A model generated the notes under the pieces. The model did not search any database, had not been told where the DNA came from, and saw nothing but the letters and a program-made list of their open reading frames with translations. Of a DNA stretch of 64,000 nucleotides, positions 1 to 64,000 are shown in pieces. The DNA is from Candidatus Latescibacterota bacterium (GTDB lineage Bacteria > Latescibacterota > UBA2968 > UBA8231). The translations under genes and the position numbers were made by a program. The stretch lies in contig CBDAOB010000003.1 of assembly GCA_965197905.1 (NCBI GenBank), positions 1,088,001 to 1,152,000 of the forward strand, in the 5' to 3' direction. Every line of letters starts with the position of its first letter. The first letter of the stretch is position 1.

Positions 1-74
1 GCTAATGGGTCCAATCCGGGTGCTTCGAGCAACTCTATCGGGATGACTTTTCGGCCTACCTTCGACCTGCATCG

Positions 75-1316
75 ATGACCTTCATTCTCGAATTTATTGA
101 ATCAGCTGGAGTCGACGGCGTTGGCTCTGAGTACCTGGCAATCGGCGCCGGGCTCGCAGCCATCGCTGTTGCTAGTTTCCTCGCTTTCTACATCGTGCGC
201 CGACCGCTTCTCGCCGTAGTTCATCGCTTCATCAGAGGGACTGAATCCACCTGGGACGACCCCCTTGTTGAACACAGGGTCCTGGAGCAGCTGTCACACG
301 TAGCTCCCGCCCTGCTCCTATTCCTTCTTATTCCGCTCGTCCTGGAAGAGTACCAACGGCTGCTGCGAATCGCGCATCAGGTCCTGGTGATCTACGTCGT
401 GATTGTCGCCGCCCGGGTAACGGATCTCTTCCTCAGCGTCGTTTCCGATGTCTGGAGCCGCTCCGAGGGGGCGCGGGACATCTCCATCAAGAGCTTCGTT
501 CAGTTCTTCAAGATCATCATCTACGCAGCTGCCGGCGTACTAATCCTCTCCGGTCTCCTGGGCCGTTCGCCGCTGGTTCTGCTGAGCGGTCTAACGGCTT
601 TGACCGCCGTGGTCCTGTTGGTTTTTCGCGATACGATCTTGGGCCTGGTTGCCGGAATCCAGCTTTCCGCCAACCGCATGGTAGCCGTCGGTGATTGGAT
701 CGAGATGTCGAAATACGGCGCCGACGGCGATGTCCTCGAGGTGGCGCTGACCACCGTAAAGGTGCAAAACTGGGACAAGACCATCACCACGATTCCGACC
801 TACGCGCTCATCAGCGAGTCCTTCAAGAACTGGCGCGGGATGCAGGAATCCGGCGGCAGGCGCATCAAGCGGTCGATCAATATCGATATCCAGACTGTTC
901 GACATTGCGACGAGGAGATGCTGCGGCGCTACAGTCGCATCCAGCATATCTCTGAATACATCGGACACAAAAAGACGGAGCTGGCGGCCTACAACCAGGA
1001 GCACAGCGTCGACCTGGAGTCCCTTGCGAACGGCCGCAGAATGACCAACGTCGGGACCTTTCGTGCCTACGTGATTGCCTATCTGAAGAATCATCCAAAG
1101 ATCAACCAGGAGATGACCTTTCTCGTGCGGCAATTGGCACCCACCGAGCACGGTCTGCCGCTGGAGATCTATGTCTTCTGCAACGATGTGGCGTGGGTCA
1201 ACTACGAGGCCGTCCAGTCGGATATCTTCGACCACCTGCTGGCCATCACAGCCGAGTTCGACCTGTCGGTTTTCCAGGCGCCCAGCGGTGAGGATATCCG
1301 CCGCCTGCGCAGCTGA
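75..1316 (+). CDS. Mechanosensitive ion channel, MscS family (YbdG/miniconductance-like)
   Basis: N-terminal TM helices; GDWIEM..YGADGDV..VALTTVKVQNWDKTITTIPTY and GRRMTNVGTFRAY motifs typical of YbdG-like MscS. Confidence 0.93.
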   Translation: MTFILEFIESAGVDGVGSEYLAIGAGLAAIAVASFLAFYIVRRPLLAVVHRFIRGTESTWDDPLVEHRVLEQLSHVAPALLLFLLIPLVLEEYQRLLRIAHQVLVIYVVIVAARVTDLFLSVVSDVWSRSEGARDISIKSFVQFFKIIIYAAAGVLILSGLLGRSPLVLLSGLTALTAVVLLVFRDTILGLVAGIQLSANRMVAVGDWIEMSKYGADGDVLEVALTTVKVQNWDKTITTIPTYALISESFKNWRGMQESGGRRIKRSINIDIQTVRHCDEEMLRRYSRIQHISEYIGHKKTELAAYNQEHSVDLESLANGRRMTNVGTFRAYVIAYLKNHPKINQEMTFLVRQLAPTEHGLPLEIYVFCNDVAWVNYEAVQSDIFDHLLAITAEFDLSVFQAPSGEDIRRLRS

Positions 1317-1318
1317 CC

Positions 1319-2047
1319 GTGGCGTGCGACGCCGGCGCGGTTATATCCATCGCCCGCGCTTTGGGAACGGCGGTGCACAAGCTTCGTTTTGCTGCGCCTG
1401 TCACCCATGTTTACAATCCCCTGGATTACGCCTTCGAAGCGCACAGCACCTACCTCAAGCAACATTTCAACGGAGCAGCCGATACCATCCTGCTCGGCAT
1501 GAACCCGGGTCCGTGGGGCATGGTGCAGACCGGCGTTCCCTTCGGCGAAGTGACGCTGGTGCGCGACTGGCTGGGGATTCGTGCGGGGATCACCAAACCC
1601 GGGGAGCAACACTCGAAGCGCCCGATCGACGGGTTCGAATGCGGACGCAGTGAGGTAAGCGGCCAGCGACTGTGGGGATGGGCGCGAAACCGATTCAAGA
1701 CCCCGGAGAGTTTCTTCCGGCGCTTTTTCGTCTGGAACTACTGTCCGCTGGCATTCATGGAGGAGTCCGGTCGCAATCGCACTCCCGACAAGCTGCCCGC
1801 GTCAGAGCGGGTGCCGCTTTACGAGATCTGTGATCAGGCATTGAAACAGATGGTTGAGATTCTTGAACCTGAACGAGTCCTGGGGGTCGGCAAGTTCGGT
1901 GAGCAGCGGGCGCGTGGGGCGCTGGCGCAGGCAGTGAGCATTGGCAGTATTCTACACCCCAGCCCCGCCAGTCCGGCGGCTAATCGCGGCTGGTCAGAGC
2001 AGGTGGAGAAGCAGTTAGAAGAGTACGGAATCGAACTACCTAATTAG
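1319..2047 (+). CDS. smug1: Single-strand-selective monofunctional uracil-DNA glycosylase (SMUG1, UDG family 3)
   Basis: GMNPGPWGMVQTGVPFG, RSEVSG, NYCPLAF, HPSP motifs; GTG start 2 nt after the mscS stop. Confidence 0.92.
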   Translation: MACDAGAVISIARALGTAVHKLRFAAPVTHVYNPLDYAFEAHSTYLKQHFNGAADTILLGMNPGPWGMVQTGVPFGEVTLVRDWLGIRAGITKPGEQHSKRPIDGFECGRSEVSGQRLWGWARNRFKTPESFFRRFFVWNYCPLAFMEESGRNRTPDKLPASERVPLYEICDQALKQMVEILEPERVLGVGKFGEQRARGALAQAVSIGSILHPSPASPAANRGWSEQVEKQLEEYGIELPN

Positions 2048-2079
2048 GGGCAACCACACAGACAACGGAAAGGCCTGGA

Positions 2080-3585
2080 ATGAAACATCTGTTCATCGAT
2101 GATCACGAGCTGGAAGAGATCGACAACTTGGCGCGTAAGCTGCATCAGCCGCACAAATTTCGCGGAAACGCCGTGGTGCGTCCCGAAAACCGCTGGGAAA
2201 ACTGTGTGATCGAGATTCGCACCACCCCGGCCTGGGATCCGGAGGAAGGCCTGTTCAAGATGCTCTACCAGTCCGGAGCCGAAGGGCCGGACCCGAACCT
2301 CACGCTTGATGTCACCGGGGCCCCCGCCGGCGAGGAGAGCTTCATGTGCCTGGCTACGTCGGAAGACGGAGTCAACTGGGAGAAGCCTAACCTGGGGCTT
2401 TTCGACTACCACGGAGTGCTGTGGAACGGCAAACCGATCGGCAAGGAGAACAATATCGTCGGCGTGGGCCGCAGCCTCTTCCTGGCGCCTATCTACGACG
2501 GCACCGATCCCGACCCGAGTCGGCGCTACAAAGGCATGGGCTGGTGGGCGGGGGGGAGCGGCGGATTGACACCCGTGGTGTCCAGCGACTGTCTCCACTG
2601 GAGCGCGTTGGAAGATTTCAATGTGCCGAGCTCCGACGAGGCGCATCTGACGCATCTGTCGGACGAGAAACGGTTCGTGGCTATGGTGAAGAACCGCGGA
2701 CCCGGCGGGCGCGCCCCGTACGGAAGAAGCCACTGTTTGAGCATCAGCGAGGACTTCGAGAACTGGAGCGAGCTGGAACTGGTCTTTCACGCCGACCAGG
2801 AAGACCAGGAAAACGGCATGGAGCGCATCGCGCGTTTCATCGAGGATCCCGAGTACCTGAGCCCGGTCTACAATCGGCCCGAGGAGTACAGGACCGATGT
2901 CTACAATTTTCCGGTGTTCAAGTACGAGGGGTTATATCTGGGGCTCCCGGTCATGCACCACTGGACCGGCAAACACGCACCGCTTTACGCGAACGTCGAC
3001 AGCCGTAAATCGGTGGAACTGACCAGCAGCCGCGATCTGCGGAACTGGGAACGGTCGGCGAACAGGGCGCCCTTTCTGGAGTTGTCCAAGGTGGGGGACG
3101 GCAGCGCCTACGATACCGGTCAGGTTGTTGTGACCAACGGACCGGTAGTGCGCAACAACGAGCTCTGGTTCTACTACCTTGCCTGCCGCCATCGCAGTCA
3201 ATCGATCGAAGATACCCTGAACCGCAAGTACCTGGACACCGCGGCGACGTGCATGGCCCGTCTGCGCATGGATGGGTTTGTGTCGTTGAAAGGGGGTGTG
3301 GAGTGGGGCTCGGTGCTCACCAAACCTATCGAGGTCACGGGCGAGCGGCTGCATATCAACGTGGACTCCTGGCGGGGCAAAGTAACGGCTGAGGTTCTGG
3401 ACGCGTCCAGCAGCGAACCTATCGCCGGATACACGAATGACGATGCAGTGCCGGCGGTACTTGATAACATCGATCACGCCATGAGCTGGAAGGATAAAAC
3501 GGATCTTTCGGGGCTACGTGGCTGCAAGGTGCGCCTGCGATTCTCTCTGTGGAACGGCGAGCTCTACTCCTACTGGTTTGAATAA
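2080..3585 (+). CDS. Putative five-bladed beta-propeller glycoside-hydrolase-like protein (GH32/43-like fold) with C-terminal beta-sandwich
   Basis: Asp-box-like SEDGVNW, SEDFENW and SRDLRNW repeats; LRMDGFVSL; homologous to the C-terminal part of 8664-10970. Confidence 0.65.
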   Translation: MKHLFIDDHELEEIDNLARKLHQPHKFRGNAVVRPENRWENCVIEIRTTPAWDPEEGLFKMLYQSGAEGPDPNLTLDVTGAPAGEESFMCLATSEDGVNWEKPNLGLFDYHGVLWNGKPIGKENNIVGVGRSLFLAPIYDGTDPDPSRRYKGMGWWAGGSGGLTPVVSSDCLHWSALEDFNVPSSDEAHLTHLSDEKRFVAMVKNRGPGGRAPYGRSHCLSISEDFENWSELELVFHADQEDQENGMERIARFIEDPEYLSPVYNRPEEYRTDVYNFPVFKYEGLYLGLPVMHHWTGKHAPLYANVDSRKSVELTSSRDLRNWERSANRAPFLELSKVGDGSAYDTGQVVVTNGPVVRNNELWFYYLACRHRSQSIEDTLNRKYLDTAATCMARLRMDGFVSLKGGVEWGSVLTKPIEVTGERLHINVDSWRGKVTAEVLDASSSEPIAGYTNDDAVPAVLDNIDHAMSWKDKTDLSGLRGCKVRLRFSLWNGELYSYWFE

Positions 3586-3672
3586 GAGGACGGGGCGTCC
3601 TATTTTACCAGATTTGGTTTTCTGGCAGGACTTTCTACTTTACGGGTCCTGGAGTGAAAAAAGGAGAACCCT

Positions 3673-5523
3673 ATGAGTTCAGGGAAATTCGATTTATCCA
3701 TATCCATTGGGGGAGCGGCTGGACAAGGGATTGCGACCCCCGGTAACATCCTCGCTAGAATGTTTATCCGGCGTGGTCTCCACTTCAATGCCTATAACGC
3801 CTACCAATCGATTATCCGCGGGGGGCATATCTTTCTGACGGTCCGCGTCAGTGACCACGAGATCGACAGCCACGGAGACAAGATTGACCTCCTGATTGCT
3901 CTTAATCAGGACACCATGAACCGGCATCTGAGCCTGATGAGGCCGGGTACCCGGGTGATTTTCAACGGCGACAATGTGGAAGCCGGCGAGGCCGAAGAGG
4001 GGGTTCATTGTTGCCCGCTGCCCGTTGCTGAGCTGACCGACAACAACCGCAATAAGCTGGTACAGAACACCGTGGCTCTGGGGACGATCATGCATCTGCT
4101 CGGTCTGGAGTTCCAGATCCTCGAGGACATTCTGACGTTGCAGTTTCAACGCAAGGGCCAGGATGTGGTCGATGAGAACGTCGCCGTCGCCCGCGCCGGT
4201 TTTGAGTACGCCAATGCGAACTTCGAACCCTTCTCCCACTCGGTTCCGGTGGGCCCGAAACCGTTGGCTGTCTGGACCGGTAATGAGGCGCTGGCTATGG
4301 GTGGCGCCGCTGCCGGAGTGAAATTCTATTGTGCCTACCCGATGAGTCCATCGACTGGAGTTCTCCACTGGATGGCCAACAACGCCCGCGATCTGGGGAT
4401 CATGGTGCGGCAGGTCGAGGATGAAATCGGCGTGGCGAATATGGCCATTGGGGCAGCCCATACAGGGGTTCGGGCAATGTGTGCAACCTCTGGCGGTGGA
4501 TTCGCATTGATGACCGAAGCGATAGGCAGTGCGGCGATGATGGAGATTCCTGTCGTTTATATCGATGTGCAGCGAGCCGGGCCCTCCACGGGCGTGCCCA
4601 CCAAGACCGAACAGGGAGATCTGTGGCAGGCTCTCGGAGCCAGCCAGGGGGATTTCGAACGTTTTATCGTGGCTCCAAAGAATGCCCTGGACGCCTTTGA
4701 TACCATGGCCGAGCTATTCAATCTGGTCGACAAGTGCCAGTGCCCCGGCATCGTCATTTCGGATCTGCTGATCTCGGAAGGTACCTTCAGCGTTGATCCG
4801 GATGACATCAACATGAATCCAGAAATCGATCGGGGTGATGTGATCACCGAATCACAGAGGGAGATCAACGATTCCCCGAACGGATCCCAGGGTCGCAACG
4901 GCTATGAGAAAGGTCTGATTGGGACACCCAGTAATGGCTACCTGCGATACGAGGATACCGAGAGTGGGATCTCTCCCCGGGCCCTTCCAGGACTGGAGGG
5001 CTATGTGCATGTTGTCGCCACGGATGAGCAGGACGAGGACGGCGTTTTGATCAGTGACGAGTGGACCAATCCTCACAAGCGTCGCAAGATGGTCGAAAAG
5101 CGGGCTCGAAAATTCAAAGGTGTCGCGGCTCAGGTGCCTCCTCCCCAGGTAGAAGGTCCGGAGGATGCTGAGATCACGCTGATAGGGTGGGGATCCACTT
5201 ACGGCGTGATCAAAGAGGCCATCGCGCAGTTGAAGGAGCGGGGTGTCAACGTCAATCATCTTCCGATCAAGTGGATCGTACCTTTGCACGGAGAGGTCGT
5301 GACGGAAGTCGTCGCCAACGCCGGACGGACCATCATCGTCGAGAACAACCATTCAGGGCAGTTCTACCGCTATCTGCGGAGCGAAACCGGACTTGCGGTA
5401 GACGGACATATTCGCAAGTACGATGGAGAGCCGTTCATGCCACACCATATCGCTGACGGAGTTCTGGAACTGATCTCTGGTACGGAAGACGTTTACGTCC
5501 CCTACCAGGAAATCTTGGTCTGA
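3673..5523 (+). CDS. korA: 2-oxoacid:ferredoxin (acceptor) oxidoreductase alpha subunit (gamma-alpha fusion)
   Basis: GGAAGQGI, YQSIIRGG, AYPMSPS, QVEDEIG, ATSGGGFALM, QRAGPSTGVPTKTEQGD; AGGAG RBS. Confidence 0.93.
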   Translation: MSSGKFDLSISIGGAAGQGIATPGNILARMFIRRGLHFNAYNAYQSIIRGGHIFLTVRVSDHEIDSHGDKIDLLIALNQDTMNRHLSLMRPGTRVIFNGDNVEAGEAEEGVHCCPLPVAELTDNNRNKLVQNTVALGTIMHLLGLEFQILEDILTLQFQRKGQDVVDENVAVARAGFEYANANFEPFSHSVPVGPKPLAVWTGNEALAMGGAAAGVKFYCAYPMSPSTGVLHWMANNARDLGIMVRQVEDEIGVANMAIGAAHTGVRAMCATSGGGFALMTEAIGSAAMMEIPVVYIDVQRAGPSTGVPTKTEQGDLWQALGASQGDFERFIVAPKNALDAFDTMAELFNLVDKCQCPGIVISDLLISEGTFSVDPDDINMNPEIDRGDVITESQREINDSPNGSQGRNGYEKGLIGTPSNGYLRYEDTESGISPRALPGLEGYVHVVATDEQDEDGVLISDEWTNPHKRRKMVEKRARKFKGVAAQVPPPQVEGPEDAEITLIGWGSTYGVIKEAIAQLKERGVNVNHLPIKWIVPLHGEVVTEVVANAGRTIIVENNHSGQFYRYLRSETGLAVDGHIRKYDGEPFMPHHIADGVLELISGTEDVYVPYQEILV

Positions 5524-5535
5524 GGAGGTGCCTAT

Positions 5536-6447
5536 ATGACAGTCGAAACTATCGCCGAAGAAGCTGTAGAGGCTGTTCAATTAAAGCCGAAGGACTTCAA
5601 AGGGAAGGTCGATCCAGATTGGTGCGCGGGATGTGGTGACTTTGGCGTTCTGAGTTGCCTTCAAAAGGCTTGCGTGGATCTGGGTCTCAAACCCCACCAG
5701 ATTCTCACCGTTAGCGGTATCGGTTGTTCGTCAAACTTCCCTGGGTTCTTCAACGCCTACGGTATGCATACCCTTCATGGGCGAGCGCTTGCCGTGGCTA
5801 CAGGCGCGCAAATGGCCAATCACGAATTGAAGGTCATCGCGACCGGTGGTGACGGTGATGGCTACGGCATCGGGGGAAACCATTTTACCCATACGTCGCG
5901 TCGAAACGTCGATCTGACCTACCTCGTCATGGACAACCAGATTTACGGTCTGACGACGGGCCAGATTTCGCCCACGAGCACAGTAGATATGAAGACCAAG
6001 AGCACCCCGTTCGGCAGCGTCGAGGCGCCGATCAATCCGATTACAGCGGCGATTATGAACGGAGCAACCTTCGTCGCTCGCGGGTTCAGTGGGGACGCCA
6101 AACATCTGATCCAGCTCATGCAGCAGGCGATCCAGCACCGGGGGTTTGCGCTCATCGACGTCTTCAGCCCCTGTGTCACCTTCAATCACGACAATGACTT
6201 CCCGTTTTTTAAGCAACGTGTCAGGAAGCTCGAAGACGAGGACCATGACCCCAGTGACTGGAAAACTGCTTGCGAGAAGGCAATGATATGGGGCGATACG
6301 ATCTTCACCGGACTCTTTTTTCAAAAGAAGGACACCCTTGCCCTCGACCAGCTCGAGCCTGTCCTCGACGAGGAGGGTCCCCTTTCCCGTCGACCGTTGG
6401 ATTTGAGTAAGGAGCAGACTCAGAAGATCATCAAGAGGATGATGTAG
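5536..6447 (+). CDS. korB: 2-oxoacid:ferredoxin oxidoreductase beta subunit (TPP-binding)
   Basis: WCAGCGDFG, SGIGCSS, GGDGDG..IGGNH, DNQIYGLTTGQ, SPCVTFN; GAGGAGG RBS. Confidence 0.94.
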   Translation: MTVETIAEEAVEAVQLKPKDFKGKVDPDWCAGCGDFGVLSCLQKACVDLGLKPHQILTVSGIGCSSNFPGFFNAYGMHTLHGRALAVATGAQMANHELKVIATGGDGDGYGIGGNHFTHTSRRNVDLTYLVMDNQIYGLTTGQISPTSTVDMKTKSTPFGSVEAPINPITAAIMNGATFVARGFSGDAKHLIQLMQQAIQHRGFALIDVFSPCVTFNHDNDFPFFKQRVRKLEDEDHDPSDWKTACEKAMIWGDTIFTGLFFQKKDTLALDQLEPVLDEEGPLSRRPLDLSKEQTQKIIKRMM

Positions 6448-6474
6448 CCAGCGCACTGTTATTGAACGTACGAA

Positions 6475-7461
6475 TCAGCGCTCAACGGTCGTAGACCGGG
6501 TCCGCACCGATCCAGCGGCCTGGATCGACCCCGCCGGCACGTAAGCCCTCTGCTCTGCCGTAAGAGACAATGCGGCGCCTTCGAGGCTATCCTGGAGTTG
6601 CTCAAGGCTCCGCGCCCCGAGTATCGGCGCCGTGACCCGTGGCTCCGCCATGACCCAAGCCAGGGCCAACTGCGCCGGAGTGACATTCAACTCGTCTGCC
6701 GCAGTTAGAAAGCGCTCCACCACGTCGTAGGAATGTTCGTCGAGGTAGCGCTTCCTATACCCCTCATTTGAATGCAGCCGGTACGCGGCTGGAATCTCAG
6801 CTCCCCGCTTGTACTTCCCGGTCAAGACCCCGCCGGCCAACGGGTTGTACGGAACAACCCCCAGGCCTTGATCCGCACACAGGGGCAAAATCTCCAGCTC
6901 TATGCCGCGGTTCAAGGCGTTGTAGACCGGTTGGATACTGACGAAGCGGTCCAACAGGCGGGTGTCGGCCAGGCATAGATACTGGGCTAACTGCCAGCCA
7001 CTCAGGTTGGAGCAGGCGATATAACAGACCTTCCCCTGCCGAACCAGGTCATTTAGTGCTTCCAGGGTTTCGGCGGGCGGGACATGGGGATCCCAGCGGT
7101 GGATCTGATACAGGTCGATCCGATCTGTTTGCAGGCGACGTAGGCTGTCCTCGACGGCCGCGACAATATGAATACGCGAGAGCCCGGCGTCGTTCGGTCC
7201 CGATCCCATGGACCCGAACACCTTCGTCGCCAGAACTACCTCTTGCCGATTCCTGCGCGCCCGGATCCACCGTCCCACCACCTCTTCAGAGCCGCCGCGC
7301 GAGTAGGCATCGGCGCTGTCGAGGAAGTTGTATCCCTGCTCGACGAAGTAGTCCATTAGAATGAAGGAGGTCTCTTCGTCGGCCTCCCGACCGAAGGTCA
7401 TGGTGCCAAGGCAGACGGGCGAGACCTTCAGTCCGCATTTCCCCAGCGTTTTGTAGTTCAT
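6475..7461 (-). CDS. Aldo/keto reductase (C-terminus possibly frameshifted)
   Basis: CLGTMTFG, DSADAY, SLRRLQTDRIDLYQIH, YNPLAGGVLTGKY. Confidence 0.92.
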   Translation of the reverse strand: MNYKTLGKCGLKVSPVCLGTMTFGREADEETSFILMDYFVEQGYNFLDSADAYSRGGSEEVVGRWIRARRNRQEVVLATKVFGSMGSGPNDAGLSRIHIVAAVEDSLRRLQTDRIDLYQIHRWDPHVPPAETLEALNDLVRQGKVCYIACSNLSGWQLAQYLCLADTRLLDRFVSIQPVYNALNRGIELEILPLCADQGLGVVPYNPLAGGVLTGKYKRGAEIPAAYRLHSNEGYRKRYLDEHSYDVVERFLTAADELNVTPAQLALAWVMAEPRVTAPILGARSLEQLQDSLEGAALSLTAEQRAYVPAGSIQAAGSVRTRSTTVER

Positions 7462-7591
7462 TCTTCAACTCCGAAAAAGCGAATGAGGCGTGTGCCACCT
7501 CTCAGAGCATGGTGTCGCGTTGCAGAAATACCGAGATTACACCACTCAGGATAGACGGTTGAACGTCGAATACAACCCCAGGGAGTTAGAA

Positions 7592-8581
7592 ATGGAGAGA
7601 AGACCACTAGGCCGTTCTGGTCGCAGCTTGACCCCGATTGGTCTTGGGTGCGTCACCTTCGGTAGAGAAATCGACCAGGAGCAATCGTTTCGCATTCTCG
7701 ATTACGCCATCGAGAAAGAGATCAGCTGGCTGGATACTGCGGAGATCTATGGGGGCGGTCAGTCCCGCGCCGGTCGTCGCGATACTCTAGGAATCGAGGA
7801 TGAGCGCGAGGTTACGGGAGAAATGAGCTCTTCCGAGAAGATTATTGGACGGTGGTTATCCGAGCGCGATTGCCGGGATCAGATCGACATCTGCACCAAA
7901 GTGAGCAGTGGCTCCGATCCGGAGAACATCCGCAATGCGTTCAACAACAGCCTCGACCGCCTACAAACCGATCACGTGGAGATATACAAGCTGCATAACG
8001 CCAAATCGGAAACGCCCATCGCAGAAACCCTGGGTGCCCTGGATGAGCTGGTGAAAGCGGGCAGGGTCGACGTGATCGGCTGCAGTAATTTTTCGACGGA
8101 ACAGCTGCGCGAAGCCCTGGAGGCCAGCGCCCGTCACGGATTCACCCGTTTCGAAATCATTCAACCCGGCTTCAGCCTGGCCAATTCCAAAGCTCGAGAC
8201 GATTTTTTCGAGCTGTGCTCGGCGGAGGAGATCGCCATCACCTCCTACGGTCCTCTGGGATCTGGTTTCCTCACCGGAAAATACACCCCGGATCGGGATA
8301 AATTCCCCAAAGGCAGCCGTTACCACATCGCGCCTGCCCACGCCAACCTCTACTTCACAGATCACAATTTCGAATTGCTTGAGAAACTGCGAGAAAAATC
8401 ATCGGCTGTCGGCCTGCCGATGGAGCTACTGGCGATGGCTTGGGTCATGGCCCACGATGAGGTCACCTCCCCGCTCGTGGGGGCGCGCGAAACCAGTCAC
8501 ATTGATAATGCACTCGCCGCACTCGAGCTGGAGCTGGAGCCGGCGCTCTTCGAGGAGATGACCAGCTGGACCGTGGGGTAG
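7592..8581 (+). CDS. Aldo/keto reductase
   Basis: MERRPLGRSG..IGLGCVTFG, DTAEIY, LDRLQTDHVEIYKLH, GFLTGKY; ATG 7592 follows a GGGAG RBS. Confidence 0.9.
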   Translation: MERRPLGRSGRSLTPIGLGCVTFGREIDQEQSFRILDYAIEKEISWLDTAEIYGGGQSRAGRRDTLGIEDEREVTGEMSSSEKIIGRWLSERDCRDQIDICTKVSSGSDPENIRNAFNNSLDRLQTDHVEIYKLHNAKSETPIAETLGALDELVKAGRVDVIGCSNFSTEQLREALEASARHGFTRFEIIQPGFSLANSKARDDFFELCSAEEIAITSYGPLGSGFLTGKYTPDRDKFPKGSRYHIAPAHANLYFTDHNFELLEKLREKSSAVGLPMELLAMAWVMAHDEVTSPLVGARETSHIDNALAALELELEPALFEEMTSWTVG

Positions 8582-8663
8582 CTCTGCCTTGAACCCACGA
8601 CCGATCTGGAAGGCTGGGAAATCGGTTTGTTACTCATCACTTCCTCCGTTTCGTCGACTGGCA

Positions 8664-10970
8664 CTACTCTGTCCAGAACGCGAACAGCTCGGCATTCCGC
8701 ATGCTGAAACGCGATCGCACGTTTTGCAGCTTCAAGCCACTGAGATCGCCGCCTTGCTGCCACCGGACCGGAAGGCGAACCCCATCCGCCGAGATCGGCA
8801 ACGCCCGAGTCAGCGACCAGGCTTCGTTCAACAGCTCGCCCTTGTCGTTCAGTAACTCGACGCGAATCTCACCGCCGTCGGCGTCAGCGTTGATCCACAG
8901 GCTAGAGCCGCGCCATACCAACGGTTTGGTCACGACCTCGCCGTCGACGTCTCCGGCGCGCATAGAAACGAAACCGTCCAGCCGCAACGTGCCCAGATTG
9001 AACGCTGCCTGATTCCCCATGTCCTGAGACTCGTCCTCTTTGTAGCTGCGGAACTTCGAGCCCGAATAGAGAAACACGAGCTCGTCGCCGATGTGCAATG
9101 GTTTTGACGGCGGCATGATCTGGACCAGATCGTACTGGCCGCTTGCTTCCGGTGATAGCGGGATGAAGTCGGGGCGGGTCTCGTTCAACGCATACAGCCA
9201 GTTTTCCATATCTCGACTGGAGGAAAGGCCGGTGACGTTAAATCCATCGCTGCCGCCGTCCGCAAGGTTTCCCGTCATGCGAAACCGGGTGGGGAAACCG
9301 ATGTAGATGCCTTCGTACGGGAACGCCGCCATGTTGTATATCTGCGAGCTGTACTCATCCCAATTTACGACGAGCGGCTGTTTCATTTCCGGATCGGCCA
9401 GGTGGGTTTCGAGCCAGACCTGTCCCAGCTCCTGGTCACGACGGTCGGGGGCAAAGACGTAGAGGTAGGGAGGCTGGCTCCAGCTGGCGAAGTCCTTGCT
9501 GGTGAGCATCCAGACCGAGCGCAGCCAACCCTTGCGGGCGCACCCGATCCCTAAGGGAGCGTTGCAGTGTCTTCCCTCACGTTGCGCTCGCAGGTAGACA
9601 CCGCGGTTCTCGTAGAGTCTCGATGCGTCCGAGTTGACTCCGGTGCGACCCAGGAAGACGAACTGATCGGTCTCGTCGTCGTAGAACAGATGGTTCTCCT
9701 CGCTGCCCGACAAGCCCTCATCGGAAAGCGGAGTGAAATGGATACCGTCCGCCGAGACAGCGGGCAATGGATTGACCGCCCCCAGGAGTGCTTTCCAGCG
9801 ACGTTGTGGGTCCGGATCGTGGGTGTCGTAGAGGACGTTGTAGAGCAGGTCCGTGGCCAGACCGGTAGGCTGCAGCATGTTGTTCTCGGTAGAACCTTCA
9901 AACTCGAACAGGCCGACGATCGGTTTCTCCCAGTTGAACCCGTCGTCGGAAACCGCCAGGCAGGTCGTCCAGGGATAAAACCCCCTGTCTTCGTCGAAGG
10001 GCGGAAAGGCCCAATAGCGGAACTCGTAGCGCTCTTCCTCCGGGTTCCAGTACGGGGCGCTGCGACCGGAGATGAATCTGAACTCCCAGGGGTGCTCGGG
10101 TCTGATGACCGGGTTGCCTGCGTATTTGCGCAATTGGTGTTGCACGCGTTCCACGTCGACGGTCTCTTGCAACGCGAAGGTGTCGAGGAAGAGCTCCTTG
10201 CGCCCGGCCTTTAGAAAAACCACGTCATCTCTCGGATCTTCAGCGACGGTGAAGTCGATAGATCGGTTTTCATCCGCTACAACCCCGTCCTGTTCGAACG
10301 GCACGAGCTTGTATCCGTCGATTACGACCCGGTAGCTGTCGTCTGCTGTGACCCGTCGCGATGCTACTGCAATCTCGGTCAGCGGGCGTACTGGCCCGGG
10401 TGGCCAGGCCGTAGCGCCATCGGTCAACACCATCTTCTTCGTTCGTGCGGTACGGTCTACCATGAGACGAACGAAATAGACGCCGGCCCCGGCGCCCGTC
10501 CCACCGTCATCCCGACCATCCCAGGTGGCCGAGTGCAAACCATGAGGCTGCCTGGAATCAACCAGGGTGCGTACCGGCTGTCCGAGGATGTTGTAGATCC
10601 GCAGGCTGACGCGCGCCTCCTGATGTAGCTGGTACGGAATCACAGTGGAGGGGTTGAACGGGTTGGGGTAGTTCTGGAATAGGCTGAACCCAGCTGGCAA
10701 GGCGCTGAACGCCTCCACGATCGTGGAGGCGTTCAGCACGACGCGGTACCGTCCTGCGGCGTCGGTCTTACCCGTGAAAACCTGATTCGGATCGCGCTCG
10801 CTTACGTACCTGACCTCAATGTCTTTGGGTCGCGCCCGCTGTGGACCTGGTTCCTCCGCAGGCACGATATGCACCGTTCCGACGATTTCCCGCGCCGAAG
10901 TTTTTTCCGCGAAAAGACAGGAGAACGCAGCACAGATCGCGATGAAATGGAATCGGCTAGTCATATCCAT
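8664..10970 (-). CDS. Secreted protein: signal peptide, FlgD-Ig/T9SS-type-A-like domain, then beta-propeller GH-like domain
   Basis: Hydrophobic N-terminus; FSLFQNYPNPFNPST..WDGRD..GVYFVRL; downstream region homologous to 2080-3585. Confidence 0.7.
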   Translation of the reverse strand: MDMTSRFHFIAICAAFSCLFAEKTSAREIVGTVHIVPAEEPGPQRARPKDIEVRYVSERDPNQVFTGKTDAAGRYRVVLNASTIVEAFSALPAGFSLFQNYPNPFNPSTVIPYQLHQEARVSLRIYNILGQPVRTLVDSRQPHGLHSATWDGRDDGGTGAGAGVYFVRLMVDRTARTKKMVLTDGATAWPPGPVRPLTEIAVASRRVTADDSYRVVIDGYKLVPFEQDGVVADENRSIDFTVAEDPRDDVVFLKAGRKELFLDTFALQETVDVERVQHQLRKYAGNPVIRPEHPWEFRFISGRSAPYWNPEEERYEFRYWAFPPFDEDRGFYPWTTCLAVSDDGFNWEKPIVGLFEFEGSTENNMLQPTGLATDLLYNVLYDTHDPDPQRRWKALLGAVNPLPAVSADGIHFTPLSDEGLSGSEENHLFYDDETDQFVFLGRTGVNSDASRLYENRGVYLRAQREGRHCNAPLGIGCARKGWLRSVWMLTSKDFASWSQPPYLYVFAPDRRDQELGQVWLETHLADPEMKQPLVVNWDEYSSQIYNMAAFPYEGIYIGFPTRFRMTGNLADGGSDGFNVTGLSSSRDMENWLYALNETRPDFIPLSPEASGQYDLVQIMPPSKPLHIGDELVFLYSGSKFRSYKEDESQDMGNQAAFNLGTLRLDGFVSMRAGDVDGEVVTKPLVWRGSSLWINADADGGEIRVELLNDKGELLNEAWSLTRALPISADGVRLPVRWQQGGDLSGLKLQNVRSRFSMRNAELFAFWTE

Positions 10971-11028
10971 TCCTCTACCTCGTTCGGACGACTTCGCCCG
11001 GCCAGCGACCGGGACCGTCCTCGACTTA

Positions 11029-12138
11029 CTAAACGTGGTCTGTGGTCGGAGTATAGATCGGTATGGGCAGCTGGTCCCCGCAGATATCTGTCACTCGTTC
11101 CGGTCCAAACAGCACCTTCACCATTTGCCGACGAGAGTAGCGCTCTTCGCGGTCACTTCGCCGCAACGTAAACAGGCCGTCCTGTTCCCACACCTCGAGA
11201 TCGTCAGGTCCCAACTTCGCGACGAGGCCGGCGGGATCGATGAGATAGAGCATATTCCAGGCGGCACGCCTGAACGGAAATCCAACTTCATCCAGCAGCG
11301 TGGTGAGCTTCGGCTGTAGCGGATTCGCCTCCACGAGCATCTCCGGCTGCAGCAACGGCGTGAAGCTGCTGTCGCGGGTCGAGGTGGAAACGCCCGCGGT
11401 TTCGGCGTCCACCCGATGGAAGATCTCGCGTACCAGACCCGCCACCACTTCAGCGGGACCCCCATGTTCCATTAGGATACGACTCTGGGTGCGGTAGTAG
11501 GCGTAGGCAACGACGCGCGAACGCTGTATCGCTACAAAGATTTCGGCCGGCTCTTTCGCAAGAACCAACCGCTCGTCCTCCCGATTGCGGATGACGCCCC
11601 ACTTCTCGCGTAGGTGAATCTCGTGGACGGCATCCAGATAACGTTCGAAACCGGAGTCGACCTCGAACCCGTCCAGGGTAGGTAGAAGATCGACGTTGCC
11701 TCTGTTGATCGAGTAGGTGAGCAGGCAGCCACCGTCCTCGTAGTCGAAACGACGGTACCATTCGGGATAGCCGGCCGAAAGATTTACCAGATCACAGCCG
11801 GTCTCCCCAGCCCGATCGGCAGTATCCTTCATCAGCATCGCCCCCAGGCCCTGCTTGCGCCAATCGGGATGGCAGGTGGTGCAGTTTACGCCGATGGCCT
11901 TAAAGGTGTGCGGGCCGGCGGCTATCTCCCGTGGCGAATGGGAGACGCTGGCGCGAATGGCCCCATCGATCCGGATAACGCGGATGTTGTCCAGATTCGA
12001 CGCTCGGTAGATGTGGGGATAATCGGTGAGAATGGAAGGTGGCTTACCCTGATTCGTCCGAAAGATCCCATTGACCAGCTCCAGCAGCTCATCCAACTCT
12101 TCGGGTTTGCATGCCCTCGGACCGTCGTAGCTACTCAC
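11029..12138 (-). CDS. GNAT family N-acetyltransferase (Eis-like architecture)
   Basis: CHPDWRKQGLGAMLM acetyl-CoA motif A and WYRRFDYE. Confidence 0.75.
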   Translation of the reverse strand: MSSYDGPRACKPEELDELLELVNGIFRTNQGKPPSILTDYPHIYRASNLDNIRVIRIDGAIRASVSHSPREIAAGPHTFKAIGVNCTTCHPDWRKQGLGAMLMKDTADRAGETGCDLVNLSAGYPEWYRRFDYEDGGCLLTYSINRGNVDLLPTLDGFEVDSGFERYLDAVHEIHLREKWGVIRNREDERLVLAKEPAEIFVAIQRSRVVAYAYYRTQSRILMEHGGPAEVVAGLVREIFHRVDAETAGVSTSTRDSSFTPLLQPEMLVEANPLQPKLTTLLDEVGFPFRRAAWNMLYLIDPAGLVAKLGPDDLEVWEQDGLFTLRRSDREERYSRRQMVKVLFGPERVTDICGDQLPIPIYTPTTDHV

Positions 12139-12166
12139 TGCGTGGACTCCCTGGTTAATGGACTAC

Positions 12167-13591
12167 TCAAGAAACCGGCGGACGATGGTGGATCCAGGGT
12201 TGGGCTTCCTCGAAGGCTGCCGAAGCCGCCAGAACCGTCTCTTCGTCCCCTTTGCGGCCGACGATCTGCAGTCCGATCGGCAATCCGTCCGCAGAGAAAC
12301 CGGCGGGGATGCTCGCAGCCGCGTGACCAATGGCGTTGATCGGCAGGGTAAAGTCGCCATTCCAATACTGGTCGGGGAAGGCCAGGCCAGGTGTCCACTT
12401 TCCGGGGAATTTTCCATACGGAAACGCAGGGAAGCAAGCAGTGGGAGACAGCAACAGATCGAACTGTTCGAAGAGGTCGTCCATACGTGCCTTCAGGCGA
12501 TCGATGCGACCCGGAGCGGAGGCGTAGTCGCCCGCCGTCACCTTTGCACCGTACTCAAACCAGAAAACTGCATATTCGGTCATCTCTTCGCGGTGGGTGT
12601 CCAACAACGAGCCCAATCTGGCATAGGTATCGGCGGCGCCCAGGTAGCCGAAGGCGTCGTATGGAGGGTCCATGGCCAGATCGGATTCCTCCACATGGCA
12701 TCCCAGCTGCTCGAACACTCGCGCCGCGGCCGACGTGACCCTCAACACCTCCGAGTCGACACCGGCGAAGCCAAAGTCGGGGCTCCACGCGACCCGCAAA
12801 CCGTTGATTCCTCGATCCAGAGCGGCGACGAAATCGGGAGGCACCTCACGCAGTGATACGGGATCGTTCGGATCGTGGCCGGCCATTACCTGGAGCAACA
12901 GCGCCGCGTCCTTCACGGTGCGCCCGATCGGCCCGTTCTGGGAGAATATGTACGGCATGGGATGTCCCTCCGTACCGGTAAAACCGGATACCCTTCCCTG
13001 GGTCGGTTTGATGCCGTAGATGCCGCAGAAGTGGGCTGGTATGCGAATGGACCCTCCCCCGTCGCTCCCGGTCGCAAGGGGACAAAGGCTGGCGGCCAAG
13101 GCGGCTGCGCCGCCGCCGGTGAATCCACCGGGAGTGCAAGCGGTGTTCCAGGGGTTGCGTCCGGGCTCTCCCAAACGGTTCTCACAGGTGCCGACGATGC
13201 CGAGCTCGGGCGCGTTGGTCTTACCGAGAATGATGGCGCCGGCCGATTTCACTCGTTGGACTACCGTTGCATCGTGCTCCGGAATCTGGTCCTTGTAGGC
13301 CACACAGCCCAGTGTCGTGCGGATGCCGCTGGTCATCTGGGTATCCTTGATCGCGATAGGCAAGCCATGGAGTGGGCCCAGTTTGTCGCCACGACTCACG
13401 GCATCCTCTGCCACCTTGGCGGCGGCCAGTGCTTCGTCCCGAGTTACGGTGACAAATGAATTCAACTGCGAGTCCAACCGCTCTATGCGGTCCAGGTACA
13501 ACCGGGTCAGCTCCACCGGGGAGATCTGTCGGTCGGCAATCAAATGCAGCAGTTTGTGTGCCGGCTCGAATGCCAGCTCTTCATCAGTCAT
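12167..13591 (-). CDS. Amidase-signature family enzyme (cis-Ser position is Phe)
   Basis: GPLHGLPIAIKD, GKTNAPE, RNPWN, GSDGGGSIRIPA, GLPIGLQIVG. Confidence 0.9.
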   Translation of the reverse strand: MTDEELAFEPAHKLLHLIADRQISPVELTRLYLDRIERLDSQLNSFVTVTRDEALAAAKVAEDAVSRGDKLGPLHGLPIAIKDTQMTSGIRTTLGCVAYKDQIPEHDATVVQRVKSAGAIILGKTNAPELGIVGTCENRLGEPGRNPWNTACTPGGFTGGGAAALAASLCPLATGSDGGGSIRIPAHFCGIYGIKPTQGRVSGFTGTEGHPMPYIFSQNGPIGRTVKDAALLLQVMAGHDPNDPVSLREVPPDFVAALDRGINGLRVAWSPDFGFAGVDSEVLRVTSAAARVFEQLGCHVEESDLAMDPPYDAFGYLGAADTYARLGSLLDTHREEMTEYAVFWFEYGAKVTAGDYASAPGRIDRLKARMDDLFEQFDLLLSPTACFPAFPYGKFPGKWTPGLAFPDQYWNGDFTLPINAIGHAAASIPAGFSADGLPIGLQIVGRKGDEETVLAASAAFEEAQPWIHHRPPVS

Positions 13592-14520
13592 CGGTCCCTT
13601 TCCAATACACGGCGCACATTCTCCGCGGTCACCGCGCTCACTCTGCGGTTAGACTCCTCCGTGACGCCGGCGATGTGGGGGGTGAGAAGAATATTCGGCA
13701 CATCCACGAAAACAGAGTCTGGAGGCAGCGGCTCTTGTTCAAAGACATCCAAAACCGCTCCCGCTAGATCCCCGTTTCGCAGCGCCGTGGCGAGCGCTTT
13801 CTCATCCACCACGCCTCCGCGAGAAGAATTGATCAAATAAGCGTCGGCACGCATCAGGGACAGCGCCTCGCCATCAATCAGATGTCGGGTCAGCTCGGTC
13901 AGCGGTACGTGAAGGCTGACCGCATCGCTGGCGGCAAGGAGCTGTTCCAACGTTTTACAGGTAACCTGCGTTTTTTGCCAGATGGAGTCTGTTGATCCTA
14001 TGAAAGGATCACAGGCCGCAACGACCATTCCCAACTCTTGGGCCACCCGCGCCACCTCCCGCGCGATGTTGCCAAAACCGACGAGCCCCAATCGACGCCC
14101 GCTGATCTCTTTGCGGATCAGGCGCTCCCTGGGCCATTGACCCGCTTTCACGTCGTCGGTGGCGAAGAAGCTGCCGCGAAAGATCGTCAGCAGAGCGGCG
14201 ACCACGTACTCCTTGACCGCCAGGTCGTTGGCGCTCACAGCTGGAAAGACCTGGATGCTTCGCTGGCGACAGACCTCCAGGTCGATATTGTCAAGGCCAA
14301 CACCCAGACGACCCACCACCAGTAATTTCTCGCAACCCTCCAGCAACGGCCCGCGCACCTGAGTCCGGTTGCGCACGATCAGCCCGCGCGCTTTGGCGGC
14401 CCCCGCGATCAGGTCATCAAGGCGCTCTACCAGCTGCGGATCGTACTGGACCTCGAAGTCGTGGGATAACCCCGCAACGGCCGCCTGGTCCATGAATTCG
14501 GAGATGACGATATCCACCAT
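13588..14520 (-). CDS. D-isomer-specific 2-hydroxyacid dehydrogenase (SerA/SlcC-like)
   Basis: GVGLDNID, GLVGFGNIA, LHVPLT, INSSRGG, LDVFEQEP, TPHIAG; 4-bp overlap with the amidase. Confidence 0.9.
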   Translation of the reverse strand: MVDIVISEFMDQAAVAGLSHDFEVQYDPQLVERLDDLIAGAAKARGLIVRNRTQVRGPLLEGCEKLLVVGRLGVGLDNIDLEVCRQRSIQVFPAVSANDLAVKEYVVAALLTIFRGSFFATDDVKAGQWPRERLIRKEISGRRLGLVGFGNIAREVARVAQELGMVVAACDPFIGSTDSIWQKTQVTCKTLEQLLAASDAVSLHVPLTELTRHLIDGEALSLMRADAYLINSSRGGVVDEKALATALRNGDLAGAVLDVFEQEPLPPDSVFVDVPNILLTPHIAGVTEESNRRVSAVTAENVRRVLERDR

Positions 14521-14529
14521 CGATCGAGA

Positions 14530-15489
14530 TTACCGCAGCAACGCTTCGGCAGCCTGGTCGTGCCACTGCAACTGAAGCTCGACGGCATCGTGCCGCTTGA
14601 ATGGTCGACAAACCTCCTCGATTGAACATCCCACCGGATCGATCCTCTCGAGATCTGCTACACCCATACCCCGCTGGTTACCGTACTGCAGCAACCCCAG
14701 ATCCAGTGGTTCGAACCCCATCACCTTGGCCATCACGGCGTCCACTGCAAACACGTCCGCGCTGGCGGCGGCGACACCGAGCTCAACGGCATCGGTTCCT
14801 CCCGGTCCGTTTCCCTGCAGGCCCACCGTTCCATCCACGACGCCGATGTCGGGCATGAGGTGACGGGCGAGGCGTATGAGGTTGACGTTGATCCGGCGCG
14901 CTTCATCGGGAAGCTGGCGCTGGTCGTGGGACCGGAAACCGTGCACCTTGACCCGGTCCTCTTTACGTATGGTGCCCATGATCATGTTCTTGAGCGCCAG
15001 GGTCACACAGCAACAGTCGTGGGTTTTGGCTATTGCGAGGGAGATGGTGCACGGGCATTGGAGGACCGTCTGCGGTATGTGCACGGTATACTCCGTGCCA
15101 TCGGCCAGGTAGATCTGTTCCGTCTGCCAGCTGGTCTCCTGATTCAGATCGACGAATCGAATCGGCAGGTCGAATTCATCGATCGGGTCGCGATACCCGA
15201 AATTGTCGAACGCCTGGCCGGAATCGTCGTTGGCCCCTTCAGCGATGATAATTTCCTGGAGCGGCGACGGGCAAGAGAGCAGAAAGTCGATGGCACCGCG
15301 AATAGCATCGGCGTGGCTCGAGGCCAATTGGTTCGTGCTGGAAAGGAAATTCGGTTTGAGCATGACCTGCTCGCGGATCTTGCCTTCGAGATCGGCGCGA
15401 ACCTGGTCCATGGCCCGGTAGACATTCTTCCTCCGCTCGCCCTCATGAGCGAGGCCGACGCGAACGCGAGTGTTGTTTCCTGAGGTCAC
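14530..15489 (-). CDS. DUF362 domain protein
   Basis: VMLKPNF, AKTH..VTLALKN, DG.VGLQGNGP, AVDAVMAKVMGF; GTG 15489 after an AGGAGG RBS. Confidence 0.82.
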   Translation of the reverse strand: MTSGNNTRVRVGLAHEGERRKNVYRAMDQVRADLEGKIREQVMLKPNFLSSTNQLASSHADAIRGAIDFLLSCPSPLQEIIIAEGANDDSGQAFDNFGYRDPIDEFDLPIRFVDLNQETSWQTEQIYLADGTEYTVHIPQTVLQCPCTISLAIAKTHDCCCVTLALKNMIMGTIRKEDRVKVHGFRSHDQRQLPDEARRINVNLIRLARHLMPDIGVVDGTVGLQGNGPGGTDAVELGVAAASADVFAVDAVMAKVMGFEPLDLGLLQYGNQRGMGVADLERIDPVGCSIEEVCRPFKRHDAVELQLQWHDQAAEALLR

Positions 15490-15738
15490 CCTGCCCTCCT
15501 CTGGCGCAACTAGTGCACTGGTGCAAATCTTGTTCGATGCTGCCCGATGTGCTGTAACATAGAAGCCCCCCAGCCAGCAGGCAATGTGCACACCTAGCCG
15601 GTCTCAGAACCGCAAATGAGCCGATCGCAGCGAAGGTTGGCCGAAGTTGCCCGGGTGCGACGATAGAGAGTATGACCCTTATTGACTACTTTCGAGATTG
15701 CCAAGTCGCCCCATACAGTCGCGCTGCAGGAATCTTAA

Positions 15739-17802
15739 GTGCCAGTGAACATAAACGGAACCGTTCGCGATGAGAGCTCCGGGAGGGGAATCGGCGACGT
15801 CGCCGTCTCCGACGGAGAATCGATCGCCCGTACGCACGCGGATGGGTCTTACCGTCTGCCTTTCCATCCGGGCGAACATACTTTCATCTGGGTGAGCTTG
15901 CCCGACGGCTTCGAAAACGTGGGTCCGTTCTACCGATCCCAATGCGAAGCGGGCGAGACCACCGATTTCTTCCTCACCCCTCGCCCAGACTCGTCCTCCA
16001 AAGGCCGGCGGATGGCGCAGCTCACCGATTTTCACCTTGGCAAGGAGTCCCTGGGTCCGGAGAATCTGCGCGAGGATATCAACCAGGTGCTCAGCGCGGA
16101 TGCCCCCGATTTTGCCGTGATAAGCGGCGATCTCACCGACATGGGTACCGAGCATGAGTTGCGGAGTTGCCGGGAAGTTCTGCACGATATCGATTTAGAG
16201 ATGTTCCCCATGTTTGGCGGGCATGACGGCAAAGAGGAGCTGATCCGGGAGGAGAAGGGAACAACCTGTACCCGCAACTACGAGCAGATTTTCGGTCCTA
16301 CCTACTACAGTTTCAATCGAGCCGGGAGGCACTTCGTGCTGTTCCCCGATGAGGATCGGTATTTCGCCGGGCCGGACCAGGAGCGCAAAGCGCGCTGGCT
16401 GCGGGCGGACCTCACTAGCCAGCCTGCTGACCGGCCGTCGATTCTCTTCATCCACGCCACCCCAGCGGCCAGCTTTGTTGAGGAAATGGGCCGCCTCGGC
16501 GTCGTGATGCTGCTTTTCGGCCATCGGCATTCGAACAAGTGGTACGAGTGGGCCGGCGTGCACGTTGGCTGTTGTCCGTGCCTCAGCTTCGGCGGTACCG
16601 ACTATTCAGCGCGGGGGTATCGGATCGTTGATTTCGCGTCCACGGCCTTCAGGACGCGCTTGGTTGCTCTGAAAAACCGTCTGCCTGACCGAGAGTTGGT
16701 CGACCCCCCGGGCGACGAGCGGCTTTATCGTCGTTGGGAGCACCAGCTGCCTGGCAATTTGCACCTCAGTGAACCGGTTCAATGGCAGGATACTTTCCTG
16801 GTGAGCATCGACGACCAGTACGGAAATGGGGATCCAGGTCTTCGCTGCATCGATGGGGCCACCGGCGCCACCCGATGGCAGGTGATCACCGAAGCCGGCA
16901 TACAGACCACGCCTGCTGTGGGTGAAGGGGGTTGTTGCGCCGTTATTACTCCTGCTGGCCGCTTGTACGGAATAGACGCAAGCACGGGCCAACTGCGGTG
17001 GGATGTGAGTCTGCCCGGATATCCGGAGCGTTGGATCTACAACTCGCCGCTGGTGGACACAGATTCGAATCACGCGAGGTCGAGCGTGGTGTTCGCAGGC
17101 TCTAACGCCGGCTGTGGGGCCTTCGACGGGGAGACGGGAGAAACCCGTTGGTACTGCTCGTTCGTCGGCGATACACCCCGCGTAATCGACAAACCATCCA
17201 GGGCAAACGCGGTTCTCACCGACGATAAGCTCATCCTGTTGATTCCGAAGCGCGGGCTGGTCGCCCTTGATCGAAACGACGGCCAACTGGTTTGGGAGGT
17301 GGCTCTGGGCATTCAACATTATTGGGCCACGCCGATCGTTTCGGGGACCCACCTGATCACCGGTGGCGATATCGGTAAGCTGGCGGTGGTTGCGGCAGAC
17401 TCCGGCAAGCTGGTATGCCAGTGGGATCTTCCCGATGACGCCTACCCAACGGCACTCGCGGCGGACGCCGACCGCAGCTACGTGGCGCTTCCGAATGGGA
17501 AGGTTTGCTCATACCGGCTCGCTGACGGCCAGCTGCTCTGGACCTTCGAAAGTGAAGAAGCTCTCGTGGACATGGTGCCTGCGCGTCGCGGCGGTGCCTC
17601 GACGCTGGCAGCGCCGCTCAGGTGGCACGACTGGCTCCTGGTGCCAGGGGGCGACGGCCTGCTGCATGTTCTCGATCCCGAGACCGGCAAAGCGGTTCTA
17701 CAGATCCGCTTTGCCGCACCTCTGACAGCGACCCCCTGTGCCCTCAGGGACGGATTCTGCGTCGGCAGCCTGGACGGCAGACTTACGTTTCTGACGCCCT
17801 GA
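15739..17802 (+). CDS. Calcineurin-like metallophosphoesterase fused to PQQ-like beta-propeller repeats
   Basis: GIGDVAVSDG N-terminal domain; DFH, GDLTD, GGHD, GHRH; repeated D..TG..RW blades. Confidence 0.8.
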   Translation: MPVNINGTVRDESSGRGIGDVAVSDGESIARTHADGSYRLPFHPGEHTFIWVSLPDGFENVGPFYRSQCEAGETTDFFLTPRPDSSSKGRRMAQLTDFHLGKESLGPENLREDINQVLSADAPDFAVISGDLTDMGTEHELRSCREVLHDIDLEMFPMFGGHDGKEELIREEKGTTCTRNYEQIFGPTYYSFNRAGRHFVLFPDEDRYFAGPDQERKARWLRADLTSQPADRPSILFIHATPAASFVEEMGRLGVVMLLFGHRHSNKWYEWAGVHVGCCPCLSFGGTDYSARGYRIVDFASTAFRTRLVALKNRLPDRELVDPPGDERLYRRWEHQLPGNLHLSEPVQWQDTFLVSIDDQYGNGDPGLRCIDGATGATRWQVITEAGIQTTPAVGEGGCCAVITPAGRLYGIDASTGQLRWDVSLPGYPERWIYNSPLVDTDSNHARSSVVFAGSNAGCGAFDGETGETRWYCSFVGDTPRVIDKPSRANAVLTDDKLILLIPKRGLVALDRNDGQLVWEVALGIQHYWATPIVSGTHLITGGDIGKLAVVAADSGKLVCQWDLPDDAYPTALAADADRSYVALPNGKVCSYRLADGQLLWTFESEEALVDMVPARRGGASTLAAPLRWHDWLLVPGGDGLLHVLDPETGKAVLQIRFAAPLTATPCALRDGFCVGSLDGRLTFLTP

Positions 17803-17833
17803 CGGATCGACATCTGCGGAAAATGAGACCGAG

Positions 17834-19957
17834 ATGGATGTGAGCGGTACCGTTCGCGAGACCGGCAGCGGCAAAGGCATTGCCGGCGTGCCGGTATGCA
17901 ACGGCGAGGCGTTCGCGGTCAGCGGTGCGGACGGACGCTACGAGATACCGGTCGAAGCGGGCGCACACCCCTTCGTCTGGATCTCGATGCCCGACGGGCT
18001 GGTTGCGGTAGATCGATTCTATCGCGGTTTGCCCGGTGATCTGTCTTCCCTCGATGGACTCGACTTCGAGCTGTCGCCGAAACTTGCCGGCAGCAGCGAC
18101 TGCTTTCGACTGGCGCATATCACCGATCTACATCTCATCATCGAACAGGAGAACCCCAATCTGGAACTGACCTCGCCCGGCGCACTGAAGCAAGCTATGG
18201 AGAGCCTGCTGGAGCGATCCAATCCCGACCTGATCATCGTTGGGGGAGATCTGACGAATCTCGGCACGCCGCAGGAGATGGCAGAGGTTTCCCGTATCCT
18301 TTCCCGGGTCGAGACGCCGCTCTTCCCGTTGTTTGGCAATCACGACGGCGCCAACGAACGGCGTATCCAGCTGGCTCAGGAAGGCAAGGCGGACAAGACC
18401 TTCACAAGGCATTACGAGCAGTGCTTTGGTCCATCCTACTACAGCTTCGATTGGGGTGGTTGCCACGTCGTCATGTACATGGACTTCGATCGCTGTCTTT
18501 CGCCCCCCGACCAGGTGCGCAAAGCCACCTGGTTGACGGGCGACCTCTCACGGCAGCCGGCCGGACGACAGATCATCGTGGTGCTCCACGGACCGCCAAC
18601 CCCCGATCTTCTCCAACAGCTCAGCCGTTTCGAGGTCTCCACCGTGCTCTACGGTCATCGACATTCCACCAAGGTAGTTCAACAGAACGGCATGGACGTG
18701 ATCTGCACGCCGGCCTTCTGTTTCGGAGGCACCGATACCACGCCGGCTGGCTACCGTCTCCTCGACTTCGTCCCGAACAAGGTCGAGCACCAGCCGGTCG
18801 CCCTGAACCAGGAGCGGCTCAAGATTCAGAGTCCGCTGAGGGGTGCTGCCGCGGCGGCACCCCTGGAACTCACGTGGGAACGAAGAATCCCCGGAGACCT
18901 TCACCGTGCCGCGCCGATCCGTTACGGAGACAACATCCTTCTCAGTCTGCGCGACGAATCCCTGGGCCGTGACGGCGGAGTACTCTGTCTCGATGCAACC
19001 GATGGAGAAGAGCTGTGGCGGTTCCGCAGCAGCGCCTCGGTCAAGAGCAGCGTGGCGGTTTCGCCATCGGGTATGTGCGCGGCCGCCTCTGTGCACGGGG
19101 AGGTCTACCTGCTTGAACCGGATGGAACATTGCGTTGGAAGTCGAGGCTGCCGGGCTACCCGGAGTTTTTTCTCTACACCGCGCCCCTGATTACGGAGTC
19201 CTCCGTCCACGTTCTTGAGAAGGGTTTCTGTGCGGCGCTGAGCCTGGATACCGGGGAACTGGTCTGGTCGCGCTCGATGGACCCCAGGGACGAAGGCCAA
19301 ATTACCTTTCGCCGTGGCGTCTCCGGCCGCGATGTGCCGTCGTTCACCGGTTTCGTCGAATTTGGCGACCTGCTGGTCGGGCCGGTTCCGGGGCGCGGCA
19401 TAGTTGGGCTCCGGAGAATTACCGGCGAAATCGAATGGGAGCTGGAACTGGAAGGGGGCAAACAGGCGTTTGCCCCTCCGATATTGTTCGGAGATCGCCT
19501 CGTAAGCGGTGGAGCGCCGTTCGAACTGGTTGTGGTAAACGCTTCCTCGGGAACCGTCGTGTGGCGCCGCCAGGTGCTGGAAGCAGACTATCCGACCGGG
19601 CTGGCTGTTGCCGCTGGGCGACTTTTCGCTACCGCCGCCGTTGGCGGCTTGCGTTGTTTCGATTCAACCAATGGTGGCCTGGCCTGGGAGTTCGCAACAG
19701 GCGAGGATCTGCTGGATATGATTCCGCGTCGACGTGGCTTGCGATCGATCCTGGCACCACCGGTTCTCCTCGGTGAGCATCTGATTCTCGGTGCCAACGA
19801 TGGACGTTTATATCTGCTCCACGCGGAAACCGGCGAATGCGAGGTCGATCTTGATCTTGGAGCTCCGGTCACTGCTGCGCCCTGCATTACCGCTACCGGC
19901 TTCTGTGTAGGGACCTGGGATGGGCGTCTCTTCTCGTTCCATTTACGCCAAGACTAA
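17834..19957 (+). CDS. Calcineurin-like metallophosphoesterase fused to PQQ-like beta-propeller repeats (paralog of the upstream gene)
   Basis: DLH, GDLTN, GNHD, GHRH; LDATDGEELW blades; collinear with 15739-17802. Confidence 0.82.
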   Translation: MDVSGTVRETGSGKGIAGVPVCNGEAFAVSGADGRYEIPVEAGAHPFVWISMPDGLVAVDRFYRGLPGDLSSLDGLDFELSPKLAGSSDCFRLAHITDLHLIIEQENPNLELTSPGALKQAMESLLERSNPDLIIVGGDLTNLGTPQEMAEVSRILSRVETPLFPLFGNHDGANERRIQLAQEGKADKTFTRHYEQCFGPSYYSFDWGGCHVVMYMDFDRCLSPPDQVRKATWLTGDLSRQPAGRQIIVVLHGPPTPDLLQQLSRFEVSTVLYGHRHSTKVVQQNGMDVICTPAFCFGGTDTTPAGYRLLDFVPNKVEHQPVALNQERLKIQSPLRGAAAAAPLELTWERRIPGDLHRAAPIRYGDNILLSLRDESLGRDGGVLCLDATDGEELWRFRSSASVKSSVAVSPSGMCAAASVHGEVYLLEPDGTLRWKSRLPGYPEFFLYTAPLITESSVHVLEKGFCAALSLDTGELVWSRSMDPRDEGQITFRRGVSGRDVPSFTGFVEFGDLLVGPVPGRGIVGLRRITGEIEWELELEGGKQAFAPPILFGDRLVSGGAPFELVVVNASSGTVVWRRQVLEADYPTGLAVAAGRLFATAAVGGLRCFDSTNGGLAWEFATGEDLLDMIPRRRGLRSILAPPVLLGEHLILGANDGRLYLLHAETGECEVDLDLGAPVTAAPCITATGFCVGTWDGRLFSFHLRQD

Positions 19958-19977
19958 CCGAGTATCGTGCGCCCGCC

Positions 19978-20667
19978 TCACCTGGAACGGGAGAGAATCT
20001 CCAGCACCTGATCTCGATCCTTGCTGTTGGAGGTCATGGCATCGTTAGGCAGGTGATCTGTCGATGCGAGACAAATCTTCTCGAACTCGGGGGACAGCCG
20101 CAGGGATGTCAGCATGCAGTTCCAGGGGAATCGAGGCTCTCGTGCCAGCTCGGGCGCCCGCTGGTTCAGCACATGGCGCGTTGCGCCTCCCACCGTGGCA
20201 CCGTGTCCCACCAGCAACACATCTGACCCTTTTGCTTCCAGCGCGTCCACCACCGGACCGACGCGCGCTTCGATGTCATCGGCTGATTCCGCTGCGGTCG
20301 TCCACCAGGGGTAGGGGATCTCAGCATCGATCTGCAGGCGGGGATAGCTCGCTTTTAGCTCGTCGATGGTGGCACCACGAAATTGGGCCATCTGCTCGCC
20401 GGAGCCGTTGGACTCGCGCATGCCAAGGGATAGGTGAAGCTCGGCATCTGTAGTGTCGGCAACGATCTGCCCGGTTTCAGCGGCGCGCCGGTACGGAGAG
20501 GTGTGGATCGATCCGGCGAAATCCGAGTCCCGCAAACGTTCGCCCAGCAGTTGAGCTTGATGTCGCCCCAGTGCGCTCAGTGGTGGATTTCCAGGAGCAA
20601 AAAAGACATCTGAACCGTCGTCGGTCGCGGGTTGCACCTGACCGTGACGGGTTATGTGGAGAATCAT
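19978..20667 (-). CDS. Histidine phosphatase (phosphoglycerate mutase) family protein
   Basis: N-terminal RHG motif, SPYRRAAET, LLVGHG. Confidence 0.85.
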   Translation of the reverse strand: MILHITRHGQVQPATDDGSDVFFAPGNPPLSALGRHQAQLLGERLRDSDFAGSIHTSPYRRAAETGQIVADTTDAELHLSLGMRESNGSGEQMAQFRGATIDELKASYPRLQIDAEIPYPWWTTAAESADDIEARVGPVVDALEAKGSDVLLVGHGATVGGATRHVLNQRAPELAREPRFPWNCMLTSLRLSPEFEKICLASTDHLPNDAMTSNSKDRDQVLEILSRSR

Positions 20668-20897
20668 GACAATCCTCGTCCTGGCAGTTTTCTACTTTTG
20701 AAAGGGTGACACGGGCGCCGGGCGTATCGCAAAGTATGATGGCATATTGTCGTTGACTCAAGTCGAGGTTACACATCGGCGAGCTATGTCCCTCATGGTC
20801 GCGTTGGAGCGAGAGGTCAGTTCCGTTCGGCCTGAATGCCCAACACTCGCTTGCAGGAGCGGGGATCGGGCGACTATCCTTACTGCAGGAACCAACA

Positions 20898-22475
20898 TTG
20901 GACAGCGCAGAACCGACAAACCCAACTCCATCTATTGGCATCATTGTGGATCCGCTGCCCTTGCGGGCATGGGCGCACGAGGTCCTCGAGCAGATCCTCG
21001 AGCAGGATCTGGCGCGGATTGTGTATGTCGCTACGGTGTCCTCCACTGGGTCGCAGCTGGAAGGAACTCTGCCCTTGAGGTTATACACGGGCCTGGATTG
21101 CCTCATCCTTCCCGCGCACCCCCGCGCCCTCCAACGGCGGCCTGACAGTCCCCTGCTGCAAAAGTTGCCGATGTTTGATCTGGGTCACCCAGACCAACTC
21201 CCGCCTGGGAAGCAGCTCGAGGAAGTCGATCTCGTGATAAATTTGAGCTGCCGAGCCGTCACCGACGTACTCGCTACCTCGACGCCACAAACTGCCTGGT
21301 CGCTTCCCATGCTGTCGCGCACGGCGTGGCAAAGTGTCGAAGAGGTATACGAGCATAGGCCGGTGTCTACGGTTACGGTCGAATCGACGTCTTCCGATGC
21401 GGCCGATCCACTGGTGCTGCAGCAGGCGTACTGCGCCACCGATTTCTTCTCGGTAGGTCGCACCAGGAACAGGGTTCTGTGGAAAGGTGGCGCCCTGACT
21501 ATCCGTGCCCTCAAACGTTGGCGTGGACCTGCACCTGACCTTCCCCCAGTCGAGAAACAGTCGGAAAGCCGTGCAGTCTACTCGGCAACTGCGCTGCTGG
21601 CGAAGATCGTTGGGCGCCTCGTTCGCGACAGTATCAACAAGCTTTTATATGGACGGCGATGGTTGCTTATAGCGCACGCGGCAGAGGAGTTCTCCGAAAA
21701 TTTCGGCGACTATCAACCGCTTGTACCACCAAAGAACTGCGCCTGGGCAGATCCCTGCGTACTGACTCGCGGCGAGCGGCACTACTTGTTTATCGAGCAG
21801 ATTCTGCCCGGCGCCAGCAAGGGTCATCTGGCAGTCCTGGAAATGAACGCCGAAAAAATCACCGCCCCTCCAAAGATTATTCTCGAAAAGCCGTATCACT
21901 TATCCCATCCGTTTGTTTTCGAATGGGAGGGGGACAGCTACATGGTGCCGGAATCGTCCGCGAACGGGTCGGTGGATCTATATCGCTGCACCGATTTTCC
22001 GACCTGCTGGGAATTCTGCAAAACCCTTATGCCTGGGGTTCGGGCGGTGGACGCAACCTTGTTGCAGCACAATGGCCGATGGTGGATGTTCGTGACCTTG
22101 GCCGATCACAAAGGTGCGACCACCCGGGAAGAGCTGTTCCTGTTCTCGAACCGCAGGCCGGTAGACGAAAGCTGGCAGCCTCATCCGCTCAACCCGATCG
22201 TCGCTGACGCCCGCAGAGCCCGTCCCGCCGGCCGCATTGTTCAGCAAAACGGCAAGCTGGTGAGACCGGCGCAGGATTGCTCGCACCGATACGGCTACGG
22301 AATTCGAATGATGGAGATCGTGACGCTCGACGAGGAGCACTACGAAGAGTTGGAGATTGCCAGCTACACACCCAATTGGGACTCCAACGTGGTTGGCTTA
22401 CACACCATCGATCGCGGCGAGGGGTTCACCGTCCTGGATGTCAAGCAGTCCACACTTCGACTCTTGAACCGTTGA
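20898..22475 (+). CDS. Glucosamine inositolphosphorylceramide transferase N-terminal-like (beta-propeller) protein
   Basis: WADP, YHLSHPFVF..YMVPE, HPLNPI..ARPAG, RPAQDCS..YG motifs; start (TTG) uncertain. Confidence 0.65.
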   Translation: MDSAEPTNPTPSIGIIVDPLPLRAWAHEVLEQILEQDLARIVYVATVSSTGSQLEGTLPLRLYTGLDCLILPAHPRALQRRPDSPLLQKLPMFDLGHPDQLPPGKQLEEVDLVINLSCRAVTDVLATSTPQTAWSLPMLSRTAWQSVEEVYEHRPVSTVTVESTSSDAADPLVLQQAYCATDFFSVGRTRNRVLWKGGALTIRALKRWRGPAPDLPPVEKQSESRAVYSATALLAKIVGRLVRDSINKLLYGRRWLLIAHAAEEFSENFGDYQPLVPPKNCAWADPCVLTRGERHYLFIEQILPGASKGHLAVLEMNAEKITAPPKIILEKPYHLSHPFVFEWEGDSYMVPESSANGSVDLYRCTDFPTCWEFCKTLMPGVRAVDATLLQHNGRWWMFVTLADHKGATTREELFLFSNRRPVDESWQPHPLNPIVADARRARPAGRIVQQNGKLVRPAQDCSHRYGYGIRMMEIVTLDEEHYEELEIASYTPNWDSNVVGLHTIDRGEGFTVLDVKQSTLRLLNR

Positions 22476-22487
22476 AGCGCGGAAGCG

Positions 22488-23360
22488 CTATCTCGCCGGG
22501 GCCGGGTAGTCGTACTTGTCCAGCTCCTCGGCCGCAACCTCCCGAATCTGCGCGATATCCTCGTCGCTCAGTCGTTCCAGAGCGCCTTCATTCATATCCC
22601 GGATCTCCGACTGTAGGCCGTGGACCTGCCAGGGTCGATGCAGATGCTCATCGCCGAGCGGGTCCAACCCCAGGAAATCGGTCACGGTCCGCAAGCGGCT
22701 GTCTGGGGCGGCCGCGAGCTCCTCGTACTTGAGACATAAGAAGCGCTCCAGGTGCTGGCTGTCCGCCATGAGGATGCGATCGGTGGCGCACCACTGTTCG
22801 GCGCACAGCGCAATGGGGTAACTCGATGGATGGTTTGGGTTCTCGTACTTTGCAGGGTTTGCCTTGCGACGGATACCTTCGGCGACCGCATATCCGTTGC
22901 GCACGAGATAGATGAAATAGGCCGGCGAGAAGTAGGTCTGAAGGAAATCGGTGCGGACGGCGTTGGCGACGGATTTCTCCAGTAGATACGGCCGGCCCGA
23001 AGGAAAGAGAACCGACCACTGCCGCTTGACTCTTTGAGCCCTCGCCTCCATGCCTTCGCCGGGTAGCAGTCGAATCTGATCGAGACAACGACACCACATG
23101 CGGTTCCATCCGAAATCCTCGGGCCGCGGTAGCGCATCGGTAAAGCGAACCCCTTCCCCGGGCAGCGCGCCGATATCGGGGTGGGTAGCCAGGATATCTT
23201 TCAGCAGGGTCGTCCCGGAGTTGTAACTACCCAGCACGAAGATCCATTTCTTGCCCGCGAGTGGCGCCCCGAAGGGAGCAGCGAGCCGTTGGCCGGTGCG
23301 GGTGCGCATGAACTGGTTGCGCAGGCGGGCGGGTATCCGTCTCAGTTCTTCTGCCCTCAT
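22488..23360 (-). CDS. PAPS-dependent sulfotransferase
   Basis: FVLGSYNSGTTLL 5'PSB motif, LEKS, YLVRNG, KYEEL. Confidence 0.85.
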   Translation of the reverse strand: MRAEELRRIPARLRNQFMRTRTGQRLAAPFGAPLAGKKWIFVLGSYNSGTTLLKDILATHPDIGALPGEGVRFTDALPRPEDFGWNRMWCRCLDQIRLLPGEGMEARAQRVKRQWSVLFPSGRPYLLEKSVANAVRTDFLQTYFSPAYFIYLVRNGYAVAEGIRRKANPAKYENPNHPSSYPIALCAEQWCATDRILMADSQHLERFLCLKYEELAAAPDSRLRTVTDFLGLDPLGDEHLHRPWQVHGLQSEIRDMNEGALERLSDEDIAQIREVAAEELDKYDYPAPAR

Positions 23361-23379
23361 GCCGTCGAACCTCTCGCTG

Positions 23380-24555
23380 TCATATCCCTTGATCGCCGCG
23401 TTTCAGGACCTGCTCCAATATCTCGAAACTCCTCTGGCTCAAGACGTCCAGGGAAAACTGCTTGCCGATCCACTGATGGGCTCTGTTACCCATCTCCCGT
23501 CGCAGAGGTTCGTCCGCAAGAAGCCGTTTCAACTTTTCTGCTACGTCGTGTTCGTCGTCCGCCGTTGCCAGGAGGCCGGTCTCTCCGTGGCGCACAACTT
23601 CGGGAGTGCCGCCGCTATCGACGCCGAGGGATGGCAGCCTGAAGGCTCCCGCTTCCATAAAGACGTTGGGCATTCCCTCCTCAACGCCCAGCATCACAAA
23701 GAGGTCGGCCCCGCGATACAGATTGAGCAGAGTAGAGGAGATCGGCGGCACCGTCCCAAGGAGGTAGATGCGGGAGTCCAACCCGAGACGCCGGATTTCG
23801 CGCTCAATCGGCCGGCGCCCCGGCCCGTCTCCCACGACAACGAGACACGACTGGGGGAATTCGCCGACGATCCTGGCGAAGGCTCGCACTGTCAATTCGA
23901 CCCGCTTCTGAGCCACCAGTCGCGCAACGGTGAGTATAACCATCTTGCCTTCCAAGACGGGGTACTCCTGTTCTGCTGCACCTCCAGCCACGGATTCTAG
24001 ATGCTCCATATCGACGGCTGAAGGACTCACGAAGATTTTCTCGCGGCCGACGCCCTTTTTTATAGCAACGGATTTGAGGAACTCGCTGGCAGCGCCAATG
24101 GCACGGGATTCCCGGTAGCACCTTCGCTGCGGAATGCTCTCCAGCCGCGTCCAGATTCCGCTTCCGGGAAGCCGCCGCAATAAATCCGAACCTCGGATGC
24201 TGGAAATGAGTGCGGTCCGTTCGGGCAGCCGCAACAGACCGGCAACGCGACAAGCCATGCCGTTAGTAACCCACAACAGATCCGGTTGAAAGCTGATCAG
24301 CGTGCGTTGCAACCAGCGTCGGGCAACCAGATATCGGCGCAGAGGAAAACCCAGGTAGGGCAGCCGAACGATTTCGAAAGGCTGAAAAGAGTCGAAGGAC
24401 GCGCCGTCTTCATCCGCTGTTTCTGGCGCCAGAACCCGCACCTCAACACCACGGCTGGAAAGTCCTGCAGCAAGCCGGGCGGCGTAGGTTGCGGATCCGG
24501 TCGCCGAAGGCGGGAACTCCATGCCAAAGACTAAAACTCTGTACTCAGCATCCAT
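23380..24555 (-). CDS. Glycosyltransferase family 4
   Basis: EFPP..GS, TVARLVAQKRV, VGDGP, EGMPNVFMEA..P, GGTPEVV; start placed at MDAEY. Confidence 0.9.
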   Translation of the reverse strand: MDAEYRVLVFGMEFPPSATGSATYAARLAAGLSSRGVEVRVLAPETADEDGASFDSFQPFEIVRLPYLGFPLRRYLVARRWLQRTLISFQPDLLWVTNGMACRVAGLLRLPERTALISSIRGSDLLRRLPGSGIWTRLESIPQRRCYRESRAIGAASEFLKSVAIKKGVGREKIFVSPSAVDMEHLESVAGGAAEQEYPVLEGKMVILTVARLVAQKRVELTVRAFARIVGEFPQSCLVVVGDGPGRRPIEREIRRLGLDSRIYLLGTVPPISSTLLNLYRGADLFVMLGVEEGMPNVFMEAGAFRLPSLGVDSGGTPEVVRHGETGLLATADDEHDVAEKLKRLLADEPLRREMGNRAHQWIGKQFSLDVLSQRSFEILEQVLKRGDQGI

Positions 24556-24676
24556 GGTATATCGACCGCTGGCGAATATAGGGACATAGAGTGTCTCAAC
24601 GCGACCGCCGGACAGCTTCAGGTTTCCTGCCGGCCTACCGTTTTTCCTATATTGAGCCCATGACAGATACCCTGCA

Positions 24677-26269
24677 ATGAACGAGATGACTTCCGGAGCA
24701 ACGCCGACACCAACGTCCCTGCGACAAGACCAGCAGGACATCGACGATCTGGCTACCGGGGCTCTGGTAAATTTCCTGGGTAAGGCAGCCCGGATTTCGC
24801 GAGGCGGATTTATCTGGGTTGTCACCCTCCTGTGCGGCCTCGAGGTTCAGGCGCTGTACTCGCTCACGTGGGGATTCGTATCCACCCTCAACAAGATCGG
24901 ACGTTTCGGCCTGCAACGCGGTGTCGTACGCCATCTGATCGAGGCGCGGGCGCGCGACGAGGAGCAGGGAGCCGAGCTGGCGGTCGCGGCAGCCCTCCGG
25001 TTGGGCTTGCTGGTCAGCTGCGGAGTAACGGTGCTGATGTTCGCGACCGCCGGATGGGTCGAATCGTTCTACGGCAAGCCGATCGCCGCCTCGCTGCGGA
25101 TCATGGCTTTCTCGACGCCCTTCATGTCTGCCGCATGGACCCTTGGGTCGGCGATAAGGGCGCTCCGCATCATGCGCTACAACGTCTACGTCATGTCCAT
25201 TTGCGGGCCCTTGTTCCTCCTTGGGGGCGGTCTCGCAATAGGATTCTCATACCCGACCCTGGAAAGCATCGCCTGGGTGCAGCTGGCGATGACCGCGGTA
25301 GTCAGCTTGCTATCGGCGTACTACTACCGTCGATTCTATTCGATGCGCACTACCTTGCTACACCTGTTTGCGGCGCCCTCCTGGAAATCGCTGGCGCGTT
25401 TTTCCTTCCCCGTAATGATTACGGACCTTTTGCGGGCGCTGTTGACCCAGCTGGATGTCCTCATGTTGGGCCGCTTCGTACCTCAAGATCAGATCTATCT
25501 GGTAGGTGTATACGTTCTTGCCCGTCGGCTCGCCAGTTCCGTGCTCAAGGCGCCTCAAGCGGTGGATCCGATTTTCAGCCCGGTTGTAAGCGAGTTGGCT
25601 GTGCAGGAACGGTTCGCCGAGTTGGTCCAGCGCTTTGTCGTCATTTCCCGCTGGATCTTGTTAGTTAATCTGCCAATCTTCGCGACCATTTTGACCGTAG
25701 GCGACACCTTGCTGCCGTTGATCGCCGGCACTGGGGCACTGACCCTGGCCGAAATGGAGGTCGGCATCGAGATTCTTTACATCCTCTGCGCTGGCATGAC
25801 CGTGTTTTCTGCGTTCTCGTCGATCGGGTCTTTGCTGACCATGTCTGGCCGGCCCTACTTGAACATGGTCAACAACGTCGTCTGGCTGGCCGCCAATTTC
25901 CTGCTCAACTTGTGGTTTATCGGTCACTTTGGTATCATCGGCGCCGCACTGGGCGCCACCCTGTCCCGCTTCCTGGTCAACGCCCTGTGGATCGGCGAGG
26001 TCTACGGCATCCACGACATCCTGCCGTTCCATCGCTCGCAGGCGAAACCTCTGCTGGCGGCAGCCGTTGGCGCCGTCGCGGGATGGTTCCTAGGGCAAGC
26101 GTTGCCCGAACCTCTCTGGTCGGCGGCGGGATTTCTGCTAGGTTTCCTCGCCTCGTACTTCCTGGTGCTGTTCGGGCTTGGAATCGAGAGCGAGGAGCGC
26201 CAGGTCTTTGCTCGTTTTGGCGCGCGCGCGATGCGGTGCTGCGGTCTATTGCGGTTGGTGCGTTCCTAA
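24677..26269 (+). CDS. Oligosaccharide flippase (Wzx/MOP family)
   Basis: Many TM segments; DVLMLG..VGVY, GIIGAALG; adjacent to GT4. Confidence 0.82.
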   Translation: MNEMTSGATPTPTSLRQDQQDIDDLATGALVNFLGKAARISRGGFIWVVTLLCGLEVQALYSLTWGFVSTLNKIGRFGLQRGVVRHLIEARARDEEQGAELAVAAALRLGLLVSCGVTVLMFATAGWVESFYGKPIAASLRIMAFSTPFMSAAWTLGSAIRALRIMRYNVYVMSICGPLFLLGGGLAIGFSYPTLESIAWVQLAMTAVVSLLSAYYYRRFYSMRTTLLHLFAAPSWKSLARFSFPVMITDLLRALLTQLDVLMLGRFVPQDQIYLVGVYVLARRLASSVLKAPQAVDPIFSPVVSELAVQERFAELVQRFVVISRWILLVNLPIFATILTVGDTLLPLIAGTGALTLAEMEVGIEILYILCAGMTVFSAFSSIGSLLTMSGRPYLNMVNNVVWLAANFLLNLWFIGHFGIIGAALGATLSRFLVNALWIGEVYGIHDILPFHRSQAKPLLAAAVGAVAGWFLGQALPEPLWSAAGFLLGFLASYFLVLFGLGIESEERQVFARFGARAMRCCGLLRLVRS

Positions 26270-26327
26270 AGCTCCAGACGGGTGGGCAGACCAGCCGGCA
26301 GTTTCACCTCCATCGAAAGGTTTCTTA

Positions 26328-27107
26328 GTGAGAAACAGCAAAGTCCTGAAGAAAATCCGCAGCGGTGACTGCGCCCGTATCTGCGGGCTTGGCCACTACA
26401 TGCCGTTCTACATCCGCTTCGCCGCACTCAACCGCTATGACGGTATCTGGCTGGACCTTGAGCATCGTGCCATGGATAATCGCGAAGTGCAAAGTCTGCT
26501 GGCGCTGATGCGACACAACGACATCGATTGCATGCTTCGTCCGCCGACCCGGGATCGCACCCGTCTCTACCGCTATATGGAAGACGGAGCCACCGGATTC
26601 ATGTTTCCGTTTGTGGACGACGCCGAGACCGCCCGCAGCCTGGTGGAGATCGTGAAATATCCGCCTATGGGGAATCGCGGTATCGACGGCGCCGGCCTCG
26701 ATGCCGACTACGGTCTCGACCACTTCCTCGCCAAGGACTCCACCTACCTGGAGGATGCCAACCGGGAGACCTTTATCGTGGCGCAGATCGAAACACCCAC
26801 TGCTTTGTCGAATCTGGACGAAATCGCCCAGGTCGAAGGCATCGATGTTCTTTTCGTGGGGCCGGGGGATCTGGGTGCCCGACTGGCGCACTCCGATATG
26901 GGCGATCTAGACGGGGCCATCGCGAAAGTGGCGGCGGCGGCAAAAAGCAACGGCAAAGCTTGGGGCATTCCCGCCGGCGCGCCCGAGGCGATCGAAAAGT
27001 ACCACACCCTTGGTGCCCAGGTGATGAGCAATTGCGGAGACTTCGGGGTGGTGAAGCTATTGGAATCCGGGGCCGCGGATTTTGACCGCATCGTGGGCGG
27101 CTCCTGA
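26328..27107 (+). CDS. HpcH/HpaI aldolase family protein
   Basis: WLDLEH, KYPPMGNRG, AQIET, LFVGPGDL; GTG start at 26328. Confidence 0.88.
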   Translation: MRNSKVLKKIRSGDCARICGLGHYMPFYIRFAALNRYDGIWLDLEHRAMDNREVQSLLALMRHNDIDCMLRPPTRDRTRLYRYMEDGATGFMFPFVDDAETARSLVEIVKYPPMGNRGIDGAGLDADYGLDHFLAKDSTYLEDANRETFIVAQIETPTALSNLDEIAQVEGIDVLFVGPGDLGARLAHSDMGDLDGAIAKVAAAAKSNGKAWGIPAGAPEAIEKYHTLGAQVMSNCGDFGVVKLLESGAADFDRIVGGS

Positions 27108-27121
27108 CGGAGAGCCCGTCC

Positions 27122-27628
27122 GTGAGGTATCCCGTAGAGATTCTGGAGGCCACCTGCATCGTGGCCTTAGCGTCCCTGTCCAGCTGCGTTCCTCCTCCGT
27201 TCACGCGGACCTCCACGTTGCCCGCCGAAGAAGAGATTGAGCAAACGGCCTCTTCCCTTGTCGGAACCTGGGAGAGCACTCATCAGAGCCCGCCCCTGGG
27301 GCACAGATTGGTTTTGATGGACACGGATATCTTCGTCTACGAGCTTCGACCCGCTTCGGGGAAGCCGTCCGGCGCCAGCATGGCGACGGGCCGCTGGAAG
27401 TCGGAGGATCACGGTCTGCTGAAACTCATGCTGGTCGACATGAAAGAGAGCGGCAAGTACGGTAGCTATAGCGGTATCGTCGGCGTCGTCAGCGACGACA
27501 CGGCGACCCGCGAGCTTTTGCGCGACGGCATCTCCACGTTTTCGTTTGAAGTGACACCCAGCCGGCTGCATGTCAGCCACGACGGCACTCGTTACACCTA
27601 CCGCCGGGATACCTCCGAGACCAACTGA
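27122..27628 (+). CDS. Putative lipoprotein, unknown function
   Basis: Hydrophobic stretch ending LSSC (lipobox-like); LVGTW motif. Confidence 0.5.
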   Translation: MRYPVEILEATCIVALASLSSCVPPPFTRTSTLPAEEEIEQTASSLVGTWESTHQSPPLGHRLVLMDTDIFVYELRPASGKPSGASMATGRWKSEDHGLLKLMLVDMKESGKYGSYSGIVGVVSDDTATRELLRDGISTFSFEVTPSRLHVSHDGTRYTYRRDTSETN

Positions 27629-27649
27629 TCCCGGCTTCTCACCGAGGTC

Positions 27650-30097
27650 ATGGCAGAGAACGCGCGTCTGGTAATCATCGGAGCCGGCATTGTCGGCTGC
27701 AGTGCGGCCTACCACCTCACACGTCTCGGCTGGCGCGACATCGTGGTGGTGGATCAGGGGCCTCTCTTCGCTACCGGAGGGTCCTCTTCTCACGCCCCGG
27801 GACTGGTCTTCCAGACCAACTTCAACCGCACCATGACCCACCTGTCGCGCAACACCGTGGATCTCTACAACCGGATCGAGCTGGACGATCAACCGGGCTT
27901 CTATCCGGTGGGCAGTCTTGAGATTGCGGTTACGCCGGAGCGTTGGACCGACCTGAAACGCAAACTGGGGGCTGCCAGGGCGTGGGGGTTGGAAGCCGAG
28001 CTGGTGACCCCGGAGAGAGTTGCTGAGCTGATTCCACTTATCGATCCAGCAACGATCCATGGCGCCTATCATGTGCCTAGCGACGGCATTGCCAAGGCCG
28101 TGCGGCTGTGCGAGGCGATGGCGAACGCCTCCGCGGGTGGAGCGCGCTTCCAGGGACGGACCGCGGTCACCGGGTTCGATTTCAGAATCGGAAGGGTAGG
28201 TGCGGTCCACACCACGGCCGGACCCATCCACACCGAACAGGTGCTTCTGTGCGCCGGCTTCTGGGGACCGCTCATCGGCCGAATGGTAGGGATCTCCATT
28301 CCATTGACACCGGCTCAGCACTTGTACGCGCTGACCAAACCCCTGCCGGAACTCGCCGGGGAAACGCGGGAAGTCATTCACCCGGTCCTGCGCCATCAGG
28401 ATCGCTCGATGTACTTTCGCCACCAGGAAGATCGGTACGGCTTAGGCAGCTATCGGCACGAACCGCTGCTGGTGGATCCAGATGAGATCGCGAGTCCGAA
28501 AGAGGCGGAGGTGATGCCCTCCATCATGCCGTTTACGCCCGAGCATTTCGAGCCGGCGCTTACCGCTACCAGAGAGCTGCTGCCGGCGGTGGGACGAGCT
28601 GAGTTGGACTACAAGATCAACGGCATCTTCTCCTTTACGCCGGACGGCCTACCGCTGGTCGGTGAGTCTCAGGAGATCCGCGGTTTCTGGGTCGCCGAGG
28701 CGGTCTGGGTTACCCATGGGGGTGGTGTCGGGCGCGCCGTGGCGGAGTGGATGGTCGACGGCACCCCGCGGATGGATCTCCACGAGATCGATCTGAATCG
28801 CTTCGGTCCCCACGCTCACAGCCGCGAATACGTTCGCGCCCGTGGGGCGCAACAGTATCGCGAGGTGTACGACATAATTCATCCGTTGCAACCGCTGCAG
28901 TACCCCCGCGACCTGCGGCTGAGTCCGTTTCACCAGCAACTCAAGCAGCTGGGGGCGATCTTCTTCGAAAACGCCGGGTGGGAGCGACCCCAGTGGTTCG
29001 CTTCAAACAGCGAACTATCGACAGATGAGACCTGGCCTGGCAGAGCAGGTTGGGCGGCGCAACATTGGTCGCCGCTTCAAGGGGCCGAGCACCACGCGGT
29101 TCGCCAAAGGGTCGGTCTGTTCGATCTCAGCCCCTTCACGAAGATCGAGGTCAGTGGTGATGCAGCGCTGTGGTACCTGGAACAGATATCCAGCAACAGG
29201 ATCGACCGGCCAGTGGGCACGATCGTCTACACCTCCATGCTCGACAGGCGAGGAGGAATCCAATGCGATCTAACGGTAACCCGCCTGGGCGCCGACCGAT
29301 TCCTGGTGCTCACCGGCGCCGGCACCGGCCCCCGCGACCTGGCCTGGATGCGCACCCACCTGCCATCTGATGGATCGGCGATCATCAATGACCTCACATC
29401 CACTTACTGCGGCATCGGTCTGTGGGGGCCCAAGGCGCGGGACGTATTGCAGCGGGTCACGTCACAGCCGGTTTCGAATGACGATTTTCCGTACTTCACC
29501 GCGAAGCAGTTGGAGATCGGTTTTGTGCCGGTCTGGGCGTTGCGACTTTCCTATGTCGGAGAATTGGGATGGGAGATCTACGCGGAGACCGAATATGCCG
29601 CGAAGCTGTGGGCCACCCTGTGGGAATCAGGAAATAATGACGGCATGATTCCATTTGGAGGCGCCGCCTTCGATTCGTTACGACTGGAGAAAGGATACCG
29701 ATTGTGGGGTGTGGATATGGACGCGGGACATACCCCGCTGGAGGCTGGCATAGGTTGGGCCGTAAGCTACGAAAAGGAGGCGTTTCTAGGGCGCGAGTCG
29801 TTGATGGCAGTGCGCGCCGAAGGGCCGAAACGTCGGCTTTCCTGTTTGGTTCTCGACGACCCCGGTGTTGCGGTTTTGGGCAAGGAACCCATCTGGGCAG
29901 GCAACCGGGTGGTTGGTTTTGTGACCAGCGCCAACTTCGGGTACACCGTCGGTGAATCGATCGCTTACGGGTACCTGCCCGTTGAGCTATCCGGACTTGG
30001 CACTGCCGTCGAGATAGAATATTTCGACGAGCGTTTCACAGCTTCCGTGGTCCGGGAGCCACGATTCGACCGTCGGCGAAAACGCCTTACCTGTTGA
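27650..30097 (+). CDS. Dimethylglycine oxidase/dehydrogenase-like GcvT-family flavoprotein
   Basis: IIGAGIVG, GGSSSHAPG (covalent-FAD His), FSFTPDG, AEAVWVTH, SLRLEKGYR folate-binding domain. Confidence 0.9.
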   Translation: MAENARLVIIGAGIVGCSAAYHLTRLGWRDIVVVDQGPLFATGGSSSHAPGLVFQTNFNRTMTHLSRNTVDLYNRIELDDQPGFYPVGSLEIAVTPERWTDLKRKLGAARAWGLEAELVTPERVAELIPLIDPATIHGAYHVPSDGIAKAVRLCEAMANASAGGARFQGRTAVTGFDFRIGRVGAVHTTAGPIHTEQVLLCAGFWGPLIGRMVGISIPLTPAQHLYALTKPLPELAGETREVIHPVLRHQDRSMYFRHQEDRYGLGSYRHEPLLVDPDEIASPKEAEVMPSIMPFTPEHFEPALTATRELLPAVGRAELDYKINGIFSFTPDGLPLVGESQEIRGFWVAEAVWVTHGGGVGRAVAEWMVDGTPRMDLHEIDLNRFGPHAHSREYVRARGAQQYREVYDIIHPLQPLQYPRDLRLSPFHQQLKQLGAIFFENAGWERPQWFASNSELSTDETWPGRAGWAAQHWSPLQGAEHHAVRQRVGLFDLSPFTKIEVSGDAALWYLEQISSNRIDRPVGTIVYTSMLDRRGGIQCDLTVTRLGADRFLVLTGAGTGPRDLAWMRTHLPSDGSAIINDLTSTYCGIGLWGPKARDVLQRVTSQPVSNDDFPYFTAKQLEIGFVPVWALRLSYVGELGWEIYAETEYAAKLWATLWESGNNDGMIPFGGAAFDSLRLEKGYRLWGVDMDAGHTPLEAGIGWAVSYEKEAFLGRESLMAVRAEGPKRRLSCLVLDDPGVAVLGKEPIWAGNRVVGFVTSANFGYTVGESIAYGYLPVELSGLGTAVEIEYFDERFTASVVREPRFDRRRKRLTC

Positions 30098-30287
30098 GAT
30101 CAACAGGGCTGCCGTGCGTATCGCGCACGAGCTGGAGTCGAAGACACCTGGCGGCCGGAATCATCTGTCTCACCTTGAAATACGAGGAGTATGTCGTGTA
30201 GGGGGGTTGTGTCGTATCTGGAATAGTGTATCCTTCACCCTTCTTTGTTTTCTCCGATGTCAACGAACACAACGATCGGAACGATAC

Positions 30288-31196
30288 ATGACCGGGCGCG
30301 GCGTACCCACGTCTTCACCCCCCACCAAGAACCAGAGAATCGACGTAATCAGTACCAAATCCTATTCCAGGATCGTGCGAACGGCGCAGGAGTATTACAA
30401 CAGCGACGACGCCGAGGCGTTCTACTCAACGATATGGGGCGGCGAGAACATCCACATCGGAATCTACGAGCAGGAATCCGATTCTGTCGCCGCCGCCAGC
30501 GAGCGGACGGTGGACAGCCTAGCGCGGCAGCTCGAGCCGTTGGACGCGGCGCATCGCGTGCTCGACCTGGGGTCTGGTTACGGAGGCACCGGGCGTTTCC
30601 TCGCGCGTCGCTACGGCTGTAACGTGTTGGGCGTGAATCTGAGCGAGGTGGAAAACAGGCGAGCCCGGAGTTTGAATTCGGAGCAAGGCCTGCAGAGCAA
30701 AGTCACTATCGTCGACGGCAACTTCGAGTCTGTGGATGCCCCCGACTGTAGCTTTGATGCTGTCTGCTCCCAAGATGCCATGCTGCACAGCGGCGAGCGT
30801 TCTGAGGTTGTTGCCGAAGCGGCGCGGGTGCTCAAACCCGGCGGTGTTTTCGCCTTTTGCGACATCATGCAAGCCGATACCTGTCCCGCCGGCGTGCTGC
30901 AGCCCATCCTCGATCGAATTTATCTGAGCTCCCTGGGAGCACCGGCCGCCTATCGCGAGGCCGCGGCCGCGTCCGGGCTAGTGGAAGACCGGTTCGAGGA
31001 CCTGACGCCACACCTGATCACCCACTTCGCGAGGATCCTGCACGAGACCGAGACTAAGGAAGGGCAGCTTCGGGGACGCGTCAGCAAGGATTACCTGCAG
31101 CACATGAACGAGGGATTGTCCCATTGGGTCGACGGGGGCCGCAAGAGGTACCTCGTTTGGGGGATCTTTACCTTTCGCAAAAACGGCGTCGCGTGA
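30288..31196 (+). CDS. Sarcosine/dimethylglycine N-methyltransferase (SDMT)
   Basis: YYNSDDA..FY..IWGGENIHIG, LDLGSGYGG, SQDAMLHS, PILDRI, GL.HWV. Confidence 0.85.
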   Translation: MTGRGVPTSSPPTKNQRIDVISTKSYSRIVRTAQEYYNSDDAEAFYSTIWGGENIHIGIYEQESDSVAAASERTVDSLARQLEPLDAAHRVLDLGSGYGGTGRFLARRYGCNVLGVNLSEVENRRARSLNSEQGLQSKVTIVDGNFESVDAPDCSFDAVCSQDAMLHSGERSEVVAEAARVLKPGGVFAFCDIMQADTCPAGVLQPILDRIYLSSLGAPAAYREAAAASGLVEDRFEDLTPHLITHFARILHETETKEGQLRGRVSKDYLQHMNEGLSHWVDGGRKRYLVWGIFTFRKNGVA

Positions 31197-32704
31197 GCCG
31201 AGACGGCGATACCCCATCGGGCGGATCACGTTTCGAAATTCACCCCACCGTATTCTGGGCCTCCTCCGGGTTAGCCGTCTTCTTCGCTGTCTTCAGCCTG
31301 TTGAACCTGAGCCAGATGACCAGCATCTTCGATGCGGTCCTCGGGTTCGTCACTGCGAGCGCCGGGTGGTTCTTCGTTCTTTGCGTCAACATCTATCTCG
31401 CCGTGGTTCTGTTCCTGCTGTTCAGCCGCCATGGTAAGATCCGGCTAGGTGGCGACGATGCCAGGCCCGACTTCACCTACTGGGGCTGGTTGTCGATGCT
31501 GTTCAGCGCCGGCATGGGCATTGGCCTGATGTTCTGGAGTGTGGCCGAGCCGATCTACCATTTCACCAGCCCGCCGTGGGGCGAACCGGAAACGGCGGAG
31601 GCAGCGAGCCTGGCCATGGGCATCACTTTCTTCCACTGGGGCTTCCATGCCTGGGGGCTCTATGGCCTGATGGCCCTGGCCCTGGCCTACTTCGCCTACA
31701 ACCGCGGCCTGCCGCTGACGGTGCGCTCCGCGTTTTATCCACTGCTGGGCGACCGGATCCACGGCCGGGCAGGGGACGTGATCGATACTCTGGCCACGCT
31801 GGCCACCCTTTTCGGATTGGCCACCTCCCTGGGGCTCGGAGCGCAGCAGGTAAACGCCGGCATCGCGCACCTGTTCGACATCCCCAAGTCGGTCACGATT
31901 CAAGTCATACTAATCGCCGCAATCACCGTCATGGCGACCATCTCAGTGGTACTCGGCGTCGATCGAGGAATCCGCCGACTGAGCCAGCTCAATGTCATCA
32001 TCGCCGGCCTGTTGCTGTTCTTCGTACTGATCGCCGGGCCGACGCGCTATCTACTCGATGCCCTGGTGCAGAACGTGGGGATCTACCTGAGGCACCTACC
32101 GCGTCTGAGCTTCTGGACAGAAACGTACCGACAGACCGATTGGCAGCATGGGTGGACGATCTTCTACTGGGCCTGGTGGATCGCCTGGTCCCCTTTCGTC
32201 GGCATTTTCGTGGCCCGCGTCTCCCGCGGGCGCACAGTGCGAGAGTTCGTCAGTGCCATCCTCATCGTACCGACACTGGCAACCTGCGTCTGGCTCACCG
32301 TCTTCGGAAACTCGGCCCTCTACGTAGAGCTGTTCGGACCAGGAGGAATCGCCACAGCGGTAAAGGAGGACGTCGCAGTGGCCCTCTTCGTCCTTTTGGA
32401 GCACTATCCGCTCTCCTCGATCACCTGCGGTCTGGCGGTGTGCATCGTCGTCACATTCTTCGTCACCTCGTCCGACTCAGCCTCGCTCGTAATCGACATA
32501 ATCACCTCCGGTGGTCATCTGAATCCGCCGAAGATCCAGCGCGTGTTCTGGGCATCGATGGAAGGTGTTGTCGCCGCGGTGCTGCTGATGGGAGGTGGAC
32601 TCCTGGCCCTCCAGACGGCTGTCGTCGCAACCGGTCTGCCGTTTGCCTTGGTACTTTTGTTGTTGAGCTTCAGCCTGATGCGTGGCTTCGAAGCGCGCGG
32701 CTAG
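31193..32704 (+). CDS. BCCT family betaine/choline/carnitine transporter
   Basis: MLFSAGMGIGL, FHWGFHAW, WTIFYWAWWIAWSPFVG, FFVTSSDS; GTGA overlap with SDMT. Confidence 0.95.
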   Translation: MSRDGDTPSGGSRFEIHPTVFWASSGLAVFFAVFSLLNLSQMTSIFDAVLGFVTASAGWFFVLCVNIYLAVVLFLLFSRHGKIRLGGDDARPDFTYWGWLSMLFSAGMGIGLMFWSVAEPIYHFTSPPWGEPETAEAASLAMGITFFHWGFHAWGLYGLMALALAYFAYNRGLPLTVRSAFYPLLGDRIHGRAGDVIDTLATLATLFGLATSLGLGAQQVNAGIAHLFDIPKSVTIQVILIAAITVMATISVVLGVDRGIRRLSQLNVIIAGLLLFFVLIAGPTRYLLDALVQNVGIYLRHLPRLSFWTETYRQTDWQHGWTIFYWAWWIAWSPFVGIFVARVSRGRTVREFVSAILIVPTLATCVWLTVFGNSALYVELFGPGGIATAVKEDVAVALFVLLEHYPLSSITCGLAVCIVVTFFVTSSDSASLVIDIITSGGHLNPPKIQRVFWASMEGVVAAVLLMGGGLLALQTAVVATGLPFALVLLLLSFSLMRGFEARG

Positions 32705-32899
32705 TCCGGCGGGCCGACGACCATTCACCGCAGTGTGCGATGGTTTGCCGGTTCTGCATGTGGACGAGGCCCCTATATCCCTGGAACAAGCAGCGCGGAG
32801 GCGTACAAAGAGATGCGCTGGTTAGATCGACGCCGAGGCCTGTGGCGCGCGCCGCGCCCACAGATCGGGGATCCACCGGGGTTGGTTCAGAGGCGCGAA

Positions 32900-33697
32900 T
32901 TACTCACTAACAGCAGCAGCTTCCCCCATTAGATAATCCCACGCCTCTTTCCGGATGCGGCCTTCCTTGTAGCGGTCGCTCTGTCCCACATCCACCGATC
33001 GTCCGAAGGTCAGGATGTTGTTCACGTCCTCGTTCTTGTCCCGAACGTTCCAGTCCAACGCCTGGTCCAGGCTGGCGGGATCGTGATTCCAGGTGGGTCC
33101 GGTGTTCGGCTGGGAGCGCCTAAACACGAACTTGATCATGTGGCGTTTGCGGTTCGACCTGTTGGCGGCGGTGCCGTGCCAGATGTCGTAGTGGGTAAAG
33201 GCGATGGTTCCGGCCTTGACCACCACGGGAATCTGGCCGCGAATATTCGTATAGCTGGCCATGCGGTCGGTGGGGGCATTGCGAAAATGCGTGCCGGGCA
33301 CGACCACCGTAGGTCCCATGTCCGTTGATACCGCAGTCGGGTAGTAGAGCCCCAAAAACTGCTCCATCAGCCTTTCCCGCGAGTTTGTCCCGTCCTGATG
33401 CCAGTGCATGTAGTCGGTGCCGGCCTGTTTGCAGTGCCAGTGCCGATGTCCCGAGACCTGGTAGCCAACCCCGGCCAAGCTGGTCATGATTCCGGTGACC
33501 TGGGGATGATCCAGAACCTGCCAGAGCTCCGGCACGGCCTCCGTTATGGCGTCACCCGGATTGCTCTCCAGCGCCTCCAGCTTGGCTTCGATGGTTTCGT
33601 TGAGACCCTCTGGCAGATCCAGCTGGGTCATGTGGTAGCCGTTGACCAGGAACTGTGCCATCTCCGCGTCACTGAGCAGGTAGTTGGTCTGAGTCAC
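32900..33697 (-). CDS. Phytanoyl-CoA dioxygenase (PhyH) family Fe(II)/2OG dioxygenase
   Basis: WHQD, GPTVVVPGTH, distal WHG, R..KF. Confidence 0.85.
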   Translation of the reverse strand: MTQTNYLLSDAEMAQFLVNGYHMTQLDLPEGLNETIEAKLEALESNPGDAITEAVPELWQVLDHPQVTGIMTSLAGVGYQVSGHRHWHCKQAGTDYMHWHQDGTNSRERLMEQFLGLYYPTAVSTDMGPTVVVPGTHFRNAPTDRMASYTNIRGQIPVVVKAGTIAFTHYDIWHGTAANRSNRKRHMIKFVFRRSQPNTGPTWNHDPASLDQALDWNVRDKNEDVNNILTFGRSVDVGQSDRYKEGRIRKEAWDYLMGEAAAVSE

Positions 33698-33987
33698 GAT
33701 ACGATCTCCATTTTCTGCAGGATGAATTCGTAGCCGATTACGTCCAGGTCGTGGTCTTCGATGGGCGCCTGGAGGTGGGGAAACTGCACGATCTGCCAGC
33801 CGTCGACGACGGCGTCGTGGACCGTTTCGTAGGGCCAGTCAGGTTCGTCGGCTATTATCTCCGATTTGAATCCTTTGACCGGCTCTATCTGGTTCATCGC
33901 CACTACCTCCGCGAGAACGCTTGGCTTGGTCGCGTGCAGATAGAGCAGGCGCTGCCTGGGCTGTGGATTGGTCTGATGGGCTTCCAT
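33694..33987 (-). CDS. Small hypothetical protein coupled to the PhyH gene
   Basis: ATG 33987 after a GAGGA RBS; 4-bp overlap with PhyH; PYETV.DA..DGW motif. Confidence 0.7.
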   Translation of the reverse strand: MEAHQTNPQPRQRLLYLHATKPSVLAEVVAMNQIEPVKGFKSEIIADEPDWPYETVHDAVVDGWQIVQFPHLQAPIEDHDLDVIGYEFILQKMEIVS

Positions 33988-34048
33988 GGTTTCCTCTAGT
34001 AGTTGGTTGCTAAGAGAAGATAGCTTGTGGGGAATTCGTTTCGCAAGT

Positions 34049-34179
34049 AGCGGGCAGGGCCAGACGGTCTCGCTCATTCTCACCCGCCATCCTGGCGGGC
34101 TGCGAGGCACTGCTCCCTGCGCCGCTGTCCTGCGGCTTAGTGAGCAGTGAATCCGCTGGACCATCCGGCCCTGCCCGCT
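34049..34179 (-). ncRNA. Candidate structured RNA or miniature inverted-repeat element (Y-shaped)
   Basis: 21-bp closing stem whose two mismatches are G.U pairs on the minus strand, plus internal hairpins. Confidence 0.45.
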
Positions 34180-34278
34180 CAAATAGCCCGCGGGTTACCC
34201 GTACTTTATCTTAGATCCCCTCTGCAACCGCCAGTTTCGAAAGTCCGTTCGCGTAGATTATAGGAGCCCCAGCATCTT

Positions 34279-34926
34279 ATGGACCGAGTCCGAGAGCTGT
34301 TGCGCAGAGACACACCGGTGAAGTGGCTGTTCTACGGTGACAGTATAACCCACGGAACGAGCCACACCTTCGGCTGGCGCGACTACGTGGAGTTGTTTTC
34401 CGAACGGGTCCGCGGCGAGCTTGGCCGCAGCATGGACATCGTCATCAACTCCGCCATCAGCGGCCACACGACCAGGCAGCTGCTGGAGGGGTATTCGTGG
34501 CGGGTGGAGCAGTTCCGTCCGGACGTCGTTTTCCTGATGATAGGAATGAACGACTGCAAGGACGAGCTGGAGATGTCGATCGATGAGTTCCGCGGGAATT
34601 TGGTGCAGCTTTACGAGCAGAACGCAGGACTGGGAGCGCTGACGGTTTTCCAGACAACCTGTCCGATCATTCCCGGTCTTGCACCGGAGCGGGAGCCGAC
34701 CTTTCCGTCATTCATGCAGACCATACGCGATGTTGCCGCCGCCCAGGAAGCGCCGCTAGTGGACCACATCAACCATTGGAAGCAGCGGGAAGAAAGTCAC
34801 CAACTCTGCATGAGCAACGCCTTCCACCCGAATGAGTTCGGGCATCGTGCTTTCGCCCACCTCATCTTTCAAGAGCTCGAGATCTTCCATCCCGAAAGCC
34901 GCTGTTGCCGGCTTCTCGTACCCTGA
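34279..34926 (+). CDS. SGNH/GDSL hydrolase
   Basis: GDSIT, NSAISG, GMND, FHPN..GH. Confidence 0.88.
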   Translation: MDRVRELLRRDTPVKWLFYGDSITHGTSHTFGWRDYVELFSERVRGELGRSMDIVINSAISGHTTRQLLEGYSWRVEQFRPDVVFLMIGMNDCKDELEMSIDEFRGNLVQLYEQNAGLGALTVFQTTCPIIPGLAPEREPTFPSFMQTIRDVAAAQEAPLVDHINHWKQREESHQLCMSNAFHPNEFGHRAFAHLIFQELEIFHPESRCCRLLVP

Positions 34927-34935
34927 GATCTCGCC

Positions 34936-36069
34936 GTGGCTCTCCTGACCCTCCTGTTCCTGGCTACCTGTTTTCTGGCTTACTCCAACGGCGCCAACGA
35001 CAACTCGAAGGGGGTGGCGACCCTCTTCGGTAGCGGAACCACCAATTACAAGGTTGCGATCGGGTGGGCAACGGGATCCACCTTCCTGGGGTCGATCTGC
35101 TCGATCTTCCTGGCGGCCATCCTGGTGAGCAATTTTTCCGGCAAAGGGCTGGTGCCGGATGCGGTTGCTGCCATGCCGCAGTTTCTGCTAGCCGTCGCTG
35201 TCGGCGCCGGTGTCACCGTTCTGTTGGCAACACTTCTCGGTTTTCCTATCTCCACCACGCACAGCCTGGTGGGAGCTCTTACAGGGGCTGGTTTCGTCGC
35301 CGCGGGAACCGCGCTCAACATCGGACACCTTGGCAATCGATTCTTCTTGCCGCTTCTGCTGAGTCCCCTCATCGCGGCGTTGCTAGCAACGCTCGCCTAC
35401 ATGGCGCTACGGGCAGTGCGCATCTGGACTGGCGTTACTAAAGAATGGTGTGTATGCATCGGCGGCGTCGAACAACCGCTGTCCGTGGCCCAATCCGGTG
35501 AGTCGCTGGCCTACACCTCGGCGCCTCAGCTTGGGGCGAGCGTCGACAGCGTCGCCAACTGTGAGCAGCGTTACGCGGGGCGTATGTTTGGCATCAACTG
35601 TCAGGCCCTACTGGACGGTGCCCACTTCGCCAGCGCTGGCGTCGTGAGTTTCGCCCGCGGTTTGAACGATACGCCGAAGATGGTGGGACTGCTGATGGTT
35701 ATTGAAGCGTTGGATATCGAACTGGGCATGCTGGCGGTGGCACTGGGCATCGCAGCAGGGGGACTAATCAATGCAAGGAAGGTGGCTGAGACCATCAGCC
35801 ACCGGATCACCAAACTCAATCACGGGCAGGGATTTACCGCCAATCTGGTAACCGGATTGCTGGTTGTGGCCGCCAGCAGATTCGGGCTACCCGTCTCCAC
35901 TACGCACGTATCGGTCGGCTCGCTGTTCGGCATAGGCCTGGTCACTCGAAACGCGGATGGGCGAGTCGTCGTCGGGATTCTGCTGTCATGGCTCTTGACC
36001 TTGCCGGTGGCAGCAGTCCTGGGCAGCGCAGCCTACTGGATCGTATCTACCTACTGCATGGAACCCTGA
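34936..36069 (+). CDS. Inorganic phosphate transporter (PiT) family protein
   Basis: NGANDN, GFPISTTH, RGLND, GLPVSTTH. Confidence 0.88.
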   Translation: MALLTLLFLATCFLAYSNGANDNSKGVATLFGSGTTNYKVAIGWATGSTFLGSICSIFLAAILVSNFSGKGLVPDAVAAMPQFLLAVAVGAGVTVLLATLLGFPISTTHSLVGALTGAGFVAAGTALNIGHLGNRFFLPLLLSPLIAALLATLAYMALRAVRIWTGVTKEWCVCIGGVEQPLSVAQSGESLAYTSAPQLGASVDSVANCEQRYAGRMFGINCQALLDGAHFASAGVVSFARGLNDTPKMVGLLMVIEALDIELGMLAVALGIAAGGLINARKVAETISHRITKLNHGQGFTANLVTGLLVVAASRFGLPVSTTHVSVGSLFGIGLVTRNADGRVVVGILLSWLLTLPVAAVLGSAAYWIVSTYCMEP

Positions 36070-36085
36070 TCAGAGAGGAAACATC

Positions 36086-36391
36086 ATGATCAACGTATTA
36101 GCATCGATTCACCTCAAGCCGGGAAAGCTGTCCGAGTTTCTGCCCATCTGCAAGGCCAACATCCCCAACGTGCGTCAGGAGAAGGGGTGTATCGAGTATG
36201 CGGCGACGCTTGATGTGGACGCCGGATTGGACCCCCAGGTCCTGGACGAGAACATGGTGACGGTAATAGAAAAATGGGAAAGTCTAGAGGCTCTAAACGA
36301 CCACCTGGCCGCGCCCCACATGTTGAGCTACCGGGAGCAGGTCAAGGACCTGGTGGAGACGGTGACGCTCAAGGTCCTGGAAGAGGCGTGA
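36086..36391 (+). CDS. Antibiotic biosynthesis monooxygenase / quinol monooxygenase (YgiN-like)
   Basis: EKGCIEY, EKWESLEALNDHLAAPHM. Confidence 0.85.
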   Translation: MINVLASIHLKPGKLSEFLPICKANIPNVRQEKGCIEYAATLDVDAGLDPQVLDENMVTVIEKWESLEALNDHLAAPHMLSYREQVKDLVETVTLKVLEEA

Positions 36392-36412
36392 TTATCTGCG
36401 AAGGATCTGATC

Positions 36413-37322
36413 ATGGATAAGGAACAACTGCGGGGGTACCTGGTCAGCGTACCCCTGCCGTGGGACGAGCATGGACAGCTCCTGGTCGACCCGTTCCGCG
36501 CCGCCACACGCAAGTTGCTCGAGGAGGGTGCGACGGTATCTACCTGTTCGGGACCAGCGGTGAGGGGTACGCCGTGTCGGACGACGAATTCAAGGTGATA
36601 TCGACCTCTTCGAGGTGGAGACCCAGGGATTCGACGGGTTCATCCAGGTCGGATGTTTCGGTATCAGCTCGGATCAGGTTAGGGTGCGCTGCGACATGGC
36701 GGCGGACCGGGGGATCACCGCGGTGCAGATTACCCTGCCGTTCTGGAAGGAGCTCAGCGATGGCGAGCTGATGCGCTATTTCGAGGATGTCTGCGGCAGC
36801 TTTCCGGAGCTGTCGTTTCTGCTCTACAACAACCCTCGCAACAAGAGGCGCCTGAACGGCCGTGAGCTGGCCCGCATCGCGTCGCAGGTTCCCAACCTCC
36901 ACGGTACCAAAACCGGCTCGGGATCGGAGATGGATTTCCATGAGCTTCTGACGGAGGCATCCACCTTGCGCCATTTCGTTACCGAGTCCGCCTTTCCATT
37001 TTGCCATCCGCTGGGCGCGGCCGGTCTCATCCCATCTTCGAATTACACCCGGCCCCGATTCAGTCGCAGCTACTACGAGGCCGTAACCGGTGGCGACGTG
37101 GCGCGCGCCCAGAAGCTTCACCGCAACATCATTCGTTTTTTCTACGAAACGGCGGTACCGCTGGTGAGAAAGGGTTATATCGACGGGGCCATCGACAAAG
37201 CCTACGCAAAGATAGGAGGAATGGACCTGCCCTTGTACATGAAATCACCCTACCTGGCGCTAACAGAGGAAGATTACCGCTGGCTCGAAGATCTGGTATC
37301 TGGTGAATTTCCCCAAGAGTGA
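36413..37322 (+). pseudogene. Dihydrodipicolinate synthase (DapA)/NAL-family lyase split by two frameshifts
   Basis: Three frames stitch together: MDKEQLRG..LLEEG / CDGIYLFGTSGEG..FKVI / DLFEVETQ..LLYNNP..GTK; apparent 1-nt deletions near 36527 and 36600. Confidence 0.8.
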
Positions 37323-37870
37323 ATCCGATGGAATGTGAATACAAATTTGATGCAGCCAACCGAGTCCTGACAGTCTCGGACAATTGGGACTATATAGCCG
37401 CGCACAACGAAGCTCCCGCTCTGACTCAGAATCGGGTCCTGGGTCTGGAGCTCAACACCCTGCTGTACGACGACAGCACGCGCGCGCTCTACGACGCCAT
37501 CTTCCGCAAGGTGCGCGCCGACCAGCGCGAGCTTGCCTTCGAATACCAGTGTGACACCCCTTCAGAGCGTCGTAGGTGGTTGATGCGCGTATCAGCCGAT
37601 TTGAGTGCGACGGTGTGTCTGTCAAATTCGCTGTTGCAGTCAACGCCGCGGACTCCTGTCGAACTGCTGCAGAGTCAAAGCTCTAAGACCGACGATTTTG
37701 TGATCATGTGCAGCTGGTGCATGCGCCTCAAGACGGGAATCGACGCCTGGCAGGAGATAGAGTCGGGGATCGAAGCGCTGGAATTGTTCAAGAGACCAGT
37801 GAATCCGCGGGTTAGCCACTCGATCTGCTCGGGCTGCATGAAGGAAGTGCTGAGCAAGCTCGGCGAGTGA
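37319..37870 (+). CDS. Hypothetical protein with PAS-like N-terminus and C-terminal CSWC..SHxICxxC putative zinc motif
   Basis: MCSWC and SHSICSGC; overlaps the upstream stop. Confidence 0.6.
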   Translation: MNPMECEYKFDAANRVLTVSDNWDYIAAHNEAPALTQNRVLGLELNTLLYDDSTRALYDAIFRKVRADQRELAFEYQCDTPSERRRWLMRVSADLSATVCLSNSLLQSTPRTPVELLQSQSSKTDDFVIMCSWCMRLKTGIDAWQEIESGIEALELFKRPVNPRVSHSICSGCMKEVLSKLGE

Positions 37871-37991
37871 AGCGATCGGTGCGAGCTCAAACCGACAGCG
37901 CCGTCTGTTCCCATGTGCCGGCCTGGCGGCTGTTGACGAATCGGAGAATCGTGCGGATCCTTAAAGGTTTCCTGACGAAAGGAGCCCGCTC

Positions 37992-38969
37992 ATGAAAGCC
38001 CCCTGGGTAACCTACCGACCCGAACTCAAGGTTCTCGACTGTACGATACGCGACGGCGGTTTGATCAACGATCACCAGTTCGACAACGATCTGGTCAAAG
38101 CCACCTACGAAGCGTGCGTGGAAGCCGGCCTTGATTACATGGAGATCGGTTACCGCAACTCCAAACGTCTCTTCTCAACCAAGGATTACGGACCGTTCCG
38201 GCATTCCGACGAGGAGGAGATTCGCAAGATCACCGGCGATCACGATGCCGAGGCCACCGGCCTCAAGCTGGCTGTCATGGCGGACGCCGGAAAGAGTGAC
38301 TGGAGAACGGACATCCTGCCCTCCGATGAAAGTGTGGTAGACATGATTCGGGTGGCCTGCTATGTGGACCAGATTCCCGAAGCTGCCGAGATGATCAACG
38401 ACGCCCATGACAAGGGGTATGAGACCAGCTGCAACCTGATGGCGATCTCCACGGTGCAACAAGCGGAGATCGAACAGGCTCTTGAGATCATAGCCAAGAC
38501 CCCGGTGGACGTAGTCTGCGTCGTCGACAGCTTTGGAGCTCTCTACCGCGAACAGATCGATATCCTGGTCCGCAGCTACATGGCGGCGCTGGAGGGTACG
38601 AACAAACACGTGGGCATCCATACCCACAATAACCAGCAGCTCGCCTTCGCCAATACGATCGAAGCGATCATTCTCGGCGCCAACCGGATCGACGCCACCA
38701 TGGCCGGATTGGGCCGCGGCGCCGGCAACTGCCCTATGGAGCTGCTCATCGGTTTCCTGCGCAATCCGAAATTCAAGCGGCGGCCGATCTATCAGTTATT
38801 GCAGGACCACTTCGTCAAGTTGCGGCAGAAGCTTGAGTGGGGCGCCCTGATTCCGTACAACATCACTGGCCAGCACAACCAGCATCCGCGCGAGGCGATG
38901 GCCCTGCGCGCCAGCCCCGACAAAGACAATTACGTTGATTTCTACGACCAGGTTGTAGGAGACATGTAG
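37992..38969 (+). CDS. DRE-TIM metallolyase, 4-hydroxy-2-oxovalerate aldolase-like
   Basis: LDCTIRDGG, VDSFG, GIHTHNNQQLAFAN, GLGRGAGN. Confidence 0.85.
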   Translation: MKAPWVTYRPELKVLDCTIRDGGLINDHQFDNDLVKATYEACVEAGLDYMEIGYRNSKRLFSTKDYGPFRHSDEEEIRKITGDHDAEATGLKLAVMADAGKSDWRTDILPSDESVVDMIRVACYVDQIPEAAEMINDAHDKGYETSCNLMAISTVQQAEIEQALEIIAKTPVDVVCVVDSFGALYREQIDILVRSYMAALEGTNKHVGIHTHNNQQLAFANTIEAIILGANRIDATMAGLGRGAGNCPMELLIGFLRNPKFKRRPIYQLLQDHFVKLRQKLEWGALIPYNITGQHNQHPREAMALRASPDKDNYVDFYDQVVGDM

Positions 38970-39352
38970 TGAGGCTCAACCATGTCAGCCTGGTCTGTTC
39001 ATCCGAGGCGAACTGCGACCGGTTTTACGGCCAGCTGCTGCACCTGGAAAAGCTGGAGACCAAATCGATCACTGCCGAGCTGTCTGACGGAATCTTTCAG
39101 GTGAATTCCCCGTATGAAATGCTCAACTACGGAGACGACCGCCTCAAATTCGAGATTTTTCTGTCCGATCGCCGCGATTTCGTCGAGCAACAGATCGGCC
39201 ACGTCTGTATCGACGTGGATGATCTGGACCAGTTTCTAGCAGACTGCAACGCTCTGGAAGTAGAAGTGCGGAGGGTTCCCAAAGGAGATTCCCACGTTAC
39301 GTTTATAGCGGATTACGACGGCAATCTGTTCGAAATCAAACAGATTGCGTGA
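38969..39352 (+). CDS. VOC/glyoxalase family protein
   Basis: LNHVSL, HVCIDV, FIADYDGNLFEI. Confidence 0.8.
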   Translation: MRLNHVSLVCSSEANCDRFYGQLLHLEKLETKSITAELSDGIFQVNSPYEMLNYGDDRLKFEIFLSDRRDFVEQQIGHVCIDVDDLDQFLADCNALEVEVRRVPKGDSHVTFIADYDGNLFEIKQIA

Positions 39353-39376
39353 GCCGCAAAGCGAAAGGAGTTGATC

Positions 39377-40270
39377 ATGCCGGATGTCGACGGCGCCAGG
39401 GATACCAAAAACTACCATACCGACGTGCCGCAAAGCACCGAGGGATTCTATCTAAAAGGGTCCAACTCTTACGACTGGGGCATGAAGAACCGGCTGGCCC
39501 GCATTTTTAACGCGGAGTCGGGAAACACCGTCATGCTGGCGTTCGATCACGGTTATTTCCAAGGACCCACCACCGGATTGGAGCGCATCGACGTCAACAT
39601 AAATCCGCTGATTCCGTACGCCGACACGCTGATGCTGACCCGCGGCATTCTGCGCACCATGATCCCCCCTTCAGCCACCAAGGCACTGGTATTGCGGGCA
39701 TCAGGTGGACCGAGCATTCTCAAAGAGCTCTCCAATGAAGAGATTGCCATGGATATGGAAGATGCGGTACGTCTCAATGCCTGTGGGGTGGCGGTTCAAG
39801 TGTTTATCGGGGGCGAATTTGAAAAGCAGTCCATCATCAATATGACGAAGCTCGTGGACGCGGGAACCCGGTATGGCATTCCGACTCTGGCGGTTACCGC
39901 AGTCGGCAAGGACATGGTGCGGGATGCCAAGTACTTCCGGTTGGCGACCCGGATCTGTGCCGAGCTCGGAGCCCACTACGTGAAGACCTATTACGTCGAA
40001 GAAGATTTCGACACCGTGACCTCCTGCTGCCCCGTTCCCATCGTCATCGCCGGCGGCAAGAAACAGCCGGAGCTGGATGCCCTGAAGATGGCCCACAATG
40101 CCGTGCAGCAGGGCGCCAACGGCGTCGACATGGGTCGCAACATCTTTCAGTCGGAGAATCCGCAGGCGATGATTCAGGCGGTGCGACATGTGGTTCACGA
40201 TGGCGAGAAGCCGGAACGGGCGTTCGAATTGTTCAACTCCCTCAAGAACGGAAAACCGGTCGCCGTCTGA
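39377..40270 (+). CDS. lsrF: 3-hydroxy-5-phosphonooxypentane-2,4-dione thiolase LsrF (DhnA-type class I aldolase fold)
   Basis: [50 protein letters not shown]. Confidence 0.9.
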
Positions 40271-40398
40271 ACGCCCGCCCCACGGGTCCTCGCAGGTTCT
40301 TCGATCTACCGGCAATTCTCGATACCGGCTGGTGCCATCGTTCGCAGATGAGCAAGCCCATCCTCTTGCCTGAAAACGCCTTACCGAAGGAGGCGCCG

Positions 40399-40704
40399 AT
40401 GTGCCGCAACATCAAAACTCTGTTCAACTTCGATCCACCGGCCACGGACGAAGAGATCAATGCGGCCGCGCTACAGTTCGTGCGCAAGATATCCGGCTTT
40501 CGCGCGCCATCCCGAGTCAACGAAACGGCATTCAACGAAGCCGTGGAGCAGATATCCCTCACCGGGCGCCACGTGCTGCGCAGCCTGACTACCACCGCGC
40601 CTACCCGCGATCGCGAGGTAGAGGCGGCACGGGCACGCGAACGCAGCGCCCGTCGATTTGCTGGCAACGCCGATTCTTCTGGAAGCGTTGCAAAGTCGCT
40701 TTGA
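40399..40704 (+). CDS. DUF2277 family protein
   Basis: MCRNIKTLFNFDPPATDEEI..LQFVRKISGF; AGGAGG RBS. Confidence 0.88.
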   Translation: MCRNIKTLFNFDPPATDEEINAAALQFVRKISGFRAPSRVNETAFNEAVEQISLTGRHVLRSLTTTAPTRDREVEAARARERSARRFAGNADSSGSVAKSL

Positions 40705-40801
40705 TGGGTCGGGGCAAAACACTATCATTGTGTCCAGATCAAAATGCTCGGCTTCGGGCAATGCCGGGAATGCACCCGGCCTTCCGATAGGAGGTTGAAG
40801 A

Positions 40802-41293
40802 GTGACACGACTGCGTTGTGGATTTCTAGCGTTGGCGACCATCGGTTCGACCCTTGTCGTTCAAGCCCCAGCGGTGGCGGGCGAAACCATCACGTTCCAC
40901 TCCAAACATATCAACGTGGCCAAGACCTTCGACACACAAGAACTGGAGGACGAGGACGGTCATATTATCGCCAAGTTCCACGCCCAGGGTGTGGGGGTGC
41001 GCATCGACGGTCCTGCCGAACCGCCGTACAAGATCGAGATTTGGGGAACGGGTGATTACAAGGGGGACGGTACGGGGAAGGACCAAGGTTACGGCAAGTT
41101 CATATTCTCGGATGGGTCGAGCTATTTTGAACGCTGGTCCGGAACGGTGGCTGATGGCAAAGCTACGGGTACCGCCGTCTACTACAACGGCACGGGACGG
41201 TTCGTGGGGCTCGAGGGGGGCAGTAAATACGAGTGCACTCTACTCGGCGATCGCTTCGCCTGCAATGTGGACGGTACCATCAAACTACCCTGA
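40802..41293 (+). CDS. Secreted beta-rich hypothetical protein
   Basis: Signal peptide ending AVA; AGGAGG RBS; GTGRF.GL.G motif. Confidence 0.6.
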   Translation: MTRLRCGFLALATIGSTLVVQAPAVAGETITFHSKHINVAKTFDTQELEDEDGHIIAKFHAQGVGVRIDGPAEPPYKIEIWGTGDYKGDGTGKDQGYGKFIFSDGSSYFERWSGTVADGKATGTAVYYNGTGRFVGLEGGSKYECTLLGDRFACNVDGTIKLP

Positions 41294-41329
41294 CGTGCAA
41301 ATGGTGACGTTTCCTCCTGCGCGTCCCTA

Positions 41330-41959
41330 ATGAGTAACATCCTCAAGTTTCCCGGCAAGGCGCCGCGACTGGATCACAAACGGTCGACGCGCCGCCGCGT
41401 CGACCCTGACCAGCTGGATCTTTTCGCCAGCATCCCCGGTCGCATCGCGGATTTGCCACTGAATCCCTTCGACGAGGCTCTGCTCCAGGAAGAGCGGGGT
41501 GACTACGACCGAGCGCGGGACAAATACCGCGAGGCGATCGGTGCGGGCGAGTCTGTGCCGGACGCATTTTGCAATCTCGGTATCATTGAGTATCGCCAGG
41601 GCAACCGCAAAGCGGCGATCGAGGCTTTCGCGCATGCGTTGGCCCAGGCACCCCTTCACTTCAATGCCCACTACAACATGGGAAACATGTACCTCGATGC
41701 AGGAGAGCACGCATTGGCAAGGTTGCACTTTGAGTTGTGCGCCCAGTCAGAGCCGGAGTTCGCCAACGCGTATTACAACCTGGCGTTGGCATGTGCGATG
41801 TCTGGCGATTTTCAACCAGCTATCAACGCCTTGAAGGCGTATCAGACATTGGCCAACGCTGAGGAACGCACGCGCGCCGCGGATCTGCAGTCGTTGCTCG
41901 AACAGGGGCTCGAACAGCCCAGGAACAGGTCACCCACCAAACCCGGACGACGCGATTGA
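41330..41959 (+). CDS. Tetratricopeptide repeat protein
   Basis: AFCNLG, AHYNMG, AYYNLA TPR repeats; N-terminal QLDLF. Confidence 0.85.
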   Translation: MSNILKFPGKAPRLDHKRSTRRRVDPDQLDLFASIPGRIADLPLNPFDEALLQEERGDYDRARDKYREAIGAGESVPDAFCNLGIIEYRQGNRKAAIEAFAHALAQAPLHFNAHYNMGNMYLDAGEHALARLHFELCAQSEPEFANAYYNLALACAMSGDFQPAINALKAYQTLANAEERTRAADLQSLLEQGLEQPRNRSPTKPGRRD

Positions 41960-42124
41960 TCACTGGCGTCTGTCCCAAGGTCACCACCCCGATCACGAGA
42001 CGTCCCTACGGCCGAAACGGACGAGGAGCGATCATTCCTAACGTGAAGCGACCTAGTGATACCCCGTACTAGATCGCGGAGCTCGGGTTCGGAGAGGTAC
42101 GCGTAGCTTCCTGTTGCCGCAACC

Positions 42125-42148
42125 TAAATTATTGGAATCATTGAGTTA
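42125..42148. promoter_or_regulatory. Possible IHF-like sites in an AT-rich intergenic region
   Basis: AATCATTGAGTTA has one mismatch to WATCAANNNNTTR; a weaker overlapping match lies on the opposite strand. Confidence 0.25.
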
Positions 42149-42398
42149 GCAAAGGTTGTTGCGGATTCTACGGAGACCCTCCCGGACACGATTTTAGAGG
42201 TTGATCGTTTTTCCAATATTTGCAACCCATGGACGACCGATTATAATTATATGTTTCCTGTTCTATTTGTTTCCTTTCGCCTGCCTATGCGGAGTCTCAC
42301 GGGGAAGGCGGGTCCATAAGGTCGAATCCCGGTTTGCCGACATACCAACTTGACACTGAAGGCCGCGCAGATGCCTTTGCGGAGCGGATACTGAAAAG

Positions 42399-43753
42399 AT
42401 GACCAAACTGAAGGTTGTCGTGCTGGAAGGGGAAGAAGAGCGCGGCAACACGATAAAGGAAATTCTGGAGGGAGCGGGTCAATTCGAGCCGCTCATTTCC
42501 AAATCTCCGCGGCCGTTGATGAACCTTCTCGACGGTACACGGTGAAGGTGGTCAGCACCAACACCACGGTCAGCACCAACGAGCAAGATGGTCTGAAGTT
42601 CATCAAAGCCCTCTATCTCAAATACCAGCGCTACAAACAACCGCTTCCTCCGATCATCGTCTGCAGCTCTGACCAGAGCGGCGATACCGTCAAGCTCTAT
42701 GCCTATCGCTTCGCCGATGCCTCACTCATTTCCTACGTCTACATCAAGGACGAGGAATTGCAGCAAGGGGGAAACCGGCTCCTCGATCTGATCACGAAGG
42801 CGCTCAAGAGCCGTGAAGAGCTGGAGACCGCCGAGCCCGAAGAAGACGTGGCGGAGGTAGTGAAGAAAAAGCTCAAGAGCTTGCTGCAAAAGACCATCAC
42901 CTTGCCTTCGCTACCTGACGTGGCGGTGCAGGTCCAGGATGCCTTGAAGGATCCCGAGGTCACGTTCAAGAAACTGGCCAATATCATAAACACCGACATG
43001 ACCATGGGGGCCAACGTCATCAAACTGGCTAACAGTCCCCAATTCGGAGTATCGGGACAGATTGCCACCATCGATGATGCCTGCAAGCAAGTGGGAATGA
43101 ACGCCATCGCCAACACGGTAATGGCAACCAAGGTATTCGACGCCATGGAAGCGCTCCCGTCGGATTTCGATCTGAAACGGTTGCGGCGGCACAGTTATGC
43201 GGTGGGGACGGTGGCGCGGCTCGTTTCCCGCCGTTGCCGGGTGTTGAAGAAATCTATCGAACGGATGCAATTCAGCGGAATCATGTTTGCCGCAGGTTTG
43301 CTGCACGATATCGGCAAGGTGTTGATGACGCAATTTTTCCCCGAAGAATGTATCACAATCCTCGAGGAGGCCGGGTCCAGCGACTCCACGGCCGTAGAGG
43401 CGGAGCTCAAGGTCCTGGGCGTGACACACGGCGACGCTGGACTTCACGCAGGAGTCGAGTGGAGGTTTCCCGTCCTTCTGGTGAACGTGATCGGTCGGCA
43501 CCACTGGCCGTTACCGACGATTCTGTCGCGCCTCAAAACCAAACAGGGCCGGCTGGCGCAGCGGGTAATTCGCATCGCCGACGCCGCCAGCTACGAGATG
43601 GGGTACGACATGCTGCGCTCCGACGGCAAACCACCGACCCTCGAGCCAGAGCTTTTCAACAAGACCGGTCTCGACATAGATGAATTCGCAAAGTGGACCA
43701 AAGAGATCAAAGACGATATTGCCTACACCATCGATGTGCTCGGTAAGACCTGA
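42399..43753 (+). CDS. Atypical receiver + HDOD domain protein (frameshift near 42540)
   Basis: MTKLKVVVLEG.. from ATG 42399 stops at 42545; the -1 frame continues VKVV..LPSLPDVA..ANSP..HS..LLHDIGK..HH. Confidence 0.8.
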
Positions 43754-43808
43754 GAGGTCCCAAGGGCGAGGCGAATGAACAGTATCTCGACCACGCTTTT
43801 TGCTAGTC

Positions 43809-45038
43809 ATGTCCGCCGTTAAGGTCCTCGTCGTTGAGCGCAATGCCAAGATCGCCGGACTGCTAAGCGGACATCTGCGACAGACGGGGCACGACGCCGC
43901 CGATGTGCGCAACGGCGCCGAGGCAGCCATGGAACTGCGCGGCGGCAAGTTCGATGTGATACTCATGGACCATAGGGTGACCATGGGCGGTGTGAAGACC
44001 GCCCGCCTGCTGCGCCTGCACCCGAAACATGGCCATATCCCCGTAATACTCGCCCTGCCGCCCGATCAAGGAGAAGCCAGAGTCCTGGTCAAAGAAGCGC
44101 ACTCCATCGGACTCAAGAATTTCGTCATCAAACCGTTTCGCATGGACGCGCTGCAGAAGAAGCTGGCGCAGGTCGCTGACGACAAGGTAGTCGAGAAACC
44201 GACCGATTTCGAAATCCGGGAGGAAATTCGTTCGATCAGCAACCTTCCCACGATGCCGGCCGTGCGCGGCCGCCTGCTGGCGCTCCTGAGCAAATCCGAC
44301 AAGGAAGTTGACATTCGCAAGGTAGCGCACACCATTGAGCAAGACCCGGGACTGGCGACACAAGTAATGCGGGTCTGCAACTCGACCTACTTTGGCTTTC
44401 AGGGCAATCTGATGAGTCAGGCGGTGGCATTTCTAGGGGTGGAAGCGATTCGCAAGATCGTGCAGACCTCCATCATCTACGACTTCTTCGGCTCTAGCAA
44501 ATCCGACGACCGGGGTTTCAGCATGATGGATTTGTGGAAACATTCTCTGGCCACGGGCATGTCGATGGAGATAATCGGCAAAGCGGACAAGAAAAAGACA
44601 CACTTCATGCCCGGCGTGCTCCACGACATCGGAAAAGTGATCTTCAAGATTCGTTTTCCGGATCACTTCAACAAGGTGGTAGATCTCGTGGAAAAGGAAG
44701 GAAAATCGATGCTCGAGGCCGAAGAGGAGCTGCTCGGTATCTCCCACGCTGACTGCGGCGGGGAGGTGGCGTTACACTGGGACCTCCCGGGCGAGGTGCG
44801 AACCGCTATCGCGCAACATCACAAACCGGGAGAGGCGGATCAGCACCGCCGGTTGGCGGCCATGGTCCACATCGCCGACATCGCGGCGCGGAGAATGGAG
44901 ATCGGGTACGCCGGCGACGATCTCATCCCTCCCGTGGATCCCTATGCCCAGCGTATTCAAAAGAGTGTGGACGAGATTCTAACGCGCGCAGACGACTTCA
45001 AGGAACAGATCGACTCAATAATCGGGGATCTCGGGTAG
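43809..45038 (+). CDS. Response regulator receiver + HDOD domain protein
   Basis: VLVVE..DVILMD..KPF receiver; LPTMP, DPGL, WKHS, LHDIGK, QHH. Confidence 0.88.
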   Translation: MSAVKVLVVERNAKIAGLLSGHLRQTGHDAADVRNGAEAAMELRGGKFDVILMDHRVTMGGVKTARLLRLHPKHGHIPVILALPPDQGEARVLVKEAHSIGLKNFVIKPFRMDALQKKLAQVADDKVVEKPTDFEIREEIRSISNLPTMPAVRGRLLALLSKSDKEVDIRKVAHTIEQDPGLATQVMRVCNSTYFGFQGNLMSQAVAFLGVEAIRKIVQTSIIYDFFGSSKSDDRGFSMMDLWKHSLATGMSMEIIGKADKKKTHFMPGVLHDIGKVIFKIRFPDHFNKVVDLVEKEGKSMLEAEEELLGISHADCGGEVALHWDLPGEVRTAIAQHHKPGEADQHRRLAAMVHIADIAARRMEIGYAGDDLIPPVDPYAQRIQKSVDEILTRADDFKEQIDSIIGDLG

Positions 45039-45045
45039 CGGTAGA

Positions 45046-45414
45046 TCAGGCAGGTTTGGCTAGGCTATTGACCAAACTCACGAGCTCGTCGATATCAAAC
45101 GGCTTCTGCAACACCGCCTGGGCGCCGAGGTCGGCCAGGGAGCTATTGGAAGCCTGGTTCAAGTTCGCCGACATGACGATGATGGGCGTGTTGATTCCCT
45201 GCGAACGCACCTCCTTGATCAGCTGCTCGCCGCGGGTCGGCATGACCAGATCGGTGAGAATGAGATCGACTTCCTCGAACTGGCATTCCGCGAGTGCCGG
45301 CGCGGCATCGATGTAACCCACCACCTCGAACCCCTCCTTCTCCAACATCCAGGTTACGGAGCGAAGGACAAATCCCTCGTCTTCGATGACGGCGATTTTA
45401 ATGGGAGCAGTCAT
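45046..45414 (-). CDS. Single-domain response regulator (CheY-like)
   Basis: VIEDE, ILTDLVMP, MSA, KPF. Confidence 0.9.
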   Translation of the reverse strand: MTAPIKIAVIEDEGFVLRSVTWMLEKEGFEVVGYIDAAPALAECQFEEVDLILTDLVMPTRGEQLIKEVRSQGINTPIIVMSANLNQASNSSLADLGAQAVLQKPFDIDELVSLVNSLAKPA

Positions 45415-45422
45415 GGGAGGAC

Positions 45423-46691
45423 CTAGCCGGCGGCGTCGGCCATGGAATGGTCGTTGATGGGCTTATGCTGCTTCCCGTTGGACCTACCGTTCGTTTCCCG
45501 ACCATAATACGACTGGATTCTCGTGCCCAACTCATGGGCACCGAGCGGAGAACATTGTTCGACTGCAGAAAGAAGGACGCGCCTGTCATTCCTTGTGAGG
45601 AACCCGGGGACCCTAATTCTACCGGGCTCGGTCAGCTCTGGAGCCGTTGGTGCTATATAGTGATCTCCGCAGCCTCCTACTTGCTCAAGTTCCGTATTTG
45701 AAGACACAGTTTCTACGCCACCGGCTTCGCCTTGCTCAATCCTGTACTTCCATCTTGAGTAGACGGACCAAACCCGCGGTAACTCGCACGAATACATCGA
45801 TTCCCAAACAGCAGTAACAGGGCTTCCCAACAGTCCCTGATGAAGTAACGAAAGCTCTAGTTCGAGCCAACTCTTGGTCATAGGATCAACAAGCCTCTCA
45901 CGGAAGGTGCGAACCCAAAGTCTTAGATACTCAGAAAACCGAGTTCCGACATATGAGAGCATTGAGTTCCAGCACCCGTATCTAGGAGATTCTATCAAGC
46001 CCGAAACGAAGGCCGTTGAAGGGTGATTGGGTAGAAATTCCTCCGATAGAATGGCCAAAAAAAGCTTGCTATGAGCCAGTCCAACTAGCTCCTGGATCTG
46101 CTCTGGGCTAATGAGTACGTTGTCCCAAGCCGCACCGGATTGCAACGGCGTACCCACTTTAAGTCCGTCTACCACAGCTCCCGAAAAGTTCGTGTGTGAG
46201 AACCTAGCACTGTAGGCATCCACACCTGTCAGATTCGAATTCGAAAAGTCCGCTCGAAAGGACGTTGCTTTTCTCAAAATCGCTCCAGACAGATCGGCGC
46301 CCTTCAATGAGGTATCCACGAGTCTTGCGCGCGAAAGCAACGTGCCCTGCATATTCGAGCCATCGAATTTGCAACCACTCAGGTCAGCGCCCCGAAAGTC
46401 CCAACCAGACAGATCCTCATCAGAATAGTCGATCCCTCGGAGATCAGCATGCCTCGTATGGGTGCCAGGAAGTTTTAACTTGATTCTCCGTGGTTTCCTT
46501 TCAACAACGCGTCCATCCCGCGAGAGACCGTCAAGGGCATAACAGACGGTGCGTTTGGATTTCCCGGTGGCGGCTGCAATTTCTTCCAAAGTCAGGTGTA
46601 CTTCATCCACCGGATGAGCAACCTGCAATGCGCGACTAATGAGAAAATCAAAAACCAAATTCTTGGTCGAGCCTGTAACTGCAGGTCCCAT
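45423..46691 (-). CDS. N-terminal winged-HTH + pentapeptide-repeat + uncharacterised C-terminal domain
   Basis: LTLEEIAAATGKSKRTVCYALDGLSRDG HTH; ADLRG/ADLSG/ADFSN repeats; AT-richer coding sequence. Confidence 0.8.
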   Translation of the reverse strand: MGPAVTGSTKNLVFDFLISRALQVAHPVDEVHLTLEEIAAATGKSKRTVCYALDGLSRDGRVVERKPRRIKLKLPGTHTRHADLRGIDYSDEDLSGWDFRGADLSGCKFDGSNMQGTLLSRARLVDTSLKGADLSGAILRKATSFRADFSNSNLTGVDAYSARFSHTNFSGAVVDGLKVGTPLQSGAAWDNVLISPEQIQELVGLAHSKLFLAILSEEFLPNHPSTAFVSGLIESPRYGCWNSMLSYVGTRFSEYLRLWVRTFRERLVDPMTKSWLELELSLLHQGLLGSPVTAVWESMYSCELPRVWSVYSRWKYRIEQGEAGGVETVSSNTELEQVGGCGDHYIAPTAPELTEPGRIRVPGFLTRNDRRVLLSAVEQCSPLGAHELGTRIQSYYGRETNGRSNGKQHKPINDHSMADAAG

Positions 46692-46712
46692 GAGCAGATC
46701 TCGGGGTAAGAG

Positions 46713-46768
46713 TTTTGCAACTTAGATTGCACCTATGTATAAGATCTATCTCCTGTGCAAAATTTGCA
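46713..46768. promoter_or_regulatory. Cluster of TGCA-based inverted repeats (candidate operator)
   Basis: TGCAA-N6-TTGCA at 46716-46731 and TGCAAA-A-TTTGCA at 46756-46768, upstream of the 46691 start. Confidence 0.45.
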
Positions 46769-46826
46769 ATGGGCAATGTATATGGGAGTGATGGGTGAGG
46801 CTCGTTAATTATTGTAAAATAACAGA

Positions 46827-48245
46827 TTAGGACTTTTCGAGGTCATCCAGAAGGTGGAGTTCTGTCGCTTTGGCAACCGCTTGGGTTCGCCTGTGAGTAC
46901 CTAGCTTTTGGAAGAGTCTATTTACATGGGATTTCACCGTGGCGACAGAGACGTATAGCTCTTCGCAAATCTGCTTATTCGAGTAACCCTCACTCACAAG
47001 CTTCAATACTGTTAGTTCCCGAGACGTCAACAACCCTTGCCTATCGCTGTTCTTATTCTCTGCGGCAGACATACGATCAGCTGTCAAAGGGCGCAGATAG
47101 TAATCAGCGTCGCTACCTAAGCGAGTAGATAGTTCCGGAAAAGTCAATGGCTCAGCGGCTTCAATGACTTTGCCAAGCATGGTTCTTTCTTTTGCGGAAA
47201 TTCTAGAAACGATTCCACCACTTCTCGGAATTTTGCGATCGCTGGTTCTCCAGATCTCATCTGAGCAGCCCCCCAATTTTTCGAGGATATTGGCGTTAAC
47301 TAGGTCCGCCAAGCCCCTCTGACAACCCCTCTGACTGTCTCGTTGCCGCCTAAAGAAAATCTGCCAAACTGGTGGGAGTTTTTGGCGTAACAACTCTTCG
47401 CTGAATTCCTCGACCGTCGACCCTACACAAAGAAGCGAAAGCGTAGCCAGTTCAATTTCGAATATGTCAGAGACCATCTTGTCGTGGTGGGATCTCATGA
47501 ACTTGAAGACAGGCTCTGCCATCTCGGTATATTCGAGCGCAATAGTTACCAATGAACTTCTCCAAGTACTCAACTTCCTTGCTTCAACCGACAACGCCAA
47601 AGGTTCCGAGTGTGGACTAGAAGGCGAGGGTTTCCGAAGCACGTCTGCCATCAGGTGACTATTGTACGCTATGCTGCACAATCCCTCGCACTGATCAGTG
47701 CTGATGGTTGATCCGTTCCAATCGGTTACCGTTTGCAGGGGGGTTCCAACTCTCATTCCAGCCATTTCTGCCCCGGAAAAATTCGCACCGGCAAAACAGC
47801 TACCAGCTGCACCCATGCCCGTCATGGAGGAGCCTCTAAAATCAGCGCGGAATGAAATCACGTTCCGAAAGTCCGTTTCTTCCAGGTCTGCACCTCGGAA
47901 GCTCGTTTCGAACAATCTAGTTCGCCGAAAATTCGCACCGCGCAGATCCGCCCCATTGAAGTTGGTTCCGGAAAGATCCGCGAAGCTCAAGTCTATTCCA
48001 CTTAGATCCTTCCCTGACAGGTCGATTCCTCGGAACTCGCTCGGCATGGTGACCCGCAATCCGTCGACAGACCAAGACACCAATCCCGCTTCGATTAGAG
48101 GATCGACGATGCTCGCACATGCCTCTGAAGATTTTTCCGCACCGACGATCTGCTCAACGGTGCAGATGGGTATTTTACCTGTCGGAGCACAGTTCCTTTG
48201 GAGCTCGGCGAAATGGTAGGCATGAGTAGGGCTGACAGGGGGCAT
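46827..48245 (-). CDS. Pentapeptide-repeat protein with C-terminal LuxR-type HTH
   Basis: IDLSG/ADLSG/ADLRG repeats; LTSRELTVLKLVSEGYSNKQICEELYVSVATVKSHVNRLFQKLG. Confidence 0.85.
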   Translation of the reverse strand: MPPVSPTHAYHFAELQRNCAPTGKIPICTVEQIVGAEKSSEACASIVDPLIEAGLVSWSVDGLRVTMPSEFRGIDLSGKDLSGIDLSFADLSGTNFNGADLRGANFRRTRLFETSFRGADLEETDFRNVISFRADFRGSSMTGMGAAGSCFAGANFSGAEMAGMRVGTPLQTVTDWNGSTISTDQCEGLCSIAYNSHLMADVLRKPSPSSPHSEPLALSVEARKLSTWRSSLVTIALEYTEMAEPVFKFMRSHHDKMVSDIFEIELATLSLLCVGSTVEEFSEELLRQKLPPVWQIFFRRQRDSQRGCQRGLADLVNANILEKLGGCSDEIWRTSDRKIPRSGGIVSRISAKERTMLGKVIEAAEPLTFPELSTRLGSDADYYLRPLTADRMSAAENKNSDRQGLLTSRELTVLKLVSEGYSNKQICEELYVSVATVKSHVNRLFQKLGTHRRTQAVAKATELHLLDDLEKS

Positions 48246-48590
48246 CGCTCACTTTTCCGTCAACGTCAAAGCAGGGGAGGCAGTCACAATATCAAAATTA
48301 CTCACGTGCATCAAGATGAATATTTTCGGATTGAGCTTGATCGAGTCGCCCAACGGTCGTAAGGCAAAATAAATCAAACCTTTAAGGTCGATCGATGAAG
48401 TCGTGCAACTAGAATTTCAGTTTGGCAGGTCGGGCGATTTGTCCTCCATGTAAACCGGATTCTTTGGCGGGATCTTAGAATCTTCTTACCGTACCCGATC
48501 AGGCGACACAGCGCCAAACTACAAGTCGCATCGAATACCACCAAGCTTGTGGTAGAAAAGGCAGAGTGAACTCCAGGAAGGACTAACCGA

Positions 48591-49757
48591 ATGCGTATCT
48601 ACAAAGTCGGCATTCTCGGCTGTCGAGCTCGAGGTTCCAGTGCCGCCCGTGCCTATCACGCTCATCCTCGCACCGAAGTGGTAGGCCTTTGTGACCTGGT
48701 GCCGGAGCTTCTTTCTACGCTCGGTGACGAGCTGGGGGTGAGCGCGCGGTTCTCGGACTACCACGAGATGATCCGCGCTACCGAGCCTGACATCGTCGCT
48801 ATTCCAACGGGAACGGAGTTTCACTACGAGCTCGCCATGGGGGTTCTGGAACATGGTGTGAACATCGACATCGAGAAGCCGATCTGCGTCAATCTCCAAC
48901 AGGCCGACGAAGTAGTCGCCAAAGCCCGCCAGAAGGGTGTTCGCATCGCGGTGCACCACCAACATCGCCTCAACGCCTGGATGCTGGCGGCACACCAGGC
49001 CTACCGCGAGGGCCGCACTGGCGATTTGCTCTACGTCTACACCCGCGACAAGGGGTATTACGGCGGGTTCGGCGTGATGAACGTTGCCACCCACAAGGTG
49101 AACAACATCCAGAAGTTCGCGGGTCCTTGTCGAGCGGTGAACGCATCGGCGACCACCGATGGGCGGCCGCTAACACCACAAGATGTGATCCAGTCGCCGT
49201 CAGGGATGGGTGTCATCGCCGGCGAATACATCAACGCTACCCTCGAATTCGACGACAACGTAACGGCCACTCTGTTGCAGCAGCGTTTGCCGGGAAAGAC
49301 GACTCTGGCGGCTTCGGTAATCGAGCTTTTCGGCACCGAGGGACGATTGTTGTGGCGTCAAAAGAATGCCTGGCATCTGCCGACGCCGCATCTGTTGCCC
49401 GACGGGGAACACGATTGCTGGGAACCTTTGGAGCCGATATTTCCGGAACACTACGACGAATCGTCACCGGCAAGCCAGGATGACTACTGGTTCGTGGAGG
49501 AGTACGTGCAGGCGCTGGACGAGGGTCGCGACCATGAGTGCGATGGGGCAGACGGGCTGAGGGTCATGGAGACCTTGATGGCGATCTTCGAGTCGGCGGC
49601 GTACGGCAGGCGCGTGGCCTTGCCGCAAAAGGAGCGCGAGCATCCGCTCTTGCGCTGGCGCCGGGAGCATGGTCTCGGCGAGCCGGATCCGGTGCCGCGG
49701 GAGTACGGCGCGTGGCTGGCGCAGGAAGACGCGCGACTCGGCCGCGACGCGTCCTAG
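48591..49757 (+). CDS. Gfo/Idh/MocA family oxidoreductase
   Basis: VGILGC..G, PDIVAIPT..H, EKP, ESA..GRRV. Confidence 0.88.
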   Translation: MRIYKVGILGCRARGSSAARAYHAHPRTEVVGLCDLVPELLSTLGDELGVSARFSDYHEMIRATEPDIVAIPTGTEFHYELAMGVLEHGVNIDIEKPICVNLQQADEVVAKARQKGVRIAVHHQHRLNAWMLAAHQAYREGRTGDLLYVYTRDKGYYGGFGVMNVATHKVNNIQKFAGPCRAVNASATTDGRPLTPQDVIQSPSGMGVIAGEYINATLEFDDNVTATLLQQRLPGKTTLAASVIELFGTEGRLLWRQKNAWHLPTPHLLPDGEHDCWEPLEPIFPEHYDESSPASQDDYWFVEEYVQALDEGRDHECDGADGLRVMETLMAIFESAAYGRRVALPQKEREHPLLRWRREHGLGEPDPVPREYGAWLAQEDARLGRDAS

Positions 49758-49812
49758 TTGTAGGTCTACGTGATTGATCAACCACGCGACAGAATCTGGA
49801 GAAACAGCGTCG

Positions 49813-50880
49813 ATGCCTGAAAACTCATTGGATTGGTACGATGTGACCGCCTGGGAGCTCGAAGGCAAGGGTTGGACGGACACCGACAGCCACTTCGCCA
49901 GATTGCCGGTTCGAGCCAAAGAAACGGTGCGGGACTGGATCTGGATGTTAGCTCATCACACGGCGGGGCTTATTGTCCGCTTCGAAAGCGACGCGCAGGA
50001 GATATGGGTGCGTTATACCCTGCTGCGAAAGCGATTCCCGCCGTCCAAGGCGCCCGAAACGCTGGCCAAACCGGGCATGCCGGCAACCGGAAAGAGTGGT
50101 CTGGATTTCTATGCGCAGGATGATAGCGGCCACTGGTGCTGGTTGGCGGTGGTCGAACCGACGGACCAGACCATGGAAGTGCGGGCGATCGGTGACCTGG
50201 ATCCCGGTCGGCGCGGCTACATGGTCTACCTACCGTTGCGCAATGGTGTCGAGTCACTCGAAATCGGATTCTCAGCCGGTGCCGCGGTGAACTCGATGGC
50301 GCCGCGGGCGGAGCAGCCGCTGGTCTTTTACGGCACTTCGATTACCCAGGGCACCGGGGCCTCCCGTCCGGGCATGGCGTATCCCGCTATCCTGGGGCGC
50401 CGCTTCGATCGCCCCGTCATCAACCTGGGTTTCTGCGGCACGGGACAGATGGATCTCGAAGTGGGGGCCTTGCTCTGGGAGCTGGATGCAGCGGTCTACA
50501 TCATCGACTGTCTGCCGAACATGACCGGCGACATGGTGGCGGAGCGGGCAGAGCCTTTGGTGCGCCAGTTGCGCCAGGCGCGACCGGAGGTCCCCATCGT
50601 GCTGGTCGAAGAGCGCCATTACGACAACGAGCGATTCGTCGCTGCCTATCGAGCCCGGCATACCGCCAACAACAACGCCCTGCGGTCGGCGTACGAGGGG
50701 TTGATCGAGGCAGGGGTGCAAGGGCTCTATTACGTAGAGGGCGACCACCTTTGGGGCGACGACGGGGAGGCCACCTCCTACGGCGGGCATCCGTCCGATT
50801 TGGGCATGATGCGCACCGCCGATGCGCTCGAGCCGGTGTTGCGCCCGCTGGTGAGTCGCGTGTTGAGCACATCAACCTGA
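49813..50880 (+). CDS. SGNH hydrolase with N-terminal GxDLY-type domain
   Basis: SGLDFY, YGTSITQG..ASRPG, NLGF.G, DCLPN, HPSDLG. Confidence 0.82.
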   Translation: MPENSLDWYDVTAWELEGKGWTDTDSHFARLPVRAKETVRDWIWMLAHHTAGLIVRFESDAQEIWVRYTLLRKRFPPSKAPETLAKPGMPATGKSGLDFYAQDDSGHWCWLAVVEPTDQTMEVRAIGDLDPGRRGYMVYLPLRNGVESLEIGFSAGAAVNSMAPRAEQPLVFYGTSITQGTGASRPGMAYPAILGRRFDRPVINLGFCGTGQMDLEVGALLWELDAAVYIIDCLPNMTGDMVAERAEPLVRQLRQARPEVPIVLVEERHYDNERFVAAYRARHTANNNALRSAYEGLIEAGVQGLYYVEGDHLWGDDGEATSYGGHPSDLGMMRTADALEPVLRPLVSRVLSTST

Positions 50881-50895
50881 CAAGGTGGAATTCCC

Positions 50896-52053
50896 ATGCA
50901 GGTGAACAACAAACCCTTCTTCCTGATTGGCGCCCGCCACATGCCCGACGGGGGGACGCCGGCATTGTTGGCGCAGGCAGGGTTCAACGCCTATCGCCAT
51001 TTGCCCTGGGGGACGGAGACCAGCGAACCGGAACCGCCGCCGGCGCGGGACGAGGGCATCCTCTATTGGTCCTACCTTTGGAATCGGACCGCTTTCGAGC
51101 TTTCGCCCCACTTCCAAACAGAGCTCACCGAGTATGTTCGACGGGTGAAGGCCGATCCGGCCCTGTTGTGTTATGAAAACCTGAACGAACCGATCATGCC
51201 CGGGCAGCAGAAGGCGACGCCCGAACAGCTGGGCGTCGGGGTGGACCTCTTGCGGCAGCTGGACCCCGATCACCCCATATGGCTGGCGCACAGCTGCCAC
51301 AACATGGTGGAGACTTTGGCCACCTACAATCGCTGCGCCGACATCCTGGGGGCCAATCCGTATCCGGTGGTGCCGACGGGCATGCGTCCGCACCACGTGG
51401 CAGCCCGTACCGATGGCCGCATGCTCGACTGTCCGGACCAGACACTCCACGGTGCCGGCAAGTACACCCGGAAGATGCTGCAGGTTGGGGGCGGGCGCCT
51501 ACCGGTCTGGATGTTCGTTCAGGGAATGGCGAACGAGCGCTGGTTCAATCCCACGGAGCTGCCGGAGCTGGCCGATCAATCCATCGACGAGTCCAAGATC
51601 CTTTATCCCACCTACGAGGAGCTGCGTTTCATGGTCTTCGACGAGATCATCTGTGGCGCTACCGGTCTGGCATTTTCCATGTACGGAACTCCGATCCGAA
51701 GCCAGATGTGGCGTGACATCGAACGCGTAGTCAGCGAGCTCAACGGCTTGCACGACGCCCTGGCGGCTCCGCGGGCGTCCGGAAACGTCGACCTGGCCTA
51801 CACCGACCTGGGGCACACCATATGGGACGGAGTGGGAACGATGGCGAGGCTCCTAGGCGATGATATCTATCTCTTCGCCGCCAACACCGCCTTCGATCCG
51901 GCGCGGGTTTCAATTGGAATCGAAGGGGTCGAAGCCACGGGGGCGGCCGTTGTCGAGGGAGAGGACCGAGAGCTGCCGGTGACCGGCGGCAGGATCGAGG
52001 ACGACTTCGAGCCGTACGGTGTCCACGTCTACCGGTTCAAGGGCGAGTGGTAA
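50896..52053 (+). CDS. Hypothetical protein, possible glycoside-hydrolase TIM barrel
   Basis: NEP motif, DILGANPYP, YPTYEELRFM..GATG. Confidence 0.5.
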   Translation: MQVNNKPFFLIGARHMPDGGTPALLAQAGFNAYRHLPWGTETSEPEPPPARDEGILYWSYLWNRTAFELSPHFQTELTEYVRRVKADPALLCYENLNEPIMPGQQKATPEQLGVGVDLLRQLDPDHPIWLAHSCHNMVETLATYNRCADILGANPYPVVPTGMRPHHVAARTDGRMLDCPDQTLHGAGKYTRKMLQVGGGRLPVWMFVQGMANERWFNPTELPELADQSIDESKILYPTYEELRFMVFDEIICGATGLAFSMYGTPIRSQMWRDIERVVSELNGLHDALAAPRASGNVDLAYTDLGHTIWDGVGTMARLLGDDIYLFAANTAFDPARVSIGIEGVEATGAAVVEGEDRELPVTGGRIEDDFEPYGVHVYRFKGEW

Positions 52054-52191
52054 ACCCCGGGAAGGACCGGCACTTGCGGCACACGACCAGATATCCAGGA
52101 CGAAGACCATGCCGCCTGAATCACCACCTGAAACGGGTAAAGTAGCGTTTCCCGCGTCAATTCCACCCTCCGAGTTCCTTCCCATTCTTTC

Positions 52192-52220
52192 TTGACACAG
52201 TTTTCTCGTCCAGTTACCGT
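52192..52220 (+). promoter_or_regulatory. Sigma70-type promoter of the imuB-dnaE2 cassette
   Basis: TTGACA-N17-TACCGT upstream of ATG 52263. Confidence 0.55.
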
Positions 52221-52235
52221 TCTATCTCGGTATAG

Positions 52236-52249
52236 TGCACATTTGAGCA
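52236..52249. promoter_or_regulatory. Putative LexA box, TGCNC-N4-GTGCA type
   Basis: Minus strand reads TGCTC-AAAT-GTGCA, between the promoter and the imuB start. Confidence 0.6.
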
Positions 52250-52262
52250 GTATATTTAAGAG

Positions 52263-53411
52263 ATGTCGACCTGGATTGTCTGTTTTCACATCCCGGATCT
52301 AGCAGTTCGGACATTGACCGAAAATCCCCAGGAAAAGGTGGTGGTCTCCTGGGCAGGTCAGGTCTGGTCCTGGAGCGAGACCGTGGAGAAAAGCCGGCTC
52401 CGCACCGGTGATTCCCTGCAGCGGGCTCGGGCACTCTGTCCCGACGCGCTGCTACTGGAACGGGATCTGCATCGCGAGGTCATGATGCGGGAGCGTCTGC
52501 TTAATCAACTCTACTCGGCCTCCCCCCGAGTGATGATGCTCCATGAGACCTCTCTCCACGGGGCATGGGGGTTGTTGCAGAATCCGCTGGGGGATCGGCT
52601 ACGGCACCTGACAACGGAATTGCGGGCAAAGGTAGGTGTCGCCCAGCATCGATCTTATGCCATGTTGGCCGCGGCCAAAGCGGCCTTCGGTGAGCTTGTA
52701 GTAATAAAGCCGGCCGACCTGATGCCGTTTTTGCGGGAAACCTCGGTAGCGGTGTTGATCCCCTTGGGATACCCCAAGGTGGTTGATGCTCTGTCGCTGT
52801 TCGGCCTGCGCTCCCTGCAGCAGGTGTATCAATTGACCCGACGCCATCTGGAAGCCCAGTTCGAAGAGCAGGGCAGGTCACTCTACGCCTTGCTACATCC
52901 CAACGATGAACCTCCCATCCCCGTGTACGAACCGGGTGTAATCCAGACCGGGTTCGAGTTAGACGCATCCATTCTCGAAACCCTGGATCTCGCTCCTCAG
53001 CTCACTTACCTGGTGGATCAAGCAATCGATCAATTAAAGGGCAAGTGTGCTCAGTATCTGGAGCTGCAGTTGCAGACGGAAAAGGGCAAGGTGGAAGCCT
53101 GCCGGCTGTTGAAAGAGCCCGTATCCGACCAACGCAGCCTCATCCATGCGGCTCGGTATCTGCTCTCCAATCTATTGCCAAAGGCAGGTGAGGTTTGCGG
53201 TCTGGGAGTTTCTCTTGGCGGCCTGGTCGACACCCCGTTCAGGCAGGAGTCTTTGTTCCCTCAGCGAAAACCGGTTCTGAGCGCTTTGAGAGCGGTAGAA
53301 CGGCGATTTCCCTCCAAGCTGCTGCGGGGTATCGTGGCGGATCCACAACCTATTTTCCACGAAGAGCAAACCAGATTCGAACCCATTTTCCCGGGGAAAC
53401 CAGCCACCTGA
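52263..53411 (+). CDS. imuB: ImuB/ImuY-like Y-family polymerase homolog (catalytic acidic residues not evident)
   Basis: G..LQRARALCP, L..FGLRSL, QFEEQG, clamp-binding-like QESLF; upstream of dnaE2. Confidence 0.72.
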   Translation: MSTWIVCFHIPDLAVRTLTENPQEKVVVSWAGQVWSWSETVEKSRLRTGDSLQRARALCPDALLLERDLHREVMMRERLLNQLYSASPRVMMLHETSLHGAWGLLQNPLGDRLRHLTTELRAKVGVAQHRSYAMLAAAKAAFGELVVIKPADLMPFLRETSVAVLIPLGYPKVVDALSLFGLRSLQQVYQLTRRHLEAQFEEQGRSLYALLHPNDEPPIPVYEPGVIQTGFELDASILETLDLAPQLTYLVDQAIDQLKGKCAQYLELQLQTEKGKVEACRLLKEPVSDQRSLIHAARYLLSNLLPKAGEVCGLGVSLGGLVDTPFRQESLFPQRKPVLSALRAVERRFPSKLLRGIVADPQPIFHEEQTRFEPIFPGKPAT

Positions 53412-53653
53412 AGCTCTACGACGAACAGATAGAGGTTGTATCGGGCAGCGATTCAAAACCGATACGGCTGAGCTGGCGCAAACGATGGTATGAGGTAGCT
53501 GCCATCCAGGATGAGTGGAAGGTGCGCGGAAGGCATTGGTACCAAGAAGAGAGTCGTCGGTATTTCCAGATCCAAACCGCTGACAACCGGATCATGACTG
53601 TATGTCAAAAGGAAACGAAGGATGACTGGCTCCTGGTGAGAGTGGTCGATTGA
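53408..53653 (+). CDS. DUF6504 / ImuB C-terminal-like small protein
   Basis: KLYDEQIEV..P..LSWRKRWYEV..W..RRYF..W.LVRVVD; overlaps the imuB stop (CTGA) and the dnaE2 start (TTGA). Confidence 0.72.
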   Translation: MKLYDEQIEVVSGSDSKPIRLSWRKRWYEVAAIQDEWKVRGRHWYQEESRRYFQIQTADNRIMTVCQKETKDDWLLVRVVD

Positions 53654-56600
53654 ACTTCGCTCATCTGCACGTACGCTCCTGGTTCTCGTTTTTAGGTGGG
53701 GGATCGCCCCCTGAAAAACTGGTCCAGCGTGCTGCGCAACTTGGGTTTAAAGCCCTTGCTCTTACCGACCGGAACGGAGTCTACGGTGCGGTCCGGTTTC
53801 AACAGGCCTGCAGAGATGCCGGCGTTCACGGGGTCATCGGCGCCGAGGTTACGGTAGAGGACACGGCCCTGGTGCTTCTCTGCATGAGCCGGAAAGGGTA
53901 TGCCAACCTCAATCGCCTGCTGACCACCGCCCACCTGGCTGATAGGGACAGCCCTTCCGCAACCCTGGAGTCGGTGAAGAAGTACCATGAGGAGCTGTAC
54001 TGTCTTACCAATGGGAGGGATGGAAGACTGTGGGAGCTGGTCTCGCGGCGCAAAACACGGGAAGCAGATCTGTGGTTGCAGCAGTGGCACTCCATTTTTC
54101 GCGAGCGCCTGTACGTGGAGCTGTGTCACGGTCAGCACCAGGGAGACAGTTTCGTGGTGCAGCGAATCTATCGCCTGGCCAACCGACACGGCATTGCCAC
54201 TGTCGCTACCAACGACGTGCGTTTTTGCCGCCCGGACGATTACCGGGTCTACGATCTGTTCACCTGTATTCGGCACAACATCCGCATCTCCGATCCCCAT
54301 CCTGATCGACCCCACAATGCGGAACAGTATCTGAAAAGCGAGGCTGAGCTGCGCCGATGGATCCCTTTCCCCGAGGCGTTCGCCAGTGCCGCCGAGATTG
54401 CAGCCAACTGTAGCGTCGATCTCCTTCCGGAAGAGATCACCCCGCCCGCTGCCCATCTCCCAGATGGGATCAGTGGCAAAAAATATCTCACCTCCCTCTG
54501 CCGCGAGGCGCTTCCGGTAAAATACCTGGAGCGCAAAAATGAGGCGATCGCGCAACTGGAAAAAGAGCTGCAGGTCATCGCCGATCTCGACCTCCAAGAG
54601 TTTTTCCTGGTGGTACGCGAGGTGGTTGCGGAAGCAAGGCGCCGGGGAATTCGCTGCGCCGGCCGCGGTTCGGCGGCCAACAGCATCGTCGCCTATCTAT
54701 TGGATATCACCGCAGTGGATCCGATCGAACACAATCTCCTGTTCGAACGTTTCCTGCACGGCGGCCGCAAGGGTACCCCCGACATCGACATCGACTTCGA
54801 CTCCGATCGCCGTGACGAGGTGATCGAGTGGATGGAAGAGCGGTTCGGGCTGTCGCAAACCGCCATGACCGCAACCTTGGTGACTTACCGCGCCCGTTCC
54901 GCTTTGCGGGACGTGGCCAAAACCCTCGGCTGGCCTCTCGCGCTAATAAACGAGCTTACCAAGCTGGTACCGGGCTTTGGCATAGGAGTCATTCCCGAGT
55001 TTACCGAGCAGATCACCGCCCTTTTGGGGGAATCGCCCCTGGTTCATTACCTGCTGCATACAGTGCGACAGCTGGAAGGGTGCCCGCGTCATCTCGGGTT
55101 GCATTCGGGGGGGATGGTGCTCTCGAGAAAGTGTCTGACCTACTTCAGCCCAACCCAGGTGAGTGCCAACGGGGTGAAGGTGCTGCAGTTCGACAAGTAC
55201 GACATCGAAGCGCTGGGGCTGGTCAAACTCGATGTGCTCGGTCTGCGTATGCTGGCCACCCTCAGTGAGGCCGAAGAGCTGGTGCGGCGTCACGAAGATC
55301 CGCAATTCGACATCGATACGCTGCAGTTGGACGATCCACGGGTATACGAGCTTATGTGCTCAGGCCGCACCATCGGTCTGTTCCAGATCGAATCCCAGGG
55401 CCAGATGCACATGTTGGCGGTCAATCAACCCAGCTGTTTCGACGATGTGATCGTGGAGGTGGCGATCTTTCGTCCCGGTCCCCTGCAGTCGGGTATGGTC
55501 CATCCTTACATCCGGCGGCGCCAGGGGAAGGAGGAAGTGGTGTACGACCATCCCATCCTGGAGGAGATCCTCGAAGACACCTACGGCATCATCCTGTTCC
55601 AGGAGCAGGTGCTGGAGATAGCGCACCGCTTTGCCCACATGAGTCTCGAAGAGGCGGACGATTTCCGCGCTTTAATGTCCAAGTTCAGAGACCCGGGAGA
55701 GATGGAACGGATGCGGGGCAAATTCGTTGCGGGAGCTATGGGGCGAGGGGTACCCGAAGAGATTGCTCAAAAGGTGTTTGATCAGGTTTCCCACTTCGTC
55801 GGTTACGGATTTTGCCGTTCCCACGCGGCGGCCTTCGCGCGTACGGTGTATCACTCCGCCTATCTGAAACGATACAACCCGGCTTGTTACATGGCTGCCG
55901 TTATGGAGCATCGTCCCGGATTTTACGATCAGGGTACGCTGGAAGAGGAAGCGAAACGCTTCGGTGTCGACATTCTGCCGCCCGACATCAACTGCTCCCA
56001 AATCCGTTTTGATGTGGAGCCGGTAAAGAAGGGGGCTCTGGCGATTCGCAAACCTTTGACCTCCGTGCGCAACGTATCCGAAGAGGATGCAACGCGTATC
56101 GTCTGGGGTCGCCTGGCAGGAGCGTACAAAAGCGTCGAGGATCTGATCACCAGAGTTGCCCTCGATCGCGACGTGCTCGAACCTCTCGCCCTTGCCGGCG
56201 CTCTGGACAAGCTTGCCACTTCCAGCCGCGATGCTTTATGGCAGATTGGAGTACTGATGAATCGCATCGACTTGATCCGCGATCACGCTCCAGCCCACTC
56301 GCTGTTTACCTTGCCGGTGATCTCCTCGATTGATATTCCAACGCTCCCCGATCTGACTCAGGTCGAACGAATGACCTGGGATCACCACGCCCATGAAGCA
56401 AGCCGGGTACACCCCATGTCGTTGATTCGTCGTACCCTGAAGAGGCTTGGAGTGATGCCGGTCAGCGGCTGCTTCCGTATCGTTCCCTTAGAGCAAGAAG
56501 GCAAAGCAGCGGAGCCGATGGTGACCATCGCCGGCCGCGTCATCCTGCGCCAGCGTCCCGCCACCGCCAAGGGAGTTATGTTTATAACCCTTGAGGACGA

Positions 56601-56844
56601 AACCGGGTATATCCAGGGGGTGGCGTTTCAACAGATCCAAGAGCAGTTCGGTGAGGTGCTGAGACAACCGGAGCTGATCGTCAGAGGTCGTCTGCAAGCC
56701 AGCGGGGGATGGAGGGGGCTGGTCATGCAGGAAGCCTGGCCCATCGAAGGAATGTTTGGCGGTTATTCCGGTTTTGCCTCGCAGAGTGGGGGAAGAGACC
56801 AGGTGGATGAAGCTCCGATCTCGGCACAACGACAGATGCGGTAG
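53650..56844 (+). CDS. dnaE2: Error-prone DNA polymerase III alpha subunit DnaE2 (ImuC)
   Basis: PHP HLHVRS, GRGSAANS, PDIDIDFD, KLDVLGLRML, YGFCRSHAAAF, RQRPATAKGVMFITLEDETG; ends shortly after the OB fold. Confidence 0.92.
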   Translation: MNFAHLHVRSWFSFLGGGSPPEKLVQRAAQLGFKALALTDRNGVYGAVRFQQACRDAGVHGVIGAEVTVEDTALVLLCMSRKGYANLNRLLTTAHLADRDSPSATLESVKKYHEELYCLTNGRDGRLWELVSRRKTREADLWLQQWHSIFRERLYVELCHGQHQGDSFVVQRIYRLANRHGIATVATNDVRFCRPDDYRVYDLFTCIRHNIRISDPHPDRPHNAEQYLKSEAELRRWIPFPEAFASAAEIAANCSVDLLPEEITPPAAHLPDGISGKKYLTSLCREALPVKYLERKNEAIAQLEKELQVIADLDLQEFFLVVREVVAEARRRGIRCAGRGSAANSIVAYLLDITAVDPIEHNLLFERFLHGGRKGTPDIDIDFDSDRRDEVIEWMEERFGLSQTAMTATLVTYRARSALRDVAKTLGWPLALINELTKLVPGFGIGVIPEFTEQITALLGESPLVHYLLHTVRQLEGCPRHLGLHSGGMVLSRKCLTYFSPTQVSANGVKVLQFDKYDIEALGLVKLDVLGLRMLATLSEAEELVRRHEDPQFDIDTLQLDDPRVYELMCSGRTIGLFQIESQGQMHMLAVNQPSCFDDVIVEVAIFRPGPLQSGMVHPYIRRRQGKEEVVYDHPILEEILEDTYGIILFQEQVLEIAHRFAHMSLEEADDFRALMSKFRDPGEMERMRGKFVAGAMGRGVPEEIAQKVFDQVSHFVGYGFCRSHAAAFARTVYHSAYLKRYNPACYMAAVMEHRPGFYDQGTLEEEAKRFGVDILPPDINCSQIRFDVEPVKKGALAIRKPLTSVRNVSEEDATRIVWGRLAGAYKSVEDLITRVALDRDVLEPLALAGALDKLATSSRDALWQIGVLMNRIDLIRDHAPAHSLFTLPVISSIDIPTLPDLTQVERMTWDHHAHEASRVHPMSLIRRTLKRLGVMPVSGCFRIVPLEQEGKAAEPMVTIAGRVILRQRPATAKGVMFITLEDETGYIQGVAFQQIQEQFGEVLRQPELIVRGRLQASGGWRGLVMQEAWPIEGMFGGYSGFASQSGGRDQVDEAPISAQRQMR

Positions 56845-56876
56845 TGTGGGATCATGCGCCTGTCCGAGTGTGCTAC

Positions 56877-57518
56877 CTACCCGTGCCGCTCCTCTTTCCA
56901 AGGGTCCCCCCGCCGATGATATCCGCGCTGTTCCCAATAGCCCGGCTGGTCGACCGGGCTGAAGATCAGCTTGCGCAGAAACTTCGCCGACTTCCAGGCA
57001 TACAGCTTGGGAACGATGAGGCGCATGGGTCCGCCATGCTCGCGGGAAAGGGGTTCCCCAAAAAGCTCATCTGCAAGGATCACGTCCTCATCTAGGCAGT
57101 CCGCGAGTGGCAGATTGGTGGTGTAATAGTCCGCTCCTTCCGCAATTACGAATCGGGCGGTCGACTTGGGCCGAGCCATGGCGGCGAGATCGACGAACCT
57201 GACACCGTTCCACTTCACGTCGAATTTTGACCAGGTAGTAACGCAATGAAAATCGGAAACCTGCTCGCAGCGGGGTAGCTGACGGAACTGCTCCCAGTCC
57301 AACTCCAGCGTCTCTTCCACTTCCCCTTCAACCTTCAAACGCCACCGAGGTTCGTAGAATTTGGGCCGCACGCCCAGATCCAGGACCGGAAACCCGGTCG
57401 TCACGTGCTGACCGGGCGGCAGTCGTTCCACGTCCGGATCGGCCTGACGGGGAGCCTGCTTCTTGAACCGCTCCAGCAGTTTCCTCTTGGCCTCGATCAT
57501 TTTCTGGTTGTATTCCAC
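56877..57518 (-). CDS. Sulfite oxidase-like molybdopterin oxidoreductase (YuiH/MsrP-like, no export signal)
   Basis: RLPPGQ, DFHCVTTWS, HGGPMRLIVP.LYAWKSAK, GYWE.RGYH; start uncertain. Confidence 0.87.
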   Translation of the reverse strand: MEYNQKMIEAKRKLLERFKKQAPRQADPDVERLPPGQHVTTGFPVLDLGVRPKFYEPRWRLKVEGEVEETLELDWEQFRQLPRCEQVSDFHCVTTWSKFDVKWNGVRFVDLAAMARPKSTARFVIAEGADYYTTNLPLADCLDEDVILADELFGEPLSREHGGPMRLIVPKLYAWKSAKFLRKLIFSPVDQPGYWEQRGYHRRGDPWKEERHG

Positions 57519-57540
57519 GTTCCGAATTTTTCGATGATGC

Positions 57541-57576
57541 AACAGAAAACCCCCGTCATCGCGGCGACGGGGGTTT
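57541..57576 (-). terminator. Rho-independent terminator after the DUF5343-like gene
   Basis: AAACCCCCGTC / GACGGGGGTTT stem followed by a U-rich tail on the minus strand; may be bidirectional. Confidence 0.8.
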
Positions 57577-57601
57577 CAGTTTTGTCGTAAGCGCGTGTCT
57601 T

Positions 57602-58384
57602 TCAGGCGCGCCGAATTCGATCCAGGAGCCGTTCCAAGCGGTCGAACGCCACGCGCATCATCTCTTCGTCCCAGTCGCCGTCCACGTTGATGCTGACGAT
57701 TTTCTGCACCGCTTCCAAATACGCCTTCTGCGACTCCGTCAACACGCGAGCGAATGACGCGCGATCTTGCCCCCTGTCCGCGGAGCGATCGTTTCCTCCA
57801 GAGCGCTCGTTTCCTCCGGACCGCTCAGGTTGCGGCTGGCCCCGCCCCTCCCCGCGGCTCGGCTCCGAGCTTGCTCTCGCCGGTTCGGGCGGTGGCGAAT
57901 CGGCGGTTTCTGCATCGCCGCCCCCGTTCTGCGAGCCATAGTTGGACTCAGTGATCAAGTATTTGAAAAACATCTTCATCTTGTTGGCGGAATCTCGACC
58001 CACCCCAGTGCGTTCGGTGAAAAAGGAGACGATGTTGTTGTCGGAAACCTTGCCGTTTCCTTCGTTCCACTGTTCCAGCAATTCGGGATACAGATCCTGG
58101 AGAACCTCGATCAGCGCCTGTTTTCGCGACTCCTGATCCACCAGGCGCTGCAAAAGATCGGTGGGCTGCTGGTCGCGGTCGATCAGATTCATCGCTTCGA
58201 TGCCCCGTAAAAAACGGTGGATCATGGAGGGGGTGCGAATGATAGCCTGCATATAGTCGCGATCGATCTGCTCGGGAATATTGCGCTCCAGTCGCGACAG
58301 GAACTTGTCGAACTGGACCTTGGTCACGTAGGGATACCAGGTTCGGCTCGCTTTATCCTGGCCTTCGCCGCTGTCTTCAGTCAT
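57602..58384 (-). CDS. DUF5343-like protein with low-complexity linker
   Basis: YPYV..F..L..P..ID, G..AMNLID..PT, LYP N-terminal domain; ERSGGN repeats. Confidence 0.6.
   Translation of the reverse strand: MTEDSGEGQDKASRTWYPYVTKVQFDKFLSRLERNIPEQIDRDYMQAIIRTPSMIHRFLRGIEAMNLIDRDQQPTDLLQRLVDQESRKQALIEVLQDLYPELLEQWNEGNGKVSDNNIVSFFTERTGVGRDSANKMKMFFKYLITESNYGSQNGGGDAETADSPPPEPARASSEPSRGEGRGQPQPERSGGNERSGGNDRSADRGQDRASFARVLTESQKAYLEAVQKIVSINVDGDWDEEMMRVAFDRLERLLDRIRRA
57783..57826. repeat. 18-bp tandem repeat (about 2.4 copies, encodes ERSGGN)
   Basis: GAGCGATCGTTTCCTCCA GAGCGCTCGTTTCCTCCG GACCGCTC. Confidence 0.75.
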
Positions 58385-58455
58385 TTTCGTTTCTCCGCAT
58401 TTGTGCTCGACACGCCCTCCCTTGTCGCAGACGTTCTGCGCTCAATCTACCTTCG

Positions 58456-58809
58456 TTAGCCCGGGTGTCTCGCTGTTACAATCGTCTTGATGCCGCCGCG
58501 CACGTTGAATTCGCCGACGACAGTCATATTGTGCGGTGCGCAAGCGGCCACGAGATCGTCCAGGATCTTGTTGGTGACCGCTTCGTAGAATATCCCTTCC
58601 TGGCGGTACGACCAGAGATACAGCTTCAGTGATTTGAGCTCGATACAGCTGCGGTCAGGGATGTAACTGATGCGTATGATGCCGAAATCCGGCTGTCCGG
58701 TATTGGGGCAGACCGAAGTGAATTCCGGGCACTCTGCATCGATGGAATACTCCCGATTGGGATTGGGATTGGGGAAGGTCTCAAGGATACCGGCAGCGGC
58801 CGAACTCAT
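58456..58809 (-). CDS. queF: NADPH-dependent preQ0 reductase QueF
   Basis: PEFTSVCP.TGQPDF, ELKSLKLY, RGGI. Confidence 0.95.
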   Translation of the reverse strand: MSSAAAGILETFPNPNPNREYSIDAECPEFTSVCPNTGQPDFGIIRISYIPDRSCIELKSLKLYLWSYRQEGIFYEAVTNKILDDLVAACAPHNMTVVGEFNVRGGIKTIVTARHPG

Positions 58810-58869
58810 GAATTTCTTGCCTCGATCCAAAGGTAGTCGTTTTGCGGCGGTCCACAAGCGGATCGCGAC

Positions 58870-59547
58870 TCACGCGTAGCGGATCGGGTCGGCTATTCCG
58901 GCCCGCTCGAAACCCGCACGGCGCAACCGACAGCTGTGGCAACGGCCACACGCCAGATCTTCTCTCTGGTAACACGACCAGGTGAGATGGAGTGGGGCTT
59001 CCAGCTCGACCCCCCGCCGGACGATCCCCTCTTTATCCAGGGCAAGCAGGGGTGTCATCACCTCAATTTTTGTTTGTGGCCTGGTACCGGTCTCAATGAG
59101 ATGGTTGAAGGACACGAAGAACTCCGGCCGGCAGTCGGGGTAGATGTTTTCGGCGGCGTGTGCACCTATGAAGATCTCGCGGCATTCGAGCGTTTCTGCC
59201 CAAGCTACCGCAATGCCCAGTAGGTTGGCGTTGCGAAACGGAACGTAGGTGTTGGGATTCTCTTCTGGTGCGGAACCTTGAGGGATTTCCATCGCGTGAT
59301 CAACGAGGCTAGAACCGCCGATCTGCCGCATGAACGAGACGTCGGTTGTAAGACGGTGCTGCACTTCGTAATGCTCCGCCAAATCGGAAAATGACTGCAG
59401 CTCCCGGCGCTCGGTGCGTTGGCCGTAATTCAGATGGAGGAAAGCCATCGTGTGGGAGCGGGCGGCGATGGCGGCGGCTACACAGCTGTCCAGGCCGCCG
59501 CTGATGAGAACGACCGCCGTTGGTGCCGATGAAGGATTGCCAATCAT
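58870..59547 (-). CDS. queC: 7-cyano-7-deazaguanine synthase QueC
   Basis: SGGLDS, YGQR, YVPFRN, YPDCR, TWSCY..CG.C.SC. Confidence 0.95.
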   Translation of the reverse strand: MIGNPSSAPTAVVLISGGLDSCVAAAIAARSHTMAFLHLNYGQRTERRELQSFSDLAEHYEVQHRLTTDVSFMRQIGGSSLVDHAMEIPQGSAPEENPNTYVPFRNANLLGIAVAWAETLECREIFIGAHAAENIYPDCRPEFFVSFNHLIETGTRPQTKIEVMTPLLALDKEGIVRRGVELEAPLHLTWSCYQREDLACGRCHSCRLRRAGFERAGIADPIRYA

Positions 59548-59695
59548 GGTAATATCTGGGTGAGGCGGGGAGAATAAACGAGGGTCGAGTACGGGTCAAC
59601 ATCGGGACACCAGGCTCTCACTGCGATCGTATTGACTTTCGGTTGCCCGGCGGTAGATTCTCAAGGGCTCACCAGTTATCCCGTCCTGGAGTTCG

Positions 59696-60970
59696 ATGGC
59701 ATTCTCCCAGTTCGATCGCGTTCCAAATCATTACGCCGGCACCATTATCCAACGGGTGAAGGAAATGCGCCTGGAACACGGCAAGCGATCTTTGCTCCCT
59801 ACTGTGCTCCGGGTCGGCGAGCTGGAATTCCTGATCCCCCGTTACTTCGGCTTTTGCTTCGGCGTCGAGCGCGCGATTCATATGGCGTTTGCTGCCCTCG
59901 ACAAGAACCCTGATCGCCACATCAACCTGGTCAGCCAGATCATCCACAATCCGGTGGTCAACAACGACCTCCAGGAACGTGGGATTCGTTTCGTTTACGA
60001 CGAGAATGGGAAACGCAACATTCCCGAGGGTGAGATCTCTGACGAAGACGTGGTGCTGATCCCGGCGTTCGGGACGACACTGGAAATCGAATCGTCTCTG
60101 CGGCAAAGCGGCATCGATACCTCGTCTAGGGAGTTTCGCGAGAATTACGACACCACCTGCCCGTTCGTTTCAAAGGTCTGGGACCGGGGCGAGGAGCTGG
60201 CTCTCGAGGGTTATACCATTATAATCCACGGCAAGTTCCGCCATGAAGAAACCCAGGCGACCCAGTCCCATACCAAGACCCACGGCCATACCCTGGTGGT
60301 CTTCAACGAGGCGGAAGCAGCTCAGGTCCATGATTTCATTGTTGGGAAGTTGAAGCTGGAGGATTTCCGTGAAACTTTCGACGGCAAGTCGTCCGCCGAT
60401 TTCGATCCCGAGCGGGATTTGGAGCGGGTCGCCGTGGTCAACCAGACTACCATGCTGGCAGAGGAGACCCGCGAGGTGGCGTCGATCGTTCGCGCCGCGA
60501 TGGTGGAAAAGTACGGTGATGAGAATCTGGAATATCACTTCGCCGACACCAACGACACCTTGTGTTACGCCACCAACCAGAATCAGAACGCCACCAAGAG
60601 CGTTCTAGATGCCGGCGCCGACGTAGCGGTCATCGTCGGCGGATACAACAGTTCGAATACTTCCCACCTGGTGGAAATCTGCTCACAGGTCATGCCCAGC
60701 TACCTTATCGCCAGCAGCGCCGAGCTGCTCTCCAACCGGCGCCTGCGCCATTTCGACATCGAAACGAAGGAAGTTGTCGAAACCGAGGGCTGGCTTCCCC
60801 AAGATCCCAGCACTCGCATCGTGGTCACCTCGGGGGCTTCCTGTCCCGACGTGCTGATGAACGAGGTGGTCGAAAAGATCGCCGGTTTCTACGGCTACGG
60901 CCGCGAAGCGATCGAGCAGGGTCTCAAGAATCTGAGCCTGCTGGATGTGGGCAATACGCAAACGGCATAA
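59696..60970 (+). CDS. ispH: 4-hydroxy-3-methylbut-2-enyl diphosphate reductase
   Basis: GFCFGVERA, IHNP, DTTCPFV, NQTT, TLCYAT, SSNT, SGASCP. Confidence 0.95.
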   Translation: MAFSQFDRVPNHYAGTIIQRVKEMRLEHGKRSLLPTVLRVGELEFLIPRYFGFCFGVERAIHMAFAALDKNPDRHINLVSQIIHNPVVNNDLQERGIRFVYDENGKRNIPEGEISDEDVVLIPAFGTTLEIESSLRQSGIDTSSREFRENYDTTCPFVSKVWDRGEELALEGYTIIIHGKFRHEETQATQSHTKTHGHTLVVFNEAEAAQVHDFIVGKLKLEDFRETFDGKSSADFDPERDLERVAVVNQTTMLAEETREVASIVRAAMVEKYGDENLEYHFADTNDTLCYATNQNQNATKSVLDAGADVAVIVGGYNSSNTSHLVEICSQVMPSYLIASSAELLSNRRLRHFDIETKEVVETEGWLPQDPSTRIVVTSGASCPDVLMNEVVEKIAGFYGYGREAIEQGLKNLSLLDVGNTQTA

Positions 60971-61083
60971 CGCAGCCGGGCGCGCAGCGATTGATCTCCG
61001 CGCATCGATTCCCCATACCTTCGAACAGCCGTAAACAGTTTGCCCAGTTACCCTTAACGCGCCAGCTGGGGTGGCTTCGGGAG

Positions 61084-61125
61084 CATGCCACCACCTTGAC
61101 AGGCATGGGGAGGTATGGCTAATAT
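61084..61125 (+). promoter_or_regulatory. Putative BMC operon promoter with an inverted repeat around the -35 box
   Basis: TTGACA(61096)-N18-TAATAT(61120); CATGCC-N12-GGCATG flanks the -35. Confidence 0.5.
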
Positions 61126-61137
61126 GAAGGCGGCGTT

Positions 61138-61149
61138 CCCCCCCCCCCC
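61138..61149 (+). repeat. C12 homopolymer in the BMC operon leader
   Basis: 12 consecutive C ending 18 nt before ATG 61168. Confidence 0.85.
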
Positions 61150-61167
61150 AATCTCACTCTACGGAAC

Positions 61168-61470
61168 ATGCTTCTCGCACAGGTCAAAGGCCACGTTGTA
61201 TCCAGTGCCAAGATCGACAGTTTGACGGGAAAAAAGCTGTTGCTCGTAGAGATCGTTACCGTGCGCGACGAGGGTTTGGAGCGCACCGAGCGCCACATGG
61301 TTTGCGTCGATGCGGTGGGAGCTGGAGAACGGGAACTGGTGCTGGTCGTCATGGGAAGCTCAGCTCGCGTCGCCCCCCATCTCGGCGACGTACCCACGGA
61401 TGCGGTCATCGTCGGCATCATCGATTCGCTCCAGGCGTTCGGTCGCGACATGGAGTTGGCGGACGCATGA
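61168..61470 (+). CDS. eutN: BMC vertex protein (EutN/CcmL, BMC-P)
   Basis: MLLAQVKGHVVSS.K..KLLLV..DAVGAG..GSSAR..DAVIVGIID. Confidence 0.93.
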   Translation: MLLAQVKGHVVSSAKIDSLTGKKLLLVEIVTVRDEGLERTERHMVCVDAVGAGERELVLVVMGSSARVAPHLGDVPTDAVIVGIIDSLQAFGRDMELADA

Positions 61471-61721
61471 AGCGGTGCCGCGTGATTGGCAACGTGGTTT
61501 CCAGTTCTAAACATCCGGCGCTGGCTGGCAAGAAGCTTTTGTTGGTCAGACATCACGAAGAGACCGGCGATCCTGACCCCGGGATTGGCCTCGCCGTGGA
61601 TGGTGCTGGTGCCGGGATCGGCGATGATGTGATCGTCAGCGAATCCGGCGAAGCGGGCCGCGCCGTTACGCGTATCGAATATCCTCCCCTGCGCAGTGTA
61701 ATCGTCGGCATTGTGGACTGA
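61467..61721 (+). CDS. BMC vertex protein (EutN/CcmL, BMC-P)
   Basis: MKRCRVIGNVVSS.KHP.L.GKKLL..D..GAGIGD..IVGIVD; ATGA overlap. Confidence 0.9.
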   Translation: MKRCRVIGNVVSSSKHPALAGKKLLLVRHHEETGDPDPGIGLAVDGAGAGIGDDVIVSESGEAGRAVTRIEYPPLRSVIVGIVD

Positions 61722-61724
61722 TCA

Positions 61725-62009
61725 ATGAAGCTTAATAGGGTCATTGGCACGGTGGTCCTGTCACGGTGCATCGAGCCGTTCAAGGGCAGGACCCTACACG
61801 TGACGCAGGATCTGAACGAGAGGCTCGAGCTGGTGGGCGATGCGGATGTCAGCATGGCCTGGGAACCGGTTCGCGAAGGGGAACTGGCCATTGTCGAGAT
61901 CGCGCGGGAAAGCGCCAATGCGTTCGATCCCCCCGTGCCCACCGACTCCGTTATTCTCGGCAGGGTCGACCGGGTTCACATCGATGAGAGATATAGCGGA
62001 GGTAAGTAG
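61725..62009 (+). CDS. Divergent BMC vertex protein (BMC-P)
   Basis: MKLNRVIGTVVLS..RE...F..P.DSVILG.VD. Confidence 0.78.
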   Translation: MKLNRVIGTVVLSRCIEPFKGRTLHVTQDLNERLELVGDADVSMAWEPVREGELAIVEIARESANAFDPPVPTDSVILGRVDRVHIDERYSGGK

Positions 62010-62567
62010 ATGGCAGACGCAATCGGAATGGTAGAAACGGTCGGGTTCGTTGGGGCGGTGGAAGCGGGTGACGCGATGAGCAAAGCGGCGCAAGTTACGT
62101 TGACCGGATGGGACAAGATTGGGGCGGGTCTGACGTCGGTGTTCTGCGAAGGTGACGTGGCGGCGGTCAAATCGGCGGTCGATGCGGGGGCGCAGGCGGC
62201 GGCAAAGGTGGGAACGGTGCACAGCGCTCACGTGATTCCGCGGCCGCACTCCGAGTTGGAGTCGGTCTTGCCTTCAGCGTCCAAGGGAAACGGGGTGGTG
62301 GTTCAGGCGCTGGGGCTGGTGGAGACGCGGGGCTCGACCGGCGTGATCGAGGCGGCGGACGCCATGAGCAAAGCGGCAGATGTAGAGGTGGTGAAGATCG
62401 CCGAGATTGGCGGCGGTTATATCACGGTGTTGGTGACCGGGGATGTGGGATCGGTAAAATCGGCGGTGAGTGCTGGATCGGAAGCAGCGGAACGTGTCGG
62501 CGAGCTGGTCTCTCAACACGTTATCCCGCGCCCGTCGGACGAGGTCGCCTCGTTGTATCTAAGTTGA
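62010..62567 (+). CDS. Tandem-domain BMC shell protein
   Basis: Two copies of G.VET.G....EA.DAM.KAA.V..GDV..VK.AV..HVIPRP. Confidence 0.92.
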   Translation: MADAIGMVETVGFVGAVEAGDAMSKAAQVTLTGWDKIGAGLTSVFCEGDVAAVKSAVDAGAQAAAKVGTVHSAHVIPRPHSELESVLPSASKGNGVVVQALGLVETRGSTGVIEAADAMSKAADVEVVKIAEIGGGYITVLVTGDVGSVKSAVSAGSEAAERVGELVSQHVIPRPSDEVASLYLS

Positions 62568-62581
62568 AAGGGAAGGATTAG

Positions 62582-62845
62582 ATGAAGGCACTAGGTATGG
62601 TGGAGACCAAGGGTCTTGCGTGTATGGTAGAGGCGCTGGATGCGATGTTGAAGACCGCTGATGTCAAATACGTAGCTCAAAAACGAGTAGGAGCGGGTCT
62701 TGTGATGGTGATGGTGGAAGGCGATGTGGCGGCGGTGAAGGCAGCCGTGGATGCGGGCGCGCAAGCGGCGCAGCGAATCGGCGAACTGCGTAGCGTGCAC
62801 GTCATTCCACGGCCGATCGAAGGACTCCGGGCGCAGCTGAATTGA
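62582..62845 (+). CDS. BMC hexamer shell protein (EutM/PduA-like)
   Basis: [30 protein letters not shown]. Confidence 0.95.
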
Positions 62846-62874
62846 TGTGCACGCCCTGCTGAGAGTGCACTAGC

Positions 62875-64000
62875 GTGACCCAGAAGGTGAACGAAGACCA
62901 GGTCAGGGAGATCGTCGCCGAGGTCGTCAGCCGGGTGCTTGCGGCGCACAGCACTGAACCTGACTCGGGGTTATCGTCCCAGGTGGGCGGCGTTTTCGGG
63001 GACGCGGATGCGGCAGTGGCTGCTGCCCGCCGGGCTCAGGGGCAGTTGCTGTCGATGACGCTGGTAGACCGGAAGCGGATCATCGAAGCCATTCGCGATA
63101 CTCTGCACTCAGAGGCGGAGAGTTTCGCTCGGCGCACCCTCGAAGAGACCGGCATGGGCCGGCTCGAGGACAAGATCCGCAAACACCATGTGGCCGCAGA
63201 TACGACGCCCGGGGTCGAAGACCTGCATGCTGTTTCGTGGACCGGGGATCACGGCCTCACGGTGGTGGAGATGGCGCCGTATGGCGTAATCGCGGCGATA
63301 ACGCCATCCACCCATCCGGTGCCCACCATGGCAAGCAATGCCATCGGCATTGTCGCGGCGGGCAACGCGGCGGTTTTCAATGCTCACCCTGCCGCCAAAA
63401 AGATCTCCGCTGCCGCAGTCCAACAGCTAAACACCGCCATCGTAGAAGCGGGCGGCCCTGCCAACCTGATTACCATCATCGAACATCCAACCGTCGAGAG
63501 TGCTACTGAACTGTTCAACCACGCCGGCGTCGACGTCATACTGGTAACCGGCGGTCCCGCCGTCGCTCGAGCGGCCATGAGCTGTCCCAAGAAGGCGATC
63601 GTAGCGGGGCCCGGCAACCCACCTGTTGTCGTCGACGAAACGGCAGACCTGGAACGGGCGGCCCGGGACATCGTCGACGGCGCATCCTTCGACAACAATC
63701 TGCTCTGCATCGGCGAGAAGCAGGTGTTCGTCGTGGATTCGGTGGCTGACAGCCTGAAATCGCTCATGGTGCGGTACAGCGCTTACGAGCTCAACCCGGA
63801 GCAGATCGAACAACTCGTGCGGGAGGCGTTCGTCAGCGAGGGGAGCGGCGAACCCCGCGTGAATCGCGAGCTGGTGGGGCGCGACGCCGCGGTGCTGGGT
63901 GCCCGCATCGGTTTGCAGCTGGAAGACTCGCTGCGACTATTGATCGGCGAAACCGATGCCGGCCACATCTTCGTGCGGGAAGAGCAGATGATGCCGTTCG
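62875..64000 (+). CDS. BMC-associated acylating aldehyde dehydrogenase (EutE/PduP-like), runs off the window end
   Basis: Translated by hand from GTG 62875 (not in the ORF track): encapsulation-peptide-like NEDQVREIVAEVVSRVL, then ETGMGR, TPGVEDL, GPGNPPVVVDETAD, FDNNLLCIGEK. Confidence 0.9.
   Translation, partial: MTQKVNEDQVREIVAEVVSRVLAAHSTEPDSGLSSQVGGVFGDADAAVAAARRAQGQLLSMTLVDRKRIIEAIRDTLHSEAESFARRTLEETGMGRLEDKIRKHHVAADTTPGVEDLHAVSWTGDHGLTVVEMAPYGVIAAITPSTHPVPTMASNAIGIVAAGNAAVFNAHPAAKKISAAAVQQLNTAIVEAGGPANLITIIEHPTVESATELFNHAGVDVILVTGGPAVARAAMSCPKKAIVAGPGNPPVVVDETADLERAARDIVDGASFDNNLLCIGEKQVFVVDSVADSLKSLMVRYSAYELNPEQIEQLVREAFVSEGSGEPRVNRELVGRDAAVLGARIGLQLEDSLRLLIGETDAGHIFVREEQMMPF

Follow-up and report, generated by a model that had tools for sequence, protein, structure and literature searches.

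What do two neighboring genes do that join a pentapeptide-repeat solenoid to predicted DNA-binding heads, in a bacterium of an uncultured phylum? The best-understood pentapeptide-repeat proteins are gyrase-binding DNA mimics, and most others have no known function. The genes, here called A and B, lie in a 64,000-nucleotide stretch of a Candidatus Latescibacterota genome (the window; GCA_965197905.1, contig CBDAOB010000003.1, positions 1,088,001 to 1,152,000). We lean toward the view that they encode paralogous, one-component, self-regulating transcription regulators that sense through a thiol-dependent domain and have diversified as alleles were exchanged.

Table 1. Features of the A/B locus, in window coordinates
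Feature	Position	Strand	Description
Gene A	46827-48245	minus	472 aa: degenerate winged HTH, pentapeptide repeats, Cys-less domain X, LuxR HTH
A residues 1-68	48042-48245	minus	Degenerate homolog of the family winged HTH (hhalign, pairwise)
A pentapeptide beta-helix, residues 69-165	47751-48041	minus	One boundary of the exchanged segment falls here, near codon 136
A domain X, residues 166-381	47103-47750	minus	Without the family Cys and Arg/Lys; long branch
A LuxR/GerE HTH, residues 406-459	46869-47030	minus	Pfam, 64 bits
Candidate sigma-70-type promoter of A	48286-48314	minus	TTGATG-17-TATTGT; consensus match only; hexamers identical in G002
Gene B	45423-46691	minus	422 aa: CRP-like winged HTH (predicted), pentapeptide repeats, domain X, DAAG tail
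B winged HTH, residues 7-75	46467-46673	minus	CRP-type DNA-binding fold (predicted)
B pentapeptide beta-helix, residues 81-178	46158-46451	minus	About 5 coils, net charge -2
B domain X, residues 179-400	45492-46157	minus	Predicted mostly helical
B Cys240	45972-45974	minus	Invariant; in domain X
B basic residue 306	45774-45776	minus	In domain X
B tail ending DAAG	45423-45491	minus	Low-confidence, likely disordered; common to the G002 allele
Palindrome TGCAA-N6-TTGCA	46716-46731	unstranded	16 bp; candidate operator of B; arms kept in G002
Exchanged segment	45501-47838	unstranded	No blastn match to the syntenic G002 locus
Single-domain receiver gene	45046-45414	minus	122 aa; starts 9 nt after the B stop
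Two HDOD-domain genes	42542-45038	plus	Second also carries a receiver domain; transcribed toward the A-B-receiver run

A preliminary description of this DNA had recognized two co-oriented paralogous reading frames, and coordinates and alignment confirm them: A and B share 32% identity over 336 aa (E 3e-47, pairwise alignment), and their likeness goes beyond the repeats since the post-repeat domain, hereafter domain X, aligns by itself (26% over 215 aa, E 6e-18). The motifs said to be shared occur in both, although NFSGA...G..VGTPLQ has three residues after the A, not two. Pfam places pentapeptide repeats above cut-off in each protein and GerE/LuxR at A 406-459 with 64.1 bits (cut-off 23.5), while a Pfam search at E up to 1 gave A neither a receiver nor an autoinducer-binding input domain, in line with the earlier reading of a C-terminal LuxR HTH without receiver. 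Residues 1-68 of A align with the family's winged HTH (hhalign probability 54%, E 1e-4, pairwise), carry an altered recognition helix and a net charge of -3, and are conserved between genomes (omega 0.13). The fold model of B gives a CRP-type winged HTH at residues 7-75 and a beta-helix and helices for the remainder, which agrees with the intact N-terminal winged HTH proposed for this protein; the Pfam HTH_Crp_2 match at B 28-72 is itself below cut-off (E 0.008), and Pfam finds no cNMP-binding domain in A or B. The proposal of a regulator coupling a solenoid to DNA binding through a shared domain is supported, and this architecture was not described in any of the openly accessible papers listed by literature searches.

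Domain X comprises about 220 aa and is predicted to be all or mostly helical, with almost no beta-sheet, in the fold model of full-length B; a single-sequence model had a pLDDT of 46. Cys240, which directly precedes predicted helix 241-251, is invariant in B-types (18/18). Trp241 and Asp269 are invariant as well; an Arg and a Glu are near-invariant, and the alignment has no invariant His. In A-types, the Cys and the basic residue are lost together. The preliminary description could not assign this domain, and searches by sequence likewise gave no family or structure: there was no match in Pfam, NCBIfam, PHROG or PADLOC and none in the PDB, where the best alignment was to a designed helical repeat over 39-42 columns, and the ESM Atlas returned only matches under 0.85 in one search and none in another. 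The structure searches used full-length B and their lists were filled by matches to the repeat and the head, so that the absence of domain X from them does not imply a new fold. We propose a sensor domain built around the invariant cysteine, a putative thiol switch that would respond to an oxidant, an electrophile or a covalent ligand; the cysteine fits a catalytic site as well.

The palindrome that may serve as operator of B ends 24 nt before its start codon and is present before B in both genomes that carry the pair, a pattern drawn from the same sequences and from orthologs that are not independent (three loci); paralogue D lacks it. Genome-wide, the palindrome is not enriched (5 sites against 3.0 expected and 7 for the reversed control), and no wider B regulon is therefore seen; a near-identical site in G002 (C1:3335622) lies within an ORF. 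No clear -35/-10 pair precedes B in the A/B genome, such a pair being found only in G002. Downstream, the receiver protein retains the acidic pair, Asp, Ser and Lys, and its gene is likely co-transcribed as an output of the B promoter.

The preliminary description also considered the module acquired, and the answer differs for the site and for its content. The A-B pair is syntenic in the sister genome G002, with A preceding B in 2/2 genomes; the homologs do co-occur, and the site predates the G000/G002 split. Within 45501-47838, synonymous sites are saturated relative to G002, whereas neighbors are 87-99% identical and the immediate flanks show about 89-90% DNA identity. These 2.3 kb hold domain X and the LuxR domain of A and nearly all of B; the tail of B falls outside since it is common to the G002 allele. 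The segment is a different allele from that of G002, and close relatives differ in the entire middle part of the pair. Allele exchange, probably by homologous recombination, is seen in two genomes and the database proteins P0003, P0004 and P0010 (no genomic context). Comparable orthologous segments have omega of 0.04-0.14, a sign of purifying rather than relaxed selection.

The locus had been called a lower-GC islet, and its DNA is indeed AT-richer: GC is 50.8% across 45423-48245 against a genome mean of 58.4 +/- 2.3%, only 0.55% of 13,354 equal-sized windows are as low, and GC3 is 0.53 in both A and B against 0.66-0.76 in 10 neighbors. The G002 B allele at the same site has a GC3 of 0.76, however, so that low GC is a property of the allele and not of the site. 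At the syntenic site of a further genome, G001, the block with the two HDOD genes is missing. Reads of run X6 cover the flanks but hardly any of 45.6-47.7 kb, and in three runs contigs stop at 47836-47890. The gap would fit a further allele, although no contig bridges it and we give it no weight as evidence.

The family plan consists of a winged HTH, about 5 pentapeptide coils, domain X and often an -AAG tail. Members were found in 2/168 genomes of the phylum, both of one genus, with 3-5 full copies each; a third paralogue occurs in the same genome as A and B. A-types combine a degenerate head and loss of the Cys with gain of the LuxR domain, and no A partner adjoins paralogues C, D and E. A/B, C and E are surrounded by metabolic and signaling genes; the neighbors of D are addiction-module, DUF4160/DUF2442 and TOTE genes, in a stretch that G000 lacks. 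Protein ends in AAG are enriched genome-wide (14/4,926 ORFs, 4.8 expected), and the tail may be a proteolysis tag. A role for the cysteine in removing the last Gly of -AAG, which would uncover an Ala-Ala degron, was dropped because of this enrichment and because three distant Cys-bearing members lack the tail. Two other candidates were discarded: P0019 (2,724 aa) as a spurious 35-column match, and L030 as a chance match whose ORFs are unrelated housekeeping genes. A third, L032, sits at one end of a Terriglobia MAG contig; it is 100% identical to the G002 locus over 1,859 nt and then continues into what we take to be the terminus of a transposase gene, and it is probably an assembly chimera rather than a transfer.

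Loci C, D and E, but not A/B, carry a predicted antisense RNA of 82-87 nt. It covers the ribosome site of a short leader ORF, and this ORF in turn overlaps a small gene. Covariation in this RNA is weak (2/22 pairs with double changes, term +0.62, 4 sequences), and at C the Rfam suhB match stays below the gathering score (18.4 vs 41 bits, E 1.3). The arrangement is like that of the phage lysogeny antisense switches P22 sar/ant, P1 c4/ant and Gifsy-1 IsrK/orf45/anrP, described in PMC12197685, but no phage genes were seen around C or E and the small gene matches no assigned family. No terminal repeats, target duplication or transposase/integrase were found at A/B or E. Self-mobility of the E cassette was rejected on the lack of repeats and target duplication; what remains at the E site in G000 looks like the 3' end of this small gene, as a deletion would leave it.

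In the mechanism that we propose, a B dimer would occupy the palindrome ahead of the B start codon and repress both B and the receiver gene behind it, the pentapeptide coil acting as a rigid spacer. Domain X would sense a signal through its cysteine and thereby switch B. A has kept neither the Cys nor the basic residue nor the recognition helix but has acquired a LuxR head; it would therefore be a signal-blind second regulator that either binds DNA by its LuxR domain or tunes B through domain X. Exchange between the anchors (the 5' part of A and the last 25 codons of B) would bring in another domain X, probably responsive to a different signal, and leave the operator specificity of B as it was. 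A more far-reaching version is tentative and to us rather doubtful: domain X would be a new cysteine sensor or enzyme fold, and the family a phage-like switch domesticated as a kit of self-repressor, antisense RNA and coupled output gene, multiplied and rewired by the genus. At A/B, this kit would control the CheY-like receiver next to the HDOD signaling genes, with B as the active partner and A as the disarmed one equipped with LuxR, and swapping of the whole internal cassette between populations would change their specificity.

Other readings of the same data are less likely. Domain X could be a cysteine enzyme (a thiol protease, transferase or ligase-like protein), making these proteins self-regulating enzymes with B active and A a dead partner. 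The position of the Cys just before a helix, its conserved Trp, Asp, Arg and Glu companions and the joint loss of Cys and basic residue in A-types would suit a catalytic center, and solenoids followed by a helical catalytic domain exist, with SopA and NleL among the structure matches. We nonetheless think this unlikely given the missing invariant His, the near absence of beta-sheet, the empty PDB, Pfam, NCBIfam and PHROG searches and the course of the structural alignments with full-length B as query, which for NleL stop at residue 210-215 and when longer have an rmsd of 6.7 A (SopA) or 15-16 A (NleL). Slightly less probable still is a module for defense, toxin-antitoxin function or immunity to mobile elements, in which the variable domain X recognizes invaders or kin. 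Wholesale allele exchange between conserved anchors is typical of conflict genes, D has addiction-module neighbors in a stretch absent from G000, and the cassette of C, D and E resembles the phage lysogeny switches of PMC12197685. Against this, B's only PADLOC match is weak and lies in the HTH (mad1, residues 31-51, E 0.029; PADLOC 2.0 library of 2023, further rows matching CARF/CasR/Csa3 models), no relative appeared in IMG/VR, 50,697 phage records or 72,556 plasmids, A/B, C and E sit among metabolic and signaling genes, and no nuclease or toxin domain, terminal repeat or target duplication was detected. The defense role once suggested thus found no support.

Two further ideas fare worse. That A and B form an obligate heterodimer with matched X domains, exchanged together for that reason, would explain why the X and LuxR domains of A share one segment with nearly all of B and why A precedes B in both genomes; it is improbable because adjacency by itself accounts for the joint exchange, no A partner adjoins C, D or E and a palindromic site fits a B homodimer. 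Mimicry of DNA by the solenoid, acting on gyrase as MfpA and Qnr do, had also been raised, and we regard it as highly improbable. Those proteins dimerize head-to-head through a C-terminal helix and rely on a DNA-like charged surface, according to the review PMC8145042, in which the terms "Helix-turn-helix," "DNA binding" and "domain architecture" are absent. The solenoids of the present family comprise 93-128 residues (eight coils in EfsQnr), bear domains at both ends and have a counted net charge of -7 to +6; the bit scores of B are 27.5 for Qnr (cut-off 240) and 20.8 for MfpA (cut-off 360).

If the regulator reading holds, this family has a beta-helix built into a transcription factor, with a CRP-like head on one side and an unassigned cysteine domain on the other, and provides a case of a regulator whose input domain was exchanged between populations while its operator was kept. 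A candidate operator, a natural Cys-less variant and deeply diverged alleles make binding, sensing and the role of the coil testable in E. coli, which would open a way into the gene regulation of this uncultured phylum; the reach is limited by the tiny size of the family.

Compared with known systems, A and B share the right-handed quadrilateral beta-helix (predicted here) of MfpA, Qnr, AlbG and HetL, but their solenoid is short, internal, near neutral and under all family cut-offs: Qnr and MfpA stand alone, with about 8 coils and a helix for dimerization at the C-terminus, whereas A and B have about 5 internal coils. The E3 ligases SopA and NleL, which have HECT-like N- and C-lobes with a catalytic Cys after the repeat, are similar in that a pentapeptide beta-helix precedes a helical domain, yet in searches with full-length B the structural alignments cover only the repeat or have a high rmsd, and the N-terminus of A and B is a predicted DNA-binding head. 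Like LuxR/GerE solos of the MalT and CsgD type, A carries a C-terminal GerE HTH without receiver; its N-terminal part consists of a degenerate winged HTH, coils and a Cys-less domain X instead of an autoinducer-binding, PAS or STAND module. B shares its predicted winged HTH with CRP/FNR regulators, where the head is C-terminal instead of N-terminal, and has pentapeptide coils and domain X in place of the cNMP-binding beta-barrel. The one-component thiol-sensing repressors of the OhrR, HypR and NemR types, in which modification of a conserved Cys releases DNA, resemble B in having a DNA-binding head (predicted in B), an autoregulatory palindrome (a candidate in B) and one conserved Cys at a helix start; B differs from them in fold and size, and its Cys belongs to a distinct domain of 220 aa that some 100 residues of beta-helix separate from the head.

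The preliminary description of A (472 aa) and B (422 aa) as two co-oriented, paralogous pentapeptide-repeat ORFs is correct: they share 32% identity over 336 aligned aa, and the post-repeat region it had reported in both aligns on its own at 26% over 215 aa (E 6e-18). Pfam assigns pentapeptide repeats to both proteins and a GerE/LuxR helix-turn-helix (HTH) to residues 406-459 of A; residues 28-72 of B match a Crp-like HTH below the Pfam threshold. The shared region, here X, is predicted to be mostly helical and carries a cysteine (Cys240) that is invariant in B-type and absent from A-type proteins. The B stop is followed after 9 nt by a single-domain receiver gene, on which two HDOD genes converge. 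The first HDOD ORF (window 42542-43753) aligns to residues 50-452 of its orthologue in the same-genus genome G002, and contigs from two other sequencing runs carry small insertions at window 42537-42540; its 5' end may be frameshifted in the window's genome (G000). Elsewhere in the window (52263-56844), an ImuB-like gene with weak IMS matches precedes a 1,064-aa ORF, which we take to resemble DnaE2 polymerase, and the two probably form a mutagenesis cassette. ARAGORN finds no tRNA gene on the window's 1.2-Mb contig (C3), versus 28 on C4 and 20 on C5.

Coordinates of the paralogous genes and associated elements
Feature	Location	Remark
A	window 46827-48245 (-)	472 aa
B	window 45423-46691 (-)	422 aa
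16-bp palindrome TGCAA-N6-TTGCA	window 46716-46731	before B start
Paralogue C	G000 C3:953671-954891	third paralogue in G000
Cassette	L001:10896-11256	G000:C3 about 954895-955255
Cassette	L018:8728-9088	
Cassette	L019:8912-9265	
Cassette	L020:7548-7900	

The family is small. G002 encodes the A/B pair, so that co-occurrence extends to a second genome, along with C, full copies D and E, a fragment (F) and D2, a winged-HTH (wHTH)-pentapeptide protein lacking X. When run on 132 genomes of the class and on 168 of the phylum, an X profile matched two each time, G000 and G002. It had no match in G001, the third genome of the genus (89% complete, 320 contigs), whose syntenic site lacks the entire HDOD-HDOD-receiver-B-A block. 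A search of 1.84 billion representatives returned 18 matches at E <= 0.001, one of which was discarded as spurious; the long matches share the order wHTH, pentapeptide repeats, X. Because the database gives no hosts, the two most distant of these, P0018 and P0020, may derive from other taxa. Searches of viral contigs, phage records and plasmids turned up no relative. D lies in a stretch of G002 absent from G000 (L019:3900-10500; G002:C1 about 3240900-3247500), next to an addiction-module antidote, an AEP-TOTE helicase and a DUF4160/DUF2442 pair, followed by D2. The end of a Terriglobia MAG contig (L032:1-1859) matches the G002 A/B locus at 100% identity and abuts unrelated transposase-like sequence, and is likely a chimeric assembly.

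The G002 locus is collinear, with neighbour proteins 87-99% identical, but A is only 45% and B 40% identical. DNA identity is about 89-90% up to window 45501 and from 47839, with no blastn match between; the edges fall within A's repeats (codon 136) and 25 codons short of the B stop. At synonymous sites, five neighbours diverge by 0.19-0.26 and orthologue C by 0.34; the value rises to 0.39-0.51 across the first 136 codons of A and to 0.73-0.86 within the segment. Omega is lowest for X of C (0.04), lies at 0.09-0.14 in the remaining orthologous segments and reaches 0.36 in the 25-codon tail. A 22-row X tree joins the A of G002 to the B of G000 (96/96) and leaves the A of G000 alone on a long branch. 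Both allele types occur elsewhere among database proteins: P0003 and P0004 have an X 84-87% identical to that of B with differing tails, and P0010 is A-type with a G002-like X. On these comparisons, the simplest reading is that recombination in conserved anchors exchanged the internal segment for that of a distant allele. The reported AT-richness is real (GC 50.8% versus 58.4 +/- 2.3%; lowest 0.55% of 13,354 windows), and GC3 is 0.53 in A and B versus 0.66-0.76 in 10 neighbours. B has host-like GC3 in G002 (0.76) but not in G000 (0.52). Low GC stands as a mark of the allele and not of a newly inserted islet.

The arms of the B palindrome are preserved in G002 despite ~50% identity of the surrounding DNA. 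At C and E, palindromes of the form TGCG-N8-CGCA stand 5 nt past a TTGATC-17-TA(A/C)ATT promoter-like pair, whose -35 hexamer also precedes G002's B and D. The pattern TGC-N10-GCA, drawn from the counted sequences themselves and representing three loci, occurs in 5/6 regions upstream of intact heads, 0/2 upstream of A, 0/1 upstream of D2 and 1.2% of 4,153 controls. Both B alleles carry the recognition helix SKR[TS]VxY; in C, D and E the helix is different. Elsewhere the B palindrome shows no enrichment (5 sites against 3.0 expected; 7 for the reversed control), and the evidence therefore covers autoregulation only.

A conserved cassette lies behind C (both genomes), D and E, and not behind A/B. 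It carries an antisense promoter-like pair, TTGC[AG][AT]-17-TA[GC]ATT (three occurrences in G000, one in the cassette). Three of four cassettes were folded, giving a predicted antisense RNA of 82-87 nt with a hairpin and a terminator hairpin with U-run; covariation support is weak, and the sole Rfam match at these coordinates, suhB, is sub-threshold. A leader ORF of 25-30 codons has its ribosome site and start covered by the predicted hairpin, and it overlaps the beginning of a gene of 60-70 aa, which matches no known family and whose profile matches (4/4, 168 genomes) lie directly behind family genes. This layout resembles the way antirepressors and leader-coupled genes of phages are controlled by antisense RNA (P22 sar, P1 c4 and Gifsy-1 IsrK; PMC12197685), a hint of mobile-element origin. 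At the collinear G000 site E is missing, no repeats were found and what looks like a remnant of the small gene persists, which suggests loss rather than transposition. The cassette-bearing locus L020 also encodes (3380-6430; orthologue G000:C5 about 903590-906610) a 1,016-aa single chain with Pfam Rpb2 (domains 3, 6) and Rpb1 (domain 2), with no obvious rpoBC operon nearby in the stretch examined.

Beyond the observed anatomy, paralogy, sites, conservation and exchange, we propose that B binds the palindrome as a dimer, repressing its own gene together with the receiver gene, and that the pentapeptide coil serves as a spacer between head and X. Modification of Cys240, or ligand binding there, would release repression, the C-terminal tail would make the protein short-lived, and A would be a signal-blind partner acting via LuxR or X-X contact. 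Taken as a whole, we rate this reading slightly better than even. That B-type proteins are instead cysteine enzymes, which would also involve the invariant residue, is unlikely; the defence or immunity module entertained in the preliminary description is quite unlikely, and an obligate A-B heterodimer very unlikely. Flagellin N-terminal domain matches number 10 in G000, 10 in G002 and seven in G001; given those in G000, a link of the self-repressing switch to motility signalling, via the receiver beside the HDOD genes, may be guessed at. The window's receiver-HDOD protein has eight matches in G002 versus one in G001. Proteins ending in AAG number 14/4,926 in G000 versus 4.8 expected (~3x), frequently with EAAG or AAAG, and the ending may be a C-terminal signal specific to the lineage.

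Set against Qnr and MfpA, whose defining features we took from PMC8145042, the coil is short and internal and scores far under cut-offs, so the family does not belong with them; a solenoid acting as gyrase-binding mimic is highly improbable. A YjbI-type repeat protein is reported to have broad transcriptional effects in PMC13553396, whose abstract mentions no DNA-binding domain. Among the open-access papers listed in literature searches, none described the wHTH-pentapeptide-X architecture. The proposed self-repressing B resembles a one-component regulator with a CRP-type head, but the cNMP domain is absent and the domain order reversed, which places the family outside CRP/FNR. The family is real, and it combines a cysteine domain without assigned family with an exchangeable core.
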